Part shown: piece by piece, positions 1 to 64,000 of the stretch
How the letters are laid out: each line of letters starts with the position of its first letter
Position numbering within the stretch: the stretch's first letter is position 1
NCBI GenBank assembly: GCA_024510845.1
Contig: JANEMA010000007.1
Location: 514 to 64,513 of the forward strand
Length of the DNA stretch: 64,000 nt
Direction of reading: 5' to 3'
Source: Gammaproteobacteria bacterium
Lineage (GTDB): Bacteria > Pseudomonadota > Gammaproteobacteria > Chromatiales > Chromatiaceae
Notes under the pieces: generated by a model
Seen by the model: only the letters and a program-made list of their open reading frames with translations
Told to the model about the DNA's origin: nothing
Databases searched by the model: none
Position numbers and translations under genes: made by a program

Positions 1-940
1 GATATACAAACTTACCAGACACATTGCTGGCAAATTGGGTAATTGCGTAAACACGCTGATGAACATCAAAGCGTCCGTTTATGTAGTGGAAAATACTCCC
101 GATGCCACCTTCACCAGGAACGAGGATTGCCTCGCAGGCATAAGAATAGCTATCTATTCGTTCAACTGTTTCTGATCGCACAAAAAACGGATACTGCCCT
201 CCTTCAACCTTGTCTTGGTTATTCTTGGATCCAGTCTGGATATGCGCAATATCCCCCAACCGCTTCGTTTCCCACTCGCCGCTGAAGCCCGGCAAGCGGG
301 TTTTGCCGGTGAGGAGTTGCTGCATGGCGGCGGTTTTGATGGCGCGCTTTTTGGCGATGAGCTTGTCCAGCGCGGTGATGAGGGCATCGACGTCCGACAG
401 CGCGGTGGCGATGGCGCGCTGTTCTTCGAGAGAGGGCGTTGGAACAAGTGTTTTTTTCGCGCTTTGTATCGTATAGGTTTCAACAGTGGTTCCCATTGAG
501 GAATTCTTGATCTGCTTTACTATTATGTCAGTCAAGAAAACCTGCTTTAGAAACTCTGATGAATAGCCACCTCTACTCTTCAACCAGAGAACACTCGCAT
601 CTTTGAAATAAAACATATTATCTGGCGAGACGGTATACACCTTTCCGATGGTTCCGATGCCTGTAACCAATGCATCGCCCACCTTTGGAACACCATATTT
701 AGATTTCAGCGTTAGATATAAATCTTCAGTAATGAAAAGCTCGTTATCAACCACTCCTTTTTCCGCAAGAACCGCAACTTCTCTTGCTCTATAAAATGGG
801 ACCCCTCTGGATTTCCAATCTCTCTGAAGTACTCTTTTGCTCGATATAACATCGTAATATTCATCAATACGGGCTACAACCCAATCCTCCGGAATCACCC
901 CCACCTCAGTCCGCTTGTATCCCGACGGCACTTCGTCCAA
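1..940 (-). CDS. hsdS: Type I R-M specificity subunit S (runs off the left edge; start is TTG 940 or GTG 931)
   Basis: Manual translation is open to base 1: VPSGYKRTEVGVIPEDW, TRD1 (SKRVLQRDWKSRGVPFYRARE), helical spacer EEQRAIATALSDVDALITALDKLIAKKRAIKTAAMQQLLTGKTRLPGFSGEW, then TRD2. Absent from the ORF track because it is truncated by the window edge. Confidence 0.93.
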   Translation of the reverse strand, partial: MDEVPSGYKRTEVGVIPEDWVVARIDEYYDVISSKRVLQRDWKSRGVPFYRAREVAVLAEKGVVDNELFITEDLYLTLKSKYGVPKVGDALVTGIGTIGKVYTVSPDNMFYFKDASVLWLKSRGGYSSEFLKQVFLTDIIVKQIKNSSMGTTVETYTIQSAKKTLVPTPSLEEQRAIATALSDVDALITALDKLIAKKRAIKTAAMQQLLTGKTRLPGFSGEWETKRLGDIAHIQTGSKNNQDKVEGGQYPFFVRSETVERIDSYSYACEAILVPGEGGIGSIFHYINGRFDVHQRVYAITQFASNVSGKFVY

Positions 941-971
941 TGGAGAATGGTCAATGGATAATTGATAATCA
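937..971 (+). repeat. 7-nt tandem array, inverted relative to the other arrays
   Basis: ccaatgg agaatgg tcaatgg ataattg ataatca. Confidence 0.85.
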
Positions 972-985
972 GCAGTGACCTCACG

Positions 986-1013
986 GCATTGTCCATTGTC
1001 AATTACCCATTAC
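986..1013 (-). repeat. 7-nt tandem array overlapping the stop of the four-helix-bundle gene
   Basis: + strand: gcattgt ccattgt caattac ccattac. Confidence 0.85.
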
Positions 1014-1358
1014 CTCCCTGTTTTTCTTCACAATCGCCACCAACAGCTTCAGTATCTCCGTCAAATCCGCGCCAATGGATTCCGCTCCCTTGGCATCGAT
1101 ATAACCAGTTTCTTTCAACAACTGAATCCAGTACTCCGATTCATTCGCTTCCTTGAGCGCAATCGACATCTTGTGCACGAAGTCGGCCCGGCTTTCGGCC
1201 TGATCCGCTTCCCGAATCAAGGCGCCAATCGCCGTGCCACTGCGCAACAACTGCTTGCTCAGGACATATTCCCGTCTTTCCTGCTGCACATGCTGGCACA
1301 AACGCACCACACGCACCGCAAAGGCAAACGACTTGTCCCGAACCACACTTCCCTTCAC
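999..1358 (-). CDS. Four-helix-bundle protein (TIGR02436 / 23S rRNA IVP / Avd-like family)
   Basis: KSFAFAVRVVRL...LSKQLLRSGTAIGALIREADQAESRADFVHKMSIALKEANESEYWIQLL; GGGGAG RBS before the GTG start. Confidence 0.92.
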   Translation of the reverse strand: MKGSVVRDKSFAFAVRVVRLCQHVQQERREYVLSKQLLRSGTAIGALIREADQAESRADFVHKMSIALKEANESEYWIQLLKETGYIDAKGAESIGADLTEILKLLVAIVKKNREVMGN

Positions 1359-1367
1359 AGCTCCCCG

Positions 1368-1409
1368 CCACCATCCATTGTCAATTATCCATTATCAACT
1401 ATCCATTGA
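1368..1409 (-). repeat. 7-nt tandem array (6 units) overlapping the hsdM stop
   Basis: + strand: ccaccat ccattgt caattat ccattat caactat ccattga. Confidence 0.88.
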
Positions 1410-1754
1410 GGTGAGCCCCATCCGGCGCAGGTGTTCGTCCACCTTCGCCTGCAGGCTCTCCACCTCCTGCATGATCTCCGGCAGCGGCTCGGCGTAGCGC
1501 TCCTCCAGCTCCCGGATGCGGGTGGCGAGCTGCTGGGTGACGCGCTCGATCTCACCCTGCACGGCCTGTTCGAGGGCGGCGAGCCATTTGTCGTCCACCA
1601 CCAGTTCCTTGATCTCGGCCTCGGTGAGTTGGGCGTAGTGCTTGAGCACCGCTTCGTCACGGGCCTTGATGGCCTCCTTGAGCTGCTTGTTGGCGGCGGC
1701 CTCGGCGTCGAACAGCGCCAGACAATGTTTCAAAGCCGTCATCTCCTTCGCTGT

Positions 1755-1782
1755 CCATTGCTCATTGTCCATTGTCAATTGC
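1755..1782 (-). repeat. 7-nt tandem array inside the hsdM coding tail (encodes QLTMDNEQWT)
   Basis: + strand: ccattgc tcattgt ccattgt caattgc. Confidence 0.8.
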
Positions 1783-2372
1783 CGCACCTTGGTCTTGGTG
1801 ATCTTGCCCTTGTCGGTCTTGGCCTCTTCGAGCAGGCCGTCCTCGCCTGAATGCTCTTCGATGTAGCTCTCCAGTTCCTGCGCGGCGGCGTCGGCCTCGG
1901 CCTGGAGCCGGTCGATGTGCTTTTGCTCGTCTGCGAAGTAGCGGGTAACGATGAGCGCGGGGGGGATGAGGTCGGTCTTGTATTTCTTGCGGCCGATGGT
2001 GAGGTCCGGGGTCTCCTTGTGCTTCCGACCCTTCTCGGCCACCAGCTCGCGGGGTCTGGCGGCGGCCTGCCAGCCGTCCTGGACGATGGCGTAGACGTCG
2101 TCCTGCAGGGTCTCGGCCCAGTAGTCCATGAGGTGCTGGTAGACGGCGTAGGCGTCGATGAGGGGCGCGCCTTCGAATTGTTCAAGCAGGGCCTCGGAGA
2201 GTTCGTGGATGAGCGTCTTGGGCTCGGTGTCGCCATTCAGGCCCATGAGGCCGGGCCGGTGCGGATCGCGCCAGGCGTTGAAGCGTTCGAGGATGCGCTC
2301 GCGGAAGGCGGCGAACTCGGGGTGTTCGAGGATGGTGGGCTTGATGCGCTCCGGGGGAACCCGGGGGTGGCT

Positions 2373-2402
2373 GTAGGTTGGGTTAGCGGAGCGTAACCCA
2401 AC
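2373..2402 (+). repeat. GTAG-type REP palindrome, in frame within the hsdM tail (VGLRSANPTY)
   Basis: GTAG-GTTGGGTTA-gcggagcg-TAACCCAAC. Confidence 0.85.
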
Positions 2403-2431
2403 GGGGTCGGTGGGTCGGTCGGGTTGTTGTG

Positions 2432-2469
2432 CCCTCACCCCCGGCCCCTCTCCCAAAGGGAGAGGGGAG
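2432..2469 (+). repeat. REP-like palindrome of the CCCTCACCCC..CTCTCCC..GGGAGAGG class, in frame within the hsdM tail (SPLPLGEGPGVR)
   Basis: 10-bp perfect stem CCCCTCTCCC-aaa-GGGAGAGGGG at 2445-2467. Confidence 0.85.
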
Positions 2470-2477
2470 AAAAGCGT

Positions 2478-3920
2478 CTAGCGCAGGGTTGGGAAGACCT
2501 GCCAGTAGTCTTGCAGGGCGTCGATGTCGCGGTTGGGGATGCCGCCGCTCAAGTGGGCGTGGAGGTCGTGCAGGTCCTCGGGCTCGCTGGAATCGATGTA
2601 GCGCGGGATGTTGAGGTTGTAGTCGTTGGCCTCGATCTCGCGCAGGGGCGCGAAGCGGGCGTAGCGTGGCAGTTCCTTGCGGCTGGTGAAGACGTCCACG
2701 ATCTTGTGGATGTCGCGCTCGCGCAGGCGGTTCTTGTTGCCGTCCTTCATGAAGCCCCTGGAGGCGTCGATCATGAAGATGCCGCCCCGCTGGGGATCGG
2801 CGTTGGCGGCGGCGTGTTCCTTGTCGATGACCAGGATGCAGGCGGGGATGCCGGTGCCGTAGAACAGGTTGGCGGGCAGGCCGATGATGCCACGAATGAA
2901 GCCGCGCCGGACAAGGTTGCGGCGGATATTGGCCTCGGCCCCGCCGCGGAACAGCACGCCGTGGGGCAGGATGACCGCGCCCTTGCCGGTGCTCTTGAGC
3001 GACTTGAGGATGTGCAGCAGGAAGGCGTAGTCGCCGTTCTTGACCGGCGGGATGCCGTATTCGAAGCGGCCGTATTCGTCATGCTCGGGATCGAGGCCGT
3101 TGCTCCAGGCCTTGTAGGAGAAGGGCGGATTGGCCACGGCGTAGTCGAAGGTCTTGAGGCTGCCGTCCTTCTCCTTCCAGTGCGGGTTGGCCAGGGTGTT
3201 GCCCTGCCAGATCTCGGCGGTGGGGGCGTCGTGCAGGATCCTGTTCATGCGCGCCAGGGCGGCGGTGGCGTTGTCCATCTCCTGACCGAAGATGGAGAGT
3301 CCTCGCGGGGCCTCGTGGGCCACCTTGAGCAGCAGCGAGCCGGAACCACAGGTGGGGTCGTAGACCGACTGGTCCTGGCGGGTGTCCTTGCCGACGCCGA
3401 TGACCCTGGCCAGAATCCGCGAAACCTCGGCCGGGGTGTAGAACTGCCCCTTGCTCTTGCCCGACTCGGTGGCGAAGTGGCGCATCAGGTATTCGTAGGC
3501 GTCGCCCAGCAGATCATCGCCGTCAGCGCGGTTGGCGCGCAGGTCGATGGTCTCGAAGATGGCGATGAGCTTCGAGAGCCGGTCCACCATCTCCTTGCCC
3601 TTGCCGAGCTTGTCCTCATCGTTGAAGTCGGCGACGTCGATGACGCCCTTCAGGTCGTTCTCCTCGGCCAGGCGGCCGATGATCTTGTTGATTCTGTCGC
3701 CGATCTCCTTGTCGCCCTTGAGGCGCGCCATGTCGTCGAAGGAGCCGCCCTCGGGCACCAGGATCAGCGCCCTGGGGTCGCCGGCGTACTTGTCGGAAAC
3801 GTATTTGACGAACAGCAGGGTCAGCACATAGTCCTTGTACTGGGAGGCGTCCATGCCACCGCGCAGCTCGTCGCAGGACTGCCAGAGGGAGGAGTAGAGT
3901 TCGGATTTCTTCAGGGCCAT
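2478..3920 (-). CDS. hsdM: Type I R-M DNA methyltransferase subunit M, catalytic part (480 aa, ends at an amber codon)
   Basis: MALKKSELYSSLWQSCDELRGGMDASQYKDY; GQFYTP; DPTCGSG (motif I); NPPF (motif IV); YNLNIPRYID. Confidence 0.95.
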   Translation of the reverse strand: MALKKSELYSSLWQSCDELRGGMDASQYKDYVLTLLFVKYVSDKYAGDPRALILVPEGGSFDDMARLKGDKEIGDRINKIIGRLAEENDLKGVIDVADFNDEDKLGKGKEMVDRLSKLIAIFETIDLRANRADGDDLLGDAYEYLMRHFATESGKSKGQFYTPAEVSRILARVIGVGKDTRQDQSVYDPTCGSGSLLLKVAHEAPRGLSIFGQEMDNATAALARMNRILHDAPTAEIWQGNTLANPHWKEKDGSLKTFDYAVANPPFSYKAWSNGLDPEHDEYGRFEYGIPPVKNGDYAFLLHILKSLKSTGKGAVILPHGVLFRGGAEANIRRNLVRRGFIRGIIGLPANLFYGTGIPACILVIDKEHAAANADPQRGGIFMIDASRGFMKDGNKNRLRERDIHKIVDVFTSRKELPRYARFAPLREIEANDYNLNIPRYIDSSEPEDLHDLHAHLSGGIPNRDIDALQDYWQVFPTLR

Positions 3921-4060
3921 GGTGGTTCGATCGTTGGTATGTGGGAAAAGACCGGGTCTGCAGGGCTTCGTCACGCCCGCGCTGAAACCTGGCACGAAAC
4001 CTCGTGACCACGGCAGCCCGCCATTGCGCGGGGGCTTGCCGGCGCTCCCCTCCTGCGGGG

Positions 4061-4285
4061 TCATTCCTCTTTGACACGCTGGACCGGTTCGCCGATCCCG
4101 CAATCGAAGTATTCGTACAACTCGTCCAGCACATCGGTCGTGGTGTTGTAGCCACCGGTGTTCTGGATCTTCGACAGCATCGTGCGGTGAATGCCCGTCC
4201 CCTTCGCAATCTCGTCGGGCGTTACGCGCCGCCCCACGCGAAATGGCCGGTCGGCGATCGGCTCGCGCAGGCGAAATCCCGACAT
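4061..4285 (-). CDS. Small Cro/C1-type (XRE) helix-turn-helix protein
   Basis: MSGFRLRE..RRVTPDEIAKGTGIHRTMLSKIQNTGGYNTTTDVLDELYEYFDC. Confidence 0.75.
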   Translation of the reverse strand: MSGFRLREPIADRPFRVGRRVTPDEIAKGTGIHRTMLSKIQNTGGYNTTTDVLDELYEYFDCGIGEPVQRVKEE

Positions 4286-4679
4286 TTCTTCGCGGCGGAG
4301 AAGGTGGCAGGCAAGGGAGAAGGATGTCCGGGCCGATGAGCACGCAGGCCTCGCCCCACGCGAGACCGGAGGGTGGACCCGGGGTGTCCCACCTTGTTCG
4401 ATCCTGGCGTTCTCTTCCCGTCTGTTACGCCGGCAGGATGCGGCAACCAGGTTGGCATCGATGATTCGACCCCTGCGTAACCGGTACGCCGGCAACCAGA
4501 ACCTGGCATCGAGCCCGGCCAAACAGCTCATCGACAAGATCCGCTTTACTCGATAGCTTCCCGGAACAACCGTCCAATCCGGTTCCTCATCGCGTATTCT
4601 CCGGATACACTGGCGCAGGTTGCGGGGAGAGTTCCACACGAAACGACGAAGAATCTGAATTCAGGATTCATTTTCATCG

Positions 4680-5060
4680 TTAGATATGTCGCTTTGCGAT
4701 ATATACCATTCCGTACCCTACCTCTGGTTCTCCATACAAAAGGATGTCTTCGATTGTCCCTTTCTCCACCTTGAACCACATGATGTTAGGCCAGGGTGGT
4801 ACATTGTCGTTGACCCAGCCTTGGCTCCAGCTGTCTTCCCGAAGTCCCTTGCGGCTCATCATCAGGCCCCGCGATAAGTTGGGACTACCCGCAATACCAA
4901 TCCATTCGGCATTGTCCAGGTTTTTGATCCTAGACAGGGATATCCACTGCTCGTTGCACAGATAGATGGGGAATGTTTCGATTCCGAGATTCCTCAGGTC
5001 AGGTTCCATCAGAGTCTTTAACGCATCGATCTCAATTTCTGTCTTTCTATTTTCTTTCAT
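4680..5060 (-). CDS. Hypothetical protein, AT-rich orphan (126 aa)
   Basis: ATG-started ORF with natural composition in an AT-rich patch; no recognisable motif. Confidence 0.55.
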   Translation of the reverse strand: MKENRKTEIEIDALKTLMEPDLRNLGIETFPIYLCNEQWISLSRIKNLDNAEWIGIAGSPNLSRGLMMSRKGLREDSWSQGWVNDNVPPWPNIMWFKVEKGTIEDILLYGEPEVGYGMVYIAKRHI

Positions 5061-5079
5061 TTGTGTCCCCTTCTGTGTT

Positions 5080-5638
5080 GACAGACCATTGAAAACAACC
5101 CGACCTTAGCCCGATTCGCCTGTTTCCAGGCACACCACCCTCCTCGAGCCGGGCCATCGACATGCCGCCGGCCCCGGATTGCGCATCCCAACGATGACCT
5201 TGACCCGGCCGAGGCATTCCTCGATCCGCTTGCGGATCGTCTGGCTGATCCTGCAACCGACATGAAGTGCGTCCATCGAAAAGTCAACGAACCAGCGAAA
5301 CAGCAGGTTGTGGTCGATCTGCTCCAGCGACTGACATTTGCTGCGGAGGGTGTAGAGCACCATCGGCAGCCGGGCTCGCCGCAGCTTCTCCGGCGGGGTA
5401 GCGTCATGGCCATGGTCGGAGCAGAGGGCGTTGAACTCTGCATCCAGTTCCTCCGATGCGGCATCGACCATGACACGTATCGGGCGCAACGGGTGATCCC
5501 TGGGTACCCACGATTCCTGGCTGACCGGCTGAACAGCGTCTCTTGCTGGATATCCGTGCCTCGCATCAGCAATATCACCCCAATCGATACGTTCAGGTCG
5601 ATATTGCAGAATTCCAGGGAGGGGTTCAACGACCTGTT
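5080..5638 (-). mobile_element. Internally deleted, frameshifted IS5-family element relic
   Basis: MRGTDIQQETLFS, RPIRVMVDAA...PPEKL...NLLFRWFV joined directly to the C-terminal SQTIRKRIEEC; degenerate ends ACAGACCATTGAA and TTCAACGACCTGT. Confidence 0.85.
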
Positions 5639-5755
5639 ACGACAAAGCGTGCGAGAGATCTTGCCCGGGCATGGAGAGCGTTAATCGACGCTCGTGTGCT
5701 GGCACTGTCCGGGGCACTTTATCGATAGAGCCGGAATCTCCCTCCTCACCCGGTT

Positions 5756-6748
5756 TTACCCCACCGTCTGATAGTACAGGTTCTGCGGATGCCTGGCTTC
5801 GGCAAAGAAATACCAGCGCTCGGCCAGCAGACCGGTGTACTGGGCAAGAAAGGCCAGTACCGGAAGATAACGGGACTCGAGCGTATTACTGGCCGCGAGC
5901 AGCGCTACCGGCACCGCGAACACCATCACCAGGAAGAACAGGCGTACCACCTCCACGACGGAGCTGCTCTTGCCGTGGAAGTATTCCCTGGTATTGAAGG
6001 AACCACCCATGAAACCCATAGAACGCTGGGTGATCCTGGCATGACGAATGCCCAGTGCCGAACGCATGTCGCTCTTGTGCTTGATGCGCTGATTGCGCAG
6101 CATCGACCAGAAGCGGGAGACAAAGGCCATGATGGTGAACACAACCGCCCAGGTACCGTAGAAGCCCACCAGGTCCACTCTGGTCCAGGCCGAGAAGGCT
6201 GCGGTCAGGGTAAAGCCCGAGGCCAGCCCGAAGAGAATGAAGTTCACCACCGTCAGCGGCGAGTACCATTCCTGCAGGAAGCGCAGACTGGCGTAGATCA
6301 TGGCGGTGGAGATGAACAGCGTGATTGCCATCAGCACACCCAGAGTAGCGATGATCAGGCTGGGGTCGACCGGGATCACACCCTTGATGGTGAACAGGGT
6401 GTCTGTCCATCCCATGTCGTGCACCACACCGTAGAGGAACACCAGGAACATAAAGGCCGGCAGGGCGATCAGCTCGCGCGACAGCCAGGAGGTGCGCCAC
6501 TGGGTGACACCACGCCAGGCGCGGGTGATGAAATAGCCCGGCTTGCCCAGATGGAACACTGCCGCCACCAGTCCTCCACCAAGCAGCAGCAGGGCGATCA
6601 GGCTGCCCGCCGCATAGAAGGTGACCGAGTCCTGCGGCTCGAGCAGATTGGCCATGGAATACACCTGACCGGTGACCAGAGCCATGAACATGCCCTGGGC
6701 CGCACCGATCAGTGTGGTCAGAAAGATCACGGAAAAGGCCGGATGCAT
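5756..6748 (-). CDS. soeC: Sulfite dehydrogenase membrane anchor (DmsC-type)
   Basis: MHPAFSVIFLTTLIGAAQG..SVFHLG-like AVFHLGKP..WRTSWLSRE..ERWYFFAEARHPQNLYYQ; operon context. Confidence 0.9.
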   Translation of the reverse strand: MHPAFSVIFLTTLIGAAQGMFMALVTGQVYSMANLLEPQDSVTFYAAGSLIALLLLGGGLVAAVFHLGKPGYFITRAWRGVTQWRTSWLSRELIALPAFMFLVFLYGVVHDMGWTDTLFTIKGVIPVDPSLIIATLGVLMAITLFISTAMIYASLRFLQEWYSPLTVVNFILFGLASGFTLTAAFSAWTRVDLVGFYGTWAVVFTIMAFVSRFWSMLRNQRIKHKSDMRSALGIRHARITQRSMGFMGGSFNTREYFHGKSSSVVEVVRLFFLVMVFAVPVALLAASNTLESRYLPVLAFLAQYTGLLAERWYFFAEARHPQNLYYQTVG

Positions 6749-6777
6749 TTTCGTTGCCTCTCAACAAAGTTGTCTGA

Positions 6778-6956
6778 ACCGCCAAGGACACCAAGGAACC
6801 CGGAGTCCCTCATTGTCTCTACTCCGACAGTCTCCATTCGGCATCGTGACCATCTGGAATCACGACACGCTGTCTCGAATCCGCATTCGGACATGGCCAG
6901 GCTCACAAAGGGTCCACAACCCGAACCCTTTGCGTAACCTTCGCGTCCTTTGCGGT
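6778..6956. repeat. ~180-bp insert bounded by imperfect inverted arms built of ~9-nt repeats
   Basis: Left arm ACCGCCAAGGACACCAAGG vs reverse complement of right arm ACCGCAAAGGACGCGAAGG (16/19 identical). Confidence 0.65.
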
Positions 6957-6972
6957 CGATAATCACTCAAAC

Positions 6973-7695
6973 TCAGAATGTAACGTCGTCCAGGGTATCG
7001 CCCAGTGCCGCTGGCAGCGGGTGCTCCTTGTCGAGCGGGTTGTCCACGCGTTCCAGTTCATCCTCGAAGATCTGGATGCGGGTCTTGTGCCGCGGCAGGT
7101 AGTGATTGGCCGGCTGGGTACCCCACTCGGGCATCAGCTGGTAACCACCACGCTCGCGGATCGCCACCGAGACTTCGGAGTCGGAATCGTGTACGTCACC
7201 GAACAGGCGTGCACTGGTCGGACAGGCGAGTACACAGGCCGGCTTGCGCTCGGACTCGGGCTTGCTCCGATCGGTGATGCGATCGATACACAGGGTGCAT
7301 TTCTTCATCACCTTCTGCATCTCGTCGAGTTCACGCACACCGTAGGGACAGGCCCAGGAGCAATACTTGCAGCCGATGCACTTGTCGTAATCGACCAGCA
7401 CCACGCCGTTGTCCTTGCGCTTGTACGAGGCCCCGGTGGGACAGACGGGCACACAGGGCGGTTCTTCGCAGTGCAGGCAGCTCTTGGGAAAGTGCACCGT
7501 CTCGGTGTTCGGATATTCTCCTACCTCGAAGGTCTGCACCCGGTTGAAAAAGGTGCCGGTGGGATCGGCATCATAGGGACGCTGATTCACCATGGGGCCC
7601 GCCCAGCCGGAGGTATTCCACTCCTTGCACGAGGTCACACAGGCATGGCAGCCCACACAGACGTTCAGATCGATGACCAAAGCCAGTTGTGTCAT
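6973..7695 (-). CDS. soeB: Sulfite dehydrogenase Fe-S subunit
   Basis: CVGCHACVTSC, CLHCEEPPCVPVCPTGA, CIGCKYCSWACPYG, CTLC..PACVLACP. Confidence 0.92.
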   Translation of the reverse strand: MTQLALVIDLNVCVGCHACVTSCKEWNTSGWAGPMVNQRPYDADPTGTFFNRVQTFEVGEYPNTETVHFPKSCLHCEEPPCVPVCPTGASYKRKDNGVVLVDYDKCIGCKYCSWACPYGVRELDEMQKVMKKCTLCIDRITDRSKPESERKPACVLACPTSARLFGDVHDSDSEVSVAIRERGGYQLMPEWGTQPANHYLPRHKTRIQIFEDELERVDNPLDKEHPLPAALGDTLDDVTF

Positions 7696-7717
7696 GTCTT
7701 CTCTCTCCCACCAGGCA

Positions 7718-10624
7718 TCAATCGATGCCTGTCTTCTTGCGGAACATGCCCGCGAAATAGGCCTGCCAGCGGCCGCGTTTGGGATCCATGCCCGGCACCC
7801 GGCGCTGCGGCCTGAATTGCGGGAAGGTACGCCTGGGCTCGGATTCGGCAGCCTTGTAGACCTTCACCCGCACGTCGTACCAGGCGGCCTGACCAGTGAT
7901 CGGATCGGAATTGGAGATGTGTTCACCCGACTTGCAGGGCGGCAGTTCCTCGCTGATCACGTGGTTGAGCAGGAAGCCCTTCTGCGATTCGTTGGCCCTG
8001 GGTGAGAGTCCCCAGGCACCGGCGGCCTTGCCGATGGCATTCCAGGTCCAGACCGTGCCCGGCTCGACCGACTCGGAGAAACGCACCATACAGCGCACCT
8101 TGCCGTGGGGTGACTCGACCCAGATCCAGTCACCGTCCTCGAAGCCATGGGCCTCGCCCTGCTTCGGGCTGACGTACAGATAGTTGTGGGTATGGATCTG
8201 CCGCAGCCAAGCATTCTGGCTGTCCCAGGAGTGATACATGGCCATCGGGCGCTGGGTTACCGCATTGAGTGGAAACTCCTGAGTGTCGATCAGGTTGGTC
8301 TCCAGTGTCTCGTGATAGAAAGGCAGCGGGTCCATGAAGGTGATGATGCGCTGCCGCAGCCGCGCCGGTGGCTGCCTTCCCGGGCGCTTGCCCTGGGCCG
8401 CCAGACGGAACTTCTGCAACACCTCGGAATAGATGTGTACATTGATCGGCTCGGCGTAGCGGGTCATGCCATGCGACCGCGCCCACTCCAGGTAGCCCTT
8501 GTTCCAGTTGCGCATGTACTGGTACGACTTGGGCAGTTCGTAATGGAATACACAGTTGTTCTTGGCGTACATCTCCCACTGACGCGGGTTGGGCTCTCCC
8601 TTGAGGAATTTCTCGCCGCCCTTGCCACGCCAGCCGGCGAGGAAGCCGATACCGGAACCGGGCGATGTCTCGAAGTTGACGATGAAATCCGGGTAGTCAC
8701 GAAACTTGCGACTGCCGTCCTCGTCGACGAACGCCGGCAGCCTGAGCCGCGAACCCAGCTCTACCAACACGTCCTGAAAGGGCTTGCACTCACCCTTCGA
8801 CGCTACCACCGGGATACGCACTGAATCGACCGGCCCGTCATACTCGGAGATCGGCCGGTCGAGCATGGACATGGCGTCATACCGCTCCAGATAGGTGGTA
8901 TCCGGCAGCACCAGGTCGGCGAAGGCCACCGTCTCGGAGTGAAAGGCGTCGCACACGATCAGGAAGGGGATCTTGTACTCGCCGTTCTCGTCCTTGTCGA
9001 TGAGCATCTCGCGCACGTTGGCGGTATTCATCGACGAGTTCCAGGCCATGTTGGCCATGAAGAGCAACAGGGTATCGATCTTGTAGGGATCACCGCGCCA
9101 GGCATTGGTGATGGCATTGTGCATCAGACCGTGCACCGACAGGGGGTACTCCCAGGAAAAGGCCTTGTCGATGCGCAGCGGTTCGCCATCTTCGTCCACG
9201 AACAGGTCGTTGGGATCGGCCGGCCAGCCCAGCGGCATACCGTTGAGCGGCGTGTTGGGCCGTACGTCCTCACGGCTCTTCGGCGGCTTGGGGCATGGCG
9301 GGATGGGCCGCGGGAAGGGTGCCTTGTGACGGAAACCTCCCGGGGTATCGATGGTATTGAGCATGGTCATCAACACGCTCATGGCACGGATGGTCTGGAA
9401 ACCGTTGGAGTGTGCAGCCAGACCACGCATGGCGTGGAAAGCAACCGGACCGCCCTTCACGCTCTGGTGTTCCTTGCCCCAGACATCGGTCCACTGGATG
9501 GGCAGCTCTATCTTCTGATCACGCGCAGTCACACCCATCTCGTGCGCCAGACGGCGGATGGTCTCGGCGGGGATGCCGGTGATACCCTCGGCCCACTCGG
9601 GGCTGTACTCGTCCACCCGCTCCTTGAGCAGCTGGAAAGCGGTCTTCACAGGCTTGCCATCGATCTCGTACTCACCGAGCAGGAACGGATCGGCGCTTTC
9701 GCTGCGCACGTCCACCGGGCGATTGGTGACACGATCCCACCACAGCTTGTTCTGAGAGTCGAAACACCCGTCTTCCACCGAACGGTCGGTGCGGATGAAC
9801 ATGCCATAGTCGTCCGAGGCCTCGTCCAGGTTGATGAGCTCGGCGGCATTGGTGTAGTTGATGAGGAATTCGCGATCGTACAGGCCCTGGACGATCAACT
9901 CGCGGATGATGGCCAGAAACAGAGCGCCGTCGGTGCCCGGACGGATGGGCACCCACTCGTCGGCAATGGCCGAGTAACCGGTGCGCACCGGGTTGATGGA
10001 AATAAAGCGCCCGCCACGCCGCTTGAACTTGGAGATGGCGATCTTCATCGGGTTGGAGTGATGGTCCTCGGCGGTACCGATCATCACAAACAACTTGGCG
10101 CGGTCGAGATCGGGGCCGCCAAACTCCCAGAAGGAGCCGCCGATACTGTAGATCATGCCGGCAGCCATGTTGACCGAGCAGAAACCGCCGTGCGCTGCGT
10201 AGTTGGGCGTACCGAACTGCTTGGCGAACAGACCGGTCAGCGCCTGCATCTGATCACGACCGGTAAAAATGGCAAACTTGCCCGGGTCTGTCTCCCGCAG
10301 GTGAGACAGGCGCTCTTCCATGATCCCGAAGGCACGCTCCCAGGAGATGGCCTCGAAATCCGCCCTGCCCCGCTCGGCGCCCTTGCGCCGCAGCAACGGC
10401 CTGGTCAGGCGCGCTGGCGAGTACTGCTTCATGATACCCGAGGCACCCTTGGCGCAAATCACCCCCTTGTTGAGCGGATGTTCGGGGTTGCCCTCGATAT
10501 GGCGCACTTCGTCGTCACGCAAGGTGACACGGATGCCACAACGGCAGGCACACATGTAGCAGGTGGTGTGCTTGACCTCGATGCGGCCAGTCTCACTCTC
10601 TTTGTATTCAGTCGGATCCAGCAT
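7718..10624 (-). CDS. soeA: Sulfite dehydrogenase molybdopterin subunit (no Tat leader)
   Basis: TTCYMCACRCGI..C Fe-S motif, GRDQMQALTG..FGTPNYAAHGGFCSVNMA, YHSWDSQNAWLRQI; start taken at MLDPTEY. Confidence 0.92.
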   Translation of the reverse strand: MLDPTEYKESETGRIEVKHTTCYMCACRCGIRVTLRDDEVRHIEGNPEHPLNKGVICAKGASGIMKQYSPARLTRPLLRRKGAERGRADFEAISWERAFGIMEERLSHLRETDPGKFAIFTGRDQMQALTGLFAKQFGTPNYAAHGGFCSVNMAAGMIYSIGGSFWEFGGPDLDRAKLFVMIGTAEDHHSNPMKIAISKFKRRGGRFISINPVRTGYSAIADEWVPIRPGTDGALFLAIIRELIVQGLYDREFLINYTNAAELINLDEASDDYGMFIRTDRSVEDGCFDSQNKLWWDRVTNRPVDVRSESADPFLLGEYEIDGKPVKTAFQLLKERVDEYSPEWAEGITGIPAETIRRLAHEMGVTARDQKIELPIQWTDVWGKEHQSVKGGPVAFHAMRGLAAHSNGFQTIRAMSVLMTMLNTIDTPGGFRHKAPFPRPIPPCPKPPKSREDVRPNTPLNGMPLGWPADPNDLFVDEDGEPLRIDKAFSWEYPLSVHGLMHNAITNAWRGDPYKIDTLLLFMANMAWNSSMNTANVREMLIDKDENGEYKIPFLIVCDAFHSETVAFADLVLPDTTYLERYDAMSMLDRPISEYDGPVDSVRIPVVASKGECKPFQDVLVELGSRLRLPAFVDEDGSRKFRDYPDFIVNFETSPGSGIGFLAGWRGKGGEKFLKGEPNPRQWEMYAKNNCVFHYELPKSYQYMRNWNKGYLEWARSHGMTRYAEPINVHIYSEVLQKFRLAAQGKRPGRQPPARLRQRIITFMDPLPFYHETLETNLIDTQEFPLNAVTQRPMAMYHSWDSQNAWLRQIHTHNYLYVSPKQGEAHGFEDGDWIWVESPHGKVRCMVRFSESVEPGTVWTWNAIGKAAGAWGLSPRANESQKGFLLNHVISEELPPCKSGEHISNSDPITGQAAWYDVRVKVYKAAESEPRRTFPQFRPQRRVPGMDPKRGRWQAYFAGMFRKKTGID

Positions 10625-11032
10625 TCGGGTAGGCCCTGGTTGAAGGAATCTCGGAACGGTTTTACCGGGACGCCACACACGCCCAAAGAGAACATCATAA
10701 TATTCGCGTTCTCTAATTAATCAAACCCCGACAGGGCTTTCGGGGCCATATTCTACGTAACTCATTGAACAGAAAGATTTTCCTGAGTTTTCAGGGTTTT
10801 TGCAGACCGGATACCGAACATCTTTCGGATCACACGGTATCCATCCCGGTCGGACTTTCAGCCCCAGAAATAGGACTGGGCATCACGCAGGCGGCCCCGG
10901 CAATCCGTACCGGCCGGCTCGCATGCGTCAGCCAACCAGGAAACAACAGTGGAAGAAAACGGACGACAACAGGCGTGGGCGACCTCCAGGGCTTCGCTCC
11001 CTCTATTCGGCCACGGCGGGCAATTCCTGAAG

Positions 11033-11587
11033 TCAGGGCAAAACGGGATTCAAGGCACCCATGGGATCGGCAATGCGGCGCACATCCTGTCGCATACTCG
11101 AGATGTTGCCGGTCATCTGCCTCATGTTCGGCGCGATGGTGCCCACCGCCTGCTGCAGCCGAGTCATGTCCTGGTTGATCTGGTGCATGCTATCAGCCAT
11201 CGATGACATGTCCTCGCGCATCCCCGGCAGACGCTCGGTCACCTGCACCATGTGCCCGGTGATCGGTGTCATCTGCTGCATGTGGGTCTGAAAAGACACC
11301 ACGTGCCCAGCTATCAGGTTCATATCGCGATCCACCTGACCCAGTCGACTCACCATGGATTCCATGTTGCCAACGATGCGGTCCAGGTCTTTGTACAACA
11401 CCCGAACGTAGTAGAGATTGAATACCGCGAGCACAATCAACAGGATGGAAATCACCGCAATCACCGTATCGGTGATGCGAAAGTGATATTCGCGCTCGTC
11501 GAAAGTAATCTGGGTCTCGCGTCCAATACGCGCCATCACCTCGACGATGGGACGGCGGGGATCGAGTTCCGGTGGTGGCATCTCCAT
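11033..11587 (-). CDS. Single-TM protein with Met-rich heptad coiled coil, paralog 1
   Basis: TM VIAVISILLIVLAVFNLYY followed by about 15 heptads with Met at core positions. Confidence 0.8.
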   Translation of the reverse strand: MEMPPPELDPRRPIVEVMARIGRETQITFDEREYHFRITDTVIAVISILLIVLAVFNLYYVRVLYKDLDRIVGNMESMVSRLGQVDRDMNLIAGHVVSFQTHMQQMTPITGHMVQVTERLPGMREDMSSMADSMHQINQDMTRLQQAVGTIAPNMRQMTGNISSMRQDVRRIADPMGALNPVLP

Positions 11588-11602
11588 GGGGCGACTACCT
11601 GC

Positions 11603-12184
11603 TCAGGGGAAGGGGAACATGCGGTTGAACGTCCGTGCCGGCTTGGACAAGCGACGCATTTCGTGGCCCATGATACCCACCTCGCCGTTCATGCTGTGGA
11701 TGGTGGCGGCAATACCGGCCATCTCGCCCTTGACCGTCGACAATTCGCGCCGCACCCCGGCCACGTCTCCTCGCATGCGCCGCATATGGCCCTGCATCAC
11801 GGCCATCTCCTGGTCCATCTTTGCCGTCGCCTCACCAACCTGTCCCATCAGGGCCACCTGCTTCTCCATGACACCCATGGCCTGGGTGATGTTGTCCATG
11901 CGTATGGTGACCGATTCGAAATGCACGTTCATGGCGACCACCATATCGGACATGCGATTGATCTGCGAGGACAAGGTGAGCAGCAACACCAGGATGGAAA
12001 CGGCGATGCCACCGAGCAGGATGAGACCGGCACGAATGGTCCAGTTGAGCCGGTTGCCCAACTGGGTCTTCATCTCGATCTGCGCCAGCATGATGCCTTC
12101 GAAGGAGCTGAGGGCTCGCAGGTACTGGGCCTGGAGCACGCTCTCGTCGGCACTGGCCTTGAGTTCTGGCAGTTCGGATGCCAT
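11603..12184 (-). CDS. Single-TM protein with Met-rich heptad coiled coil, paralog 2
   Basis: TM AGLILLGGIAVSILVLLLTL followed by Met heptads; similar C-terminus to paralog 1. Confidence 0.8.
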   Translation of the reverse strand: MASELPELKASADESVLQAQYLRALSSFEGIMLAQIEMKTQLGNRLNWTIRAGLILLGGIAVSILVLLLTLSSQINRMSDMVVAMNVHFESVTIRMDNITQAMGVMEKQVALMGQVGEATAKMDQEMAVMQGHMRRMRGDVAGVRRELSTVKGEMAGIAATIHSMNGEVGIMGHEMRRLSKPARTFNRMFPFP

Positions 12185-12203
12185 GGATGGGTGGATTCCG
12201 GGA

Positions 12204-13226
12204 TTATTGTGGTACACAGGCGCGCCCAGCCGAGTGCACGCCCACCGTCACGGGAATGTTCGCCCAAGCATCGTCACGGGTCAAATGGCCAGGGCTTCGC
12301 CGCCTGCCATTTCCCGCTCGGCTTCCCTCACGCAATGCCGAGAGGTCCCAGCCACAACGCTTCTCCACCAGGTCGAAGAGATAGTCGTCCGACTTGAGTT
12401 TCCAGGTCAGACGCGGATCGGTATCACCCGGCTTGGGGCGCTGATCCCACAACAGGGCGGGTGAGAGGCGGCAGCGCTTGCGATAGTGCGAAGGATAACG
12501 GATCTCCGCCAGTTTCTTGCGTCCCCAAACCCTGTCGCGGCGTGGCGCCTCCCCCCGCTGCGCCACCGTGATGACCAGACCTTCGCCACGATAACGGATG
12601 CGTGGGCCGTGGCGCGCATGACGGTTGCGATTGAAGTCGATGGGCTGTTCGTCCAGCACACCATCGACAATCTCCGCGGTCGCCGCATCGAACACCACCG
12701 ATTCGCCGGTTGGCAGGTGCACACGCAGGCGATCGCCCTCGCGCACCAGCGAAGGCAACTGACGGCGTGGAAAGAAATGCAGCTCACGGAACATGTTGTC
12801 GTGACTGTAACGCTTGCTGATGCGCACATCGTCCAGCACCGACAGAAAGATTTCCTCACGCGCCCGATCCGGATACTGAAAGAGGAATTCCCGGCGTGCC
12901 CCCGTACCTTCGAGGCCCCGCGGATTGATCCGCTGCGACCCCTTGTTTACCAGGGCGAAACCGACCACTTTCTCCTCCCGACAGGGTGAATAGGTATGGA
13001 GCTTGATACCAGGTACCCGCCCCATACTGATCGCACGATCGTAACGGTAGGACTCACGCACCAGATCACGCTCGGGCGGCAGATCGCTCTTCAGCTGCTC
13101 GAATACCGTATCCACCGGCGGTTTTTGCAACGGTGGATGTGGTGGCTCGGCTTCTGGGACCTTGGGCGGTGTGCCACAGGAAGCAAGAAACAGGGTAAAG
13201 GCAAGCAGAACAGCCTTGCGTGGCAT
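12204..13226 (-). CDS. Putative lipoprotein of unknown function
   Basis: MPRKAVLLAFTLFLASC lipobox; long ORF. Confidence 0.7.
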   Translation of the reverse strand: MPRKAVLLAFTLFLASCGTPPKVPEAEPPHPPLQKPPVDTVFEQLKSDLPPERDLVRESYRYDRAISMGRVPGIKLHTYSPCREEKVVGFALVNKGSQRINPRGLEGTGARREFLFQYPDRAREEIFLSVLDDVRISKRYSHDNMFRELHFFPRRQLPSLVREGDRLRVHLPTGESVVFDAATAEIVDGVLDEQPIDFNRNRHARHGPRIRYRGEGLVITVAQRGEAPRRDRVWGRKKLAEIRYPSHYRKRCRLSPALLWDQRPKPGDTDPRLTWKLKSDDYLFDLVEKRCGWDLSALREGSRAGNGRRRSPGHLTRDDAWANIPVTVGVHSAGRACVPQ

Positions 13227-13415
13227 ATGGTCGATTCTCCATATCGTAGTGATGACCCGAACATCCAACCCTGCCAGGGTGCTCTCCACACCCTAGCAGG
13301 CATTCCCACCCAAACCTCATGACGGCTCCGACAGCCTCGCCGTGCACTATTACCACTTGGAGATACCGGAAAAGCATGTTCTTCCTGCGCTGCACCACAA
13401 GGCTCGGGAAGATCC

Positions 13416-15302
<1,887 letters not shown>

Positions 15303-15715
15303 AAAATCGGACACCTCGTTGTGAATCGGTCGCCATGTTCGCATATCCAGACCCCCGGCCTGACATCGGAGAACCCTGCCGACGAAAAAATCACCTCGTG
15401 ATCGCGAGAGGGCATCGGGCACCCCGTGAAGCATCCTCCACACTCAACAGGCAAAGGAATGCCTGCCATACAGGTACATCAGGGAATTATCACGCGAGGA
15501 TCAAAAGGGCATCTCACACGAAAACGCGCCTTCGGCAGATGACGATAGGACACGGTTGCGGCAATTTGGCACCCCAGCGTCGTCGGTGCCAACAATGCGG
15601 CCAGAGCCGTACTCGGTGGCGGCCCCTCACACGCCAGCCAGGCGGCAACCGCCCCATCCAGCCGCCGATAAGCGACCGCCGCCTCGAAACCACTCACAGG
15701 TGAGCAGGCAATTGT

Positions 15716-15916
15716 TCAATGTACCGAATCGGCGACAACCCCGTGCCGCCCACCTGGCCCACTGTTGCTGCCACCACCATCGGTGACCAGATCACCCTCG
15801 TGCAGACGGGACTTGAAATGTGCCAGGTTGCGCAACTTTTCCAGAGGCCCGGTGCGCTTGAGTGCCTTGAACAGGCGCGCACGGCTGGCGCCGGCTACCA
15901 GTACCCAGATGCTCAG
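15716..15916 (-). pseudogene. Host-attachment (AtsE/baeRF12-like) protein relic
   Basis: SIWVLVAGASRARLF...LAHFKSRLHEGDLVTDGGG; start appears as CTG after a GAAGGGGG RBS; stops after ~66 codons. Confidence 0.65.
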
Positions 15917-16093
15917 AGTCGACCCCCTTCTGAGTTTTATGGTCCTCGGGACGATGCCACAGCCCCTCTGGTAGCAGATTTGTGGACCGGCGGAATTGAT
16001 CCGCAACAAGGGGTACGCAAGATCCGCATCATTGAGCGCACTGTCGAATGCGGTACACTGATACCCGTTCGATCCATTGCACGGAACGCCCCC

Positions 16094-16633
16094 ATGCCCA
16101 GCAGGAACAGCCATCTCGCCCTCTCCGCCCTTGGCAAGGACCGTCCCGGCATCATCGACCACCTGACCCGCGCCATTCTCGATGCGGACTGCAACATCCT
16201 CGACACCCGCATGGCCGTGCTCAGTGGTGACTTTGCCATCCTGATGTCGATAGAGGCACCCTGGGACAAGCTGGCGCGGCTCGAGAGTCAGATCCCCGAA
16301 CTGCAACGCGAGCTGGGACTGACCATCATTGTCGACCGCACCGAGCCGGATCCCCGCAAGGTGGACCTGCTGCCCTACGGCGTGGATGTAGTCGCGCTGG
16401 ATCAACCCGGCATCGTGCACAATCTGGCTGCTTTCTTCTCACAGCGCAGTATCAACATAGAGGACATGACCACCAGCAGCTATGCCGCGGCGCACACCGG
16501 CACACCCATGTTCGCCGTGCGCATGACCGTGGGCATCCCTGCGACCATGCACATCACCAGCCTGCGTGAGGAATTCATGGACTTCTGCGATCAGCTGAAT
16601 CTCGATGCCGTACTCGAACCCGTCAAGGGATAA
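16094..16633 (+). CDS. gcvR: Glycine cleavage system repressor (tandem ACT domains)
   Basis: LSALGKDRPGII..CNILDTRM; VVALDQPGIVHNLAAFF. Confidence 0.9.
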   Translation: MPSRNSHLALSALGKDRPGIIDHLTRAILDADCNILDTRMAVLSGDFAILMSIEAPWDKLARLESQIPELQRELGLTIIVDRTEPDPRKVDLLPYGVDVVALDQPGIVHNLAAFFSQRSINIEDMTTSSYAAAHTGTPMFAVRMTVGIPATMHITSLREEFMDFCDQLNLDAVLEPVKG

Positions 16634-16652
16634 GAATCAAGAGGACGACCCC

Positions 16653-17126
16653 ATGTCTGTCGCCGTGAACGAACCCGTACCCGATGTCGAACTCCTGCTC
16701 ACCGGTGGCCGCCGGGCACCTCTTTCCAACTATCGAGAAAAATCACTGGTACTGTACTTCTACCCCAGGGCCAACACCCCCGGCTGTACCCGGGAAGGCC
16801 AGGACTTCGCCGAACACATCCACACGTTCCGCCGCCAGTCCTGCCACATCCTCGGCGCCTCGCGCGACAGTCTGAAAGCACAGGAAAACTTCAGGGCAAA
16901 GTTCGGCTTTCCCTTCGACTTGGTCGCCGACCCCGATGAGGTGTTGTGCGAATCCTTCGGCGTGATCAAGCCGAAGAATATGTACGGCAGGCAAGTACGC
17001 GGCATCGAGCGCAGCACCTTCCTTATCGATGCGGAGGGCGTGCTACGCCACGAGTGGCGCGGGGTGAAGGTCAATGGCCATGTGGAGGAAGTGCTCGAAG
17101 CAATCAAGGCCCTGAACCGGAACTGA
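16653..17126 (+). CDS. bcp: Peroxiredoxin Bcp
   Basis: VLYFYPRANTPGCTREGQDF; GIERSTFLID. Confidence 0.92.
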   Translation: MSVAVNEPVPDVELLLTGGRRAPLSNYREKSLVLYFYPRANTPGCTREGQDFAEHIHTFRRQSCHILGASRDSLKAQENFRAKFGFPFDLVADPDEVLCESFGVIKPKNMYGRQVRGIERSTFLIDAEGVLRHEWRGVKVNGHVEEVLEAIKALNRN

Positions 17127-17238
17127 ACCGTAGGCATCGGGTCGCATCCCGCCAAGAGGATCTTCGGGCTCGACACCAGTGTACCGATACACGCCCCACC
17201 ACGCGGTTTCGCCTTGAAGAGAAACGGAAGGTGCCGGA

Positions 17239-17727
17239 TCAGGCAACTCCCCAGAGGTAATCGCGGATCAGGGATTCGGGAAAGCCCCGGTATTGAAGAA
17301 AGCGCGCCTGTTTCGCCTGGATGCGCCGGTCGGCGGTGCGTTCGTCTCCGAAGCGTCTCCTGGCAACCTCGCGCAGACACTCGCACCAAGCACCATCTTC
17401 CAGATCCAGCCAGGCTTCGATCAGATCCCCGTCGATGCCACGCTCACGCAGTTCTGCGCGGATGCGCAACGGGCCAAAGCCCTTGCGTATACGACTGGCG
17501 ACATAGTGCTCCGTGAAGCGTTCGTCGGATACCAGGCCACACTCGACCAGTTGGTCGAGCACGGCCTGGACCGTATCTCGGTCGAAGCCACGCCCCAGCT
17601 TGTTGTGCAACTCGTGCCGACTGTGCTCGCGAACGGCGAGCAGGCGGACGGCCACCGCCTCAATCTCCACCGAGGGGTCGACCGTTTCCTCGTCATCACC
17701 GAAAGGCAGATCTCTTTCCGCGCGCAT
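17239..17727 (-). CDS. recX: RecA regulator RecX
   Basis: LLAVREHSRHEL..SDERFTE..GPLRIRAELRERGI..RFLQYRGF; directly after recA. Confidence 0.92.
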   Translation of the reverse strand: MRAERDLPFGDDEETVDPSVEIEAVAVRLLAVREHSRHELHNKLGRGFDRDTVQAVLDQLVECGLVSDERFTEHYVASRIRKGFGPLRIRAELRERGIDGDLIEAWLDLEDGAWCECLREVARRRFGDERTADRRIQAKQARFLQYRGFPESLIRDYLWGVA

Positions 17728-17733
17728 GGCCGA

Positions 17734-18768
<1,035 letters not shown>

Positions 18769-18836
18769 CAGAACTCTCCCCGAATCATTGCCCACGGAAT
18801 TTATGTGTACAGTGTAGTTTGTTCTCTTTTTGTTTT

Positions 18837-19019
18837 CTAGCCTTTTCGCCACTGCCCCCTGTAATCGGTCCGGCGTCGAAAAATACCAACACGCCAAGGA
18901 TGATATAGCGGCCATGTACCGAGACGAGACTCCAGCAACGCCCATTCACCGGCCTGCCAGTCGGCCAGCTGACCACGCACTCTCTCATCTGGCCACAAGG
19001 CAAAAAACAGACGGCTCAC
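18837..19019 (-). pseudogene. thpR: RNA 2',3'-cyclic phosphodiesterase, internally deleted
   Basis: MSRLFFALWPDERVR N-terminus joined to a C-terminal-like WALLESRL segment; no HxT motifs; usual position between pncC and recA. Confidence 0.7.
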
Positions 19020-19504
19020 AGGCGTTCGAGCAGTCCGCGCAGGGCTGCGACCACGGAAGCAGCACGCACTTGTTCGCGGTCACCGAAAAAATGCGTGCAG
19101 AGGGCCGACACGCCTGCAGGCATCCCCCAGGCCAGCCAGAGCGTGCCGACCGGTTTGCCCGACGAGCCCCCGCCCGGTCCGGCAATCCCGCTCACCGCGA
19201 TGCTGTAGCTCGCCGCGCTGCGCGTCAGGGCACCCGCCGCCATGGCCTCGACCACCGGCTGACTGACCGCACCGTGCTGTGCGATCAACACCTCGGGCAC
19301 CCCCAACAGTTCATGCTTGGCGGCATTGCTGTAGGTGACGAAACCGCGATCGAACCAGGTACTGGAACCCGCCCTGTCGGTACACACCTTGGCGATCCAT
19401 CCACCGGTGCAGGACTCGGCGGTGACCAGCAAGGCCTCACGCACGACCAGCCCTTCAGCCACATCGGCCACCAGCGCGGAAATGTCGGCATCAATGGTGT
19501 TCAT
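19016..19504 (-). CDS. pncC: NMN amidohydrolase (CinA C-terminal family)
   Basis: TAESCTGGWIA..GSSTWFDRGFVTYSNAAK..SGIAGPGGG. Confidence 0.92.
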   Translation of the reverse strand: MNTIDADISALVADVAEGLVVREALLVTAESCTGGWIAKVCTDRAGSSTWFDRGFVTYSNAAKHELLGVPEVLIAQHGAVSQPVVEAMAAGALTRSAASYSIAVSGIAGPGGGSSGKPVGTLWLAWGMPAGVSALCTHFFGDREQVRAASVVAALRGLLERL

Positions 19505-19635
19505 GGCCCTGTTTTATCACAGACACAGCCCCTCCGGACCTACGACTGTCCACACCCCGGCCCCGCGAGCGACGCATACCCCTGCTTACGGGTTAAAATC
19601 CGGCATTCCTGTCATCGACCAACGGAATCACCGCC

Positions 19636-19917
19636 ATGTCCGACAACAATATTCTGCTCGAACGCAATCCATCTCCCGCCAAGCTCGAGGTGCTGGGGGT
19701 GTACGACTGGCCGATCTGGCGCAAGAAGGCCTGTACCTTCGACTGGACCTATGCCGATCACGAGATCTGCTACATCCTGGAGGGCCGCTTCCGGGTCACA
19801 CCCGAGGGCAACGAACCGCAGGAGTTCCGACGTGGCGACCTGATCACATTCCCCGCCGGCATGAAGTGCGTGTGGGAGATCCTCGAAGACGTCGAGAAAC
19901 ACTATAACTTCGGCTGA
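19636..19917 (+). CDS. Cupin_3 (DUF861) protein
   Basis: WPIWRKKACTFDWTY..EICYILEG..GDLITFPAGMKCVW. Confidence 0.88.
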   Translation: MSDNNILLERNPSPAKLEVLGVYDWPIWRKKACTFDWTYADHEICYILEGRFRVTPEGNEPQEFRRGDLITFPAGMKCVWEILEDVEKHYNFG

Positions 19918-20106
19918 TCGGGCCATTTCCGGCCACCACGGATCACGACCTGCGCACCCTCTCCCCACATGAGCAGGACCAAGGCACAACACACTCCTGA
20001 TGAACAGGTGCTACAACGTAGTCTTGTGAGGATATTCTGAATGACAGCAGCATAAAAGCCGTACCAAACCGCCTGACTCGAAGTACTGGTCCAGATTTCC
20101 AAATGT

Positions 20107-20350
20107 ATTCGAGAGAAGCATGGCAAGCCCGTCAAAACGGCCTTCGCGGATATCCGCAAACGCATCGAGGAAAGCACCGGGTGACACGCTGTCGCGTCCG
20201 GGTTTCATGAAGAAGCGGAACAGGACCTGATCGACTCGGCGTGACGAATTACCGGAAGGTTCACTTCAAGCCGTATCGTGCCGTCTACGAGGTCATCGGG
20301 CGGGACATCTTTGTTCATTGCGTCCTGAATGGGGGGAGAAACAGCTGGTC
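20107..20350 (+). pseudogene. Fragments of a type II toxin-antitoxin pair (Phd-like tail plus RelE/ParE-like toxin)
   Basis: GKPVKTAFADIRKRIEE*; FHEEAEQDLID*; HFKPYRAVYEVIGRDIFVHCVL in different frames. Confidence 0.5.
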
Positions 20351-20514
20351 ACGCTGGACTCTGGACGGCAGCCTGTCAGGATTGAGCTCGCGCGTCTTGT
20401 GCTCATGAGATCAGGTGGACGCGACAATCTGCAGCTGCCGGCAGATTGGCTCAACCCCGTGCGCATCACGCACAGGTATCGACGAGAGATACCATCATTG
20501 AACCCACCCGATCC

Positions 20515-20738
20515 CGACGACAGGGACGAAGACTGAACCCTCGACAGCGGACGCAACCGGGAATTCCTGATTGAAGACCGGCAGACCGCGTTCCCGAAGA
20601 TAGCGGTTGATCTCTCCCATGACGGTGATGCCCTTGGTCGGTGGCGAACCGGTGCTCACAGCACCCCCGTGCATCGGGGGAACAGACGGGGATCATCTCA
20701 ACTCCGAGCGTGGCCATGGACAGGCCGAACAGATTTCT
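20515..20738 (-). mobile_element. IS481/ISNCY-type transposase fragment
   Basis: FGLSMATLGVEMIPVCSPDARGCCEHRF (cf. FGRAM.ELGIE.I.A.SPQAKGR.ER.F), then frameshifted GIT.MGEINRYLRE..FNQEF. Confidence 0.55.
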
Positions 20739-20936
20739 TCGAGTCGCATTTCCAGATCTCCTGTAACCGTTCTGTCCATCTTGTGGCGAACCTCTCCGGT
20801 GAGCAGGAAACCCGACAAATCACGTGCTACGAATCCAGACGGCTTACTTGGCTCCTGAACGCGCAGTGCAGCTGGTGCCCACCGCGCCGCTCGGGTAGTC
20901 TGATGCGTTCCCGGTTATGGACGCGCGCGCCCCGCA

Positions 20937-22214
20937 ATGTATGCCTTGTACACCCTTCTGCTGACCCTGACACTGCCGTTTGAGCTGTTATGCCTGCTCT
21001 GGCGCGGCCGTCGTGCACCAGCCTATCGATATCGGCTGCGCGAACGTTTCGGTCGCACCAAAATCTCGCCCGCTGCTGGAGGGACCTGGATCCATGCTGT
21101 ATCAGTGGGCGAGGTGCAGGCCATCGCGCCGCTGGTCCACCTGCTGCTGGAAGCCCACCCGGAGCAGGCGATCACCTTCACCACCACCACCACCACCGGC
21201 TCGGACCAGGTTCGCAGACTGTTCGGTAACCAGGTACTGCATGCCTATATACCCTGGGACTTGCCGTCCTTTCTGACGCGTTTTCTCGACAGGGTCAGAC
21301 CTGCTCGCCTGTTGATGGTCGAAACCGAGATCTGGCCCAATCTGCTGCGCCTGTGCCGTGCACGGGGTATCGAGACGATACTGGCCAACGGCCGACTGTC
21401 GGAGCGCTCCCTTCGAGGCTATCAGCGGCTCGGCGGTTTCGCGCGCAGGGTGTTCGCCGATGTTGATCGGGTGACGGCACAGACCGAGGATGACGCTCGG
21501 CGTTTTCGTCAGGCCGGGGTGCCTGGAGAACGGATCCGGGTGACCGGTAGTGTCAAGTTCGACATAACCATCGCCGCCAGCGTGGTCGAACAGGTGGAGG
21601 TAATGCGCCGTCACTGGGCCAGGCGGCCAGTGTGGATTGCTGCCAGCACCCATGAAGGCGAGGAAGAGATCGCTCTGGCCGCGCATGCACGATTGCTGCG
21701 CCACCTGCCACAGACCCTGCTGATCCTGGTACCGCGCCATCCGGAACGTTTTGACCGCGTGGTCTCCCAGATCATTCGTGCCGGGCACCTGCCGGTTCGA
21801 CGTTCTACCGGGCAGCTGCCGGGCATGGACGACCCCATCTATCTGGCCGATACCATGGGCGAACTGCCGATACTGATCGGAGCGGCGGACGCCGCCTTCA
21901 TCGGAGGCAGCCTGGCACGGACCGGAGGGCACAACATGCTTGAGGCCGCGGTACAGGGTGTGCCGGTCTGCTTCGGGCCGCATACCTTCAACTTTGCGAT
22001 GATCAGCCAAATGCTGCTCGAAGCCGGGGCCGCGCGCGAGATCGGTAATGCCGTGGCGCTGGCGGAAGTGATTGGTGACTGGCTGTCCGACGCCAGCGCA
22101 CGCGCGGCGGCCGGGGAGGCCGGACATGCCCTGGTCGAGCACAACCGGGGAGCCTTGCAAAAACTGTATGCCTTGTTGGAACCGAACGATCCGGAGCGAG
22201 GGAGCATCCCCTGA
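20937..22214 (+). CDS. waaA: Kdo transferase
   Basis: WIHAVSVGE; ETEIWPN; GSVKFD; AASTHEGEE; PRHPERF; GGHNMLE. Confidence 0.95.
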   Translation: MYALYTLLLTLTLPFELLCLLWRGRRAPAYRYRLRERFGRTKISPAAGGTWIHAVSVGEVQAIAPLVHLLLEAHPEQAITFTTTTTTGSDQVRRLFGNQVLHAYIPWDLPSFLTRFLDRVRPARLLMVETEIWPNLLRLCRARGIETILANGRLSERSLRGYQRLGGFARRVFADVDRVTAQTEDDARRFRQAGVPGERIRVTGSVKFDITIAASVVEQVEVMRRHWARRPVWIAASTHEGEEEIALAAHARLLRHLPQTLLILVPRHPERFDRVVSQIIRAGHLPVRRSTGQLPGMDDPIYLADTMGELPILIGAADAAFIGGSLARTGGHNMLEAAVQGVPVCFGPHTFNFAMISQMLLEAGAAREIGNAVALAEVIGDWLSDASARAAAGEAGHALVEHNRGALQKLYALLEPNDPERGSIP

Positions 22215-22250
22215 TTGGGAGGCCCGTCCCTGAGCTGAAAGATCTCTCGA

Positions 22251-22540
22251 TCAAGTTGCCATCTGTGAGTCGACCTCGCGCGCCCAACCCCCGGCACCAC
22301 CGACAAGATCGATGACGTGGCGAGAGCCCGGCTCTCCAGACAGCTCACCACTCGGCGGCTGTGGATGCCATGGTGACGATCACCACGATATCCTGCCCGG
22401 GATCAGCAGTTTCAGCCCAAGCCCGGATTCCATTCAAGATGACCGATGGCATGTTCCCAGGGTTCTCTCACGCCGAGCAACCATGGCCGGACATTCATGC
22501 AGCCAGACGACCAGTTTTCACGAGGAGCGAGATTTCTCAA
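22251..22540 (-). pseudogene. Rhodanese-domain protein, frameshifted
   Basis: LLGVREPWEHAIGH; HHGIHSRRVVSCLERAG; GGAGGWAREVDSQMAT in different frames; overlaps the pcm stop. Confidence 0.7.
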
Positions 22541-23196
22541 AAGACGAAATGCTCCGGCTGTGGGGCATTTTTCAACGGCGGCAACAGAGTCTCGCACAAT
22601 CCCTTGCGCAGCAGGGTGCCGTCTTCAGCGCGTGTCACCAGAATGGCACACATCACCGGTGGCTCCCCTTTGACCTGGAACATTCGGCCACCGGGTGCGA
22701 GCAGGCGTTCGAGTCTTTCGCTGAGTTGGGGCAACGAACCGGTAACCGCAATCACATCGAAGCCACCCTCGGGCAGGTCGGTGGCGAAGATGTCGTCGGT
22801 CACCAGTTCGGCATCGATACCCAGCTCGGCCAGGCGCTCGGTGGCACGGATGCCCTGTTCGGAATCGATCTCGTAACTGGTGACCTTGCTTCCGAGATGG
22901 ACGAGGCAGGCAGTGACGAAGCCACTGCCAGTGCCGATCTCGAGCGCCCGATCGCCCGGCTGCACGTCCAGCGCCTGCAACATGATGCCTTCCTGCAGCG
23001 GTTTCATCATGACCTCGCCATTGGGCAACGGCAGATGAGTGTCGGCGAAAGCCAGGGGGCGCTGCTCCTCATCCACGAAATGCTCACGGGGAATGATCTT
23101 GAAGGCCTCGAGTACCCGCTCATCAATGACATCGCACGGGCGGATCTGTTGTTCCACCATGTTGAAACGGGCCTTGTCGGTGTTCGGTGCCAGCAT
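22537..23196 (-). CDS. pcm: Protein-L-isoaspartate O-methyltransferase
   Basis: ARFNMVEQQIRP; ALEIGTGSGF; GGRMF. Confidence 0.9.
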   Translation of the reverse strand: MLAPNTDKARFNMVEQQIRPCDVIDERVLEAFKIIPREHFVDEEQRPLAFADTHLPLPNGEVMMKPLQEGIMLQALDVQPGDRALEIGTGSGFVTACLVHLGSKVTSYEIDSEQGIRATERLAELGIDAELVTDDIFATDLPEGGFDVIAVTGSLPQLSERLERLLAPGGRMFQVKGEPPVMCAILVTRAEDGTLLRKGLCETLLPPLKNAPQPEHFVF

Positions 23197-23438
23197 GCCT
23201 ATCTCCCGGTGCAGTTGTAGTGAAATCGCGCCAAGCCTACAGGGAAATCCCGACAGCGGGCAAGCAAAGGGGGGCAACACCCGCCCCAGGGACGTACATT
23301 TGCAGCAGCAATGGTGTCTCTGGGGAAGATTGTATGGCCCGGAACGGAATCGCCCTTCTCCATGTCTCTGTGATACGTGTTCACGGTGGACGATGGACTA
23401 TGTCGCGCAGGCAATTCCGAGTAGACTTCCCGGGAAAG

Positions 23439-25468
<2,030 letters not shown>

Positions 25469-25609
25469 CGGCTGTTTGAGGAACACCTGATACTCTGCCC
25501 AACCGACCTGCTGTACATGCCGCACAGCCAGTTCACCCGCACGCGCCACGAAGCCAGGCGAGACCTGAGGACAGGGAAATCGTGAAGGGCACAAAGATTT
25601 TCCGGACCA

Positions 25610-25899
25610 GCCAGGCACTGACGTGATCAGCGCGCACGGACCGCAGCAGATGACCCAGATCAGGGTCTGTTCGATGTCGGTGGTCTTGGATGGACTGGTG
25701 ATCAGTAAAACATTGGTGGGCAGACCTTGTACCAGACTCAGGGCACGGATTGCTGTCGCCAGGTCGGCATGCAAATGTACGGCATCCAGTCAGTACGATG
25801 TGCAATGGTTGCACCAACGACAGCGGCCGGGGACTTCTCGGGGCCGGGCCAGATGGTCAGGCTGCCGGTCGCAGCAATCGCTCCCCTGCAACCGGTGAT
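25610..25899 (-). pseudogene. LUD-domain (LutC/YkgG-like) relic
   Basis: GAIAATGSLTIWP / LSLVQPLHIVL / PTNVLLITSPSKTTDIEQTL across three frames. Confidence 0.7.
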
Positions 25900-25903
25900 A
25901 CGG

Positions 25904-26251
25904 TCATCGGTCGGGCGTCAGGCGATGACGCAGTCGAGTGAAGGCCTTCTGCAACTGGCGCAGAGCCTGGGCGCTGGCGTCGGCGTCCAGGCCACTGCCA
26001 ATGATGATGTCGCTCAGCTCACGGGCGAAGGACTCCATTGCCTGTTCCAGCTGCTCCAGCGGAAGCGAAACAGGGCCTGGCGGTGGGATGCCGGGTGCGG
26101 ATGCGGTCTCCAGTGGCTCGATTATGGCCGAGCGAGGTACCAGTCGCCGTTTCCCGCCCTCGACAGGGTCGGCTTGCAGCGGCATGGATTTCACCCAGGT
26201 CCGCCCCTGCCATGCAAGGCATTGTCCAATGACGAGTTGCGAGAATTTCAT
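25904..26251 (-). CDS. Hypothetical protein
   Basis: 115-aa ORF starting MKFSQLVIGQ; plausible composition. Confidence 0.65.
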   Translation of the reverse strand: MKFSQLVIGQCLAWQGRTWVKSMPLQADPVEGGKRRLVPRSAIIEPLETASAPGIPPPGPVSLPLEQLEQAMESFARELSDIIIGSGLDADASAQALRQLQKAFTRLRHRLTPDR

Positions 26252-26422
26252 GGTGATATTGTAGTCGGCGGGTTTGTGCGGGCGCTATGCTTGCACGCCA
26301 TGAACAGCTCCCCATTCAGCAAGTTAATCCGTCTCGATCGCCTGCTGGCGTAAGCCATCGGTTTGACGCGGTGTGCCCGGACTGCAACCATCGACAGATT
26401 CGGAAGGGTGAGAGAGGTCGTT

Positions 26423-26878
26423 GTGACGAGAACCTTGTTACTCCTGGGGGGCGTGCTGTTGCTGGGGCTGGCCGGTTTTTTTGGTGCACGGTATCTGTCG
26501 GTGCCTGAAGCGGCGCCACGCATCGGGCAGATGCTGGCCTGCAATCTTTCGGATGGACCCTGCCGGCATGCGTTGCCTGATGGTGCAGTGCTGACACTGA
26601 CACTGACGCCCAACCCCGTGCCATTGATGCAGCCAATGCATGTGATGGTGACCATCGACCAGAGTGACTGGCGACCGCTGGCCGGCGATATCACCGGGCT
26701 GAACATGACAATGGCCCCCAATCACGTGCGACTGGAGTCTGCGGGACTGGGGCGCTGGGAAGGCGAAACTATCCTGCCGGTATGCAGTCGAGGACAGATG
26801 CATTGGCAATTCTCCCTGCGTCTCGAAGGTGGTGGGCGAAACTGGCGAATTCTCGACGATTTTCATACCCGACGTTGA
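26423..26878 (+). CDS. Membrane-anchored hypothetical protein (possibly YtkA-like Ig fold)
   Basis: N-terminal TM, CxxxxxxC, ITGLNMTM, ILPVC; GAGAGG RBS before GTG. Confidence 0.65.
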   Translation: MTRTLLLLGGVLLLGLAGFFGARYLSVPEAAPRIGQMLACNLSDGPCRHALPDGAVLTLTLTPNPVPLMQPMHVMVTIDQSDWRPLAGDITGLNMTMAPNHVRLESAGLGRWEGETILPVCSRGQMHWQFSLRLEGGGRNWRILDDFHTRR

Positions 26879-26923
26879 TCAACTGGGAAGCGAGACTCTT
26901 GACAAGCTGGCGGAGAAAGCGGA

Positions 26924-27232
26924 ATGGACAAGCTACTCATCGCGATGATCTGTGCCGTCCTGTTGGCTCGCGCAAACCATGCCAGCGCAGCGGATCTGGC
27001 CGTGGGCAAGACGTACTTCGTGGTCTGTTCAGGTTGCCACGGGCCGGATGGGGCGGGCAACGCCGCCTTGGGGTATCCACCACTTGCCGGCCGCGACGCG
27101 GGCTATGTCGCCGAACAACTACGGGCCTTCAAGTCCGGCAAGCGTGACAACGCCACCATGCGTGCCATGGCCAGGGGCCTGAGCGATACCGACATCGACA
27201 ACCTTGCGACTTATGTCGCCACCCTCCAGTAG
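26924..27232 (+). CDS. Monohaem class I cytochrome c
   Basis: Signal peptide; CSGCH; YPPLAG..YVAEQL..M axial ligand. Confidence 0.9.
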   Translation: MDKLLIAMICAVLLARANHASAADLAVGKTYFVVCSGCHGPDGAGNAALGYPPLAGRDAGYVAEQLRAFKSGKRDNATMRAMARGLSDTDIDNLATYVATLQ

Positions 27233-27286
27233 AAGGTCCTTGAGGTGAACAGACCGACGTATGGCGTGCGCGAGATCACGTGTGGA

Positions 27287-27316
27287 TTGGCAGTTACATC
27301 AGAACTTCCTTATAAT
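27287..27316 (+). promoter_or_regulatory. Sigma70-like promoter for cytochrome c4
   Basis: TTGGCA-18 nt-TATAAT. Confidence 0.55.
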
Positions 27317-27363
27317 TACAGGATGATCTGCCAATCCGGTTTTTTGATTTTGTGGGGAAAGCC

Positions 27364-27969
27364 ATGAAAAAACTATTGTTCGTCGTATCCATGATCTCTT
27401 GTGTGGTCGCCGCACCGGCCATGTCCGCAGGTGACGCCACTGCCGGTCAGGCCAAGTCCGGCACCTGTGCCGGCTGTCACGGCACGGACGGAAACAGCGT
27501 GGCGCCCAATTTCCCCAAGCTCGCAGGTCAGCACGAAAACTACCTGTTCAAGCAGTTGCATGACTTCAAGAACGGCAAGCGCAAGGATCCCACCATGGCA
27601 GCCATGGTGGCACCACTAAGCGAACAGGACATGACCAACCTGGCTGCCTATTTCTCCAGCCAGAAGGTCAAGCCGGGCGAGACCGCCGAAGACAGGCTGG
27701 AGCTGGGTCAGACGATCTATCGCGCCGGCAACGCCACCTCCGGCGTGGCAGCCTGCACAGCCTGTCATTCGCCCACCGGGGCCGGCAACCCGCAAGCGAA
27801 GTTTCCCGCGCTGAAGGGTCAGCATGCCGGTTATGTGGTGAAACAGCTCAAGGACTTCCGCAGTGGTACGCGCAGCAACGATGCCGGTTCCATGATGCGC
27901 GGTATAGCCAGCAAGCTGACCGACACGGAGATCGAAGCAGTCGCCCAGTACGTCCAGGGCCTGCAGTGA
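27364..27969 (+). CDS. Dihaem cytochrome c4
   Basis: Signal peptide; CAGCH and CTACH; FPKLAGQH and FPALKGQH. Confidence 0.93.
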   Translation: MKKLLFVVSMISCVVAAPAMSAGDATAGQAKSGTCAGCHGTDGNSVAPNFPKLAGQHENYLFKQLHDFKNGKRKDPTMAAMVAPLSEQDMTNLAAYFSSQKVKPGETAEDRLELGQTIYRAGNATSGVAACTACHSPTGAGNPQAKFPALKGQHAGYVVKQLKDFRSGTRSNDAGSMMRGIASKLTDTEIEAVAQYVQGLQ

Positions 27970-28003
27970 TCCGGCGATCCACTCACATCACGCTGAGTTG
28001 AAG

Positions 28004-28028
28004 AGGCGGCCTCTAGGCCGCCTTTTTT
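28004..28028 (+). terminator. Rho-independent terminator
   Basis: AGGCGGCC-tcta-GGCCGCCT-TTTTT. Confidence 0.85.
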
Positions 28029-28166
28029 GTGTGAGCGGCCAGAGATGGCTGGAACTCCGGGCGGGACCGGGGTTCCAAGGCAATGATCCGCCCCGGAAAG
28101 CCGGCTAAACTTGGTCGGCAGGATCCTGGAACGGGCAACGAGAACCGAAATTAGGGAGTCGAAAAC

Positions 28167-28808
28167 GTGAAACATCTGGCAAAGCTTCTGTTCGCATCCA
28201 CGCTACTGTTTCTGGCATCGCTTGCCATGGCAGTCGAGTTCGAGGAGAACACCCACTACGAGGCGCTGCTGCCCGAACCACCAGTGGGCAAGCCCGGTGA
28301 CAAGATCGAGATCATCGAGTTCTTCATGTGGACCTGCCCCCACTGCTATCACTTCGAACCCTTCATCAGGGATTGGTTGCCCAACAAGCCCGATGGCGTG
28401 GAATTCATGCGCGTGCCTGCCATGTTCGGTGGCATCGCCAATCTGCATGCCAAGGTCTACTATGCCTTGCAGGCCATGGGAGAACTGGATCGGGTACATG
28501 TCGCCTTTTTCAACGAGATCCACGAAAAACGCAACCGCCTCGAGGACCAGGATGCCATCGAGGCCTTCCTTCGCGGACAGAAGGTGGATATCGACAAGTT
28601 TCGTCAAGCCATGAACTCCTTTGCTGTGGCCACGCGCACCAACCGGGCGGCTGCGCTGATGCGTCGTTACGGGGTGCGTGCTGTACCTTCGCTGGTGATC
28701 GACGGCCGTTACCGCAGTGGACGTGGACTGGACTTTGAAGGAATGATCAAGCTGGCCGATTTCCTGGTGGATCGCGTTCACAGGGAACGCCAGGAAGAAA
28801 GTGAATGA
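28167..28808 (+). CDS. dsbA: Thiol:disulfide interchange protein DsbA
   Basis: EFFMWTCPHCYHFEP; GVRAVPSLVIDGRY. Confidence 0.92.
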   Translation: MKHLAKLLFASTLLFLASLAMAVEFEENTHYEALLPEPPVGKPGDKIEIIEFFMWTCPHCYHFEPFIRDWLPNKPDGVEFMRVPAMFGGIANLHAKVYYALQAMGELDRVHVAFFNEIHEKRNRLEDQDAIEAFLRGQKVDIDKFRQAMNSFAVATRTNRAAALMRRYGVRAVPSLVIDGRYRSGRGLDFEGMIKLADFLVDRVHRERQEESE

Positions 28809-28813
28809 CATAG

Positions 28814-29620
28814 ATGAACAGACCGGAAACCGTCAGTATCGACATGCCTTCCAGCCTGAGCGCTGGTCAGCGCCTGCGTCTGCTGAGTTACAACATCCAG
28901 GCCGGGATCGATACCAGCCAGTTTCGGGACTATCTGACCAAGGGCTGGCGACATGTGCTGCCCAGCCGGCATCGCATCCACAATCTGGACAGGATCGCAC
29001 AGATGCTGCGTGGTTACGATCTGGTGGGGCTCCAGGAAGTCGATGCCGGCAGTCTGCGCAGTGGGTTTCTCGACATGACCGAGTATCTGGCGAACCATGC
29101 CGGCTATCCCTACTGGTATCGGCAGGTCAACCGCGACATCGGTATGATCGCACAGAATAGCAACGGCTTTCTGAGCCGTCTGGCGCCGACCCGGGTCAGC
29201 AAGTATCGCCTGCCTCCTGGCAATGGCCGTGGTGCCATGGTGCTGGAATTCGGCGAGGGTGACGATGCCTTGCATGTCTGCACCTTGCACTTGGCGCTGA
29301 CGCGGCGGCACCGAAGACGCCAGCTCGACTTTGTGGCCAAACGTCTGCGTCATGCCGAACACGTGGTGGTGATGGGAGATCTCAACACCAGTTGTGATAC
29401 CACCGAATTCCGGTATTTCGTCGAGCACAACGGCCTGCGCGAACCGGGGTGCAGCAAGCCGACCTTCCCCAGCTGGCGTCCGGTGCGACGTATCGACCAT
29501 ATCCTGGTCTCCGGTTCCCTGCAGGTGCTCAATGCCCGGGTACTCGACTACCCGCTAAGTGACCACCTCCCCGTGTGTGTGGAGTTGCTGATCCCCGAAC
29601 GTATCCATCTGGCTGCCTGA
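28814..29620 (+). CDS. Endonuclease/exonuclease/phosphatase family protein
   Basis: LLSYNIQ; LQEVD; MGDLN; RIDHIL; SDHLP. Confidence 0.9.
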   Translation: MNRPETVSIDMPSSLSAGQRLRLLSYNIQAGIDTSQFRDYLTKGWRHVLPSRHRIHNLDRIAQMLRGYDLVGLQEVDAGSLRSGFLDMTEYLANHAGYPYWYRQVNRDIGMIAQNSNGFLSRLAPTRVSKYRLPPGNGRGAMVLEFGEGDDALHVCTLHLALTRRHRRRQLDFVAKRLRHAEHVVVMGDLNTSCDTTEFRYFVEHNGLREPGCSKPTFPSWRPVRRIDHILVSGSLQVLNARVLDYPLSDHLPVCVELLIPERIHLAA

Positions 29621-29627
29621 GGTTGCC

Positions 29628-30118
29628 ATGAGTGATCAGGAAAAAATGGCGTGATCACCTGCCATCTGCGGCTGGCCGAGCAGATCGATGACGAAAATGA
29701 AGCGCCGCCAGGAGGCCAAGTGCGAACTGTTGCACCTGGTCTCGCACCTGTGCGTGGCCACCGCAGGCCTCGACCCACGTCATGGTGGCCATCCATGCAT
29801 CGCGATATCGAAGACTTCAGCGTCTTCCCGGCCCAGCTCAGCGAGTGTCTTGAGACATTGGAATACTGTATGGTCGGCAACAGCGAGCGCCGCCGCGCTT
29901 CGCGCGAGAACGGGATGCGTCTGGAGCACGCAGTGAACAGCGAGGTCCGGGGCTATCTGCCAAGCATGGGGGAAAGCCAAGGGCTGTCGCAGCCAGGTGA
30001 ACAGGTCGAGCAGTTGTTCGAACGTGCGGGTTAGGCCATGTACCAAACCAAGCACACCGGCAAGAACCGCTGTGTGTTGGCCGATCCACCAGCTGGTACG
30101 AAGTACGCAGCGCCTGAA
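29628..30118 (+). pseudogene. Diguanylate cyclase relic (internal deletion and stops)
   Basis: N-terminal helical remnants (LVSHLCVATAGLDPR) and terminal VEQLFERAG*AMYQTKHTGKNRCVLA; GGDEF core missing; usual neighbour of the EEP gene. Confidence 0.65.
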
Positions 30119-30682
30119 TCAGGGCGCTTCGCTCATGGCTGCCCAACCGTAGCGCCAATCGCTTCCTGTGGCCTCGCGCAGTACCGAGAGCAGCCGGTCG
30201 CTGGGTGTGGCCTCACCGGGGAACACGTTGCGCAACTCCACCAGCAGTCGCCCGATCGCGGTCTGTTTCCGCCAATCGAGATCGATAGCCCGGCAGGTCA
30301 CCTCGCAGGCAGGGCATGGTTGTGCCGAGAGAGGCGCAGTAGCGCGCACGCGCCAGTCATCGAGGCGGGTACGACAACTCGGGCAACGTGGCCAGCCAGT
30401 CCGGGAACCGGTGAAAAGACGGGGGGCCGGCAGTGGACCGTGCAGGACGAGGTGGCAGAAGTCGCGATCATCGGTGTGTGTGGGTTCGAAGCGCAAGTGT
30501 GGCGAGCAGCCAGCGAAGATCACCTCGCGCACAAAGCCATCGCCGGCATGAAATACCCTCTTGTCCAGCGCCTCGGTCAGTGGTTTTCCGGCGATTTGCA
30601 GTGCCTCGATAACGCCAAGCACCGGGGCCAAGTCGGGCGCATCCTCGGGAAGGACGGGAAACAGGTACAGGCTACCGTTCAT
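30119..30682 (-). CDS. Hypothetical protein with two CxxC pairs
   Basis: FAGCSPHL; CPSC; CPAC; VFPGEATPS. Confidence 0.75.
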   Translation of the reverse strand: MNGSLYLFPVLPEDAPDLAPVLGVIEALQIAGKPLTEALDKRVFHAGDGFVREVIFAGCSPHLRFEPTHTDDRDFCHLVLHGPLPAPRLFTGSRTGWPRCPSCRTRLDDWRVRATAPLSAQPCPACEVTCRAIDLDWRKQTAIGRLLVELRNVFPGEATPSDRLLSVLREATGSDWRYGWAAMSEAP

Positions 30683-30716
30683 GTGCACATTCTACTGCAG
30701 GTAGAATGTGCACATG
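30680..30716. promoter_or_regulatory. Perfect 16-bp inverted repeat carrying both divergent start codons
   Basis: CATGTGCACATTCTAC-tgcag-GTAGAATGTGCACATG. Confidence 0.8.
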
Positions 30717-30953
30717 AAATGCTTTCTCATCGCGCTGGTGCGCATCTACCAGCTGTTGATCAGCCCGATACTGGGCAACAACTGCCGTTACTACCCGAGT
30801 TGCTCGGCCTACACCATCGAGGCAATGGAAAAATGGGGATCATTGCATGGCCTGTGGCTGGGCATCCGCCGTGTCGCGCGTTGCCACCCGTGGCGCGAAG
30901 GTGGAGTGGATCCGGTACCCGAACCGCCGGAGAAGGCACATCGCCATGATTGA
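30714..30953 (+). CDS. yidD: Membrane protein insertion efficiency factor
   Basis: [29 protein letters not shown]. Confidence 0.93.
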
Positions 30954-31480
30954 TCTGCCGGCGTTCTGGCGGGATTGCGCCGTCTTTACTGAGGTCTTCG
31001 GCAACGGGCTGGAGTGCATGCCGACAAGTCAGGGGCTGGAGGATCTTCATCCTGGTGTTGGCCGATACCACCCATGAACCGGCCTTGCACGAGCGCCTGT
31101 GACAAGCATCGGCGACACGTTTCGTACAGCATCGCCACGTACTGCGTGGGACGCTGGCGGATGGCGCGCGTCCGGTGAATGCCGAGGACGACGTGGCGGT
31201 GTTCCTGCGCCTTACCCTGTTGAACTCAATACCTTGGCCCGTGACCAAATCGCGTGCGACAGGTCCCTGACGGCTACAATACAACCTGCTGCGTTGCCTG
31301 TGCCCATCACGCATGGCTGATGCCGTGATCGACAGCCTGCAAAAGCCCGTCGATCCGGTGGGTTTCCATTTCGACCAACCCTTTCTGCGCAGGGAAATCC
31401 TCCGGGAAGGCCAGCTGGAGGGGCAATCCTTCCGCCTGCTCCACAACAAGTTTCCTTTTGCGCCGCTGCATGGTCTCGGA
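30946..31480 (+). pseudogene. Disrupted hypothetical gene
   Basis: ATG overlaps the yidD stop; coding-like fragments in several frames (DDVAVFLRL; GFHFDQPFL; LLHNKFPFAPLHGL) cut off at the htpX 3' end. Confidence 0.55.
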
Positions 31481-31486
31481 GGCCCA

Positions 31487-32353
31487 TCAGAGCAGGCGTT
31501 CGAGCGCAGCAATGCGGTCCCCGACAGGTGGATGGCTGGCGAACAGTTCGCGTACCCTGCCGCCCGCGATACCGAAGGCAGCCATCTCGTCGGGCAGAGG
31601 CGCAGTATGCGCCTGTTGCAGGCGGCGTAGTGCCGAGATCATCTTGAACTTGCCGGCCAATCGCGCAGCGCCGGCATCGGCGCGGTATTCGCGCCAGCGC
31701 GAGAACCACATCACTATCATCGAAGCGAGGATGCCCAGCACCACCTGGGCCACCATAGAGGTGATGAAGAAGCCGATACCATGACCGCGTTCGTTCTTGA
31801 GGATCACCCGATCGACGACATGGCCAACCACTCGTGATAGAAACACGACGAAGGTGTTGACCACACCCTGGATCAGGGTGAGGGTAACCATGTCACCATT
31901 GGTCACGTGGCTGATCTCGTGTGCCAGCACCGCCTCGATCTCGTCGCGGTTCATGGTCTCGAGCAGGCCGGTGGAGACGGCTACCAGAGCATCGTCCTTG
32001 TTCCAGCCGGTGGCGAAGGCGTTCGGCAGTCCTTCGAAGACACCAACCTCTGGCATGCCGATGCCCACCCTCTGAGCCTGCCGGGCAACGGTATCCACCA
32101 GCCAATGCTCGACCTCGTTGACAGGCTGCTCGATGATCTGCACACCCATGCCCTGCTTGGCCATAAACTTGGACATGAACAGAGAGATCAGCGAACCCGA
32201 AAAACCGATGATGGCCGAGTAGATCAGCAGGGCGTTGAGATCGAGATCGACCCGGTTGGCGACCAGAAGGTCATTGATGCCGAGCAGGCGGAACACCAGA
32301 CTGATGACCACCAACACGGCCACGTTGGTCACAAGAAACAGAAGCACACGCAC
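31487..32353 (-). CDS. htpX: Heat-shock zinc protease HtpX
   Basis: PNAFATG; AVLAHEISH; NGDMVT; FSRWREYRADAGAA; SHPP. Confidence 0.96.
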   Translation of the reverse strand: MRVLLFLVTNVAVLVVISLVFRLLGINDLLVANRVDLDLNALLIYSAIIGFSGSLISLFMSKFMAKQGMGVQIIEQPVNEVEHWLVDTVARQAQRVGIGMPEVGVFEGLPNAFATGWNKDDALVAVSTGLLETMNRDEIEAVLAHEISHVTNGDMVTLTLIQGVVNTFVVFLSRVVGHVVDRVILKNERGHGIGFFITSMVAQVVLGILASMIVMWFSRWREYRADAGAARLAGKFKMISALRRLQQAHTAPLPDEMAAFGIAGGRVRELFASHPPVGDRIAALERLL

Positions 32354-32605
32354 GTCGTTTTCTCCGAATGTGAAGTTGCGCCCAATGTGCGGTTTCAGGG
32401 AGCGAAGTTCAAGTGGGTCGCGAGACCTCCATCACCGGCAGGCGGTCGATGTGGCAGACGTCCCCCTGGCAGGCAAAGGCCACCGGGCCGAACAGAACGT
32501 CGGTAATTGTCCAGGACAGGACCATGGTGCCCCAGGCAACACGCTTGGCGCGGGCAGGCTGATGTTCCTCTCAACAACGCATCGGGTATCCAAAGCCGAG
32601 CCTAG

Positions 32606-33341
32606 CAGGCTGTTGAAATTCGCCGACTGAAGGGGGAAATACCGGTAAGGCAGGAAGAAGGACAAGCGACACGACGCGAGGCCCGGATATTCAGCAAGAT
32701 TCCCCGTTTGGCACGGTCAGCCCGGAATCACGGGTGCCGAAGGACCCTCCATTGCGCCCGATTCGCACCATGGTCGATGCGGCATTGAGCAAACCCGATG
32801 CAGACTTCAATGCCATCTACTCCAATTACTATGGCCGTGACTCCATCCTGCCGGAGAAGCTCCTGCGTGCCCAATTGCTGATGGCGTTCTACACCCTTCA
32901 GGTGGAGGCCGTAATCCCGATACCGACTTTCACGGAGAGAATCGCCGTCGGGATACACACGAATCCAAGACTGACAAGGATGCCCTGCTGTTCAGAAAGA
33001 GCCAGGGCACAGCAGCGAAGCTGGCCTGTCTGGGGCATTTGCTGATGGAAAACCGGAATGACCCGGTCGTGGATGCCCAGGTCACGCAGGCAACGGGCAT
33101 CGCATGTCGCACAGAACACGAGCAACCGTTCATCGGTCGTCGATGGACGCACCACCCGCCATTCGGGCTATGCCATGAGTCAACGGTTCCGCAAGCGGAT
33201 CGAGGAATGCCTCGGCTGGGCCAGGGTCATCGGCGGGATGCGCAAAAGCCGCCTTGTGGGACGAGAGAAGCTGGACTTCCCGTTCGTGCTGAGCATGGCC
33301 GCTGAAAACGGGGCGAAATCGGAGCTATTTTCAACAGCCTG
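32606..33341 (+). mobile_element. Internally deleted IS5-family element with intact 13-bp TIRs
   Basis: CAGGCTGTTGAAA...TTTCAACAGCCTG; fragments PLRPIRTMVD..LPEKLLRA, DFHGE..THESKTD, HLLMENRN, SQRFRKRIEE. Confidence 0.9.
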
Positions 33342-34192
33342 TTAACTGCTTGAGCTTGAAACGAGGCCAGAAAAAATGAGGCTGCAGCAATTCTGGGATA
33401 ACCCATGTGTTTTTCCTATAATTCTCCCTGTTTACACATAATGGGGTACTAGACTGAACCCCGGTACATCGTGATAGACGGACGCCTTCCATCACAGCTC
33501 ATTCTCCCCTCTATCGATCGCCGTTTTCTTCGTTTCTTGTCTGTTGCATGGGATTCACTTTCTGAAGATACGTCTTTCCCCGGCACGGCTGGAATCTGCA
33601 TGAATGGAGAAAAAATCCCTTTGACTCCATTGTTGATTACGCCAACACCACACCCATTCGCTGACCACAGACGCCCTGATCCGGGCTGACACCTCGTGTT
33701 TCACGGGACCCCGTTCCCCACCCAGTCTATCGGTGGTACGCACACTGCCTGCTTCTGGCGATAGACGGCATCTGCCGCCATCGTAACAGACAGATTCTGT
33801 CTATTACGATATTGCGGGACGGGCTGGAAATCGCGTTCCCTTGGCCGAACCTGTCCGTGACGTGAAGACGCACATCCGCACCTGCCGGCACATTGGCGAG
33901 ACTTTCGGCCCTATAGCGCGAAGTGTCTTCCGAGAGATTGCCTGTTGTGGCCAGCGATCGGCAAGGAGGATATCGATAGCAGGAAGATCCAGGGCAGGCG
34001 CAGAGTGCTGCCGGACACGTTCGAGGTGTCCCTGCGATTTCCATTTCGCGATGTTCCCTCGCGTCATGAGCCGAATCTCCATCCCCGGGAGACGGACCAG
34101 TCTGTCGCCCCACGCCCTGGCATGCAAACAGCTCTCGTGCTTTGCGTCCTTTCGGAAATCCTCCAGTGAATGGACAGGAGAAGGAGAATATG

Positions 34193-34228
34193 CCCATCCC
34201 AACCTCCCCCACTGGCGTGGGGGAGGAG
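34193..34228 (+). repeat. REP-like hairpin just downstream of the yoaA stop
   Basis: CCCATCCCAA-CCTCCCCCAC-tggc-GTGGGGGAGG; resembles the 2432-2469 class. Confidence 0.7.
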
Positions 34229-34240
34229 ATCGTGATCAGG

Positions 34241-36160
34241 CTACAGCTCCTCCAGGAAGGCACGTGCGATCTGGGGGTCGCGGGTACGCGCGAAGTCGGG
34301 CATGGCCGCCAGGAAGGTGTGGCCGTAGGACTTCTTCAGCAGCCGGGGGTCGCAGACTACCAGCACGCCACGGTCGTTGGCATCACGGATCAGGCGGCCG
34401 GCGCCCTGTTTCAGTGCGATGGCGGCCTGCGGTACCTGGTAGTGCATGAAGGGGTTGCCGCCGCGTGCGCGGATGGCATCCAGCCGTGCCTGCAGTACCG
34501 GATCACCCGGCGAGGCGAAGGGCAACTTGTCGATGATGACCAGCGAGAGGGCGTCGCCGCGCACGTCCACACCTTCCCAGAAGCTGGCAGTACCCAGCAG
34601 CACCGCGTTGCCGTATTCGACGAAGCGGCGCAACAGCTCGGCCTTGGGCTGATCGCCCTGCACCAGCAGCGGGTAATCCAGTTCCTGCTCTTCCAGCCAG
34701 TCAGCTGCTTCGTCGAGTGCACGATGGCTGGTGAACAGCAGGAAGGCGCGGCCTCGCGCCGCGCGAATCAGGGGAAGCGCCTCACTCATAATCGCCTGTA
34801 TATAGTCGCGATCGCTGGGCGGCGGCAGGCCACGCGGCACATACCACAGGGCCTGTTGCTGAAAGTCGAAGGGACTGTCCCAACGCGCGGTACGCGTCTC
34901 GAACAGACCGAGCTGGTGCTGGAAGTGGGTGAAACTGTCACCCACCGCCAAGGTGGCCGAAGTGAAGATCCAGGTGGCTGAGCGCTGGCTCACCTGCCCA
35001 CTGAACACCTCGGCGATGTCGATGGGTGTACTGTTGAGCCGCAGGCTGTGGCCAAACACCTCGAACCAGCGCACCACCTGCTCGGGCATCTCGGGCTCAC
35101 GCAGACCGGCCAGGGTCTGCAATTGCAGGGCACAGCGTGCCTGGCAGGCATCCAGCCCCTTGCCACGCCCTTCGATGGTCACGAGCAGGCCGTGCAGGGT
35201 CTCCAGCTCGCGTGCCAGAGTGTCGAGGGCCGTGCCGATCTCGGCATCGTCCTCGATCTCGGCCCAGGCATCCCGTCCCGGGCGTCCCTCGAAGGCCAGA
35301 CGCAGGTCCTTTGCCGCCTTGTCCAGACAGTCGAGCTGGTCGAGGATCTTCGGCAGGTCGCCGGCCTCGCGGTGGTACTCGGCACGGGTATCGCTCACCA
35401 GTTCGGTGATCTGGCGGGTGCTCAGGGTCTCGCCGAAGAAATTGCTCGCCACCTCGGGCAGCTGGTGTGCCTCGTCGATGATGAACACATCGGCCGCGGG
35501 CAGCAGCTCACCGAAGCCCGTGTCGCGGATGGCAAAATCAGCGCACAGCAGGTGGTGGTTGATGACCACCAGGTCGGCCTCCTGGGCCTGCCGCCGCGCC
35601 TCGACCAGGTGACACTTGCTCCACGACGGGCAGTCCTGTCCCAGACAATTGTCGGTGGTCGAGGTGACCAGCGGCCAGATGAGTGCGTCCTCGGGCACGT
35701 CACGGATCTCACCGATGTCGCCACGCTCGGTGTGCAGCGACCAGTCACGCACCTTGAGCAGCCAGCGTAACTGGTCCCTGGGGTGGCCGCGCGCGTCCTG
35801 CAGGGTCAGGTCCAGGCGATGCAGGCACAGGTAGTTGGCGCGCCCCTTGAGCAGGGCCACCTTCGCCGGGCTGGCCATCACCTCGCGCAACCACGGCAGG
35901 TCGCGCAGAAAGAGCTGGTCCTGCAGGTTGCGAGTGCCGGTGGAGATCACCACCTTGCGCCCCGACAGCAGGACCGGCACCAGATAGGCGTAGGTCTTGC
36001 CGGTGCCGGTGCCGGCCTCGGCGATCAGGTGCTCGCCCTCTTCGATCGCCTCGGCCACCGCCTCGGCCATGGCCAGTTGTTGCGGACGATGCGCAAAGCC
36101 CTCGATGGCACGCGAGAGCAGGCCATCGGCCCCCAGCACCTCCTCGATATCGGACAACAC
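34241..36160 (-). CDS. yoaA: DinG/YoaA ATP-dependent DNA helicase
   Basis: EAGTGTGKT; KGRANYLC Fe-S region; DEAH; SATL; SFWEGVD; KLPF; QGAGRLIR; start near GTG 36160 or TTG 36157. Confidence 0.92.
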   Translation of the reverse strand: MLSDIEEVLGADGLLSRAIEGFAHRPQQLAMAEAVAEAIEEGEHLIAEAGTGTGKTYAYLVPVLLSGRKVVISTGTRNLQDQLFLRDLPWLREVMASPAKVALLKGRANYLCLHRLDLTLQDARGHPRDQLRWLLKVRDWSLHTERGDIGEIRDVPEDALIWPLVTSTTDNCLGQDCPSWSKCHLVEARRQAQEADLVVINHHLLCADFAIRDTGFGELLPAADVFIIDEAHQLPEVASNFFGETLSTRQITELVSDTRAEYHREAGDLPKILDQLDCLDKAAKDLRLAFEGRPGRDAWAEIEDDAEIGTALDTLARELETLHGLLVTIEGRGKGLDACQARCALQLQTLAGLREPEMPEQVVRWFEVFGHSLRLNSTPIDIAEVFSGQVSQRSATWIFTSATLAVGDSFTHFQHQLGLFETRTARWDSPFDFQQQALWYVPRGLPPPSDRDYIQAIMSEALPLIRAARGRAFLLFTSHRALDEAADWLEEQELDYPLLVQGDQPKAELLRRFVEYGNAVLLGTASFWEGVDVRGDALSLVIIDKLPFASPGDPVLQARLDAIRARGGNPFMHYQVPQAAIALKQGAGRLIRDANDRGVLVVCDPRLLKKSYGHTFLAAMPDFARTRDPQIARAFLEEL

Positions 36161-36161
36161 C

Positions 36162-36360
36162 TCAGTCTTCGCCGTCTTCCGCACGCCCACCGGCCTCGCC
36201 TTCCGGTCGCGGCTCGAGCGCCAGCAGGCGGGTGGCATCGTGCTCGGCGATCTCGCTGCTCACCCCGGGCAGCGGCTTGCCCATGGTGCGACGATACCCG
36301 GCGGCCAGGGACCACACCTGAGCGATCAGCTTGTCCGGGGCACAGGACGTGGCCACGACG
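36162..36360 (-). pseudogene. Probable truncated hypothetical gene
   Basis: DKLIAQVWSLAAGYRRTMGKPLPGVSSEIAEHDATRLL reads like a real N-terminus but ends abruptly; no clear start. Confidence 0.4.
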
Positions 36361-36363
36361 GAG

Positions 36364-36651
36364 TTACTTCTGTGGCGGTTCCCAGTAACCAAAGGCATCG
36401 CCCGCGGGCGGGCGCGGAGGCTGCTGCTGTTGGGCCTGCACGTCGCGGTACACGCGGTCGGCAAATTCGCACAGCTGCTTGAAATAGGTCTCCTTCTCTT
36501 CCGCCGGCAGGTTACGCTCGCTGCCCAGCAGGTAGCCGGTTACAGCGGCCAGGTATTGCAGCACCAGGCCATTGTCGGCCCCGGGGTGCTGCCGGTCCAC
36601 CGCCTGCATGATGTCCTGAAAGAGTTCGTTGGATAACTGGATCTCGGCCAT
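36364..36651 (-). CDS. Hypothetical protein
   Basis: GAGGAGG RBS; QYLAAVTGYL; GDAFGYW. Confidence 0.75.
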   Translation of the reverse strand: MAEIQLSNELFQDIMQAVDRQHPGADNGLVLQYLAAVTGYLLGSERNLPAEEKETYFKQLCEFADRVYRDVQAQQQQPPRPPAGDAFGYWEPPQK

Positions 36652-36665
36652 GTGGCCCTCCTCGG

Positions 36666-37193
36666 TCATTGAATGGTACGCGCCCTGCGACGCGCCTGTT
36701 CGGCCCCGTTCCGGTCACCCAGCACCTCGCGCGTGGTGGCAATCAACTGCCAGTTGTCAGCCCGCAGGATGGGATCACTGCCGGCCAGTGCATTGGACTT
36801 GGCGGCAAAGGATTCGACCCGGACGTACTGGCCCTGGTCGGCATACAGATGCGCCAGGCGGTTCCACAGGCGCGGGTTGCGCGACTCGATGCGCAATGCG
36901 CGCTCGATGCTGGCCTGAGCAGCAGCATAGTCGCCGGCACGCCGCTGTGCCGCCGCCTTGCGCAACAGCTTGCGCACTGCCGGCGAGGCCATCGGGCGTA
37001 CCCGCGCCACCTCCACTGGCGGGCGATAGGGGTGGACCTCGGTGCCACTCCCGGCCGGGACCATGGCGGGATCGGCCGGCCGCTGTCCGCCCACCGACTC
37101 CACGGGAGCCGGCGGAGCATTCAGACGGTAGGGCGAACCGCAGGCCCCCAGCAGCAGACACGCCATGGCGATCGACAAACACTTGAGAGGCAT
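36666..37193 (-). CDS. TPR-containing lipoprotein
   Basis: Lipobox LLGAC; AQASIERALRIESRNPRLWNRLAHL; adjacent to mrcB. Confidence 0.8.
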   Translation of the reverse strand: MPLKCLSIAMACLLLGACGSPYRLNAPPAPVESVGGQRPADPAMVPAGSGTEVHPYRPPVEVARVRPMASPAVRKLLRKAAAQRRAGDYAAAQASIERALRIESRNPRLWNRLAHLYADQGQYVRVESFAAKSNALAGSDPILRADNWQLIATTREVLGDRNGAEQARRRARTIQ

Positions 37194-37406
37194 GGCCAGT
37201 CCTTGCGTACAGTAACGATGCGGGCATTGTAATGGAATTACCGAACCGTGATAGGCGGCACAGCGGCATCGTGCCATTGCTTCGGGCCCTGCACTTTCAA
37301 TCCGCCTGAAACCCTGCCATATTGGTACATTCGATACCCATGCGCCGAGCCATCCCCGCAGAAAAGAACCTGCCGCGCTCTTGCTACAAAATCAAGGAGA
37401 TGTACC

Positions 37407-37865
37407 ATGCTGGTCAAAGACGTCATGTCCACCTCACTCAAGACCGTCACCCCCGATACACCGCTGACGGAAGTCGTCACCACCATGTGCCTGTTCCGCA
37501 TCAGCGGTATCCCGGTGATCGAGGAGGACAATCGTCTGGTCGGTATCATCGCCGAAAAGGACGTACTCGACTCGCTGTTCCCCACCGTCGAAGAGGTGAT
37601 GACCGAGAGTGGTACGGCCACGATGGACCTGGAAACTGCGCTCAACAAGTACGCCGATATGACCACCAAGAAGGTCGCTGACCTGATGGCCCCGGGGGTG
37701 ATCAGCGTGTCGCCGGACATGGAGATCCTGAAGGCCGCCGCACGCATGGTCGGCCGCCGCTTCCGCCGCATCCCGGTGGCCGAGGGTGAACGTCTGGTTG
37801 GCATGCTCAGCCTTGGCGACGTGCACAAGGCCATCTACCGCGAACACGCCAAGCGGCGGCTCTGA
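37407..37865 (+). CDS. Tandem CBS-domain protein
   Basis: VKDVMS..ISGIPVI..LVGII; VADLM..RRIPV..LVGML; AAGGAG RBS. Confidence 0.9.
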   Translation: MLVKDVMSTSLKTVTPDTPLTEVVTTMCLFRISGIPVIEEDNRLVGIIAEKDVLDSLFPTVEEVMTESGTATMDLETALNKYADMTTKKVADLMAPGVISVSPDMEILKAAARMVGRRFRRIPVAEGERLVGMLSLGDVHKAIYREHAKRRL

Positions 37866-37883
37866 GCCGCAGCTCCTGCACGT

Positions 37884-40235
37884 TCACCGCTCCAATAACC
37901 AGTCCGGCATCCCCTGCCCACCCCGCTCGCCACAGGCGGAGCGCAGGTGCGGCTGCGAGCCAGTGGCAAAGGGCAGGCGGATCGCACCCTTGCAGCCTTC
38001 GGCCGAGAGCATGCCACTGTCGTCCTCGATCCAGTGATACTCGACGCCTGTGGGTGGCAATGTATCGAGCGCTTGCAGATGCAGCGAACGCATCGCGCGG
38101 CCAAACAGGGGCAACGCGCCGCGCGAGCCGGTCAGCCCGGTCGGCCGGTTGTCGTCCCGGCCCACCCATACCACGGCCACACGATCGGCACCGAAGCCGG
38201 CAAACCAGCTGTCACGCAAGTCATCGGTGGTGCCGGTCTTGCCAGCCACCACGAGGCTCTCGCCCAGCCAGCGTCGCAGAGATCTTGCCGTACCCTCGCG
38301 CACTACTTCCTGAAGGGCCTCGCTCACCAGGAAGGTGGCCACCGGGTCGACCGTGCGGCGCACCACCAGCGGGTAACGCTGTAGGGGCCGCCCGTCGGTG
38401 TCGAGCACCTCTCGGATGGCGCGCAGCGGCGCGCGGAAGCCACTGGCGGCGATGGTCTGGTAAATCTGTGCGACTTCGATCGGCGCCAACGGCAGAGCCC
38501 CCAGCAATACCGAGGGGTAAGGTGGGACCTCGCGTTCCATGCCCAGCGCGTGCAGGGTGTCGACCACCCGTTGCACGCCGATGTCCATGCCGACATGCAC
38601 CGCTGCCAGGTTGTAGGACTGCGCCAACACCCGGTGCAACGGCACCCGACCATGCGCCTGGTGATCGAAGTTGTCGGGTGTCCAGATGTCGCCATTTGGC
38701 AGCTCGATGCGTAGCGGGCTGTCACCCACCAGTGTCGCCAGGGTATAGCGCTGCGGCTCGGACAGTGCCGCCAGATACAATGCCGGCTTGACCAACGAAC
38801 CGATGGGCCGGTGCGCATCCAGTGCCCGGTTGAAACCCGCATAATTGGCGCGGCGCCCGCCAATCAGAACGCGCACCTCGCCCTGATCAGGCGTCACCAT
38901 CACCATCGCTGCCTGCAGGCTGCCTGCGGACAGGTGGCGCGTCTTCTCGATGCGCCGCAGTCCCTTCGCCACGGCCTCGGCCGCGACCTTTTGCACCCAG
39001 GGGCCCAGCGTGGTGAAGATATGCAGCCCCTCGGAAGTCAGATCTTCCTCGCGATAGTCTCGCACCAACTGCCGGCGTACCAGCTGTATGAAGGCGGGGT
39101 AACGATGCTGCGGACCTTGCCCATGCGCAGTCACGCCCAGCGGCTTGCGCCGATAGGTTCGCAGTGCGCGCTCGTCGAGAAAGCCCAGTGCATGCATCTG
39201 ATCGAGTACCAGATTGCGACGCTTGCGCGCTCGCTCTGGATGGCGCCGTGGATTGTAGTAGGACGCTCCCTTGACCAGTCCTGCCAGTAGCGCGGTCTCG
39301 TGTACCTGCAGCTCGGTGAGCGGGCGATTGAAATAGAACCGGGCTGCCAGGCCAAAGCCGTGAATGGCACGATCACCGTCCTGTCCCAGGAAGATCTCGT
39401 TGGCATAGGCCTCGAGAATCTCATCCTTGCTGTAGTACTTCTCGACGATCAGCGCCATCAACGCCTCGTTGAGCTTGCGCCACAGTCTACGCTCGGAGGT
39501 TAGAAAGAAGTTCTTCACCAACTGCTGTGTGAGTGTGCTACCACCCTGCACCGCGCGCCCCGCACGCAGATTGGCCCACAAAGCCCGGGCGATACCGCGC
39601 AGATCGACCCCGTGGTGCCCAAAGAACCGCCGATCTTCTACCGCCAGCAGGGCCTGTACCAAATGTTCGGGCAGGTCCTCGCGACGCACCAAAATACGGT
39701 CTTCCTTGTGCGCGGGATAGATGCTGCCGATCTCCGCCGGTTCCAGGCGCACCAAGTCCAGCGGACGACCGACAACATCACTCAAACCGATCACCCGGCC
39801 GGAAGCGATACGCACCATCAGGCGGCGGGCAGGCTGTTCACCATCCCAGAACACGAAGGGCCGGGTATGAATGAGGAAACGCCCCCGTGCCTGGCTCCAT
39901 TCCGCACCTTTGCTCGGGTGACGTACCTTGCGATAGCCCAGCACTGTCAATTCATAGCGCAACTGCGCCACCGATACCGGCGCACCTTCGTAGAGTTCCA
40001 GTGGCCGTGCATAGACCCGCGCAGGCACTGTCCAGCGCTTGCCCTCGAAGGCCAGGCGGACCTGTTGCGACAGGTAGAGCAGGTAGCCACCGGACAGCAA
40101 CACACCCAACACCAGGGTGCCGGACAGCCAGCGCCACCCAATGTGCCAACGGAGAGCACGGGCACTCATCTTGCGCCGATGTGCAGACTTTTTTCGGGTG
40201 GCCGGCTTCCGCCGGCGCTTGGATTGTCTGGCCAT
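37884..40235 (-). CDS. mrcB: Penicillin-binding protein 1B
   Basis: UB2H region; EDRRF; GGSTLTQQLVKN; SLVK; SYN; KTG. Confidence 0.95.
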   Translation of the reverse strand: MARQSKRRRKPATRKKSAHRRKMSARALRWHIGWRWLSGTLVLGVLLSGGYLLYLSQQVRLAFEGKRWTVPARVYARPLELYEGAPVSVAQLRYELTVLGYRKVRHPSKGAEWSQARGRFLIHTRPFVFWDGEQPARRLMVRIASGRVIGLSDVVGRPLDLVRLEPAEIGSIYPAHKEDRILVRREDLPEHLVQALLAVEDRRFFGHHGVDLRGIARALWANLRAGRAVQGGSTLTQQLVKNFFLTSERRLWRKLNEALMALIVEKYYSKDEILEAYANEIFLGQDGDRAIHGFGLAARFYFNRPLTELQVHETALLAGLVKGASYYNPRRHPERARKRRNLVLDQMHALGFLDERALRTYRRKPLGVTAHGQGPQHRYPAFIQLVRRQLVRDYREEDLTSEGLHIFTTLGPWVQKVAAEAVAKGLRRIEKTRHLSAGSLQAAMVMVTPDQGEVRVLIGGRRANYAGFNRALDAHRPIGSLVKPALYLAALSEPQRYTLATLVGDSPLRIELPNGDIWTPDNFDHQAHGRVPLHRVLAQSYNLAAVHVGMDIGVQRVVDTLHALGMEREVPPYPSVLLGALPLAPIEVAQIYQTIAASGFRAPLRAIREVLDTDGRPLQRYPLVVRRTVDPVATFLVSEALQEVVREGTARSLRRWLGESLVVAGKTGTTDDLRDSWFAGFGADRVAVVWVGRDDNRPTGLTGSRGALPLFGRAMRSLHLQALDTLPPTGVEYHWIEDDSGMLSAEGCKGAIRLPFATGSQPHLRSACGERGGQGMPDWLLER

Positions 40236-40345
40236 TCAGAAATCTCGTGACTTTCAGCAAAAAGCAGAGCATCCAGGTTCGCAGCAAGTATGCCGTGCCC
40301 CGTGGGAGGCCCCTCTCCGAACCGAACATTCGGATGAGGCACCCC

Positions 40346-42598
40346 TTACATTTCGAGCAGCATACCGTCGATCTTCCGGAAACCACGCGGCAGCTTGTTG
40401 CCGCGCTGTCCGCGCTCGCCTTCGTAGATGTTGAGATTGGCGGCCCTGAGCGTGAGATGGCGCTTGCCCGAGAGCACGCGTACCCTGCCACCTTCCGGCA
40501 CCACCAGTACTCCCATCAGGTACTCGGAACGCTCAGCCACAGCACTGGACGGGATGCCGATGATCTTGTTGCCCTTGCCACGTGCCATTGCCGGCAGTTC
40601 GCTGACCGGGATCACCAGCATGCGTCCCGTGCTGGTCACTGCCACCAGGCGATCGGTATCCGGGTCGTGCAAGGGGCTGGGCTTGAGCACCCACGCACCC
40701 TCGGGCAACCGAAGCACCGCTTTACCGCCCTTCTTGTTGGCGATGAGGTCCCTGGCCTGCACCCGGAAACCGTAGCCGGCATCGGAGGCCAACAGCCACC
40801 AGCACTCGGATTTGCCACCGATCACCGCGCGAAAGACCGAGCCCGCCGGCGGCGAGAAGCGCCCGGTGAGCGGCTCGCCCTGGCCGCGCGCGGTCGGCAG
40901 AGTGTGCGCCAGCAGAGAATAGCTGCGCCCGGTGCTGTCGAGAAAGATCGCTGGCTGATTGGAACGCACCCGCACCGAGTCGAGGTAGGCATCGCCAGCC
41001 TTGTAGTTGAGTCCGGCCGGGTCGATTTCATGCCCCTTGGCAGCGCGCACCCATCCCTTCTCGGAGAGCACCACGGTGACCGGTTCGGAGGGAGTCAGCT
41101 CGGTCTCGTCCATGGCCTCGGCCGGTGGCCGGGTGACGATAGGCGAATGCCGCGCATCGCCGTACTGCTCGGCATCGACGGCCAATTCCTCACGGATCAG
41201 GGTCTTCATGCGCACCCTCGATCCCAACGTCTTCTCCAGCCTGGCGTGTTCATGGTCCAGCTTCTGCTGCTCGGCGCGGATCTTTATCTCTTCCAGCCGC
41301 GCCAGGTGGCGCAGGCGGGTGTTGAGGATGTATTCGGCCTGCACATCGGTGAGATCGAAACGGCACATCAACACCGACTTGGGTTCGTCTTCGCTGCGAA
41401 TGATGCGGATCACTTCGTCCAGATTCAGGAAGGCGATCAGCAGGCCATCGAGCAGGTGCAGACGGTCGTTGACCTTGTCCAGACGGTATTGCAGGCGCCG
41501 GCGTACCGTTTCGAAGCGGAAATCCAGCCATTCACATAGCAGGCTGCGCAGGTCCTTGACCTCGGGCCGGCCCGAAAGCCCGATCATGTTCATGTTCACC
41601 CGATAGCTGCGCTCCAGATCGGTGGTGGCACAGAGGTGACGCATCAGCCGTTCCAGATCAACGCGGTTGGAGCGCGGCACGATCACCAGCCGGGTCGGAT
41701 TCTCATGGTCGGACTCGTCACGCAGATCTTCCACCCAGGGCAGCTTCTTCGCCTGCATCTGCTGGGCGATCTGCTCGAGAATCCGTGCACCCGACACCTG
41801 ATATGGCAAAGCCGTGATCACCAGACAGCCGGCTTCAACCTCCCAGCGAGCGCGCACCCTGACCGAGCCCTGCCCGGTCTCGTAGAGACGCAACAAGTCT
41901 TCCTGCGCGGAAACGATCTCGGCTTCGGTGGGAAAATCCGGTCCCGGGATGTGCTCGCACAACTCGACCACCGTGGCCTTCGGCTGTTCGATCAGACGGA
42001 TGCAGGCCGCCGCCACTTCGCGCAGATTGTGCGGCGGGATGTCGGTCGCCATGCCCACGGCAATGCCTGTGCTCCCATTGAGCAGTACGTTCGGCAGGCG
42101 TACCGGCAGGGCCTTCGGTTCCTCGAGAGTACCATCGAAGTTGGGTTGCCATTCCACTGTTCCCTGCCCCAGCTCGGCGAGCAATACCTGAGCATAGGGA
42201 GTGAGCCGTGCCTCGGTGTAACGCATGGCGGCGAAGGACCTGGGATCGTCGGGCGAGCCCCAGTTACCCTGCCCGTCGATCAGCGGGTAGCGGTAGGAGA
42301 AGTCCTGCGCCATCAGCACCATGGCCTCGTAACAGGCCGAATCGCCATGCGGGTGGAACTTGCCCAGCACGTCGCCCACGGTACGCGCCGACTTCTTGAA
42401 CTTGGACGCGGCCGACAGGCCCAGCTCGGACATGGCATAGACGATGCGCCGCTGCACCGGTTTGAGGCCGTCGCCGATGAAGGGCAAGGCCCGGTCGAGG
42501 ATGACATACATGGAATAGTCCAGGTACGCCTTTTCGGTAAAGCGCGCGAGCGACAGGCGCTCGGTGCCATCGGGGTTGTATTCGATTTCCTGGTCCAT
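40346..42598 (-). CDS. parC: Topoisomerase IV subunit A
   Basis: [10 protein letters not shown]; [22 protein letters not shown]; AAMRYTE. Confidence 0.97.
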
Positions 42599-42667
42599 TG
42601 GCGGAGTGCTTCCGGAACGACTGCGAAGGCGGGAATTCTACACCGCCGTCACCCCACCGGGCCCGCC

Positions 42668-43162
42668 CTATCTCGCCGCCTGCAATGCACCGCCATCCAG
42701 GGCTGCCACGGGTCCACCCGCTGCCTTCTGCACGTCGGCGAAGATAGAGAGGATATCGTTCTTCCAGCGGTGGAACGGGATGACCATCCCGGGGGCCTCG
42801 GCGAAATAACTCTCCAGTGTGGTCGGATTGACCATCATCATCAGGGTCTCGTCACGCTCCGCCTCGACCGCGATTTTCAGTGGCAGGTAGGGGGTGAACT
42901 CCGGATGTTCATGGCTGATACGCCGGACCTCGTCGATCTTGCCGAAGAACAGCACCCGATAGGTATCGGAATGGAAACCGAAACCGGCCAAACCACTGTC
43001 ACATTTCTGGATGTGCGACAGCACATAGCCGTGCTCCTCGATTGCGGCCTTGAGATATTCGATCGCCAGATCGGCCTTCATGGCCACCCGTGTCATGAGC
43101 ATGCCATCGGCCAGCACAGTGCCCGCCGACAACAACAATAACAATGCCAGTACATGCTTCAC
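42668..43162 (-). CDS. Secreted DUF302-family protein
   Basis: Signal peptide; LPLKIAV..MMVNP; GTGA overlap with the upstream stop. Confidence 0.8.
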   Translation of the reverse strand: MKHVLALLLLLSAGTVLADGMLMTRVAMKADLAIEYLKAAIEEHGYVLSHIQKCDSGLAGFGFHSDTYRVLFFGKIDEVRRISHEHPEFTPYLPLKIAVEAERDETLMMMVNPTTLESYFAEAPGMVIPFHRWKNDILSIFADVQKAAGGPVAALDGGALQAAR

Positions 43163-44202
43163 AGGGTCACCTCGTCTATGATCTCGGCGAAAGTCTCTTC
43201 CATGTGATCCCACAGACGGATCAGCTGATCGTTATTGAACCAACGTGCGATCACGCGCAGGTTGGGGATCACCAACATCACCTTGCCGTCGGGGCGTTCC
43301 AGAATGGTGACACGACAGGGCAACACCACCCCCAGGCGCGGTTCGATATTGAGCATGCTATAGAGCTCGTTGAAGTTGCAGAAACGGATGCCCACCTGCC
43401 GCTGATCGACGCTGAACTCATCGGTCAGCCCCTGTTCGAGGAAACGGTCGGGGAAGATGCGGAAATTGTTACCTGCCAGCGCTTGCTTCACGTTACGCAC
43501 CGTGGTTTCAAAATCATAGGGAGACTCGAAAACATGCGAGGGCTCTTCGTTGAAATCCAACGCCTCACGCGGCGGCACCCGGCGGCCCAGTTCACGCACC
43601 CAGGCGACGATGTCGGTGACCTGCTCCTGCGACAACTGCCTGCCGAAGGCGGGCATTCCCGACTGAGGACGCCCCACGGTAACGATGCGGCGAATCATCC
43701 GGTCGGTCGCCGCCTTCTGGAATCCGTGATTGGCGATCGCTGCGGGCATCACCAGAAAGGAGCGCTTGCGCGCTACACTCACCCCCGTACCCTTGCCTAC
43801 ACCCATACCGTCGGTTGCATGGCAAGCCACGCAATGCTTTTCGTAGAGCACCTTGCCACGCTGGGGAGCGCCCGCGAGCGGAGCTGGATCGTAACGGCGA
43901 TCCCGGGTGTCCGTCCGCTTGCGCAAAAAGCGCACGATGGCGCTCACCTGCGCCTCACTCAACTCCTGGAAGGCAGGCATGATGCGTCCGGGCCGGCCGT
44001 TGCGAATGGTCTTCACCAGGTAGTCGTCACTGTAGTCGACGAACTTCTCGGTAGTCAGGGGCAGGCCAATGCCACCCGATCCCTCGAATTGATGGCAGGC
44101 AGCGCAGTGGCCTGTATAGAGCTGACGGCCATCCGGAAGCGCGCTGACCTGAACGGACAGCAACAACAGCCACATCCCCAGCAGGTGATGGATTCGCATC
44201 AT
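43159..44202 (-). CDS. Dihaem c-type cytochrome fused to a C-terminal DUF302 domain
   Basis: CAACH..MPAF; CVACH..MPAF; FETTVRNVKQAL..FCNF..LGVVLPCRVTI. Confidence 0.85.
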   Translation of the reverse strand: MMRIHHLLGMWLLLLSVQVSALPDGRQLYTGHCAACHQFEGSGGIGLPLTTEKFVDYSDDYLVKTIRNGRPGRIMPAFQELSEAQVSAIVRFLRKRTDTRDRRYDPAPLAGAPQRGKVLYEKHCVACHATDGMGVGKGTGVSVARKRSFLVMPAAIANHGFQKAATDRMIRRIVTVGRPQSGMPAFGRQLSQEQVTDIVAWVRELGRRVPPREALDFNEEPSHVFESPYDFETTVRNVKQALAGNNFRIFPDRFLEQGLTDEFSVDQRQVGIRFCNFNELYSMLNIEPRLGVVLPCRVTILERPDGKVMLVIPNLRVIARWFNNDQLIRLWDHMEETFAEIIDEVTL

Positions 44203-44233
44203 GTTTCCTCGCAGCAATGCGGATTTAAACAGA

Positions 44234-44274
44234 ATATTATCATATTCTAATTAATATGGATTGACCAAGATCAA
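44234..44274 (-). promoter_or_regulatory. FNR-type box with an extended -10 element
   Basis: TTGAC-caag-ATCAA at 44261-44274; TGnTAATAT on the minus strand at 44242-44234; spacing fits a class II site near -41. Confidence 0.65.
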
Positions 44275-44321
44275 GCTCGATAGAACATGTCAGGCGCGAG
44301 AAGAAGACAATACCGAATGGA

Positions 44322-46770
<2,449 letters not shown>

Positions 46771-46870
46771 CGATGCCATCCTGCCTATTGGTTGGGAACG
46801 AACCAGCCGGGAGTTTACCGTTTTCGGCGACAGACCGTTAGAATGGTGAAAACCTCAAGAGACGACAATC

Positions 46871-47107
46871 GTGAGCAAGGCAGACGGAAGCGATACATCA
46901 CTCGAACAGGCGCTGGGCAAACTCGAGGCACTGATCGAACGCATGGAATCGGGCGAACTCTCGCTGGAAGAGTCCCTGGCCTCGTTCGAGCAGGGAGTTA
47001 CCCTGACCCGCCGCTGCCATCAGGCACTGGAGCAAGCCGAGCAGAAGGTCAAGATTCTCACTGCCAACACGCCTGACCTCGCCACGGAACCCTTCGACGG
47101 TGACTGA
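46871..47107 (+). CDS. xseB: Exonuclease VII small subunit
   Basis: [37 protein letters not shown]. Confidence 0.95.
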
Positions 47108-48002
47108 GCCCCCGCTGGTAGCCTTTATCGAACAGGTGGTCCAGCGCACCGACCGGGCGTTGCATGCCTGCCTGCCCGCCGCCCGCATCACCCCCGTGCG
47201 CCTGCACGAGGCCATGCGCTACGCGGTGCTGGGCGATGGCAAGCGTTTCCGCCCCATCCTGCTACATGCCGCCGGCAAACTGCTGGGAGTGCCTGCCGAA
47301 TGTCTCGACGTGCCCGCTTGTGCCATCGAGCTGATCCATGCCTACTCCCTGGTGCACGACGACTTGCCGGCGATGGACGACGACGATCTGCGCCGTGGTC
47401 GACCCACCTGCCACAAAGCCTATGACGAGGCCACGGCTATCCTGGTCGGCGATGCCCTGCAGACCCTGGCCTTCCAACTCATCGCCGAAGACCCGCGACT
47501 GGACACCGTACCCACGACCACGCGGCTGCGCATGCTCGCCGAACTGTCTCGTGCCGCCGGCTCGCGCGGCATGGTCGGTGGTCAGGCGCTGGACATCGAC
47601 GCAGTAGGCCATGAATTGAGCCTGGCCGATCTGGAGAACATACACATCCACAAGACCGGCGCACTGATCCGGATCAGCGTGCGCCTGGGTGCCTTCTGCG
47701 CCGACACGGTGGGAGGGGCACAACTGCACGCCCTCGATCACTACGCCAAGTGTGTCGGGCTGGCCTTCCAGATCCGCGATGACATCCTGGATGTGGAGGG
47801 CGACACCGCCGACATCGGCAAGACCCGGGGCAAGGACGCGGCCAACGACAAACCCACCTATCCCGCCCTGGTTGGCCTGGAGGAGGCACACGAGATGGCC
47901 GACCACCTGCTCGAGGACGCAATGGACAGCCTCTCACCCTTTGGCAAGCGCGCGGCTACCCTGCGCGCCCTGGCCCACTACGTGGTAGATCGACAGCGCT
48001 AG
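47100..48002 (+). CDS. ispA: Farnesyl diphosphate synthase
   Basis: GKRFRP; [21 protein letters not shown]; HKTGAL; FQIRDDILD. Confidence 0.95.
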
Positions 48003-48209
48003 GAGCCCGTCGAACTTTAAGGGTATATCGGTTGCCTTGCGCAAACTGATGAGCAGAATCAACGCAATGTTTCGAAGTGGTGAGCCTTGTCGCGTTCTCC
48101 AGGCCAATCAGCCGATTTCGAGAACATAGTTGCTGCTGCTAACGCAAGTGGCGGTGATGGGTTACCATCCCCACCTCTTCCTTGTCCGATCGATGCTTGG
48201 AGTCCGGCG

Positions 48210-48746
48210 ATGTCGTTCCTGCTCAAGACCGAAGCCACAATCGGTCGATTTTCGACCTGGATCGGTCACTTCTCCGCTGTACTGCTGATCCTGCTGGTGA
48301 GCAACGTCTTCTACGACGTGATCATGCGCTACCTGTTCAATGACGTATCCATCGGCATGCAGGAACTGGAGTGGCATCTGTTCTCCATGATCTTCCTGTT
48401 CGGCATGGCCTATGCACTGCAGACCGACGACCATGTGCGGGTAGACATCCTCTATGAAAAGACCAGTTCGCACACGCGCGCACTGATCGACATCTTTGGT
48501 ACGCTGGTCTTTCTCTGGCCTTTCTGCTTTCTGGTCGCCGACTATGGCTTCGGTTTCGCACGCGAGGCCTGGGAGATCAACGAAATGAGCGGCGATCCGG
48601 GTGGCCTGCCGCACCGCTGGATCATCAAGGGTATGATCTCCCTCTCGCTCGCCTGCGTGCTGATCAGCAGCCTGGGGTTTCTTCTCGGAGCGATCCATAG
48701 ACTGCTGGGCCTGAAGACCCGGCAACATCGCGAAACGGAAATCTAG
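48210..48746 (+). CDS. TRAP transporter small permease (DctQ family)
   Basis: QELEWHL; HVRVDI; GDPGGLP. Confidence 0.88.
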   Translation: MSFLLKTEATIGRFSTWIGHFSAVLLILLVSNVFYDVIMRYLFNDVSIGMQELEWHLFSMIFLFGMAYALQTDDHVRVDILYEKTSSHTRALIDIFGTLVFLWPFCFLVADYGFGFAREAWEINEMSGDPGGLPHRWIIKGMISLSLACVLISSLGFLLGAIHRLLGLKTRQHRETEI

Positions 48747-48756
48747 GAGCGACACA

Positions 48757-50046
48757 GTGGTTGGCATCATCATGTTCGGCGTGGCCCTGCTGTTGCTCCT
48801 GCTCGGGTTTCCTGTCGCCTTCACCTTCGGCGGTATCGCTCTGATCTTCGGCGTCTTGGCCGAAGGCTGGGACCTGTTCGCCTTCATGCCCTTTCGCATC
48901 TACAACATCATGCAGAACGTGGTGCTGATGGCAGTGCCTCTGTTCATCTTCATGGGTCTGGTGTTGCAGAAGACACAACTGGCCGAACAACTGCTCGAAT
49001 CCATGGGCCGCCTGTTCGGCACGGTACGCGGCGGACTGGCAGTTTCGAGCATTCTGGTCGGCTCCCTGCTGGCCGCCTCCACCGGCGTGGTCGGTGCCAG
49101 CGTGGTGGCGATGGGAGTCATTTCGCTGCCGGTGATGCTCAAGTACGGTTACAACAAGGGGCTGGCCTGCGGTACCATCTGCAGCGCCGGCACCCTGGGA
49201 CAGATCATCCCACCCTCGATCATCCTCATCATTCTGGGTGACGTACTGGGCCTGCCGGTGGGCGACCTGTTCCAGGCCGCCATCATTCCCGGACTGGTAC
49301 TGATAGGCATCTACATCTTCTACGTCCTGAGCATTGCCTGGGCACGTCCCGCCGCCGCTCCGCCGATACTCTTCGAGGATGACAGCAGAACGCAGACCCA
49401 GCACTACTTGGCCGCACTGAGGGCCATCCTGCCGCCACTGGCACTGATCATCGTGGTGCTGGGCTCGATCTTTGCCGGCATCGCCACCCCGACCGAGTCT
49501 TCGGCGCTGGGCAGCGTGGGTGCCATCCTGCTGGCAGCGCTGTATCGCAAGTTCAGCTGGCACTTGGTGTTCGACAGTGCCCTGGAAACGATCAAGATCA
49601 CCGCCATGGTGTTCGCCATCCTGCTCGGTGCCACCGCCTTTTCGATGACCTTCACCTATACCGGCGGCGACACCATCATCGAGGACTTCATGCTGCAACT
49701 GCCCGGCGAGAAATGGGGCTTCCTCACCCTGTCGATGCTGATCATACTGCTCCTGGGTTTCTTCATCGACTTCGTCGAGATCTCCTTCATCGTGGTGCCC
49801 ATCCTCTCCCCCATCGCCGAATCGCTGGGCATCAACATGCTGTGGTTCGCAATTCTCGTCGCCATGAATCTGCAGACCTCCTTCCTGACCCCACCCTTCG
49901 GATTCAGCCTGTTCTATCTCAAGGGTGTAGCACCACCCTCGGTACGTACCGTGGACATCTATCGCGGCGTGGTGCCATTCGTCCTGATTCAAATGGGTGT
50001 GGTCGTCTCCATTCTCGTCTATCCAAGATTGTATGGACTGGAATGA
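48757..50046 (+). CDS. TRAP transporter large permease (DctM family)
   Basis: GTLGQIIPPS; ATPTES; NLQTSFLTPPFG. Confidence 0.92.
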   Translation: MVGIIMFGVALLLLLLGFPVAFTFGGIALIFGVLAEGWDLFAFMPFRIYNIMQNVVLMAVPLFIFMGLVLQKTQLAEQLLESMGRLFGTVRGGLAVSSILVGSLLAASTGVVGASVVAMGVISLPVMLKYGYNKGLACGTICSAGTLGQIIPPSIILIILGDVLGLPVGDLFQAAIIPGLVLIGIYIFYVLSIAWARPAAAPPILFEDDSRTQTQHYLAALRAILPPLALIIVVLGSIFAGIATPTESSALGSVGAILLAALYRKFSWHLVFDSALETIKITAMVFAILLGATAFSMTFTYTGGDTIIEDFMLQLPGEKWGFLTLSMLIILLLGFFIDFVEISFIVVPILSPIAESLGINMLWFAILVAMNLQTSFLTPPFGFSLFYLKGVAPPSVRTVDIYRGVVPFVLIQMGVVVSILVYPRLYGLE

Positions 50047-50278
50047 AACGCATGAGCGAGTCGAAAGAGATGCTGGTAGCCCGTTTCCTGCGTCTTGCGG
50101 CCGACTATGAGCAAGTGATAGCCAGTAATCGACCTCGACGACGCCATCGTACGCTACCACGATAAGGACGAGGCCCTGACCCCCGCGCGGTCTGGGCAAG
50201 CTCCATCCACAAGCCTACAGCGCCCCTGCCGGTGCGTATTCGAAGCTCTCTGGACTGAGCCACCACAAAGTCCGACCC

Positions 50279-51244
50279 TCAGCGTATTCCCGGCCACCAA
50301 CCGACAAGTCTGGCCAGCGCCTCGGCGCCGGCCACACCGATGTGATTGGCCAGACGTTGCAGTAGATCATCTTTGGTGGTGAAATCGACCACCTCCTCGA
50401 TGCCGACCACATCGCGTGCGACGTGCCCCAGATCGCCCAGTTCATCCGCCAGCCCTAGGTCGATGGCGCGTTGGCCGCTCCAGAACAGACCACTGAACAG
50501 GGTATCGTCGTCGGCCAGACGATCACCACGTCCATCCTTTACAGCTCCGATGAAGTGATCGTGGATCTCGGAGAGCATCTTGCGCGCATGTGCCTCGTCG
50601 AAGGGCTTGATCGGGCTGAAGGGGTCGAGCATACCTTTGTGCTTGCCTGCGGTGAGCAAGCGACGGTCGATGCCCAGCTTGTCGAGAGTGCCGGTGAAAC
50701 CGAAACCATCTATCAGCACGCCAATGGAGCCAACGATACTGGAACGGTTGACGAAGATCTTGTCTGCTGCTGAGGCCACAAAATAACCACCTGATGCGCA
50801 CATGTCACCGACCACCACATAGAGCGGGATGTCCTTGTGCTTGGCGCGCAGGCGACGGATCTCGTCGTAGATCAGACTGGCCTGCACCGGGGTACCACCC
50901 GGGCTGTTGATCCGCAGAACCACGGCCTTCGTGTGGCTGTCACGGAAAGCCTTGCGCAACCCCTTGTTGATCCGGTCGGCGCTGGCTGGGCCATCGGGAC
51001 CAATCATGCCCTCGAGTTCGACCAGGGCCACGTGATCCTTGCCCGTGGCCTGATCGATATCGATCTCCCCGCTGCTGTTGAGCAGGTAGAAGACCACTCC
51101 GAGGCAGAGGAAGGTCAGCAGCTTGAAGAAGATACCCCAGCGACGTGCACGACGTTTTTCTCTCAGGGCCTCAGTGGCCAGAGTCTCCACCAGCTCACGT
51201 TCCCAGCCGGCATCGACCACCTGATTCTCTTCCCTTTCGTTCAC
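50279..51244 (-). CDS. S49 signal peptide peptidase (SppA-like)
   Basis: LRINSPGG; CASGGY; VGSIGV; GKHK; GTGA overlap with the HAD stop. Confidence 0.9.
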   Translation of the reverse strand: MNEREENQVVDAGWERELVETLATEALREKRRARRWGIFFKLLTFLCLGVVFYLLNSSGEIDIDQATGKDHVALVELEGMIGPDGPASADRINKGLRKAFRDSHTKAVVLRINSPGGTPVQASLIYDEIRRLRAKHKDIPLYVVVGDMCASGGYFVASAADKIFVNRSSIVGSIGVLIDGFGFTGTLDKLGIDRRLLTAGKHKGMLDPFSPIKPFDEAHARKMLSEIHDHFIGAVKDGRGDRLADDDTLFSGLFWSGQRAIDLGLADELGDLGHVARDVVGIEEVVDFTTKDDLLQRLANHIGVAGAEALARLVGWWPGIR

Positions 51245-51918
51245 CCTCTCGACTCCCTCATTTCGTAGACTCCATTCAGCCACACCGGCAGCGATCCAAG
51301 CGCATCCAGTACCGCCAGAGCCCCGCTCTGGAGCAGATGGTCGGTCTCATGCACCCCATGCGCAATGCCCAGGGCATCCACTTGCGCATTGGTGGCCATC
51401 AGCATGTCATATTCACTATCGCCGATCATCAGGACCCGATCGGGCGGTGTGTGCAGGTCGGTGAAGATATCCTCGAGCATCTGCGGATGCGGTTTGGAAT
51501 GCGCCTCATCGGCGCAGCGTGTCATATCGAAACAATCTGTTAAGGAAGTTTCTTCAAGTACTTTATCCAATCCACGCCGGCTCTTTCCGGTCGCCACTGC
51601 GAGCAGATAGCCGGTCTCGCGCACCCAGCGAACCACCGTTTCGGCCCCGGGAAACAAGGATGAGGCCGGAATCTCGTCACTCAGCCAGTGGGTTCGATAA
51701 GCCTCGATGATGTCGTCGATCTCACGCGTCCCGGCCTCCGGCCACAGCCGTGCCACAACCTCGTGCATACCCAGACCGATAATCTCGCGCACAGCAGCAT
51801 GGTCGGGCACCGGGTGGCCGGCGTCCAGTGCCGCCCGCTGCATGCAGGTGACAATGCGGTGTACCGAATCCATCAGGGTGCCGTCCCAGTCGAACACCAG
51901 CAGATCATAGGGCCTCAT
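51241..51918 (-). CDS. HAD-IA hydrolase (phosphoglycolate phosphatase-like)
   Basis: FDWDGTLMDS; ATGKSR; SKPHP; IGDS. Confidence 0.9.
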   Translation of the reverse strand: MRPYDLLVFDWDGTLMDSVHRIVTCMQRAALDAGHPVPDHAAVREIIGLGMHEVVARLWPEAGTREIDDIIEAYRTHWLSDEIPASSLFPGAETVVRWVRETGYLLAVATGKSRRGLDKVLEETSLTDCFDMTRCADEAHSKPHPQMLEDIFTDLHTPPDRVLMIGDSEYDMLMATNAQVDALGIAHGVHETDHLLQSGALAVLDALGSLPVWLNGVYEMRESRG

Positions 51919-52862
51919 TTCAGTCTATCCACCACGGTTTGCAATTCGGCAGGCAACGGTGCTTCCAGGCAGCATCCACCTTTCCTGCCCTCCCAGGGGA
52001 ATTTCAGTCGCCAGGCGTGAAGGAACAGGCGTTTCAGACCAGCCTTCTGAGCCAGCATCTCGGCGTTCGCATCTCTGTATTTGGCATCGCCCAGAACAGG
52101 GTTGCCCAGATAGGCGGCATGCACCCGGATCTGATGAGTGCGTCCAGTCTCCAGGCGTGCCTCCACCAGCATGGCGTTTCGCAGACGTTGACGCACCCGG
52201 AAATGAGTCACCGCATCCTTGCCGGCAGGATCCACACGCACGACGCGTTCGCCACTGCGCAGGGTGTTCTTCCGCAACGGAACATCCGCCGTCTTGCGAT
52301 CCTGCCGCCAGTGTCCGGCCAGCAGGGCCAGGTAGCGTTTTTCGACCCGCCCGGCAAGTTGGAGTTCCTGCAATTGCACCAAGGCGGAACGGCGCTTGGC
52401 GATCAACAGCAGGCCGGAAGTATCGCGATCGAGCCGATGTGCCAATTCCAGATAGCGTGCCTGTGGACGCAGGGCACGCAGGATCTCGATCACGCCAAAC
52501 GATACACCGCTGCCACCGTGTACCGCAATACCCGAGGGCTTGACGATCACCAGCAGATCATCGTCCTCATGCACGATGGCCTGTTCGATCCGCCGGCGTG
52601 CGATGACACCAGGTCCTGGAGACGGCACCGATTCCGTGAGCCGCAATGGCGGTATACGTACCTGATCGCCGATGTGCAACCGCTGCCTGGGTTTGACCCG
52701 CCCCTTGTTGACCCGTACCTCGCCACGACGCAGCACCCGATACACCCAGGAGCGCGGCACGCCCTTGAGTCGGTTGAGCAGAAAATTGTCGACGCGCTGG
52801 CCGTCGGCCTCCTCGCCGACCGCCAGGTATCGCACCCTGGAACCGTTGTCGCTATCGTTCAA
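51915..52862 (-). CDS. rluC: 23S rRNA pseudouridine synthase C
   Basis: S4 domain; HRLDRDTSG; TGRTHQIRVH. Confidence 0.93.
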   Translation of the reverse strand: MNDSDNGSRVRYLAVGEEADGQRVDNFLLNRLKGVPRSWVYRVLRRGEVRVNKGRVKPRQRLHIGDQVRIPPLRLTESVPSPGPGVIARRRIEQAIVHEDDDLLVIVKPSGIAVHGGSGVSFGVIEILRALRPQARYLELAHRLDRDTSGLLLIAKRRSALVQLQELQLAGRVEKRYLALLAGHWRQDRKTADVPLRKNTLRSGERVVRVDPAGKDAVTHFRVRQRLRNAMLVEARLETGRTHQIRVHAAYLGNPVLGDAKYRDANAEMLAQKAGLKRLFLHAWRLKFPWEGRKGGCCLEAPLPAELQTVVDRLK

Positions 52863-53437
52863 GATCCGCTCGTCAATTCAGTACGGCTGGCCACAGATGC
52901 CGGCCAGTATACCCGGGGACGAGCAGGTCAGGCAGGCTCGACCCAGATTCCCTGAGTAAAGGGGAAGTGGTTAGCAAGACAGCGTTCCGGCATTGCCTCC
53001 CGAATTCTCTCCGCATAATGAGACCAGGATCAAACCAGAAAGGTATCAGGGATGCATCTCATCGCAATTTGTTGTATTTTCAGCACATGGTGGTTGGCGG
53101 AAGCTGTGGCCTGCTGCCAGCGTTCGAATGGGCGCCCAGGCACCCACAATCGTTTTATTCTGTGCCCGGCCAAGGTCCAGCAGACCTGGCGACCCGATCG
53201 CATCGTTGGGCACCGAAATAAAACCTGAAAGACAATTGCCCGTGCCAGCCATTCAGATACCCCATTGCCACACCGGAATGCGGTCTCTGCCTGACTTGGC
53301 CCGTTGAAACTGAATTTATCCTGGTGCGCGCGCCAGTCCCGCCCGCTGTCGGCCATGCGCCTCAAGAATCGGCTGCAGGCCCTGGACAGGAACGACCGGG
53401 GTCCGCCGCACGGGACCACAACGAGATACCGACAATT

Positions 53438-56107
53438 ATGAAACGCATGCTGATCAACGCAACTCAGCCAGAGGAGTTGCGCGTCGCCATCGTGGATGGC
53501 CAGAAACTCTACAATCTCGATATCGAAGTCCCCGGCCGCGAACTCAAAAAGGCCAACATCTACAAGGGACGTATCACCCGCATTGAGCCCAGCCTGGAGG
53601 CCGCCTTCGTCGACTATGGCGCCGAACGTCATGGTTTCCTTCCGATGAAGGAGATTGCACGCAGCTACTTCAGCGAAGAAGCACAGGCATCGAGACGGCG
53701 CCCGAGCATCAGGGAGGCGCTCAAGGAAGGCCAGGAGCTCATCGTTCAAGTCGAAAAGGAAGAGCGCGGCAACAAGGGCGCGGCGCTCACCACCTTTCTC
53801 TCCCTGGCCGGTCGCTACCTGGTGCTGATGCCCAACAACCCACGCGCCGGTGGCGTGTCACGACGCATCGAGGGACAGGAGCGCGCCGAGCTGCGAGAGG
53901 CCATGTCGCAGCTCGAGATCCCCGAGGGTATGGGCCTGATCGTGCGCACCGCCGGCATCGGCAAACAGGTCGAGGAACTGCAGTGGGATCTCGACTACCT
54001 GCTGCAACTGTGGCGAGCCATCGAGGAGTCGGCCGGAAAGCGTCCCGCCCCCTTTCTCATCTATCAGGAAAGCAACGTCATCATCCGCTCCATCCGGGAT
54101 CACCTGCGGGCGGATATCGGTGAGATTCTGATCGACAACGAGGAGACATTCAGCCAGGCACGGCAATTCATCCGCCAGGTGATGCCACACAACGAGCGCA
54201 AGCTAAAACTGTACGAGGACAAGGTTCCCTTGTTCTCGCGCTACCAGATCGAATTGCAGATCGAGTCGGCCTTCCAGCGCGAAGTCCGCCTGCCATCCGG
54301 CGGATCCATCGTCATCGATCACACCGAGGCACTGACCTCCATCGACATCAACTCCTCGCGTGCCACCAAGGGCGCCGATATCGAGGAGACCGCGCTCAAT
54401 ACCAACCTCGAGGCGGCTGACGAGATCGCCCGGCAACTGCGTCTGCGAGACCTGGGCGGTCTGTTCGTGATCGACTTCATCGACATGACGCCCCAACGTC
54501 ACCAGCGTGAGGTAGAGAACCGCCTGCGCGAGGCCATGAAGGAAGACCGTGCACGGGTGCAGATCGGCCGTATCTCGCGCTTCGGTCTGCTGGAGATGTC
54601 GCGCCAGCGCATCCGGCCCTCGCTCGGCGATTCGTCCGCCCAGATATGCCCGCGCTGCCAGGGCAGGGGCCTGATTCGCAGCATCGATTCGCTATCGCTC
54701 TCTGTCTTGCGCATCATCGAGGAAGAGGCTATCAAAGAAGGTACCGGCCGAGTCAACGCCCAGTTGCCGGTCGAAATCGCCACCTACCTGCTCAACGAGA
54801 AGCGTCGTCAGATTGCCGACATAGAGGCACGCCATGGTGTCGAGATGATCCTCATCCCCAACAAGTACATGGACACTCCGCATTACGAGATCGAGCGTGT
54901 CCGCCACCAGGACATGCGCCAGGACGACAAACCGAGTTGGCAGAACGTGGCTCCCGAGCCTCAACCCGATCTGCCACCCAGAGCTGCACCACCGGCGCGC
55001 AACGAAGAGCCGGCGGTCAAGCAGATCACGCCGGCTGCGCCAGTCCCTACCCCGGCCCCTCGGCAGGAAAAGGAAACTCCGACCGAATCGTCATCCGGCA
55101 GCAATGGTGGCAGCCTGATCAAGCGCATCATCAGCAGCATCTTCACCCCACGCACCACACCATTCGAAGGGCCGGAAGCGCCGATCGAGGAAGAAAAGCC
55201 AGCCCGGCGCGAGACTCATCCCCGCAGAGGGCGCGGTGGAAACCGTAATGGCAACGGACGCAACCGCAACCGGGGTGGACGCAGCCGCAGTGGACAGTCA
55301 CGGGCACGCAAGGGGCAGGTGTCAGAGAAGGCCGGTGAGACCAGCGCATCAGCAGCGACGCCGACTGGAAGTGACAAGCCCCAGGAAGACAGTGCCAGCG
55401 AAACCCCGAAGCGGAGCTCGCGCCGCGGTCGGCGTGGCGGACGTCGGCGCCGCGAAGGCGGTGACACGGGCACCCCCGACAATACTGGCGCACAGAAGAC
55501 AGATGCTGGCTCCCCGGCGGCGGCTGAACCACGTGGACAGGGTGAACAGGAGGACAAGCCAGCATCGCGCAACCACCACCCATCGCTGGCGTCGGCAGAC
55601 ATACGCGAGGCCGGCAATCCAGGCACTCCCCCGGTACCCGGGCGGAAAGACACGAAACCTGTGGAGTCCGGCATCACATCGGCATCGGCAGGCGATACGG
55701 ACAGACCTGTGGAACCCAGGAACAGTCCCATCGCTCCCAAGACGGCGTCTCCGGTCGAAGCACCGGCTCGGCAGAGGAAAGTGTCTGCCGCACAAAAACC
55801 GGATACGCCGAGCAAAATCATGGCCCCGATGCAGAAAAAAGCCGAGGCTCCCAGGTCAGAACCCCCGTCGACCAAGGCCAAGAAATCTTCCGCTCGAGCG
55901 GAAAAACCGGCCACGCCACCGTCGGACGCTCCGAACGATGCCAGGGCGACACCAGCGCATGCAGAAAAAGCCACTGTGCCAGGGACACCCGCACCACGAG
56001 CAGAAACGCCTGTGACTCCCACCAAGGCAGGAAAGTCGACCAAGCGGGAGAGCGCCTCATCGAACGACGTGCCACCACCACGCAAAGAACAAAACGACGG
56101 GGGCTGA
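53438..56107 (+). CDS. rne: Ribonuclease E
   Basis: [10 protein letters not shown]; KGAALTT; IDINSSRAT; CPRCQG; disordered Arg/Pro-rich C-terminus. Confidence 0.97.
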
Positions 56108-56270
56108 CACTTTACTTGCCCGAGACCTCGACCACCCTCCTGGCGAGTGCTACCAAAAAGTCTTCCAGACTGGCATGGCCAACAGGGCTTGTCTGGCTGG
56201 GTGCCAGATTTCCTGGGTGAAATGACCTGCCGGAACGGTATCATTCCCCAGCACGGACGTGCCGCCTGTG

Positions 56271-56789
56271 TTACTCCCTCGTAACGCTCTGTCTTGTCTC
56301 TGCCTCCCGGCTGCTATCTGCCAGCCTCTCGCGCACGTGTGCCAGCAAGCCCTCGGCGGCATCTTGCACCAAGTCGAACACGTATTCGAAGCCCTGTGCC
56401 CCTCCATAGTAGGGGTCTGGCACCTCACATTCGCTGCGTTGCGGGGCAAACTCCAACAACAGACGAACCTTACAGGCATGCTGGGGCTGGCACTGCGATC
56501 GCAGGGTGGCTAGGTTGTCCTCATCCATCGCCAAGATATAGTCGAAATACTCGAAGTCCTCTTTCTCGACCTGTCGGGCACACAGATCGGACAGATCGAT
56601 ACCACGTGTCACCGCAGTGGCATGGGCACGCCGATCGGGGGAATTGCCCACGTGATAGGCATGGGTGCCAGCCGAATCGATGACGATACGGTCTTCCAGT
56701 CCCTCACGACGGACCAGCTCGCGGAAGACCCCATGAGCCGTAGGGGATCGACAGATATTGCCCATGCAGACGAACAGAACCTTTACCAT
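56271..56789 (-). CDS. Low-molecular-weight protein-tyrosine phosphatase
   Basis: VCMGNICRS; DSAGT; DPYYGG. Confidence 0.93.
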   Translation of the reverse strand: MVKVLFVCMGNICRSPTAHGVFRELVRREGLEDRIVIDSAGTHAYHVGNSPDRRAHATAVTRGIDLSDLCARQVEKEDFEYFDYILAMDEDNLATLRSQCQPQHACKVRLLLEFAPQRSECEVPDPYYGGAQGFEYVFDLVQDAAEGLLAHVRERLADSSREAETRQSVTRE

Positions 56790-56833
56790 TGATTTCACTC
56801 TCAGTTTCCAGAACCACTCATCGGGATCACATC

Positions 56834-57106
56834 ATGACCTCACCCCTGCACCGCAATCTACGCAAGCTGATCGGCCGGCGGTACCGTTATCTGTCGGACA
56901 ACTGTATCCTCATCGACATACTGGGCGACGAAGACTGCGTGGTGCTGCAACGTCTGCCGGGCAGCACATCCGAGCCATTGCAGACTGATCAGTACGGCAT
57001 GGCGCGACGTCACGTGCCAGATACCCTCACCCTGCCCATCTCCAGCGCGGACGATCCCGACACCTATTCGGAAGAGCTGTTGCTACTGTTCAACCAGGAC
57101 GACTGA
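56834..57106 (+). CDS. Hypothetical protein
   Basis: 90-aa ORF filling the gap between the phosphatase and kdsB. Confidence 0.6.
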   Translation: MTSPLHRNLRKLIGRRYRYLSDNCILIDILGDEDCVVLQRLPGSTSEPLQTDQYGMARRHVPDTLTLPISSADDPDTYSEELLLLFNQDD

Positions 57107-57842
57107 ACTCGGCACAGATACGTTCGTAGTCATCCCGGCTGTCCACGCCGGCCGGCGGCGGCTCATCCACGATCCCCACCGCGATACGCTCCCCTGCCCA
57201 CAATACGCGCAGCTGTTCCAGTGCCTCGTCCTGTTCGATGGGGGCAGGCAACCAATCCAGGTAACGCTGCAGAAATCCCGCCCGGTAGGCATAGATTCCC
57301 AGGTGGCGATACATGCCTTCCGGGCTGGCCTCGCCCTGTTCGAAGCAGCCTCGCTTCCAGGGTATGGGTGCGCGGCTGAAATACAGTGCCATGCCATGTC
57401 GGTCGGTAACCAACTTGACTACATTGCTGTCGAATACATCCTCGGCGCACAAAGGCACGCCCAGGGTAGCCATTACCGCATTGGGATGGGCATGCAGGGT
57501 GTCTGCCACACGATCGAGCAACGCCGGTGGCATCAGCGGTTCGTCGCCTTGCAGATTGACCACCAGGGTGCCCTCGTCCCAAGCCATGCACTCGACCACC
57601 TCGGCGATGCGATCGGTACCACTCTGATGGTCCGTCGCGGTCAGACAGACCTCACCACCGAAAGCATGAACGGCCTCGGCAATACGTGGATCGTCTGTAG
57701 CCACCACCACGCGGGCCGCAGCACTCTGCCGGGCTCGCTCCCAAGCGTGACGGATCATCGGCTGCCCGGCTATCTTCAACAAGGGCTTGCCCGGCAAGCG
57801 CGTCGAGGCGAAACGTGCCGGGATCACCACATGGTACTTCAT
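57090..57842 (-). CDS. kdsB: CMP-Kdo synthetase
   Basis: VIPARFASTRLPGKPL; QGDEP; EALEQLR. Confidence 0.96.
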   Translation of the reverse strand: MKYHVVIPARFASTRLPGKPLLKIAGQPMIRHAWERARQSAAARVVVATDDPRIAEAVHAFGGEVCLTATDHQSGTDRIAEVVECMAWDEGTLVVNLQGDEPLMPPALLDRVADTLHAHPNAVMATLGVPLCAEDVFDSNVVKLVTDRHGMALYFSRAPIPWKRGCFEQGEASPEGMYRHLGIYAYRAGFLQRYLDWLPAPIEQDEALEQLRVLWAGERIAVGIVDEPPPAGVDSRDDYERICAEFSRPG

Positions 57843-57844
57843 GG

Positions 57845-58030
57845 TCAACCTTCGACCTCTTCGTCAGCCGGAAGCTCGCATGCCTCATCGATCAGCATCA
57901 CCGGAATGTCGTCTCGGATCGGAAAGGCCAGGCGGTCGGCCTTGCAGATCAGTTCCGCGGCCTCCTTGCGATAGACCAACTTGCCCTTACACAGCGGGCA
58001 GACCAGAATTTCCAACAGTTTCTTGTCCAT
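57845..58030 (-). CDS. Trm112-like (YcaR) protein
   Basis: [27 protein letters not shown]. Confidence 0.93.
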
Positions 58031-58073
58031 GGGATTCCTCGGGCCGGCAGTACGGCGAAAACGGGAGTGTGTG

Positions 58074-59093
58074 TCAGCGGCCAGCCGGTTCGTATCGTAC
58101 CGGCAATGCATTGAGCAGCGCTTCCAGGCGCAGGATGAAGGCCGCTTCCGGCACCGCCTCGATACGCACCACCCAGACATCATCACGGTGGATCAGACGC
58201 TGGCATTTTACGGCATCCTTCTCCGTCATCAGCAAAGGCAGATCGTCCTCGAAAGCCAGATCGGCAGCACTGAAGTCGTGGTGATCGGGAAAAGCCACTG
58301 CCTCAACCAGCAGCCACTGACGGCGCAACATGTCGAAAAAGCGTTCGGGCCGCCCGATGCCGGCAATGGCACGCACCCGACGTCCACGCCACGCATCGAG
58401 CGCTTGGGCCTGACATTCATCGTTCAGGGCTACCATCCCAGTCGGGCGCATGCGCATCGCATGCGCCCCAGCTCGGTGTTCACCATTGCAGACCACCAAG
58501 TCCACCGAGCGCAAACGCGAGACCGGTTCACGCAGCGGCCCGGCAGGCAACATCAGCCCGTTGCCCAAGCCTCCCTGCCCGTCAATCACCACAATCTCGA
58601 TGTCACGTGCCAGAGCATAATGCTGCAAGCCGTCGTCCGCGATCACGATGTCGCAATCGGTGTGTCTCAGCAATGCCTCCACTGCCGCACCCCGATTCGG
58701 CCCCACGCACACCGGGCAGTTGGAGTGGTGTGCCAGCAGGACAGCCTCGTCGCCGACCACTCGGGGGTCACTGTCGGGCCGAACCTGCTGCGGCCAATGT
58801 CGGGCACAGCCGCCATAGCCGCGCGAGACGATACCCGGACACCAGCCCTGCCCATGGAGCCATTGTGCCAACCACAACACCAGCGGAGTCTTGCCACTGC
58901 CACCAACGGTGAGGTTGCCAACCACGATCACCGGGCAGCGCGCACGGTAGCTGCGCCGCAGGCCAAAGTGCCAGACAACGCGCCGCAATGCGACCAGCAG
59001 GCGAAACAATAAAGCAATGGGAAACCCGAGCACAGCCAGCAGCCCGATGCGCTGCCATTGTGATTCGATCCAGTGTTGCAGGAAGCGGGCCAA
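58074..59093 (-). CDS. lpxK: Tetraacyldisaccharide 4'-kinase
   Basis: [14 protein letters not shown]; DDGLQH; AGPLRE; TEKDAVK. Confidence 0.95.
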
Positions 59094-59095
59094 AC

Positions 59096-59530
59096 TCAGG
59101 GTTGCACCTTGCTGTCCGGTGATCCGCTGGCAGTCACACTCAGCTTGCTCATGCCGAGCTGGGCGGCCACGTCCATGACGGTGATCATCGCCTGCAGGGG
59201 CGCCTTGCGATCACCGGTAACGATCACTGGAATATCGAGATGCCCATCGGTGCTCTTTTCCAGAGCACGCCGCAGAGTTGCCACATCGTGTGAGACCAGC
59301 TCATGCTCATTGACGTAGAAATATCCCTTGGCATCAATGGTGACCTCGACCCTGTCCGGTTGCACCGGTTTCTGTTCCACCGCCTCGGCCGAGGGCAAGT
59401 TCACTTTCAATTGCGACTGCTTGTCGAAAGTGGTCGAGACCATAAAGAAAATCAGCATCAGGAACACTACGTCGATCAGTGGTGTGATGTCGACACGCGG
59501 CGACTCGGGGCGGCGAGGACGCATGTTCAT
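59096..59530 (-). CDS. exbD: Biopolymer transport protein ExbD
   Basis: ITPLIDVVFLMLIFFMVSTTF. Confidence 0.92.
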   Translation of the reverse strand: MNMRPRRPESPRVDITPLIDVVFLMLIFFMVSTTFDKQSQLKVNLPSAEAVEQKPVQPDRVEVTIDAKGYFYVNEHELVSHDVATLRRALEKSTDGHLDIPVIVTGDRKAPLQAMITVMDVAAQLGMSKLSVTASGSPDSKVQP

Positions 59531-59533
59531 GAA

Positions 59534-60145
59534 TCAGCTCTCCCGTTCGCCCTGCATGACCTCGATCATCTCCATGGCTTTGGCCTCCATGCCGATCACC
59601 AATTGATCGACCCGACCACTGAGATAGCGATGGAAGATCAGTGCCGGGATGGCCACGCTCAGACCGACCGCGGTGGTGATCAGTGCCTCGGAGATGCCGC
59701 CGGCCAATACGGCCGGATTACCCACTCCGGCGGTGGTGATGGCAGCGAAGACCTTGATCATACCGATCACGGTACCCAGCAGGCCCAGCAGCGGCGCAAT
59801 GGCAGAAATGGTACCCAGCGTATTGAGATAACATTCCAGCTCGTGCACTACCTGGCGGCCTTCTTCTTCAATGGCCTCCTTCATCACCTCGCGCGCATGC
59901 TGGCGGTTGATCAGCCCGGCGGCAAGCACCCGCCCCAGTGGCGAACTATCGCGAACGGTCGTGATAAACGCCGTATCGAGTTTTCCCTTCTTTTCGATCT
60001 GCCAGATCTGTGCAACCAGGTTCTTGGGGATGACCCTGGCGGTACGCAAGGCCCAGAGCCGCTCGCCGACGATCGCCATGGCGATCACCGAACAGGCAAT
60101 GATGGGCCATATCAGCAAACCGCCGGCCTTTACCAGCTCGAACAC
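59534..60145 (-). CDS. exbB: MotA/TolQ/ExbB proton channel
   Basis: VFELVKAGG; LGTISAIAPLLGLLGTVIGMI; GISEALITT. Confidence 0.92.
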   Translation of the reverse strand: MFELVKAGGLLIWPIIACSVIAMAIVGERLWALRTARVIPKNLVAQIWQIEKKGKLDTAFITTVRDSSPLGRVLAAGLINRQHAREVMKEAIEEEGRQVVHELECYLNTLGTISAIAPLLGLLGTVIGMIKVFAAITTAGVGNPAVLAGGISEALITTAVGLSVAIPALIFHRYLSGRVDQLVIGMEAKAMEMIEVMQGERES

Positions 60146-60262
60146 GTGCCTTTCCTCATCGTGGTGAATTGCATTGGCATGAATCATACTGGATAGAAGG
60201 AGCAGCCCCAAGACCAAGCATCGGCAATATTGGGTATCCGCGTACTGGATCACCCGGGTAAC

Positions 60263-62557
60263 TCAGGGCTGTGACAAGCGGCAAGCCACATCCTGTACCT
60301 GCCAGTAATGGCGATTTTTCTCGATGTACGGCGTGACCGTCATGGTATGAGCATCGATACGGATGTGCAGGCTGCCGCAACCGTCGGTTCTCCAGCGCAC
60401 GGCCCCAGCTGCGGCCCAACGCCGATCGACCTCAGGACGAGGGAAACGATACCGGTTGCGATAGCCGGCGGCATAGACTACGTTTCGTGCGGCCACCGCC
60501 TTCACGAAGGCATCCGAAGATGAAGTCGTGCTGCCATGATGACCGGCAACCACAAAATCGTAGGGGGCATGGGAACGCACCCAAGGCAGCAATGCCCGTT
60601 CGACGGTGGCTTCGGCGTCACCCATCAGCAACACCCGCCCGCCCTTCCCCTCGATGGCGAGCACGCAGGATGTGTTGTTGCCGTGCTGCCGCGCGGTCCA
60701 GGATGGTTGCACGAAGCGAAAACGCACTCCGTCCCAGCTCCAGTGTTCACCGGCAATGCAACGGCGCGCCGGAATGGAGACCCGATACGGCTCACCGCTG
60801 AGCACATCGCCAACCCGGATGCCACGGATCAGGGCAGCCGCAGCACCCGCATGATCACGATCACCATGACTGAGCACCAGGCGGTCGATTGTCATCACCC
60901 CATGATGCCGCAACCAGGGCAGGATCACCGCATCGGCCAGATTGAAGCCTCCCGAATAGGCCGGACCTGTGTCATAAATCAGCCGGTGTCCTGCCGTACG
61001 TACCATCACACTCAGACCCTGTCCCACATCGAGCACGTCGATCTCGAAGTCGCCGTTGGCCAGATCGGACGCGCGCGGCAGGTGCAATGCCAGCAACAAC
61101 AACAGACCGAGCCGCCGCAGCCGCCAGCCAGGTGGGGCCAGCAGTGCCAGTACCGCCAGGGACAACAGCGCGATCATCGCCGGCTCGCCCGGCAGTCGTG
61201 GAAAGGTTGTGGCCAGCGCTGCAGCCTGTTGCAGGGCTGCCCAGAGCCATTCGAGCAAGGTCTGCACGCCGAGCAGCGGCAGGTCGGTCCAGCCCGACAA
61301 TCCCAAGGAGAGCAACAGCGCGGGCATCAACAGCAGGCTGAACAAGGGCACCAGCAACAGGTTCACCGGCACCGACAGAACCGCCGGTGGCATGTCGAAT
61401 GCCAGCAATACCGGATACAACGCCAGCATGATCCCGAATTGCAGACCCAGCCATCGCTGCCAGAGTGGCCTGCCCCGCAGGTGTGGCAGCAAAGTCAGAA
61501 TCGCCGCCACCGCAACGAAAGACAGCCAGAAACCGGCATCGAGCAGGGCGGTTGGCTCACTGGCGAGCACCACCAGCAGCACCACCGAAAAGGCATCCGG
61601 CAGAGTCATGCGCTCCCGCCGCCAAAGCAACCAGGCGCTCACTGCCAACATCAGCAGAGCACGGCGGGCAGGCACACCAAACCCCGAGACCAGGGCATAA
61701 GCGCCAGCAAATGCCAATCCAAAGGCCACAGCCACGAGGCGCGCCGGGATACGCCGGCAGGCCGGCGTGCATCGCCAGATCCAGCCGGCCAACCCGCCGG
61801 CCAACGCCGCGATCAGACCGATATGCAGACCAGAAATAGCCAACAGATGACTGGTGCCGGTCTGTTGCAGTACCTGGCGCATGGTATTGTCGACCCTGCT
61901 GCGGTCACCAAGTGTCAGCGCCAGCAACAGTGCCTGCCCTGCCCCTTCGCGAGTCTGCGAGAACAGCGCGTCACGCCACCCCTGGCGCAGGCGCTCCAAC
62001 CAACAACAGGCTTCCTCATCCAGCAATTGCCGTTCGCCGCGGGACACATATCCCCGATAACGAATGCCCTGCCGGTACAGCCAGCCGGCATAATCCCAGC
62101 TGCCAGCATTACGATAACTGTGTACGGGGCGCAAGCGTAGCGTCGTGTGCCAGCGTTGCCCCACCTTCAGGGAAGGTGCTCCGCGCCACGACAGACGCAC
62201 ACGCCACTCCCCGTACCTCGTCTCGCCCTGCCGCTCGAGGCGCTCGATGCGCACCACCAGCCGGGTGATGCCCTGACGCACCACCGGCAGACGCTCGATC
62301 ACCCACTCGGCCTGCCAGTCGGCACGCTCCACCGGCCAGGGCAAGGCAGGCGGCCATGTCAACAGAGCGTGTGTCGCGGCAATCGACCAGCCCACCAATA
62401 CCCACGGCAGCCTTGCGAGGCGCTTTCGGTCACGCAGCATCACGACGAGCAACAGCGCCAGCATGGCGATCAGCGCCACGATATTCCCGTTCGGCAATAC
62501 GGGGGTCCGTTGCAGCCACCAACAACCCAGTAGAAAGAATCCAGCCTTTCCTGGCAT
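60263..62557 (-). CDS. comEC: DNA uptake protein ComEC/Rec2
   Basis: HLLAISGLH; GFWLSF; DVGQG; SHGDRDH; GHHGS. Confidence 0.93.
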   Translation of the reverse strand: MPGKAGFFLLGCWWLQRTPVLPNGNIVALIAMLALLLVVMLRDRKRLARLPWVLVGWSIAATHALLTWPPALPWPVERADWQAEWVIERLPVVRQGITRLVVRIERLERQGETRYGEWRVRLSWRGAPSLKVGQRWHTTLRLRPVHSYRNAGSWDYAGWLYRQGIRYRGYVSRGERQLLDEEACCWLERLRQGWRDALFSQTREGAGQALLLALTLGDRSRVDNTMRQVLQQTGTSHLLAISGLHIGLIAALAGGLAGWIWRCTPACRRIPARLVAVAFGLAFAGAYALVSGFGVPARRALLMLAVSAWLLWRRERMTLPDAFSVVLLVVLASEPTALLDAGFWLSFVAVAAILTLLPHLRGRPLWQRWLGLQFGIMLALYPVLLAFDMPPAVLSVPVNLLLVPLFSLLLMPALLLSLGLSGWTDLPLLGVQTLLEWLWAALQQAAALATTFPRLPGEPAMIALLSLAVLALLAPPGWRLRRLGLLLLLALHLPRASDLANGDFEIDVLDVGQGLSVMVRTAGHRLIYDTGPAYSGGFNLADAVILPWLRHHGVMTIDRLVLSHGDRDHAGAAAALIRGIRVGDVLSGEPYRVSIPARRCIAGEHWSWDGVRFRFVQPSWTARQHGNNTSCVLAIEGKGGRVLLMGDAEATVERALLPWVRSHAPYDFVVAGHHGSTTSSSDAFVKAVAARNVVYAAGYRNRYRFPRPEVDRRWAAAGAVRWRTDGCGSLHIRIDAHTMTVTPYIEKNRHYWQVQDVACRLSQP

Positions 62558-62720
62558 CGGACAGACTCGGTCGATCGGATTTCTGCCCGATTCTACTACC
62601 AAGAAGCCTGGAGCAGGACTTCGGTACCGCTCGCACGCAACTGTTATGCCGAGCGCATGCTGGACCTATGACACCTCCCACAATAACGGGCGGGCGACGA
62701 ACAGGCCAACCCACGCCCCC

Positions 62721-63050
62721 ATGCAGCAATTCCCCGTCGCCGGCGGCGAGTTGCAAGTCGGTGGCATGCCGTTGCGTGGGCTGACCGAACAGGTCGGGCA
62801 CACACCCTTCTATGCCTACGACCGGCGTGTGATCGACGAGCAGGTGACACTGCTGCGACACTGCCTGCCCAGGACCGCGCCCGACAACGGACTGCGCTCG
62901 GTGCGCGAGGAGGCCGAGCGGCAGCGTATCCGTGAGGCCCTGCAGATCCACCAGAGACAGATGACCCGCACCGCCCGCACCCTGGGCATCAGCCACAAGA
63001 CCCTGCGGGAGAAAATGAAGAAGCTGGGCATCGACAAGGACACCCCCTGA
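62721..63050 (+). pseudogene. Chimeric ORF: PLP-dependent decarboxylase N-terminus fused to a Fis-type HTH C-terminus
   Basis: MQQFPVAGGELQVGGMPL..TPFYAYDR..LRHCLP | LRSVREEAERQRIREAL..TRTARTLGISHKTLREKMKKLGI. Confidence 0.75.
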
Positions 63051-63068
63051 GCCACCCGATGCAGGCCG

Positions 63069-64000
63069 TCAGCCCCGTTCTCCCACTGGAGGCAAGGGCA
63101 ACGACAACAGCAGAGCGAGCGCCACGAACCCGGCCGACCACCAGAGACAGCCGTCCAGGCCCTGGTGCTGATAGGCCCAACCAGAGAGCACCGTGCCGGC
63201 CAGGCGCCCGCCAGCGTTGGCCATGTAGTAGAAACCCACATTCATCGAGACCTGCTCGGCCTCCGAACAGGCCAGGATCAGGTAGGAATGCACCGCTGAG
63301 TTGATGGCGAACACGACACCAAACACCACTAGCCCGGCGATCAACACCGGCGCCGGATCGCCCCCCTGCTCCAGCACCAGAGCAAGCCCCGCCGGCACCA
63401 GCATCAACACCATCGCCATCTGCCGCACGGTGCCGCCACCGGGCCCCTGTCCATGGTGGCGCTTGCGAATCAGCCTCGGTGCCGCCGCCTGCACGAAGCC
63501 GTAGCCGATCATCCATAGCGCCAGGAAGCCACCCACGGCCATGAAATCCCAGCCCAGCACATCGTTCAGGAATACCGGAAGCGCCACCACGAACCACACA
63601 TCGCGGGAGCCGAACAGAAAGAATCGCGCCGCCGACAACCAGTTGATCGCCGGGGTGTTGGAGAAGACCTGGGTGAACTTGGGCTTGGACTGCATCTGCC
63701 CGACGCCCGAAGGCAACAGGATGGCGGTGACCAGTAGCACCATTGCCAGCGCGCCGGCCAGCAGATACAGCGCGCCGCGAAAACCCAGCCACTGCAACAG
63801 TACCGCGCCAACAAAGAAGCCGCCCCCCTTGAGGGCGTTCTTCGATCCGGTGAGCAGCGCCACCCACTTGAACAGCTTCGACTCCTGGCCGTCGCCGGCG
63901 AGGACCTTCACGCTCGCCTTGGCCGACATCTTGTTCAGGTCCTTGGCGATACCGGACAGCGCCTGCGCCGCCATCACATAGGGCACTGACAACCAGGCAT
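63069..64000 (-). CDS. arsJ: Organoarsenical efflux MFS transporter (5' end outside the window)
   Basis: AQALSGIAKDLNKMSAK; LFKWVALLTGSKNALKG; SAARFFLFGSRDVWFVV; NVGFYYMANAGGRL. Confidence 0.9.
   Translation of the reverse strand, partial: AWLSVPYVMAAQALSGIAKDLNKMSAKASVKVLAGDGQESKLFKWVALLTGSKNALKGGGFFVGAVLLQWLGFRGALYLLAGALAMVLLVTAILLPSGVGQMQSKPKFTQVFSNTPAINWLSAARFFLFGSRDVWFVVALPVFLNDVLGWDFMAVGGFLALWMIGYGFVQAAAPRLIRKRHHGQGPGGGTVRQMAMVLMLVPAGLALVLEQGGDPAPVLIAGLVVFGVVFAINSAVHSYLILACSEAEQVSMNVGFYYMANAGGRLAGTVLSGWAYQHQGLDGCLWWSAGFVALALLLSLPLPPVGERG

What the first reader, a model, noticed from the sequence alone, without database searches (positions are those of the whole stretch)
937..1409. Avd-like four-helix-bundle gene wrapped in 7-nt tandem arrays at the hsdM-hsdS junction
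Seen: a 119-aa four-helix-bundle gene lies between hsdM and hsdS. It is flanked by direct arrays of heptamers (ACAATGG alternating with ATAATTG-like units) at 1368-1409 and 986-1013, plus an inverted array at 937-971. The arrays supply the last codons and stop of hsdM (SMDS*) and of the bundle gene (VMGN*). A fourth array lies inside hsdM. Known: this family (TIGR02436/23S rRNA IVP) is structurally related to Avd, the nucleic-acid-binding accessory protein of diversity-generating retroelements, and its own function is unknown; heptamer tandem repeats of unknown role (STRR) occur in cyanobacteria. Inference: gene plus heptamer arrays form a self-contained module in which the protein recognises the repeats as DNA or RNA, inserting at operon junctions or regulating the genes it sits in. 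This is my best candidate for an undescribed system here.
Basis: partly seen in the sequence, partly recalled or inferred. Interest (0 to 1): 0.8.

Follow-up and report, generated by a model that had tools for sequence, protein, structure and literature searches.

The report
Heptamer-armed four-helix-bundle cassette in RM operon
A small, well-conserved gene of the kind first seen inside ribosomal-RNA "intervening sequences" sits, closed by mirror-image runs of 7-base repeats, exactly at the joint between two restriction-modification genes. The same gene-plus-repeat package recurs across many bacterial phyla and does not appear in the papers I could search, although this scan has met it often.

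Summary
A 119-aa TIGR02436/PF05635 gene (window 1358..999, minus strand) lies between hsdM and hsdS. Heptamer arrays of unit AATKGRY sit at 1368-1409, 986-1013 and 937-971 (inverted), plus one inside hsdM at 1752-1781. They give 9 pattern matches against 0.01 expected by chance.

Two more arrays lie just outside the window, after hsdS. They form a gene-less hairpin homologous to the cassette's arms. These six arrays are the only ones in the 1.87-Mb genome, and this unit is essentially absent from 300 other genomes of the phylum.

Among the 80 closest relatives of the protein, from many phyla, 70 have a period-7 array upstream and 65 downstream. Only 2.8% of control windows have one. The unit differs between loci, but the downstream array is the reverse complement of the upstream one.

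Orthologous operons without the insert have the hsdM stop overlapping the hsdS start, and that is exactly where the cassette sits.

Best reading: this is an intervening-sequence-like gene cassette, as in 23S rRNA, whose arms form an RNA stem. The protein is under purifying selection (dN/dS about 0.06). Whether it binds the repeats, and how the cassette moves, remain untested.

The parts
1368..1409 (-). Array B, the left (5') arm of the cassette: five to six sense heptamers (TCAATGG ATAGTTG ATAATGG ATAATTG ACAATGG ATGG). It contains the last codons and the TGA stop of hsdM (1397-1395).
   Evidence: In the minimum-free-energy fold it pairs with C2. Duplex energy is -32 kcal/mol.
999..1358 (-). 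Four-helix-bundle gene of 119 aa, with a GTG start preceded by GGGGAG.
   Evidence: TIGR02436 E 2.9e-30 and PF05635 E 1.5e-26. PDB 2RLD E 2e-38, five chains. dN/dS is 0.05-0.12 against relatives. It is the only family member in the genome.
986..1013 (-). Array C1: sense heptamers that encode the gene's last residues (VMGN) and its stop. Together with C2 it forms a local hairpin.
   Evidence: -28 kcal/mol, z -2.3. Present in L001, L002 and L004. Absent in more distant relatives, where the stop is followed directly by the antisense arm.
937..971 (-). Array C2, the right (3') arm: heptamers in antisense orientation in the transcript (AUUAUCA AUUAUCC AUUGACC AUUCUCC AUUGG). It contains the TTG at 940-938 that opens the hsdS frame.
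927..929 (-). GTG in GAAGTG, the likely ancestral hsdS start. Operons without the insert have ...GGAAGTGA with the hsdM stop overlapping the hsdS start.
   Evidence: Junction comparison with 9 or more orthologous operons lacking the insert.
1752..1781 (-). Array A: four sense heptamers inside hsdM, translated in the one open frame as QLTMDNEQWT. It replaces a variable linker of HsdM.
   Evidence: Conserved in L001, L003 and L004. In L002, L083 and L085 the same linker holds a translated REP-like element.
1..940 (-). hsdS, which runs off the window to contig C66:259. Its stop lies in array D1 (C66 230-257). D1 pairs with D2 (C66 154-188) to form gene-less hairpin D, directly before the next gene's ribosome-binding site.
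   Evidence: -51.9 kcal/mol, z -6.7. Homology of hairpin D to the cassette arms includes the inner borders. Orthologues without the hairpin have an ATGA stop/start overlap there.
1395..3926 (-). hsdM, long form of about 835 aa. Here it is split into 482-aa and 353-aa frames by an in-frame TAG inside a REP-like replacement at about 2340-2480.

Best explanation
The roughly 480-bp stretch at window 930-1410 is a gene cassette of the intervening-sequence type. A four-helix-bundle (S23p/TIGR02436) gene is enclosed by two inverted arrays of one heptamer family. The cassette was inserted exactly where hsdM's stop used to overlap hsdS's start.

**Shown**
- Gene and arms go together across many phyla.
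- The arms change their unit from locus to locus but stay complementary to each other.
- The cassette is co-directional with its host operon and abuts the upstream stop and the downstream start.
- Orthologous operons without the insert exist.
- The protein is under purifying selection.
- A gene-less copy of the same arms sits at the next junction (after hsdS), and a lone array is translated inside hsdM.
- This unit occurs nowhere else in the genome.

**Inferred**
- The cassette has no promoter of its own and is transcribed with hsdM-hsdS.
- In that RNA, arm B pairs with arm C2 into a stem of 30 or more base pairs that loops the gene out. This brings hsdM's stop and hsdS's start within about one helical turn of each other, so the host genes keep working.
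- The sense arm, rich in stop codons, ends the upstream frame whatever the register. The antisense arm, poor in stops, offers a start.
- By analogy with 23S rRNA intervening sequences, the stem is probably an RNase III substrate.

**Unknown**
- What the protein does and how the cassette gets to new sites. No recombinase, target duplication or recent movement was seen.
For: **Association of gene and arrays**
- 70 of 80 relatives have an array upstream, 65 of 80 downstream and 59 of 80 on both sides, against 2.8% of control windows. Coverage is about 50-fold above background.
- In 30 best TIGR02436 hits of the phylum, with other units, 15 have one upstream and 24 downstream, against 3.1% of control windows.

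**Complementary arms**
- Own-arm complementarity score has median 17.5. Arms paired across different loci score 8.0, and shuffled arms score 7.5.
- Units are diverse and AT-rich even in genomes of 62-66% GC.

**Fold at this locus**
- The minimum-free-energy structure pairs B with C2 around the ORF (z -3.5).
- Hairpin D folds at -51.9 kcal/mol (z -6.7).
- Sense:antisense duplexes give -25 to -48 kcal/mol, against -10 to -13 for sense:sense.

**Position in the operon**
- Nine or more orthologous operons have hsdM ...MGFxWK* overlapping the hsdS start. After hsdS they have an ATGA overlap.
- The upstream gene's stop lies inside or within 10 nt of the arm in 52 of 63 loci. The downstream start has a median of +5 nt after the arm.
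- 73 of 78 upstream and 63 of 75 downstream neighbours are co-directional.
- Stops occur in all three frames in 44 of 63 upstream arms. In 19 of 60 downstream arms there is no stop at all.

**Other support**
- dN/dS is 0.05-0.12.
- The arrays are confined to this operon in the window's genome (G000) and in five relatives' genomes. They are absent from 300 genomes of the phylum.
- The genome has an rnc gene for RNase III.
- No sigma-70-like promoter or terminator was found on the gene strand in the cassette.
- Precedent: the Coxiella 23S intervening sequence has an S23p ORF, tandem heptamers before the start codon, a 28-bp terminal stem and shown RNase III cleavage (PMC4990558).
Against: - Transcription, the stem and RNase III processing are therefore inferred.
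- The sites without the insert are only 39-57% identical orthologues, not near-identical alleles. An insertion event is inferred, not witnessed.
- The cassette has been inherited with the operon in all close relatives.
- The arms can pair in several alternative ways, so the B:C2 stem is not the only possible structure.
- hsdM is interrupted here by an in-frame stop, so 'the host genes keep working' may not hold in this genome.
- Arm complementarity could be kept by a DNA-level process such as gene conversion between arms, rather than by selection on an RNA stem.
Confidence: 0.62

Rival explanations
1. Protein-and-repeat system, close to the first reader's idea and resembling the RAYT/REPIN arrangement. 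The four-helix-bundle pentamer would recognise its own heptamer arrays as RNA or single-stranded DNA. It would then promote their copying or maintenance, and gene-less hairpins and lone arrays would be its non-autonomous satellites.
For: - A gene-less twin of the arms and a lone array lie in the same operon and nowhere else in the genome.
- In 12 or so of 77 loci, satellite arrays 0.3-2.5 kb away share the cassette's heptamer words.
- In the Planctomycetaceae genome of L007, 30 or more dispersed arrays and hairpins of this unit coexist with a single cognate cassette.
- The protein is strongly conserved.
- Relatives at 59% identity or more share the A[AG]T[GT]GA[CT] unit across several phyla.
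- The homologue Avd is described in the literature as a nucleic-acid-binding accessory protein (my own knowledge).
Against: - The protein has no nuclease, transposase or polymerase domain.
- Gene and arms being inherited together explains the shared units.
- In six of seven genomes checked the arrays have not spread beyond one operon.
- One hairpin loop carries a different cargo (L141). This fits hairpins that exist independently of the gene.
- No binding data exist.
Confidence: 0.2
2. The bundle gene is an accessory of the restriction-modification system, in defence or its regulation. The arrays would be a regulatory RNA structure that sets the HsdM:HsdS ratio.
For: - Type I R-M families are the commonest neighbours: N6_Mtase 8, HSDR_N 8, HsdM_N 8, Methylase_S 6 and RhuM 4 of 150 flanking proteins.
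- The family has been reported inside cas loci (PMC3936711).
- The hsdM-hsdS junction also hosts HigB-like, Fic-like and DUF1016-like genes in orthologues.
Against: - Most host operons are unrelated to defence: FTCD, ABC transporters, ETF, Nuo, Kdp, AcrB.
- No PADLOC model matches.
- The other type I systems of this genome (four HsdR homologues) have neither the gene nor arrays.
- The enrichment may simply reflect that mobile defence operons collect insertions.
Confidence: 0.1
3. The arrays are slippage-prone simple repeats, a contingency locus that switches the R-M system on and off. The bundle gene would be incidental.
For: A period of 7 is not a multiple of 3. Gain or loss of one unit in the translated array A (1752-1781) would frameshift hsdM. 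Unit number in array B differs among relatives, from 4 to 6. Coxiella strains differ by one heptamer.
Against: - The units are imperfect here, which makes slippage unlikely.
- Array A has four units in every relative that has it.
- Arrays B, C and D lie at gene ends, where a unit change does not shift any frame.
- This reading does not explain the inverted pairing or the tie to one protein family across phyla.
Confidence: 0.04
4. It is a remnant of a diversity-generating retroelement, with the bundle protein acting as its Avd.
For: Fold-level and CDD-level kinship of PF05635 with Avd.
Against: There is no reverse transcriptase anywhere in a 99.99%-complete genome. A family profile does not reach Avd in the PDB. 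The neighbours are not DGR parts.
Confidence: 0.02

Closest known systems
ORF-bearing intervening sequences (IVS) of 23S rRNA genes (Leptospira, Coxiella burnetii, Brucella, Xanthomonas; Ralph & McClelland 1993; Warrier et al. 2016, PMC4990558)
   Same: Same protein family (S23p/PF05635) inside a stem made of terminal inverted repeats. In Coxiella, tandem heptamers lie directly upstream of the start codon and their number varies between strains. The element has no enzyme of its own and is carried inside a host transcript.
   Different: Here the host is a protein-coding operon, not helix 25 or 45 of 23S rRNA. Both arms are built wholly of heptamer arrays. The arms supply stop and start codons for the flanking genes. 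The ORF is under purifying selection, whereas Coxiella's is decaying. RNase III cleavage is not shown here.
REP/REPIN elements with their RAYT gene (Nunvar 2010; Bertels & Rainey 2011; from my own knowledge)
   Same: A gene flanked by inverted copies of a short repeat. Gene-less doublets (hairpins) of the same repeat occur elsewhere: after hsdS here, and at 30 or more sites in one Planctomycetaceae genome.
   Different: The protein is a 119-aa helical bundle without a HUH/Y1 transposase domain. The arms are tandem heptamer arrays, not one palindrome. In most genomes checked the repeats have not dispersed.
Avd, the accessory protein of diversity-generating retroelements
   Same: Four-helix-bundle pentamer placed in the same CDD superfamily.
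   Different: The genome has no reverse transcriptase and no template/variable repeats. Sequence similarity is too low for a profile search to find it.
Cyanobacterial short tandemly repeated repetitive (STRR) heptamers (Mazel et al. 1990; from my own knowledge)
   Same: Tandem heptamers of unknown role in and between genes. Cyanobacterial relatives of this gene (L006, L010, L015, L021) carry long arrays.
   Different: The units here are not the classical STRR1-3 words as I recall them. The host is a gammaproteobacterial MAG. The arrays are tied to one gene family and to inverted pairing.
Restriction-linked ORFs (rlo genes) and other cargo between type I R-M genes (Miller et al. 2005; from my own knowledge)
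   Same: An extra gene sits between hsdM and hsdS. Orthologous operons carry HigB-like, Fic-like and DUF1016-like genes at the same joint.
   Different: Those inserts have no heptamer arms, and they are not also found in unrelated metabolic operons.

Membership tests
TIGR02436 / PF05635 (four-helix-bundle, 23S rRNA IVS protein) | Score above the curated cut-off of the family model | tested here: met
   TIGR02436 scores 104.7 bits (cut-off 24). PF05635 scores 93.1 bits (cut-off 33.8).
TIGR02436 / PF05635 (four-helix-bundle, 23S rRNA IVS protein) | Four-helix bundle that assembles as a pentamer | tested here: inconclusive
   A close solved homologue, 2RLD, matches at E 2e-38 with five chains; 2GSC matches at E 0.005. 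The fold is inferred by homology. No model of this protein was built.
23S rRNA intervening sequence (IVS) | Located in a 23S rRNA helix (25 or 45) | tested here: not met
   It lies between hsdM and hsdS. No Rfam match was found in window 1-4400.
23S rRNA intervening sequence (IVS) | S23p ORF enclosed by terminal inverted repeats that form a long stem | tested here: met
   The minimum-free-energy fold pairs array B with C2 around the ORF (z -3.5). The duplex gives -32 kcal/mol.
23S rRNA intervening sequence (IVS) | Tandem heptamers directly upstream of the ORF (described for Coxiella) | tested here: met
   Five to six units end 16 nt before the GTG start. Compare PMC4990558.
23S rRNA intervening sequence (IVS) | Excision from the transcript by RNase III | not testable with these tools
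An rnc gene is present.
DGR accessory protein Avd | Adjacent reverse transcriptase with template and variable repeats | tested here: not met
   No RVT_1 match anywhere in the genome. The neighbours are hsdM and hsdS.
REP/RAYT (REPtron) | Y1/HUH transposase gene flanked by inverted repeats | tested here: not met
   Inverted repeats are present, but the protein matches only PF05635.
REP/RAYT (REPtron) | Many gene-less repeat doublets dispersed in the same genome | tested here: not met
   In this genome there is only one gene-less hairpin and one lone array, both in the same operon. The feature is met in one relative's genome, G689.
Insertion sequence / MITE | Transposase (or derivation from one) and target-site duplication | tested here: not met
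   No transposase domain. No duplication is visible at the borders when compared with sites lacking the insert.
Type I restriction-modification operon (host) | hsdM and hsdS adjacent, with hsdR nearby | tested here: inconclusive
   hsdM and hsdS are present. The contig ends 138 nt into the next, RhuM-like gene. Four HsdR homologues lie on other contigs. hsdM carries an in-frame stop.
Cyanobacterial STRR repeats | Tandem heptamers of the STRR unit families in a cyanobacterial genome | tested here: inconclusive
   Period 7 is met. The units differ from the STRR words I recall, and the host is not a cyanobacterium (closest records are Chromatiales/Acidihalobacter MAGs).

The most novel reading that the evidence does not exclude
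Four-helix-bundle (S23p) genes and inverted heptamer-array hairpins form one self-propagating system. Each protein lineage would recognise its own 7-nt word. It would promote the seeding or copying of array hairpins at stop/start joints of transcribed operons and in rRNA helices.

Under this reading the gene-less hairpin after hsdS and the translated array in hsdM are its local offspring. The 30 or more dispersed hairpins in one Planctomycetaceae genome would be a burst of the same element. The 23S rRNA intervening sequences would be copies that landed in rRNA. This would give a function to a large orphan protein family and a cause for the unexplained excess of heptamer repeats in bacteria.
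Probability: 0.2. Interest if true: 0.85.

Novelty: new variant of a known kind. Interest (0 to 1): 0.6.

Why it matters
**Origin of intervening sequences.** The origin and spread of rRNA intervening sequences have been an open question since about 1990. Finding the same protein-plus-stem design in ordinary operons, with sites lacking the insert for comparison, suggests the rRNA cases are only the visible tip of a much larger class.

**An orphan protein family.** TIGR02436/PF05635 is very large and has no known function. It has solved structures and is kin to Avd. These data link it to a concrete nucleic-acid feature that can be tested by gel shift, and to the unexplained abundance of heptamer repeats.

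**A design rule for harmless insertion.** The locus suggests how an insert can avoid harming translationally coupled genes. A stop-rich sense arm and a stop-poor antisense arm pair with each other, which brings the old stop and start back together.

**Annotation.** The arrays supply the true ends of hsdM, of the bundle gene and of hsdS, and a start for hsdS.

Tried and rejected
- **Rfam** (window 1-4400, E up to 1): no match.
- **PADLOC**: no match for the protein.
- **Promoter and terminator scan**: nothing on the gene strand within the cassette.
- **Family profile against PDB sequences**: finds 2RLD and 2GSC but not Avd.
- **Reverse transcriptase** in the genome: none. I dropped the DGR reading.
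- **Near-identical allele without the insert**: not found. All close relatives (L001-L005, L012) carry the cassette at the same joint. Sites lacking it are only 39-57% identical orthologues.
- **Loop of hairpin D**: I looked for remains of the ORF. Only the arms and their inner borders align.
- **Cause of the protein/unit correlation**: I could not separate protein-repeat recognition from simple co-inheritance, so I left this question open.
- **Literature**: searches for TIGR02436, PF05635, S23 and heptamer terms found no description of the general cassette.
- **Phase variation**: considered and judged unlikely, because the units are imperfect and the unit number in array A is constant.
Full report
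**1. What is there**

On the minus strand the window begins with a type I restriction-modification operon. Its parts, in order of transcription:
- hsdM at 3926..2478 (PF02384 E 2e-101, TIGR00497 E 7e-86). It continues in the same frame as a 353-aa ORF at 2456..1395.
- A 119-aa ORF at 1358..999 (TIGR02436 E 2.9e-30, PF05635 E 1.5e-26).
- hsdS from 940 off the window edge (PF01420).

Period-7 tandem arrays occur in the 64-kb window only at 939-969, 1373-1408 and 1752-1781. The pattern (AATKGRY)x3 with up to 2 mismatches gives 9 matches, all between 939 and 1780, where shuffles give 0.01.

Read in the sense of the genes:
- Arrays A (1752-1781, inside hsdM), B (1368-1409) and C1 (986-1013) are sense arrays.
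- C2 (937-971) is antisense.
- B carries hsdM's last codons and stop.
- C1 carries the small gene's last codons and stop.
- C2 carries the TTG that opens the hsdS frame.

**2.

The window is C66:514-64513 of a 1.87-Mb genome in 72 contigs, 99.99% complete. In the 513 bases before the window, hsdS ends (...LTGRVRLV*) inside a fifth array, D1 (C66 230-257, sense). Forty-one bases later comes a sixth, D2 (C66 154-188, antisense). D2 lies directly before the ribosome-binding site of the next, RhuM-like gene.

D1 and D2 fold into a 26-bp hairpin (-51.9 kcal/mol, z -6.7). This hairpin is homologous to the cassette's arms beyond the repeat units themselves:
- The left arm and its inner border (GGATGGTGG) match 25 of 29 bases.
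- The right arm and its inner border match 29 of 36 bases.

It is thus a gene-less twin of the cassette.

A genome-wide scan finds arrays of this unit only in these 2.1 kb. The genome has only this one TIGR02436 gene. In 300 other genomes of the phylum the pattern is as rare as its reversed control.

**3. Is the gene tied to the arrays in general?**

I fetched the 80 best relatives of the protein (51-96% identity). They come from Chromatiales, Cyanobacteria, Planctomycetota, Bacteroidota, Chloroflexota, Nitrosomonadales, Alphaproteobacteria, Gracilibacteria, Cloacimonadota and others.

- Period-7 arrays cover 36% of the first 100 nt upstream and 31% of the first 100 nt downstream. More than 1 kb away the figure is 0.7%.
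- Periods 5, 6 and 8-10 show no such peak.
- 70 of 80 loci have an array upstream, 65 downstream and 59 on both sides. Only 2.8% of 3,707 control windows have one.
- A second sample, the 30 best TIGR02436 hits in 300 genomes of the phylum, shows the same with quite different units such as TAGGCAG, GTCACCA and GTGAGAT. There, 15 have an array upstream and 24 downstream, against 3.1% of control windows.

The unit varies from locus to locus, but the downstream array is the reverse complement of that locus's upstream unit.
- Complementarity of a locus's own arms has median score 17.5.
- Arms paired across different loci score 8.0, and shuffled arms score 7.5.
- The arms are AT-rich even in hosts of 62-66% GC.
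- They are strongly strand-asymmetric: upstream arms are 4% C and downstream arms 6% G.

**4. Where the cassette sits**

Orthologous long-hsdM operons in the same class (39-57% identity) show the state without the insert. HsdM ends ...HLxxMG(F/L)xW(K/N)*, and the hsdS start overlaps the stop (..GGAAGTGAGG..) in at least nine of them.

In the window the sequence departs from this pattern right after ...RRMGL and returns at GAAGTG CCG TCG GGA TAC AAG (927-932 onward). The insert therefore spans about 930-1410 and replaces the stop/start overlap.

The same holds for hairpin D. Orthologues have ..CTGGTATGA.. with the next gene's ATG overlapping the hsdS stop.

Other orthologues carry different cargo at the hsdM/hsdS joint: HigB-like, Fic-like and DUF1016-like genes, and a REP-like element. 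The joint is therefore a general landing place.

In L017, L006 and L023 a full cassette sits at the hsdS 3' joint, where the window has only hairpin D.

Array A replaces a variable linker of HsdM and is read in its only open frame. In L002, L083 and L085 the same linker holds a translated REP-like element.

**5. General rules of placement**

- 73 of 78 upstream and 63 of 75 downstream neighbours run in the same direction as the small gene.
- The upstream gene's stop lies inside the arm or within 10 nt of it in 52 of 63 loci (median +1 nt).
- The downstream gene's first start lies a median of 5 nt after the arm.
- Upstream arms have stops in all three frames in 44 of 63 cases. Downstream arms have none in 19 of 60.
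- Neighbour families are led by type I R-M parts (N6_Mtase 8, HSDR_N 8, HsdM_N 8, Methylase_S 6, RhuM 4 of 150). Most neighbours are unrelated: FTCD, ABC transporters, ETF, Nuo, Kdp, AcrB.

**6. The protein**

- It is closest to PDB 2RLD (E 2e-38, five chains) and more distantly to 2GSC, the Xanthomonas pentamer.
- It is under strong purifying selection: dN/dS is 0.05-0.12 against L001-L005 and L012, with dS up to more than 1.
- Kinship with Avd is documented at CDD and fold level (PMC10053308). A family profile does not reach Avd by sequence.
- The genome has no reverse transcriptase.

**7. How it probably works**

The 496-nt RNA from hsdM's end to hsdS's start folds with B paired to C2 around the whole ORF (z -3.5). 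In that stem hsdM's UGA and hsdS's UUG lie about ten base pairs apart.

Every sense array can pair with every antisense array at -25 to -48 kcal/mol. B:D2 is the strongest pairing. Sense:sense controls give -10 to -13. Alternative long-range stems are therefore possible.

No promoter-like or terminator-like site lies on the gene strand in the cassette. The genome encodes RNase III.

The closest described thing is the ORF-bearing 23S rRNA intervening sequence. In Coxiella an S23p ORF is preceded by two or three tandem heptamers and lies in a 28-bp terminal stem that RNase III cuts (PMC4990558).

I therefore read the locus as an IVS-like cassette living in an operon joint. It is transcribed with its host and looped out by its arms. 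Its sense arm ends the upstream frame, and its antisense arm leaves the downstream start free.

**8. Does the protein act on the repeats?**

This is not shown. Evidence in favour:
- Local satellites of the same unit occur here and in about 12 of 77 loci.
- In the Planctomycetaceae genome of L007, 30 or more dispersed lone arrays and short-loop hairpins of this unit coexist with a single cognate cassette among ten family genes.

Evidence against:
- In six of seven genomes checked the arrays stay within one operon.
- One hairpin loop there holds a different cargo with its own inverted ends (L141).
- The protein has no catalytic domain.

I put this reading at about 0.2.

**9. History of this locus**

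The whole hsdM-cassette-hsdS arrangement is shared with Acidihalobacter and Chromatiales MAGs (L001-L004), an Anaerolineales MAG (L005) and a Bipolaricaulota MAG (L012). Only the hsdS target-recognition domains are swapped. The cassette has therefore travelled with the operon, and no recent insertion is seen.

In the window hsdM itself is broken. A 63-nt stretch present in L001 is replaced by 141 nt holding two REP-like palindromes. These begin with an in-frame TAG.

**10. Novelty**

Earlier notes of this scan describe the same cassette in hundreds of genomes and reach the same comparison with intervening sequences. I had formed that reading before opening them.

Their later check adds cautions that my data do not contradict:
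- Armed genes are a minority of the whole family.
- No enzyme, target duplication or movement has been seen.

In print I found only the Coxiella/Leptospira rRNA cases and reports of the gene in cas loci.

What this locus adds:
- Three related array insertions in a single operon, and none elsewhere in the genome.
- A gene-less twin of the cassette.
- Clean comparison sites without the insert at two stop/start overlaps.

Noticed in passing
window 2340-2480 (minus strand): hsdM is split by an in-frame TAG. A 63-nt stretch present in L001 (..DSLFESLRPGYSQASIEPAQV..) is replaced by 141 nt holding two REP-like palindromes (CCCCTCTCCCTTTGGGAGAGGGG and GTTGGGTTACGCTCCGCTAACCCAAC). The frame continues after the stop, giving 482-aa and 353-aa pieces.
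   Followed up: partly
L003:2453-3446, compared with L004: Two near-identical copies occur in one Chromatiales MAG. In L003 the four-helix-bundle frame has lost its stop and reads through C1, the loop and C2 straight into hsdS, giving a fusion. L004 keeps the stop. This may be real or an assembly error.
   Followed up: no
L141 (G689:C2:26364-26818): A hairpin of the same heptamer unit whose loop holds a 413-nt insert with its own inverted ends of about 23 bp (GGCTATTGAGTCTCAGGTTAAT). It has no TIGR02436 match. A different cargo sits in the same kind of hairpin.
   Followed up: no
L002, L083, L085 (HsdM linker, aligned with window 1752-1781): The HsdM linker that holds array A in the window holds a translated REP-like element (..VIPAxAGIQ..) in these relatives. 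This short linker repeatedly accepts small in-frame insertions.
   Followed up: partly
L086, L088, L091, L098, L100, L103 (hsdM-hsdS joint of orthologous operons): Other cargo at the same joint: a HigB-like toxin gene, DUF1016/YhcG-like genes, a Fic-like gene, and a REP-like element identical in type to the one in the window's hsdM. I named these from their sequence by eye, not by a family search.
   Followed up: no
window 1-940 compared with L001: The two target-recognition domains of hsdS are unrelated between the window and L001, while the conserved regions are 84-94% identical. This is the usual specificity-domain swapping. The GC content of these domains (about 41%) is far below the genome's 61%.
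   Followed up: partly
G688:C117:3670-3861 (genome of L012): A second pair of inverted arrays of the same unit lies about 4.5 kb from that genome's cassette on the same contig. It may be another gene-less hairpin in the same gene cluster.
   Followed up: no

What the first reader, a model, noticed from the sequence alone, without database searches (positions are those of the whole stretch)
1755..2469. Three unrelated repeat families are translated in frame inside the HsdM C-terminal domain
Seen: a CCCTCACCCC-class palindrome (SPLPLGEGPGVR), a GTAG-REP (VGLRSANPTY) 30 bp away, and a 4-unit heptamer array (QLTMDNEQWT) all lie in the open hsdM frame without breaking it. Known: such elements are normally extragenic; in-frame palindromes are best known from the Rickettsia palindromic elements. 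Inference: the HsdM tail is a repeat landing site, with tolerant loops that capture or domesticate repeats, perhaps as scars of small cassette genes coming and going.
Basis: partly seen in the sequence, partly recalled or inferred. Interest (0 to 1): 0.62.

Follow-up and report, generated by a model that had tools for sequence, protein, structure and literature searches.

The report
Repeat-colonised loops in a broken hsdM
A restriction-system methylase gene carries three kinds of small repeats translated in its reading frame at two loops that repeats have hit many times in related genes.

Summary
All three repeats are real and lie in the frame of a long-form type I hsdM on the minus strand. 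The frame is not open, though. An in-frame TAG (2478-2480) sits four codons 5' of the palindrome; a 99.4%-identical conspecific contig has TAC there.

Inserts of 7 or more residues fall almost only at two sites. Site 1 is a disordered linker after the invariant Leu-Phe (pLDDT below 50). Site 2 is a helix-loop tip. Different repeat families occupy each site in separate clades (at least 6 and at least 8 state changes).

The window's site 1 is a composite: a 41-nt palindrome element plus the right half of a GTAG REPIN. That REP family has 117-223 copies and a flanking RAYT gene in Dyella. Here it has one copy and no RAYT, so it probably came in with the mobile hsd operon.

The site-2 heptamers match the arms of the four-helix-bundle cassette downstream and occur nowhere else in the genome.

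Being in frame is best explained by survivorship, because the REPIN doublet has only one stop-free frame. Intragenic REPs are already documented (PMC3733652). I found no evidence that the inserts have a function.

The parts
2481..3920 (-). hsdM, N-terminal 480 codons (HsdM_N plus N6_Mtase core)
   Evidence: Pfam PF12161 1e-17 and PF02384 2.3e-101; TIGR00497 7e-86
2478..2480 (-). In-frame TAG at codon 481, an ancestral codon that reads GAC, CAC or TAC in relatives
   Evidence: Conspecific L001 has TAC. No suppressor tRNA in the genome.
2431..2471 (-). palA element: TTC, a 10-bp hairpin, and a GGGGGTGAGGGC tail; translated as FSPLPLGEGPGVRA
   Evidence: The family has up to 43 copies in some genomes of the same class.
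2403..2430 (-). Remnant of the REPIN spacer (compare L005)
   Evidence: window AACAACCCGACCGACCCACCGACCCC versus L005 AACAACCCGGCCAACCCACCGACCCC
2373..2402 (-). GTAG REP (REP-B), the right half of a REPIN; translated as VGLRSANPTY. The GTA of its GTAG head encodes Tyr516.
1398..2477 (-). Continuation of the hsdM frame: linker plus about 330-aa helical C-terminal extension. Stop TGA at 1395-1397.
   Evidence: Thousands of 811-819-aa homologues are continuous here. No Pfam, NCBIfam or PDB match for this part.
1751..1781 (-). Site-2 heptamer array (4 units), translated as QLTMDNEQWT
1373..1408 (-). Heptamer array at the hsdM 3' end. It replaces the canonical '..EWRxGA' tail and supplies the TGA stop.
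999..1358 (-). Four-helix-bundle gene (PF05635 / TIGR02436). Its TGA stop also lies in a heptamer unit.
937..1013 (.). Forward heptamer array (984-1013), short spacer, then inverted array (937-970) that supplies the TTG start of hsdS
2..940 (-). hsdS, 5' part; it continues to C66:257, beyond the window
   Evidence: Pfam PF01420

Best explanation
The region is the linker and C-terminal extension of a long-form HsdM (about 815 aa in canonical form) in a horizontally mobile type I restriction-modification operon.

**Two permissive segments.** Two segments of this protein tolerate extra or replaced residues, and small repeats have colonised them many times.
- Site 1 lies directly after the invariant Leu483-Phe484.
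- Site 2 is the helix-loop tip at 709-723.

**Site 1 in this window.** It holds a composite net insert of 75 nt.
- One part is a palA hairpin element.
- The other part is the spacer and right REP of a GTAG REPIN.
- The REP family is multicopy and RAYT-associated in other genera. It is a single copy without a RAYT gene here, so it is most likely a fossil carried in with the operon.

**Site 2 in this window.** A four-unit heptamer array of the same family as the arms around the neighbouring four-helix-bundle cassette replaces a segment of nearly equal length.

**Why they are in frame.** They are in frame because only stop-free inserts of a multiple of three bases survive in a gene under selection.
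- The REPIN doublet is open in 1 of 6 frames, and that is the frame used.
- The site-2 array is open in 1 of 3 forward frames.
- palA is open in 5 of 6 frames.
- A tandem heptamer gives the same cyclic 7-residue peptide in every frame.

The inserted peptides are passengers: Pro/Gly-rich, disordered, with no evidence of function.

**The stop codon.** In this genome a later point change (TAC to TAG) cut the gene after the methyltransferase core. So hsdM is now a fresh pseudogene or, less likely, a split gene.

**Shown versus inferred.** Shown: the anatomy, the repeat-family membership, the recurrence and the loop location. Inferred: survivorship as the cause, import of the REP by gene transfer, and loss of function.
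For: **Empty versus filled sites at DNA level**
- L002 and L003 are empty.
- L006 has palA only (+36 nt).
- L007 has a full REPIN (+99 nt).
- L005 has a REPIN variant (+102 nt).
- The window and L001 have palA plus half a REPIN (+75 nt).

**Recurrence**
- The canonical site-1 length is 27-28 aa in 73 of the 85 homologues where the site could be extracted by pattern.
- Inserts of 7 aa or more occur almost only at the two sites in 98 homologues.
- Tree changes: site 1 at least 6, heptamers at least 8, the AGIQ repeat 4. The window's four closest relatives, 96% identical outside the sites, show four different state combinations.
- A distant locus, L166 (62% identity), carries a different palA variant at the same junction after TTC.

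**Structure**
- Model mean pLDDT is 82. Residues 489-513 score below 50 and lie between two short strands. Site 2 is helix 709-717 plus loop 718-723.

**Frame counts**.

**REP family**
- 117 and 223 copies in two Dyella genomes, mostly as inverted doublets, with Y1-transposase hits flanked by them.
- One copy here, none in 40 relatives, and no Y1 transposase in the genome.

**palA family**
- Present in 26 of 301 genomes of the class, with up to 43 copies.
- The only other strict copy in this genome is an in-frame doublet inside an intact 1125-aa hsdR.

**Heptamers**: found only in the hsd locus.

**Stop codon**
- L001 shares 99.4% identity over 6.8 kb and the same neighbouring genes, and reads TAC.
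- hsdM differs from L001 at 21 sites (14 nonsynonymous, 7 synonymous). That is about 3.6 times the density of the flanks.

**Precedent**: intragenic GTAG REPs are documented, including one in an N-6 DNA methylase at residues 444-496 (PMC3733652).
Against: - All palA carriers at site 1 share the same junction (after TTC), orientation and frame, even in distant clades. Tolerance alone does not predict this; it hints at sequence-directed insertion.
- The homologue sets drawn from protein databases are biased towards intact ORFs, so frame-breaking inserts would be under-sampled. The 80 DNA-level loci showed none, but they carry few inserts.
- The tree counts changes of state, not gains. Recombination among close alleles could inflate the counts within the window's own clade.
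- Low pLDDT at site 1 partly reflects the lack of alignment depth over the insert.
Confidence: 0.75

Rival explanations
1. Site-directed insertion rather than tolerance. palA-class elements, and perhaps the heptamer arrays, recognise a short target at these positions, for example the TTC(TCC) microhomology after the Leu-Phe codons. On this view the hot spots reflect the insertion mechanism more than protein tolerance.
For: - The junction 'CTN TTC | TCC CCT CTC CC' is identical in the window, L001, L006 and G007. A different palA variant sits at the same point in L166, which is 62% identical.
- All seven protein-level carriers read 'LF|SPLP'.
- The palA copy in hsdR also starts with CTTCTCCCC, so TTC belongs to the element.
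- Heptamer arrays with different units start at the same codon in L002, L008, L009, L188 and L210.
Against: - No target-site duplication is visible.
- Other inserts at site 1 (L007, L005, L155, L192, L194) lie at slightly different positions.
- Selection for one frame would also standardise the junctions.
- The enzyme that moves palA is unknown.
Confidence: 0.3
2. One ancient insertion at each site, later spread by recombination between hsdM alleles or lost many times. On this view the sites are not recurrent targets.
For: - Carriers are concentrated in the window's clade: 8 of 10 at site 1.
- Near-identical backbones carry shuffled state combinations, which looks like allelic recombination.
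- A patch of about 90 nt of high divergence surrounds site 2.
Against: - Carriers P0021, P0050, L166 (site 1) and P0020, P0029, P0035, L188, L210 (site 2) lie in clades only 55-65% identical.
- They carry different element variants or different heptamer units.
- Unrelated families (palA, REP, heptamer, AGIQ) occupy the same two sites.
Confidence: 0.12
3. The heptamer array at site 2 is functional. It might be a cis site on DNA or RNA for the four-helix-bundle protein of the neighbouring cassette. Alternatively it might be a slipped-strand switch that turns hsdM on and off.
For: - The array shares its unit and an exact 18-mer with the cassette arm.
- The unit type at site 2 tracks the unit type at the same operon's 3' arm in the window, L008 and, loosely, L010.
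- Earlier notes from this scan describe heptamer-armed cassettes as a recurring package (these are leads only).
Against: - L009, L188 and L210 have the array but no cassette at the M-S junction.
- The units are imperfect and only 3-4 in number.
- The array is identical in the window and L001. L002 has the same number of units and differs in 3 bases of one unit (GAG for GGA).
- The site-2 stretch does not fold better than shuffled sequence (z = +0.5).
Confidence: 0.1
4. The TAG is not a true loss of function. Either it is an assembly or consensus error, or the gene now works as two pieces. In the second case the C-terminal piece would restart at GTG 2435-2437, using palA's GGGAGAGGGG as a ribosome-binding site.
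For: - The 360 codons after the TAG are still open and nearly identical to L001.
- A gene caller already starts a 347-aa product at that GTG (P0121).
- The purine-rich palA arm ends 5 nt upstream of the GTG.
Against: - No consistent natural split at this point exists among about 60 short C-terminal fragments, whose N-termini are heterogeneous.
- The genome has no suppressor tRNA.
- hsdM has diverged faster than its flanks, with a 14:7 nonsynonymous to synonymous ratio.
Confidence: 0.25

Closest known systems
Intragenic GTAG/CGTC REPs (Di Nocera et al. 2013, PMC3733652)
   Same: - Single REPs and REP dimers are translated in frame inside real genes, encoding 20-30 residues.
- Insertions at about the same site occur in recB of two Xanthomonas species.
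- The authors suggest the inserts sit in flexible linkers.
- Their table lists an N-6 DNA methylase (Oter_3011) with a GTAG dimer at residues 444-496.
   Different: - Here the REP is an orphan half-doublet in a genome with no other copy and no RAYT.
- It is combined with an unrelated palindrome element.
- The same gene family shows two hot spots used by at least four repeat families across clades.
Rickettsia palindromic elements (RPEs; reviewed in PMC10969869)
   Same: Palindromic selfish DNA inserted in frame into protein-coding genes, adding a peptide segment without destroying the protein.
   Different: RPEs are about 100-150 bp and form families specific to Rickettsia. The elements here are 30-42 nt, G+C-rich and unrelated in sequence. 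Membership was not tested by sequence comparison and is not claimed.
REPIN-RAYT systems (Bertels and Rainey 2011, PMC3116915)
   Same: REP-B has a GTAG head and an imperfect palindrome, forms inverted doublets, and reaches 117-223 copies per genome. It flanks Y1-transposase genes in Dyella. Full doublets sit at site 1 in L005 and L007.
   Different: REPINs are normally extragenic and inherited vertically with their RAYT gene. Here half a doublet travels inside a mobile hsdM in a genome that lacks the system.
Heptamer-armed four-helix-bundle (PF05635) cassettes, related to ORF-bearing 23S rRNA intervening sequences
   Same: The site-2 array and the hsdM 3' end use the same heptamer unit as the arms around the PF05635 gene at 999-1358.
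   Different: The site-2 array has no gene and no inverted partner. The nearby CATTGTC is simply the His-Cys-Leu codons. It is an arm-like solo array at most, not a cassette.
Simple-sequence contingency loci in restriction-modification genes (own knowledge: pentanucleotide repeats in Haemophilus hsdM, tetranucleotide repeats in mod genes)
   Same: A short tandem repeat, with a unit length that is not a multiple of three, inside an hsdM reading frame.
   Different: The array has only 3-4 imperfect units and shows no unit-number variation among the close alleles examined.

Membership tests
Type I R-M methyltransferase HsdM (TIGR00497) | HsdM_N plus N6_Mtase domains, scoring above the curated cut-offs | tested here: met
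   PF12161 65 bits, PF02384 340 bits, TIGR00497 289 bits against a cut-off of 243. Best fold matches are HsdM structures 7vs4 and 3lkd.
Type I R-M methyltransferase HsdM (TIGR00497) | Operon with hsdS and hsdR | tested here: inconclusive
   hsdS follows the gene. The contig ends 140 nt into a rhuM-like gene. No hsdR with high identity to that of close locus L002 was found; the only hits are 28-33% identical, in other systems on C63, C24 and C15.
Type I R-M methyltransferase HsdM (TIGR00497) | Uninterrupted reading frame | tested here: not met
   TAG at codon 481; relatives are open at this codon.
GTAG REP / REPIN | 5' GTAG tetranucleotide followed by an imperfect palindrome | tested here: met
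   GTAGGTTGGGTTAGCGGAGCGTAACCCAAC at 2373-2402. It forms an 11-bp stem with one bulge; fold z = -3.6.
GTAG REP / REPIN | Many dispersed copies, commonly as inverted doublets | tested here: met
   Met in other genomes: 117 and 223 copies in two Dyella genomes, mostly doublets, and 155 matches in 120 loci of many taxa. Not met in the window's own genome, which has 1 copy, nor in its 40 relatives, which have 0.
GTAG REP / REPIN | Cognate RAYT (Y1 transposase) flanked by the REPs | tested here: met
   Met in Dyella: Y1_Tnp hits at G042:C21:483528-483827 and G041:C1:3171960-3172283 (the G041 hit at 22 bits is just below the family's 23-bit cut-off) each lie between REP-B doublets. Absent from the window's genome.
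MITE | Terminal inverted repeats plus a target-site duplication | tested here: not met
   No duplication flanks palA or the REPIN when filled and empty sites are compared. palA is a single hairpin with an asymmetric tail.
Rickettsia palindromic elements | Sequence membership in one of the RPE families | not tested
   Size and composition differ (30-42 nt and G+C-rich, against about 100-150 bp). The resemblance is in behaviour only.
Heptamer-armed four-helix-bundle cassette | PF05635 gene enclosed by tandem heptamer arrays with an inverted partner | tested here: met
   Met for the neighbouring unit at 937-1408. Not met for the site-2 array at 1751-1781, which has no gene and no inverted partner.
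Phase-variable simple-sequence repeat | Variation in unit number between close strains | tested here: not met
   The array is identical in the window and L001. L002 has the same number of units and differs in 3 bases of one unit (GAG for GGA). Population reads could not be examined.

The most novel reading that the evidence does not exclude
Mobile long-form hsdM genes may act as 'flight recorders'. Sequence-directed insertion at two fixed codons would collect small repeats from each successive host, namely REPINs, palA-type hairpins and 'AGIQ' palindromes. It would also collect solo arms of the still undescribed heptamer-armed cassette system.

On this reading, the translated inserts could be read as a record of the operon's past hosts. 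The site-2 heptamer arrays would show that the cassette system can integrate into, and leave, coding sequence while leaving a frame-proof translated scar.
Probability: 0.25. Interest if true: 0.55.

Novelty: new member of a known kind. Interest (0 to 1): 0.36.

Why it matters
- It gives a clean, well-sampled example of how selfish repeats enter proteins. Two loops of one widespread enzyme family have been hit by at least four unrelated repeat families, with empty, single, double and composite states all preserved in near-identical alleles.
- It shows that an orphan REP inside a mobile gene can mark horizontal transfer from a genome that hosts REPINs.
- For annotation, it warns that the 'two genes' called here are one hsdM cut by a point mutation.
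- It flags that the roughly 330-residue C-terminal extension of this very common HsdM type has no family model or solved structure.
- It is not a new mechanism. Intragenic REPs and RPEs are established.

Tried and rejected
- **Rfam over 800-2700.** Only a sub-threshold hit (whalefall-1, 16 bits against a cut-off of 37).
- **Pfam, NCBIfam and PDB sequence search of the C-terminal part.** Nothing found.
- **A natural split form of the gene at site 1.** The roughly 60 short C-terminal fragments have heterogeneous starts, so there is no consistent split.
- **A cassette sitting inside hsdM at site 2.** Not found in the 10 close loci (window included) or the 80 distant ones. The long match in L149 turned out to be a second methylase upstream.
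- **An inverted partner for the site-2 array.** The CATTGTC 24 nt downstream is the conserved His-Cys-Leu codons.
- **Stop-codon suppression.** No tRNA with anticodon CUA, UUA or UCA.
- **REP copies from the genome scan lying in hsdM homologues.** None of 120 loci.
- **Literature on PF05635 / TIGR02436 with heptamer repeats.** Nothing relevant found.

Full report
**Layout.** The finding lies on the minus strand in a type I restriction-modification operon.
- An ORF starts at ATG 3920 and carries HsdM_N and N6_Mtase (PF12161 1e-17, PF02384 2.3e-101, TIGR00497 289 bits).
- It ends at an in-frame TAG at 2478-2480 after 480 codons.
- The same frame then stays open for another 360 codons (2477-1398) to TGA at 1395-1397.
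- Downstream come a heptamer array (1373-1408), a four-helix-bundle gene (999-1358; PF05635, TIGR02436), a forward and an inverted heptamer array (937-1013), and hsdS (940 to beyond the window start).
- A search with the read-through protein found thousands of single-chain homologues of 811-819 aa that cover both parts. The two ORFs are therefore one long-form hsdM, interrupted here.

**Check of the observation.**
- The palindrome element, which I call palA, spans 2431-2471. It has a perfect 10-bp stem and a 3-nt loop and encodes FSPLPLGEGPGVRA.
- The GTAG REP spans 2373-2402 and encodes VGLRSANPTY. Its fold z-score is -3.6.
- The four-unit heptamer array spans 1751-1781 and encodes QLTMDNEQWT.
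- None of this is chance. Reversed control patterns gave no hits in 41 to 301 genomes. TRF finds this heptamer type only in the hsd locus of the 1.87-Mb genome. The site-2 array shares an exact 18-mer with the cassette arm.
It is not part of the repeat. The same codon reads GAC, CAC or TAC in relatives.
- Contig L001 is 99.4% identical over 6.8 kb, has the same neighbouring genes, and reads TAC at this codon.
- The genome has no suppressor tRNA.

**Are the peptides lineage-specific, and do the positions recur?** Yes to both.
- Among the 120 listed homologues, the segment between FPxLR and HPEF could be extracted by pattern in 85 and is 27-28 residues in 73 of them. The exceptions carry repeat peptides exactly after the invariant Leu-Phe.
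- Examples are SPLPLGEGPGVR, three tandem SPLPxGE units (P0021), and VGWVERSETQQ...VGLRSANPTY.
- In 98 full-length homologues, inserts of 7 or more residues occur almost only at this site and at a second site after residue 718. The one exception is P0058.
- Site 2 holds heptamer-type peptides in 12 homologues (QLTMDNGQWT, QWKMENGEWT, LTVDRGQLTVG, QLTIDGSELSV). In 4 homologues it holds a different palindromic repeat peptide, VIPAKAGIQ.
- I built a tree with the trait columns removed. On it the site-1 state needs at least 6 changes, the heptamer state at least 8, and VIPAKAGIQ needs 4.
- The window's three nearest relatives are 96% identical to it outside the sites, yet the four genes show four different combinations of states.
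- A DNA-level sample of 80 more distant loci (59-68% identity) is not biased towards intact ORFs. It adds a different palA variant at the same junction (L166), a reverse-orientation heptamer insert near site 1 (L194), and two more site-2 heptamer arrays with other units (L188, L210). No frame-breaking insert was seen.

**Anatomy of site 1.** Comparing filled and empty sites gives the following.
- L002 and L003 are empty.
- L006 has palA alone (+36 nt).
- L007 has a complete inverted REP doublet, with GTAG at both outer ends (+99 nt).
- L005 has a variant doublet (+102 nt).
- The window and L001 have palA followed by the doublet's spacer and right REP (+75 nt). The window's insert is therefore composite: either two events or a recombinant of two alleles.
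- The GTA of the REP's GTAG head encodes Tyr516, which is conserved across the family.

**What the repeats are.**
- The REP is a genuine GTAG REP/REPIN family. It has 117 and 223 copies in two Dyella genomes, mostly as inverted doublets. Y1-transposase hits there lie between doublets. It also occurs across many other taxa. None of 120 such loci is an hsdM homologue.
- In the window's own genome the REP has one copy. It is absent from 40 relatives, and the genome has no Y1 transposase.
- The long-form hsdM itself is patchy. It is present in only 2 of 9 genomes of the same genus and sits in unrelated neighbourhoods in other contigs. The simplest reading is that the REP is a fossil imported with the operon.
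- palA is a dispersed family found in 26 of 301 genomes of the class, with up to 43 copies. This genome has about nine related hairpins.
- The only other strict palA copy here is an in-frame doublet (ALTPGPSPRGRGEKSPLPLGEGLGEG) inside an intact 1125-aa hsdR of a second type I system.
- The heptamers belong to the arms of the four-helix-bundle cassette and occur nowhere else in the genome.

**Structure.**
- An AlphaFold2 model built from 98 sequences has mean pLDDT 82. Its first roughly 500 residues match solved HsdM structures.
- Residues 489-513, the core of the site-1 insert, score below 50 and form a loop between two short strands.
- Site 2 is the end of a short helix (709-717) plus a loop (718-723) between long helices, with pLDDT about 80-84.
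- The C-terminal extension is mostly long helices and has no sequence match in the PDB.

**Why in frame.**
- The REPIN doublet is stop-free in only one of six frames, and that is the frame used.
- The site-2 array is stop-free in one of three forward frames.
- palA is open in five of six frames.
- A tandem heptamer gives the same cyclic seven-residue peptide in every frame. This explains why independent arrays read alike.
- Every net insert length is a multiple of three.
- This is what survivorship in a gene under selection predicts, and it is the explanation offered for intragenic REPs in the literature (PMC3733652). That paper's table already lists an N-6 DNA methylase with a REP dimer at residues 444-496.
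- One feature goes beyond simple tolerance. palA sits at the identical junction, orientation and frame in distant clades. I keep sequence-directed insertion as a rival, or an additional factor.

**State of the gene here.**
- Besides the TAG, hsdM differs from L001 at 21 sites (14 nonsynonymous, 7 synonymous). That is about 3.6 times the density in the flanking 4.3 kb. This fits relaxed constraint, or recombination, in one of the two lineages.
- A restart at GTG 2435-2437 behind palA's purine-rich arm is conceivable, and a gene caller chose it (P0121). However, there is no consistent natural split among the fragments in the database.

**The cassette-scar idea.**
- The heptamer unit at site 2 matches the unit at the same operon's 3' arm in the window, L002 and L008, and loosely in L010.
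- Against this, L009, L188 and L210 have the array without a cassette at the M-S junction. No locus shows a cassette inserted at site 2.
- The idea is neither shown nor excluded. Earlier notes of this scan describe similar heptamer-armed cassettes and one translated arm-type insert in another hsdM. I treated these as leads only.

**Verdict.** The phenomenon is a well-documented kind, namely translated intragenic repeats at permissive loops. This is an unusually rich example of it, sitting in a gene that a point mutation has just broken.

Noticed in passing
G000:C24:80147-80212 (L131 4148-4213), outside the window: A second type I system's hsdR is an intact 1125-aa ORF. It carries an in-frame inverted palA doublet (ALTPGPSPRGRGEKSPLPLGEGLGEG) shortly before the DEAH motif. 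Both strict palA copies in this genome therefore lie inside restriction-modification genes.
   Followed up: partly
G000:C40:9397-9502 (L133 4398-4503), outside the window: Two palA-like hairpins are translated in a 315-aa ORF with no Pfam match (SPDPSPASGRGEG...PLSLEGEGWGEG). The ORF directly follows a SNF2-family helicase gene and precedes AAA ATPase and subtilase genes.
   Followed up: partly
G000:C66:150-260 (L004), just left of the window start: Between the hsdS stop and a rhuM-like gene lies a forward heptamer array, a spacer of about 44 nt, and an inverted array, with no gene inside. It looks like an 'empty' version of the cassette arms.
   Followed up: no
window 937-1013 and 1373-1408: The heptamer arrays supply three signals: the TGA stop of hsdM, the TGA stop of the four-helix-bundle gene, and the TTG start of hsdS. 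In cassette-free relatives (L003, L005-L007), hsdM and hsdS overlap directly and HsdS has about 25 more N-terminal residues.
   Followed up: partly
window about 880 and leftwards (hsdS): The 99.4% identity to conspecific contig L001 breaks inside hsdS, which is 398 aa here and 429 aa in L001. This suggests an exchanged target-recognition domain between otherwise near-identical strains.
   Followed up: no
window 1398-2339: The roughly 330-residue helical C-terminal extension of this HsdM type has no Pfam, NCBIfam or PDB match. Yet nearly all of the 8000 candidates scored in the homologue search matched it (7992 at E <= 0.001).
   Followed up: partly
L165 (about 4985-5015) and L194, site-1 region: L165 has a four-unit TCCGCAN heptamer array inside a site-1 segment of canonical length. 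L194 has a reverse-orientation heptamer insert (…STVNSPLSI…) in frame, five residues before the conserved IKxxIFG.
   Followed up: no
homologues P0008, P0021, P0063, P0095 (also P0057): A fourth repeat family, read as (V/A)(I/F)PA(K/E)AGIQ, occupies site 2 in four separate places on the tree.
   Followed up: partly
whole genome G000: The assembly is 1.87 Mb in 72 contigs and rated 99.99% complete. Nine genomes of the same genus are 2.5-3.5 Mb.
   Followed up: no

What the first reader, a model, noticed from the sequence alone, without database searches (positions are those of the whole stretch)
11033..12184. Tandem paralogous membrane proteins with Met-filled heptad coiled coils beside soeABC
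Seen: two adjacent genes share one architecture: short N-region, one TM helix, then ~110 residues of heptads with Met at core positions (e.g. MSSMADS MHQINQD MTRLQQA; DQEMAVM QGHMRRM). Both end in RR-x3-P-x4-N-x2-3-P. About a tenth of residues are Met. They are co-oriented directly upstream of the sulfite-oxidation operon and downstream of an unknown lipoprotein. Inference: a hetero-oligomeric periplasmic stalk with a thioether-lined core, which could bind soft metals, scavenge oxidants, or contact hydrophobic sulfur. I cannot assign a named family.
Basis: partly seen in the sequence, partly recalled or inferred. Interest (0 to 1): 0.62.

Follow-up and report, generated by a model that had tools for sequence, protein, structure and literature searches.

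The report
Methionine-zipper membrane stalk protein pair
Two neighbouring genes encode membrane-anchored proteins whose long periplasmic helix has a core made mostly of methionine; the family is unstudied, occurs almost only in bacteria that store elemental sulfur, and in relatives is built into efflux-pump operons, so it is a candidate part of the unknown sulfur-handling machinery.

Summary
Genes B (11603-12184) and A (11033-11587), both on the minus strand, are paralogues. Each has a short N-terminal region, one TM helix, and about 123 residues of unbroken heptads. Core positions are 36-39% Met and only 5-12% Leu. Both end in RR-x3-P-x4-N-x3-P. AlphaFold2 gives one continuous helix for each, and the positive-inside rule puts the coil in the periplasm.

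No Pfam, NCBIfam or PDB family is met; DUF948 is the nearest and scores below its cut-off.

The soeABC adjacency holds only in close relatives. Three other links are robust:
- Among 80 gammaproteobacterial genomes, 24 of 25 with sulfur-globule-protein genes carry the family, against 7 of 55 without (p = 4e-13).
- In a sister class (probably Magnetococcia), the orthologous pair directly follows OMF-MFP-RND in one operon, in 16 of 19 loci.
- A third paralogue, also in this genome, sits in a cluster of RND pump, secreted low-complexity or Sgp proteins, and a ParA-like ATPase.

The pumps are AcrB-like and lack the CusA methionine relay.

Best reading (about 0.5): a hetero-oligomeric periplasmic stalk that works with hydrophobe-type RND pumps in sulfur-storing bacteria and may contact zero-valent sulfur. 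The ligand and the oligomeric state are inferred, not shown.

The parts
11603..12184 (-). Gene B ('pair1' orthologous group): 193-aa bitopic methionine-zipper protein
   Evidence: ORF. 359 homologues, nearly all 193 aa. AF2 gives a single helix, residues 9-189, pLDDT 87. Lies in a 98%-supported clade with the first gene of the RND-coupled pairs of the sister class.
11969..12031 (-). Gene B transmembrane helix (residues 52-72, AGLILLGGIAVSILVLLLTLS). The N-terminal side is cytoplasmic and is the most conserved part of the protein.
   Evidence: Mean K/R count 3.55 in the N flank against 1.05 in the C flank. Invariant residues R23 to N47.
11642..11968 (-). Gene B periplasmic heptad region with a Met/Ile/Val core
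   Evidence: Period 3.5. Core is 36% Met and 5% Leu.
11606..11656 (-). Gene B C-terminal tip motif RRLSKPARTFNRMFPFP
   Evidence: P182 and P191 are invariant in the superfamily alignment. 117 of 130 representatives end in P...P.
11033..11587 (-). Gene A ('pair2' orthologous group): 184-aa bitopic methionine-zipper protein. Its ATG lies 15 nt after the stop codon of B.
   Evidence: 58 homologues of 179-191 aa. AF2 gives a single helix, residues 11-178, pLDDT 84.
11405..11467 (-). Gene A transmembrane helix (residues 41-61)
   Evidence: Hydropathy and K/R flank counts.
11072..11392 (-). Gene A periplasmic heptad region with a Met/Val/Ile core
   Evidence: Period 3.45. Core is 38.6% Met.
11036..11080 (-). 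Gene A C-terminal tip motif RRIADPMGALNPVLP
12204..13226 (-). Upstream lipoprotein of unknown family (lipobox LFLASC). Its stop codon lies 19 nt before the ATG of gene B, so it is probably in the same transcript.
   Evidence: No Pfam hit. Homologues found only in L002-L004.
10679..11032 (-). 354-nt spacer between gene A and soeA. It carries a sigma-70-like site at 10724-10697 just before soeA.
   Evidence: No terminator-like hairpin and no unusual fold. Co-transcription was not tested.
5756..10678 (-). soeABC-like operon (molybdopterin subunit 7718-10678, 4Fe-4S subunit 6973-7695, DmsC/NrfD anchor 5756-6748). A neighbour, not a conserved partner.
   Evidence: The synteny holds only in W and L002-L004.

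Best explanation
Genes B and A encode an anciently duplicated pair of bitopic inner-membrane proteins. The N-terminus is cytoplasmic. The roughly 123-residue C-terminal part is one uninterrupted alpha-helix in the periplasm, about 18 nm long if straight. Its a/d core is built mainly of Met, Ile and Val (a 'methionine zipper'), and it ends in a conserved P-x4-N-x3-P tip.

I propose that B and A assemble into a hetero-oligomeric coiled-coil stalk. This stalk would work alongside an AcrB-like (hydrophobe/amphiphile-type) MFP-RND efflux system in bacteria that deposit zero-valent sulfur. Its flexible, thioether-rich surface would bind or guide hydrophobic sulfur (S8 or polysulfane) between membrane, pump and deposit, or at least scaffold the pump across the periplasm.

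Shown here: the architecture, the Met core, the topology signal, the three orthologous groups, the phyletic tie to sulfur-globule genomes, and operon coupling to RND pumps in a sister class.

Inferred: hetero-oligomerisation, physical contact with the pump, and sulfur as the ligand.

The position next to soeABC is a lineage-specific accident of synteny.
For: Architecture and composition.

Topology: 98 of 107 members have more K/R before the TM helix than after it, 1 the reverse. The length of the C-terminal part is held at a median of 122-126 residues in five of six groups.

Family trait: Met averages 10.2% in 130 short representatives at 50% identity, and 117 of 130 have the P...P end.

Orthology: window B falls in a 98%-supported clade with 'pair1' of the sister class. 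'Single' paralogues form a 99% clade.

Operon coupling in the sister class: OMF (PF02321)-MFP-RND-pair1-pair2 in 16 of 19 pair loci, often with the RND stop codon overlapping the pair1 start. This genome keeps the orthologous pump (60% identical to the sister-class pump) at C27:20314-23547.

Phyletic pattern in 80 gammaproteobacterial genomes from about 78 genera:
- PF17228 Sgp present: 24 of 25 carry the family. Sgp absent: 7 of 55. Fisher p = 3.6e-13.
- dsrA present: 26 of 34. dsrA absent: 5 of 46. p = 1.8e-9.

- The RND subfamily occurs in 25 of the 26 genomes found with the first (B-family) profile, against 17 of the other 54.
- 30 of 32 sister-class genomes have dsrA.

Third paralogue: it lies beside the MFP, a long-tailed RND, secreted low-complexity or Sgp proteins and a ParA-like ATPase, in both classes and in this genome.

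Pump type: TM4 has the AcrB-like D-D pair, and none of the CusA methionine relay residues is present.

Precedent for a coiled coil holding S8: the tetrabrachion RHCC (PMC6555900).
Against: - In Gammaproteobacteria, including this window, the pair is never adjacent to a pump within about 8 kb.
- Four pair-bearing gamma genomes lack a pump at 57% identity or more to the type-1 pump, and eight genomes have that pump without the family.
- Seven genomes without a detectable Sgp still carry the family, and most sister-class families lack PF17228 hits.
- No multimer model could be made, so the oligomeric state is unknown.
- Met-S8 binding has no direct precedent.
- Phyletic counts are not corrected for phylogeny, although nearly every genome is from a different family.
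Confidence: 0.5

Rival explanations
1. Passive envelope scaffold or molecular ruler. The stalk only spaces or stabilises a trans-envelope complex (pump, outer-membrane contact through the Pro-rich tip). Met is chosen for core flexibility, not for ligand binding.
For: - The helix length is conserved at 122-126 residues.
- The tip motif is conserved.
- The pair sits in an operon with a full OMF-MFP-RND system.
- In some gamma genomes the neighbours are envelope proteins (OmpA, Slp).
Against: It does not explain why Met replaces Leu at more than a third of core positions across hundreds of divergent members. It also does not explain why the family tracks sulfur-globule genomes so closely.
Confidence: 0.2
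2. Soft-metal conduit or sponge. A trimeric Met zipper would stack rings of three thioethers, as in the Ctr1 filter or CusF/SilE sites. It would pass or buffer Cu(I)/Ag(I) for an efflux pump.
For: - Met at a/d positions with His frequent at non-core positions (4.7-6.6%).
- The MFP gives sub-threshold matches to CusB/CzcB-type adaptors.
- An ArsR-family regulator lies before the type-1 pump operon in this genome.
- The operon layout recalls cusCFBA.
Against: - The associated RND pumps lack all CusA methionine relay residues and have the AcrB-type D-D proton relay.
- They score higher on multidrug/HAE models than on the CusA/CzcA model.
- Nothing links copper handling to Sgp/Dsr genomes, whereas sgp genes lie inside the related clusters.
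- The proteins contain no Cys.
Confidence: 0.12
3. Sacrificial oxidant sink. Periplasmic Met residues scavenge reactive species and are repaired by MsrPQ, as described for the methionine-rich peptide MrpX of perchlorate reducers.
For: High Met content in the periplasm. The MrpX precedent is mentioned in PMC5358917. Sedimenticola relatives includechlorate reducers (from my own knowledge).
Against: Met sits in the buried a/d stripe of a long helix, not in an exposed disordered peptide. No msrPQ or chlorate genes recur next to family members in about 70 loci.
Confidence: 0.05
4. Cytoplasmic-facing DUF948/YoxC-like or MCP-like coiled coil that serves signalling or stress functions unrelated to pumps or sulfur.
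For: - Weak hits to DUF948, DUF1664 and MCPsignal.
- The profile matches the Thermotoga MCP in PDB at E 6e-10.
- JGI and NCBI names such as YoxC, MCP and DUF948.
Against: - All hits are below the curated cut-offs.
- There is no helical hairpin (a single helix).
- The positive-inside signal points the coil outward.
- Such hits are typical of composition-driven coiled-coil matches; designed coiled coils score equally well.
Confidence: 0.05
5. Dedicated partner of SoeABC: a membrane tether or sulfite-related factor co-expressed with the sulfite dehydrogenase.
For: Same strand, 354 nt upstream of soeA in the window and in three relatives.
Against: The linkage is absent in all other lineages. soeA has its own promoter-like site. 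SoeABC faces the cytoplasm, whereas the coil faces the periplasm (SoeA has no Tat motif).
Confidence: 0.03

Closest known systems
DUF948 (Pfam PF06103) / COG4768 'YoxC' proteins of Firmicutes
   Same: An N-terminal TM helix followed by a heptad coiled coil of about 100 residues. NCBI names the single-type paralogue 'DUF948 domain-containing protein'.
   Different: Scores are 16.7-23.3 bits against a cut-off of 37.2. DUF948 is itself uncharacterised. The Met-dominated core, the P-x4-N-x3-P tip, the tandem pair and the pump/sulfur context are all specific to this family.
Accessory proteins encoded in RND efflux operons (CusF in cusCFBA; AcrZ with AcrB)
   Same: Small proteins encoded with OMF-MFP-RND genes. 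CusF is a Met-using periplasmic protein.
   Different: There is no sequence or fold relation. These proteins are 18-nm bitopic helices, not a beta-barrel (CusF) or a 49-aa TM peptide (AcrZ). The pumps lack the CusA Met relay. In this window the pair is unlinked from its pump.
Sulfur globule proteins SgpA/B/C (PF17228) and SgpD of Allochromatium vinosum
   Same: Same organisms and, for the single-type paralogue, the same gene clusters. sgpD lies beside a hydrophobe/amphiphile exporter gene (PMC10386293).
   Different: Sgp proteins have cleaved Sec signals and Gly/Tyr- or Pro-repeat low-complexity sequences. SgpD is confined to Chromatiaceae. The family here has an uncleaved TM anchor with a conserved cytoplasmic head and gives no PF17228 hit.
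Tetrabrachion right-handed coiled coil (RHCC) of Staphylothermus marinus
   Same: A long coiled coil whose non-polar interior holds cyclo-octasulfur (PMC6555900). It is a functional precedent for a coiled coil that binds S8.
   Different: It is archaeal, part of an S-layer, and a four-stranded right-handed coil with an 11-residue repeat. Its cavities are aliphatic, not Met-lined. No homology.
Ctr1 / CusF / SilE 'Mets' motifs
   Same: Thioether ligands spaced i, i+3/i+4 on helices.
   Different: Those sites are short and bind Cu(I)/Ag(I). Here about 14 consecutive heptads carry Met, and the pump partners are not metal-type.

Membership tests
DUF948 (PF06103) | Whole-protein score at or above Pfam's gathering cut-off (37.2 bits) | tested here: not met
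   B scores 17.7 bits and A 16.7 bits. The third paralogue scores 23.3 bits.
DUF948 (PF06103) | N-terminal TM helix followed by a coiled coil of about 90 residues | tested here: met
Methyl-accepting chemotaxis signalling domain (PF00015) | Score above cut-off, and an antiparallel helical hairpin | tested here: not met
   12.1 bits against a cut-off of 34.6. AF2 gives one unbroken helix.
Sulfur globule proteins, SGP (PF17228) | Profile match, and a cleavable signal peptide with Gly/Tyr-rich repeats | tested here: not met
   No hit at E <= 1. The TM helix is internal, at residues 41-72, and preceded by a conserved cytoplasmic region.
SgpD (Alvin_2515) | Sec signal peptide, regularly spaced Pro repeats, restriction to Chromatiaceae | tested here: not met
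   Description in PMC10386293, compared with the sequences and the distribution. The SgpD sequence itself was not aligned.
IcmG/DotF (NF038218) | Score at or above 200 bits | tested here: not met
   24.6 and 21.1 bits.
CusCFBA-type Cu(I)/Ag(I) efflux system (as partner system) | RND subunit with the M573/M623/M672 triad and transmembrane Met pairs; D-A rather than D-D in TM4 | tested here: not met
   Alignment with E. coli CusA and AcrB. The triad positions read V/F/E, and TM4 reads VDDAIVVVEN as in AcrB.
RND-pump accessory subunit (functional class, not a sequence family) | Encoded in one operon with MFP and RND genes | tested here: inconclusive
   Met for the orthologues in the sister class (16 of 19 loci). 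Not met in this window or in any gammaproteobacterial pair locus.
RND-pump accessory subunit (functional class, not a sequence family) | Physical binding to the pump | not testable with these tools
   No multimer prediction or interaction data were available.

The most novel reading that the evidence does not exclude
The methionine-zipper proteins (the B/A pair and the single paralogue) are the parts that touch sulfur in a dedicated machine for an extracytoplasmic organelle. In this reading, AcrB-like pumps extract hydrophobic zero-valent sulfur from the membrane. The Met-lined coiled coils act as an 18-nm rail or conduit that holds S8/polysulfane and anchors the Sgp-coated globule to the inner membrane. 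A cytoplasmic ParA-like ATPase then positions the whole assembly through the pump's RRGIRLK tail. The pair linked to the OMF-containing pump would handle export of surplus sulfur.
Probability: 0.22. Interest if true: 0.9.

Novelty: new variant of a known kind. Interest (0 to 1): 0.7.

Why it matters
How sulfur-oxidising bacteria deposit, hold and re-mobilise insoluble zero-valent sulfur in the periplasm is a long-standing open question. Only the coat proteins (Sgp) are known. This family gives a concrete set of candidates that can be deleted. It tracks sulfur-globule genomes more tightly than dsrA does, and it is wired to hydrophobe-type RND pumps and, through a paralogue, to ParA-like positioning ATPases and sgp genes. 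Structurally, a coiled coil whose core is more than one third methionine across hundreds of divergent members is unusual. It would be of interest for coiled-coil design and for thioether-ligand chemistry.

Tried and rejected
- Pfam, NCBIfam and PDB profile searches gave only sub-threshold or generic coiled-coil hits. A Foldseek search was not run because a single helix gives meaningless matches.
- SgpD identity was rejected from the published description.
- soeABC partnership was rejected as lineage-specific synteny.
- A CusA-like copper pump partner was rejected by residue comparison.
- Recurrent neighbours of the gammaproteobacterial pair: none was found except an ABC-F ATPase in 6 loci.
- Literature word searches for methionine-rich coiled coils in sulfur oxidisers, and for pumps or ParA with sulfur globules, found nothing relevant. 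PMC3754752 is not held.
- Cluster look-up gave no names.
- The 2,700-5,200-aa proteins in the representative search are low-Met repetitive coiled coils and therefore false positives.
- I infer that the sister class is Magnetococcia from one genome that is a single 4,719,581-bp contig. From memory, that is the size of Magnetococcus marinus MC-1. Supporting this, 30 of 32 of these genomes carry dsrA, often in two copies, as described for Magnetococcales in PMC6783814. A direct check of the number failed.

Full report
WHAT IS THERE

On the minus strand, gene B (11603-12184, 193 aa) and gene A (11033-11587, 184 aa) lie 15 nt apart. B starts 19 nt after the stop codon of a lipoprotein gene. A ends 354 nt before a three-subunit molybdoenzyme operon: a molybdopterin subunit with no Tat motif, a 4Fe-4S subunit and a DmsC/NrfD anchor. 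This operon is SoeABC-like.

The two proteins contain 10.4% and 9.8% Met. Both lie at the 99th percentile or above for long ORFs of the window, whose median is 1.8%.

They are paralogues. BLASTP gives E 5e-7. Profile-profile comparison gives 98.3% probability, ungapped over the last 124 columns.

ANATOMY

Each family is well conserved. B has 359 hits, almost all of 193 aa. A has 58 hits of 179-191 aa.

Behind the single TM helix, hydrophobicity and Met occupancy both oscillate with a period of 3.45-3.5 residues. Conserved hydrophobic columns follow 3-4-3-4 spacing. Their make-up is:
- A family: Met 38.6%, Val 20.7%, Ile 18.6%, Leu 11.8%.
- B family: Met 36.1%, Ile 25.0%, Val 21.5%, Leu 5.4%.
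Met is not among the ten commonest residues at non-core positions.

AlphaFold2 with the family alignments predicts one continuous helix for each protein: residues 11-178 (pLDDT 84) and 9-189 (pLDDT 87).

In 98 of 107 family members there are more Lys/Arg before the TM helix than after it; in one the reverse holds. The part behind the TM helix has a median length of 122-126 residues in five of six groups. So the coil should be periplasmic and about 18 nm long if straight.

The whole superfamily ends in a P-x4-N-x3-P tip. Two prolines are invariant in 31 diverse sequences, and 117 of 130 representatives at 50% identity end in P...P. The cytoplasmic head of B is its most conserved part.

NO NAMED FAMILY

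Pfam and NCBIfam give only sub-threshold coiled-coil hits: DUF948 at 17.7 and 16.7 bits against a cut-off of 37.2, plus DUF1664, IcmG/DotF and MCPsignal. PDB profile searches return designed coiled coils, an MCP, viral fusion proteins and similar entries. Public names are 'hypothetical', 'YoxC', 'MCP', 'translation initiation factor 2' and 'DUF948 domain-containing'.

A full scan of 1.84 billion representatives found 232 at E <= 1e-30 and 1885 at E <= 1e-10. The short ones average 10.2% Met. The giant hits are low-Met repetitive proteins and are false positives.

THE soeABC LINK IS LOCAL

The order lipoprotein-B-A-soeABC is shared only with three Sedimenticola-like relatives (L002-L004). In other lineages the B-A pair is kept, but the neighbours differ: MinCDE, AAA_22, GGDEF/EAL, OmpA/Slp. 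soeA has its own promoter-like site.

THREE ORTHOLOGOUS GROUPS AND THEIR REAL PARTNERS

A broad profile (A5) found a third paralogue in this genome, at C9:8130-8627. It also found the family in nearly every genome of a sister class of the same phylum. One of those genomes is a single 4,719,581-bp contig, which I recall as the size of Magnetococcus marinus MC-1. Of these genomes, 30 of 32 carry dsrA, often twice, as published for Magnetococcales. The identification is an inference.

A maximum-likelihood tree separates three groups:
- 'pair1', which holds window B in a 98% clade together with the sister-class pair1 genes.
- 'pair2', which holds window A.
- 'single', a 99% clade.

In the sister class the pair directly follows an outer-membrane factor (PF02321), a membrane fusion protein and an RND permease. 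This holds in 16 of 19 loci, often with overlapping stop and start codons. This genome keeps the orthologous pump, 60% identical, at C27:20314-23547, but unlinked from the pair.

The 'single' group lies at the end of a second cluster, made up of:
- an MFP;
- a long RND whose low-complexity cytoplasmic tail ends in an R-R-G-I-R-L-K motif;
- DUF4412-like and secreted low-complexity proteins, including PF17228 sulfur-globule proteins in at least seven genomes;
- a ParA/MinD-type ATPase;
- the Met-zipper gene.

This cluster is present in both classes and in this genome.

PHYLETIC PATTERN

In 80 gammaproteobacterial genomes from about 78 genera:
- The family is present in 24 of 25 genomes with PF17228 and in 7 of 55 without (Fisher p = 3.6e-13).
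- It is present in 26 of 34 genomes with dsrA and in 5 of 46 without (p = 1.8e-9).

Three family-positive genomes that lack dsrA do carry sgp genes. The pump subfamily is in 25 of the 26 genomes found with the first (B-family) profile, against 17 of the other 54. These counts are not corrected for phylogeny.

WHAT KIND OF PUMP

I aligned the pumps with E. coli K-12 CusA and AcrB. The associated RNDs have V/F/E at the CusA M573/M623/M672 triad and none of the transmembrane Met pairs. Their TM4 has the AcrB-type D-D (VDDAIVVVEN). They score best, though below the cut-offs, on multidrug/HAE models. This argues against a Cus-like copper system and for a hydrophobic or amphiphilic substrate.

INTERPRETATION

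Shown:
- a conserved, anciently duplicated, periplasm-facing methionine-zipper pair;
- a family restricted largely to sulfur-storing sulfur oxidisers;
- orthologues that are operon-coupled to a tripartite AcrB-like pump;
- a paralogue embedded in a pump/ParA/Sgp cluster.

Inferred:
- B and A form a hetero-oligomeric stalk;
- the stalk works with the pump;
- its thioether-rich surface contacts zero-valent sulfur. A coiled coil that stores S8 has a precedent in tetrabrachion (PMC6555900).

I give the pump-linked, sulfur-storage-linked stalk reading about 0.5. The rivals are a ligand-free scaffold (0.2), a soft-metal conduit (0.12), an oxidant sink (0.05), a cytoplasmic DUF948/MCP-like role (0.05) and a SoeABC partner (0.03).

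RELATION TO EARLIER NOTES OF THIS SCAN

After I had reached the cluster picture, a look-up showed that other agents had described the pump-ParA-(dynamin)-Sgp cluster and a 'methionine zipper' single protein in other genomes. These are AI notes, not independent evidence. They agree with my reading of the third paralogue.

New here:
- the tandem pair forms two separate orthologous groups;
- it is coupled to a different, OMF-containing pump operon in the sister class;
- the quantitative Sgp/dsrA association;
- the CusA/AcrB residue test.

NOVELTY

I found no paper that describes this family or its contexts. I class it as a new variant of a known kind: TM-anchored periplasmic coiled coils and RND accessory proteins. 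The bolder reading, a sulfur-contacting part of a globule-building machine, remains open.

Noticed in passing
L080 (own genome contig C9) 479-8627: This genome holds a third family member (8130-8627, 165 aa, 9.1% Met) at the end of a cluster. The cluster contains an MFP (479-1783); an RND of 1341 aa (1846-5871) with a Lys/Ala-rich tail ending RTWRGIRLN; a secreted Pro/Tyr/Gly-rich low-complexity protein (inside ORF 6126-7235, starting from the internal MKIEYIRKIFLPCLAGL...); and a ParA/MinD-like ATPase (7075-7890, with KGGSGKST).
   Followed up: partly
L044, L106, L108, L110, L111, L113, L122, L080 (C-termini of the long RND genes): All eight 'type-2' RND permeases inspected carry a 150-350-residue low-complexity cytoplasmic tail ending in a near-invariant R-(R/W)-G-I-R-L-(K/N) peptide. 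This could be the handle for the adjacent ParA-like ATPase.
   Followed up: partly
L126 (own genome contig C27) 2789-11548; L130 (G346): The orthologue of the sister-class pair-coupled pump (MFP 7252-8325, RND 8315-11548 in L126) is preceded by a histidine kinase, a response regulator with a PAS domain, and an ArsR-family regulator. The contig ends 240 nt after the RND gene. In the complete genome of the same genus, the next DNA corresponds to own contig C23, with a PF17228 sgp gene about 6 kb away.
   Followed up: partly
window 13416-15443 (-): An ABC-F ATPase (two ABC domains plus ABC_tran_CTD) lies upstream of the pair here, in three close relatives and in two distant gammaproteobacterial families (L034, L035). 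It is the only recurrent neighbour of the gamma pair.
   Followed up: no
window 12204-13226 (-): A lipoprotein of about 340 aa with no Pfam or NCBIfam family, found only in close relatives. Its stop codon is 19 nt before gene B, so it is probably co-transcribed.
   Followed up: no
window 11252-12397 (+) and 11547-12464 (+): Long antisense 'shadow' ORFs (381 and 305 aa) run across both genes and recur in relatives. They appear to be by-products of the periodic, GC-rich coding sequence on the minus strand.
   Followed up: partly
L082 (G405) 5665-6630 and 8931-16295: In the 4,719,581-bp genome, two sgp-like genes (PF17228; one at E 1.3e-17) lie directly before the ParA-like gene and the single Met-zipper gene. 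A 2454-aa cadherin/PKD-repeat protein is encoded convergently.
   Followed up: partly
P0339: A 653-aa relative with 10.3% Met and a lipoprotein-like N-terminus (…LSLSAC) matches the profile in six stretches. It may be a multi-repeat, lipid-anchored form of the methionine zipper.
   Followed up: no
window 10697-10724 (-): A sigma-70-like promoter match (TTGATT-16-TATTAT) lies about 20 nt upstream of the soeA start. This suggests that soeABC is transcribed on its own.
   Followed up: no

Follow-up and report, generated by a model that had tools for sequence, protein, structure and literature searches.

Leaderless expression in Gammaproteobacteria is classically exemplified by lambda cI, transcribed from PRM, and by tetR of Tn1721. 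In bacteria at large, a Pribnow box located 6–8 nt before the start codon constitutes the signature of leaderless genes (GeneMarkS-2 preprint, 10.1101/193490), and the corresponding promoters are well documented in Mycobacterium, Corynebacterium, Streptomyces, and Deinococcus (10.1101/193490, group C; D. deserti, PMC4007540). Among Proteobacteria, leaderless genes have been reported to be rare (10.1101/193490). Two other described phenomena are relevant to closely spaced divergent genes that share symmetrical DNA. Bidirectional promoters, as characterized by Warman, Forrest, Wade, and Grainger, display divergent start sites 7–25 bp apart, with a mode of 18, and −10 elements that overlap on opposite strands (10.1101/2020.01.31.928960), while non-overlapping cases are classified by the same authors as ‘separate promoters that are divergent’ (PMC12825309). 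Quasi-palindrome template switching, on the other hand, is a well-established class of mutation (Lovett laboratory, PMC7202029; yeast, PMC3820800).

Here we analysed a 31-bp intergenic gap between two divergent genes, yidD and a gene encoding a 187-aa zinc-ribbon protein, within a 64,000-nt stretch of DNA (hereafter “the window”) from a gammaproteobacterium of the Chromatiaceae. Like documented leaderless promoters, both upstream regions combine a TANNNT hexamer at −12 to −7, an AUG start codon, no Shine-Dalgarno sequence, and a weak or absent −35 element, and the genome as a whole displays a peak of hexamer-to-start spacing at 6–7 nt. Unlike the usual leaderless systems, the locus comes from a gammaproteobacterium with the signature in only ~2% of its genes, and both genes of a divergent pair appear to be of the leaderless type within 31 bp. 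No explicit precedent for a divergent pair with both genes leaderless was found in the literature checked, although one may still exist. With the bidirectional promoters of Warman et al., the locus shares pseudo-symmetrical DNA, predicted divergent transcription, and the expectation that one polymerase orientation excludes the other. Unlike in these promoters, the predicted start sites lie 32 bp apart, i.e., outside of the 7–25 bp range, and the two hexamers do not overlap and are physically separate in relatives. Judged by this predicted geometry, the locus falls outside the class of bidirectional promoters described by Warman et al.

Our favored reading, to which we assign a probability of about 0.7, is that the 31-bp gap consists of two back-to-back, −10-only promoters of the sigma70 type that would produce leaderless mRNAs, and that its symmetry is a by-product. 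If so, the locus would provide a clean case, backed by comparison with relatives, of leaderless expression among Gammaproteobacteria, where this mode is considered rare. It would also illustrate how tightly a pair of promoters can be packed, the entire divergent control region amounting to 31 bp and neither mRNA having an untranslated leader. Such a locus may offer a natural setting in which to examine how RNA polymerases compete at close, non-overlapping −10 elements, in a geometry that extends beyond the published definition of bidirectional promoters. Current understanding is not overturned by it.

The inverted repeat and its promoter-like elements

The sequence at positions 30680–30716 reads CATGTGCACATTCTAC-TGCAG-GTAGAATGTGCACATG, and complementarity extends 2 nt past this interval at both ends. 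A repeat finder delineated two arms of 18 nt each (30678–30695 and 30701–30718) that are 100% complementary, so that the whole palindrome spans 41 bp (30678–30718) around a 5-nt centre, TGCAG. An earlier note on this DNA had described a perfect inverted repeat with a 5-nt centre; the repeat is real, and was slightly understated in being given arms of 16 nt. Both arms read TAGAAT-GTGCAC-ATG-AA, and because GTGCAC is itself palindromic, ATGTGCACAT also forms a direct repeat, with copies 25 bp apart according to the repeat finder. Folded as single-stranded DNA, the hairpin reaches −20.1 kcal/mol, vs −4.4 ± 1.6 for shuffled sequences (z = −9.9). Across the whole 1.87-Mb genome, only 23 perfect inverted repeats were found with arms of at least 13 nt and a loop of at most 10 nt, among which this palindrome ranks third-longest; the inverted repeat exceeds chance expectation. 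The longest perfect palindrome with a short loop in this genome is located outside of the window (contig C24:80147–80196), with 21-nt arms (CCCTCTCCCAGAGGGAGAGGG...) and no resemblance to a terminator.

The earlier note had also raised the possibility that the symmetry is an assembly artefact. Seven records assembled independently of one another (three from Logan, one from NCBI, one from JGI, and two from ENA) carry the same 90 bases at this locus. They represent strains that are near-identical overall, and their agreement rules out an artefact.

The two start codons lie inside the repeat. yidD, encoding a membrane protein insertion efficiency factor of 79 aa (30714–30953, + strand; PF01809, E = 1.4e-29; TIGR00278, E = 4.6e-23, with the profile aligned from residue 4), begins at the ATG at 30714–30716. 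The zinc-ribbon gene, which encodes a conserved protein with a CxxC...CxxC arrangement (30119–30682, − strand), begins at the ATG at 30680–30682. A raw list of open reading frames (ORFs) also offered GTG starts 6 nt before each ATG (30708 and 30688). These were rejected because relatives conserve the ATGs as well as the N-termini of the proteins, the 181–191-aa homologues of the zinc-ribbon protein sharing the N-terminus MNGSLYL, while the GTGs are specific to this species.

The hexamer TAGAAT lies 6 nt before the ATG in both arms without a Shine-Dalgarno sequence, a point made in the earlier note that can be read directly from the DNA. On the yidD side, the predicted −10 hexamer occupies 30702–30707 (+ strand), i.e., −12 to −7 relative to the A of the ATG, and is preceded by G at both −14 and −13. 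On the side of the zinc-ribbon gene, the predicted hexamer is found at 30689–30694 (− strand; ATTCTA on the + strand), leaving 7 bp between the two hexamers. The putative discriminators, or spacers, both GTGCAC, are located at 30708–30713 (+ strand) and 30683–30688 (− strand), respectively. Reading the sequence revealed no GGAG, GAGG, or AGGA within 12 nt of either ATG, and a 6-nt spacer is too short to hold a Shine-Dalgarno sequence. Neither promoter displays a recognizable −35 element: the best candidate is TTCATG, which matches 3 of 6 positions with an 18-bp spacer, and a scan for consensus sigma70 promoters called none, since TTCATG and TAGAAT together reach 8 of 12 matches where 9 are needed.

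Under the two-promoter reading, the sigma70 holoenzyme would recognize TAGAAT on each strand and initiate seven bases past the hexamer, on the A of the ATG, which corresponds to predicted start sites at 30714 (+) and 30682 (−). Ribosomes would then begin at the 5′-terminal AUG, with no Shine-Dalgarno pairing, a step suggested by the sequence and by comparison with relatives. The upstream contacts of each polymerase would be expected to cover the start site of the other promoter. Given 7 bp between hexamers and 32 bp between start sites, and considering the usual polymerase footprint, the two promoters are probably not occupied simultaneously. The importance of this competition would vary with the strength of the promoters, as has been shown for the bidirectional promoters of E. 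coli (PMC12825309).

Upstream units in relatives and across genomes

We compared orthologous regions from nine genomes of the genus Sedimenticola, one metagenomic contig with 79% identity, and three more distant metagenomic contigs, anchoring upstream sequences on the start codons, which provided 13 yidD loci and 14 zinc-ribbon gene loci. A −10-like hexamer was found at a set distance from the yidD ATG in all 13 loci, with a 6-nt spacer in 12 of them and a 7-nt spacer in L008. This hexamer is GGTAGAAT in ten loci and TCTAAT or GAAAAT in the other three, and G at −14 is invariant among the 12 yidD loci scored. A full TGTG extended −10 is present in exactly the three loci with TCTAAT or GAAAAT (L039, L041, and L043), and its coincidence with the weaker hexamers looks like compensatory promoter evolution. 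Upstream of the zinc-ribbon gene, 11 of 14 loci carry TAGAAT or TAAAAT at a distance of N6/7 from an ATG, and the remaining three (L005, L006, and L013) display no hexamer and instead carry AGGA 7–9 nt upstream of a GTG start. The start codon therefore covaries with the upstream element, with ATG in 11/11 hexamer-type and GTG in 3/3 Shine-Dalgarno-type loci, as would be expected if the hexamer form is read from a 5′-terminal AUG. These three loci also represent an apparent natural transition from leaderless to leadered expression, or the reverse, inside one genus.

Information content across these alignments peaks at −12 to −7 and at the start codon, and for yidD also at −14/−13, with little information in the 6-nt spacers and at all positions further upstream. 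Spacers on the yidD side include GCGTGC, GCGCGC, GTGCGT, and others in relatives, and those on the zinc-ribbon side, read on that gene's strand, include GCGCTG, GTGTCG, and GCGCCG. In the clade closest to this genome the gap itself measures 31 bp, and in other lineages it measures 47, 48, 49, 49, 71, 81, 82, and 110 bp; the hexamer-N6/7-ATG unit of each gene recurs in lineages of differing gap length. Comparison thus points to two separable units, and for this reason the locus is not one symmetric element. The earlier note had proposed a single symmetric element launching leaderless transcripts for both genes, and its two halves fared differently. Divergent leaderless promoters are supported by the conservation of hexamers and ATGs, the ATG/GTG covariation, and an ATG-specific peak in the genome (see below), whereas the single-element part is not supported, as the relatives' promoters can be 47–110 bp apart and symmetry is confined to the hexamers. 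Conservation of the two arms is likewise partial: hexamers and ATGs are kept in relatives, and spacers are not.

The conserved hexamer-N6-ATG unit corresponds to the published leaderless-gene signature (10.1101/193490), and we found the same signature elsewhere in this genome. We counted 27 instances of TANAAT-N6-ATG and 17 of TANAAT-N7-ATG, vs ~6.5 at each other spacing between 0 and 15, i.e., a 3–4-fold enrichment, and no peak at N6/7 was observed in this genome when ATG was replaced by GTG, TTG, CTG, ACG, or AAG. An ORF of at least 60 aa is opened by 18 of the 27 N6 matches and 11 of the 17 N7 matches. With the looser TANNNT motif, counted only at early ATGs of ORFs whose GC3 is coding-like, there are ~30 genes in excess, or ~2%. 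This ATG-specific peak indicates, on sequence grounds, that a small leaderless class is present in the genome and that both genes of the pair belong to it. No −35 signal was detected in the 29 genome-wide candidates; the promoters of this class thus look like −10-only promoters, which the missing −35 fits without providing independent support. For gene callers and annotators working on this genus, TANAAT-N6/7-ATG would mark the true starts of ~30 genes. The hexamer of leaderless-type genes is most often TACAAT, and one additional class member lies within the window at ~26251 (− strand; C66:26764), where TACAAT-ATCACC-ATG opens a 115-aa ORF.

The compact back-to-back arrangement recurs sporadically in other genomes. 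The pattern CAT-N6-ATTNTA-N0-20-TANAAT-N6-ATG was matched in 18 of 401 gammaproteobacterial genomes, vs 8 for a reversed control pattern. Four unrelated divergent pairs (L048, L057, L062, and L063) display the same layout of hexamer-N6-ATG units with long ORFs on both sides and gaps of 25–39 bp, while at a further locus (L046/L052) one of the two flanking ORFs is short (~50 aa).

The comparative data also bear on the possibility that both mRNAs are leadered, starting inside the opposite gene, with an 18-bp hairpin that sequesters the start codon and TAGAAT acting as an A/U-rich translation element. The very stable fold of the repeat would suit such a role, as would a terminator-type scan that flags the stem on the + strand and the lack of a −35 element both at the locus and across the class. 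However, stems are much weaker in relatives (−8.6 to −15.3 kcal/mol), and no local stem exists where the arms are 47–110 bp apart, even though hexamer-N6-ATG is retained there. In addition, the conserved T−12, A−11, and T−7, together with G−14 or a TG extension, correspond to a −10 element and not to a ribosome-binding site, only ATG gives the genome-wide peak, and no co-oriented upstream gene would need termination. We thus regard leadered transcripts with a sequestering hairpin as unlikely.

Alternative roles and origin of the symmetry

A dimeric-regulator site, as suggested in the earlier note, would make the palindrome or the two ATGTGCACAT copies an operator placed over the promoters and controlling both genes. 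The perfect dyad symmetry is what such a site would present, and ATGTGCACAT occurs at seven places in the genome vs ~1 expected from base composition. The half-sites are not conserved, however: every relative differs in the spacer bases that make up ATGTGCACAT, including those that are 80% identical and have a 31-bp gap. The five other genomic copies of ATGTGCACAT are solitary and unpaired, none of them in a promoter-like or common context, and a genome-wide search for a regulon with ATGTGCACAT, TGTGCACA, and a 15-mer returned nothing coherent. GTGCAC is neither avoided nor enriched (581 observed vs 647 expected), which argues against an operator role and also led us to reject a restriction-site meaning for this hexamer. 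Control of both genes through such an operator therefore seems very improbable.

Compared with relatives, the feature particular to this genome is the extension of the symmetry into the spacers. The four nearest relatives also have a 31-bp gap and share the frame CAT-N6-ATTCTAC-TGCGG-GTAGAAT-N6-ATG-AA, so that the layout is already present among them as a quasi-palindrome, as would be expected from packing two like promoters and their ATG-AA starts back to back. In these relatives, the arms match at all constrained positions and at only 3–4 of 6 spacer positions, vs 6 of 6 in this genome, and GTGCAC is found on both sides in this species only. By hand count, its spacers differ from those of the 31-bp-gap relatives at 5–6 of 12 positions. 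Third codon positions of both genes differ by 24–28% against the same relatives, i.e., the spacers diverge about twice as fast, which suggests that the spacer sequence is nearly unconstrained.

Promoter function does not explain why the two spacers should in addition be identical and self-complementary. One possibility is that perfect symmetry was itself selected, either through a supercoiling-driven cruciform or through exactly matched promoter kinetics, producing a supercoiling-sensitive or strictly balanced switch. The 41-bp palindrome would then fuse the two leaderless promoters into one device, with each start codon placed in the −35 region of the opposite promoter, strict polymerase competition, and shut-off by a cruciform. 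If this were the case, the palindrome would represent a minimal and protein-free switch controlling a membrane-insertion factor together with its conserved partner in a reduced symbiont genome, and cruciform extrusion under rising negative supercoiling would shut both genes together. The rank of the repeat in the genome and the spacers, which are unlike those of every relative yet match each other fully, could be taken as signs of selection, and the region is invariant in the seven assemblies, although these strains are near-identical overall. Against this, the perfect form is restricted to one species and relatives function with imperfect arms, and the rate of spacer divergence suggests little constraint. 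Moreover, at 41 bp and with G+C in its centre, the palindrome is expected to form a cruciform poorly in vivo. We consider both selection for perfect symmetry and the fused device highly improbable.

The perfect palindrome is instead probably a mutational by-product of the two-promoter layout. Identical spacers may have arisen from chance point changes or from a template switch copying one arm onto the other, and a quasi-palindrome template switch could account for the clustered spacer changes in a single step. All spacers alternate purines and pyrimidines, so that a chance match, although still unlikely, is more probable than 1 in 4096. As in quasi-palindrome template switching, the repeat exists in imperfect form at this site in relatives, and the putative changes in this species form a cluster confined to mismatched positions and render the arms perfectly complementary. 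Unlike in pure template switching, at least two ordinary substitutions would also be needed here; chance convergence is possible, and the relatives compared are at most ~80% identical. The species-specific perfection of the symmetry is a plausible footprint of template-switch mutation on promoter DNA. The earlier note had invoked a template-switch inversion that gave one gene the promoter of the other: such an event is possible for the spacers but does not account for the origin of the promoters, because both occur separately in distant relatives.

An intrinsic terminator was rejected, since in the stem flagged on the + strand only 7 of 19 pairs are G–C, the tail is ATGCTTTCTC, and both genes point away. 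Rfam covariance models gave no match at the palindrome, and a single chance-level miRNA match elsewhere.

The two genes and their genomic setting

The genome comprises 72 contigs with 61% G+C. Among named organisms, its closest relatives are Sedimenticola sp. metagenome-assembled genomes and ‘Chromatiaceae bacterium CTD079’. yidD is single-copy in this genome, with neither rnpA nor yidC adjoining. It stands alone beside htpX (31487–32353, − strand), outside of the usual rnpA-yidD-yidC context.

The 187-aa protein has no match in Pfam or NCBIfam. An AlphaFold2 model was obtained with a pLDDT of 93.6 and a pTM of 0.89, and a Foldseek comparison of this model to the PDB returned no fold match (best E = 0.14, TM 0.24). 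The family is well conserved and without annotation, and includes at least 80 homologues of ~124–220 aa, mostly 181–191 aa. The zinc-ribbon gene usually adjoins yidD, and because of this the 187-aa protein may be a functional partner of yidD. Invariant residues across the family include C59, C100, C103, C123, C126, W110, D136-W137-R138, and F154-P155-G156-E157.
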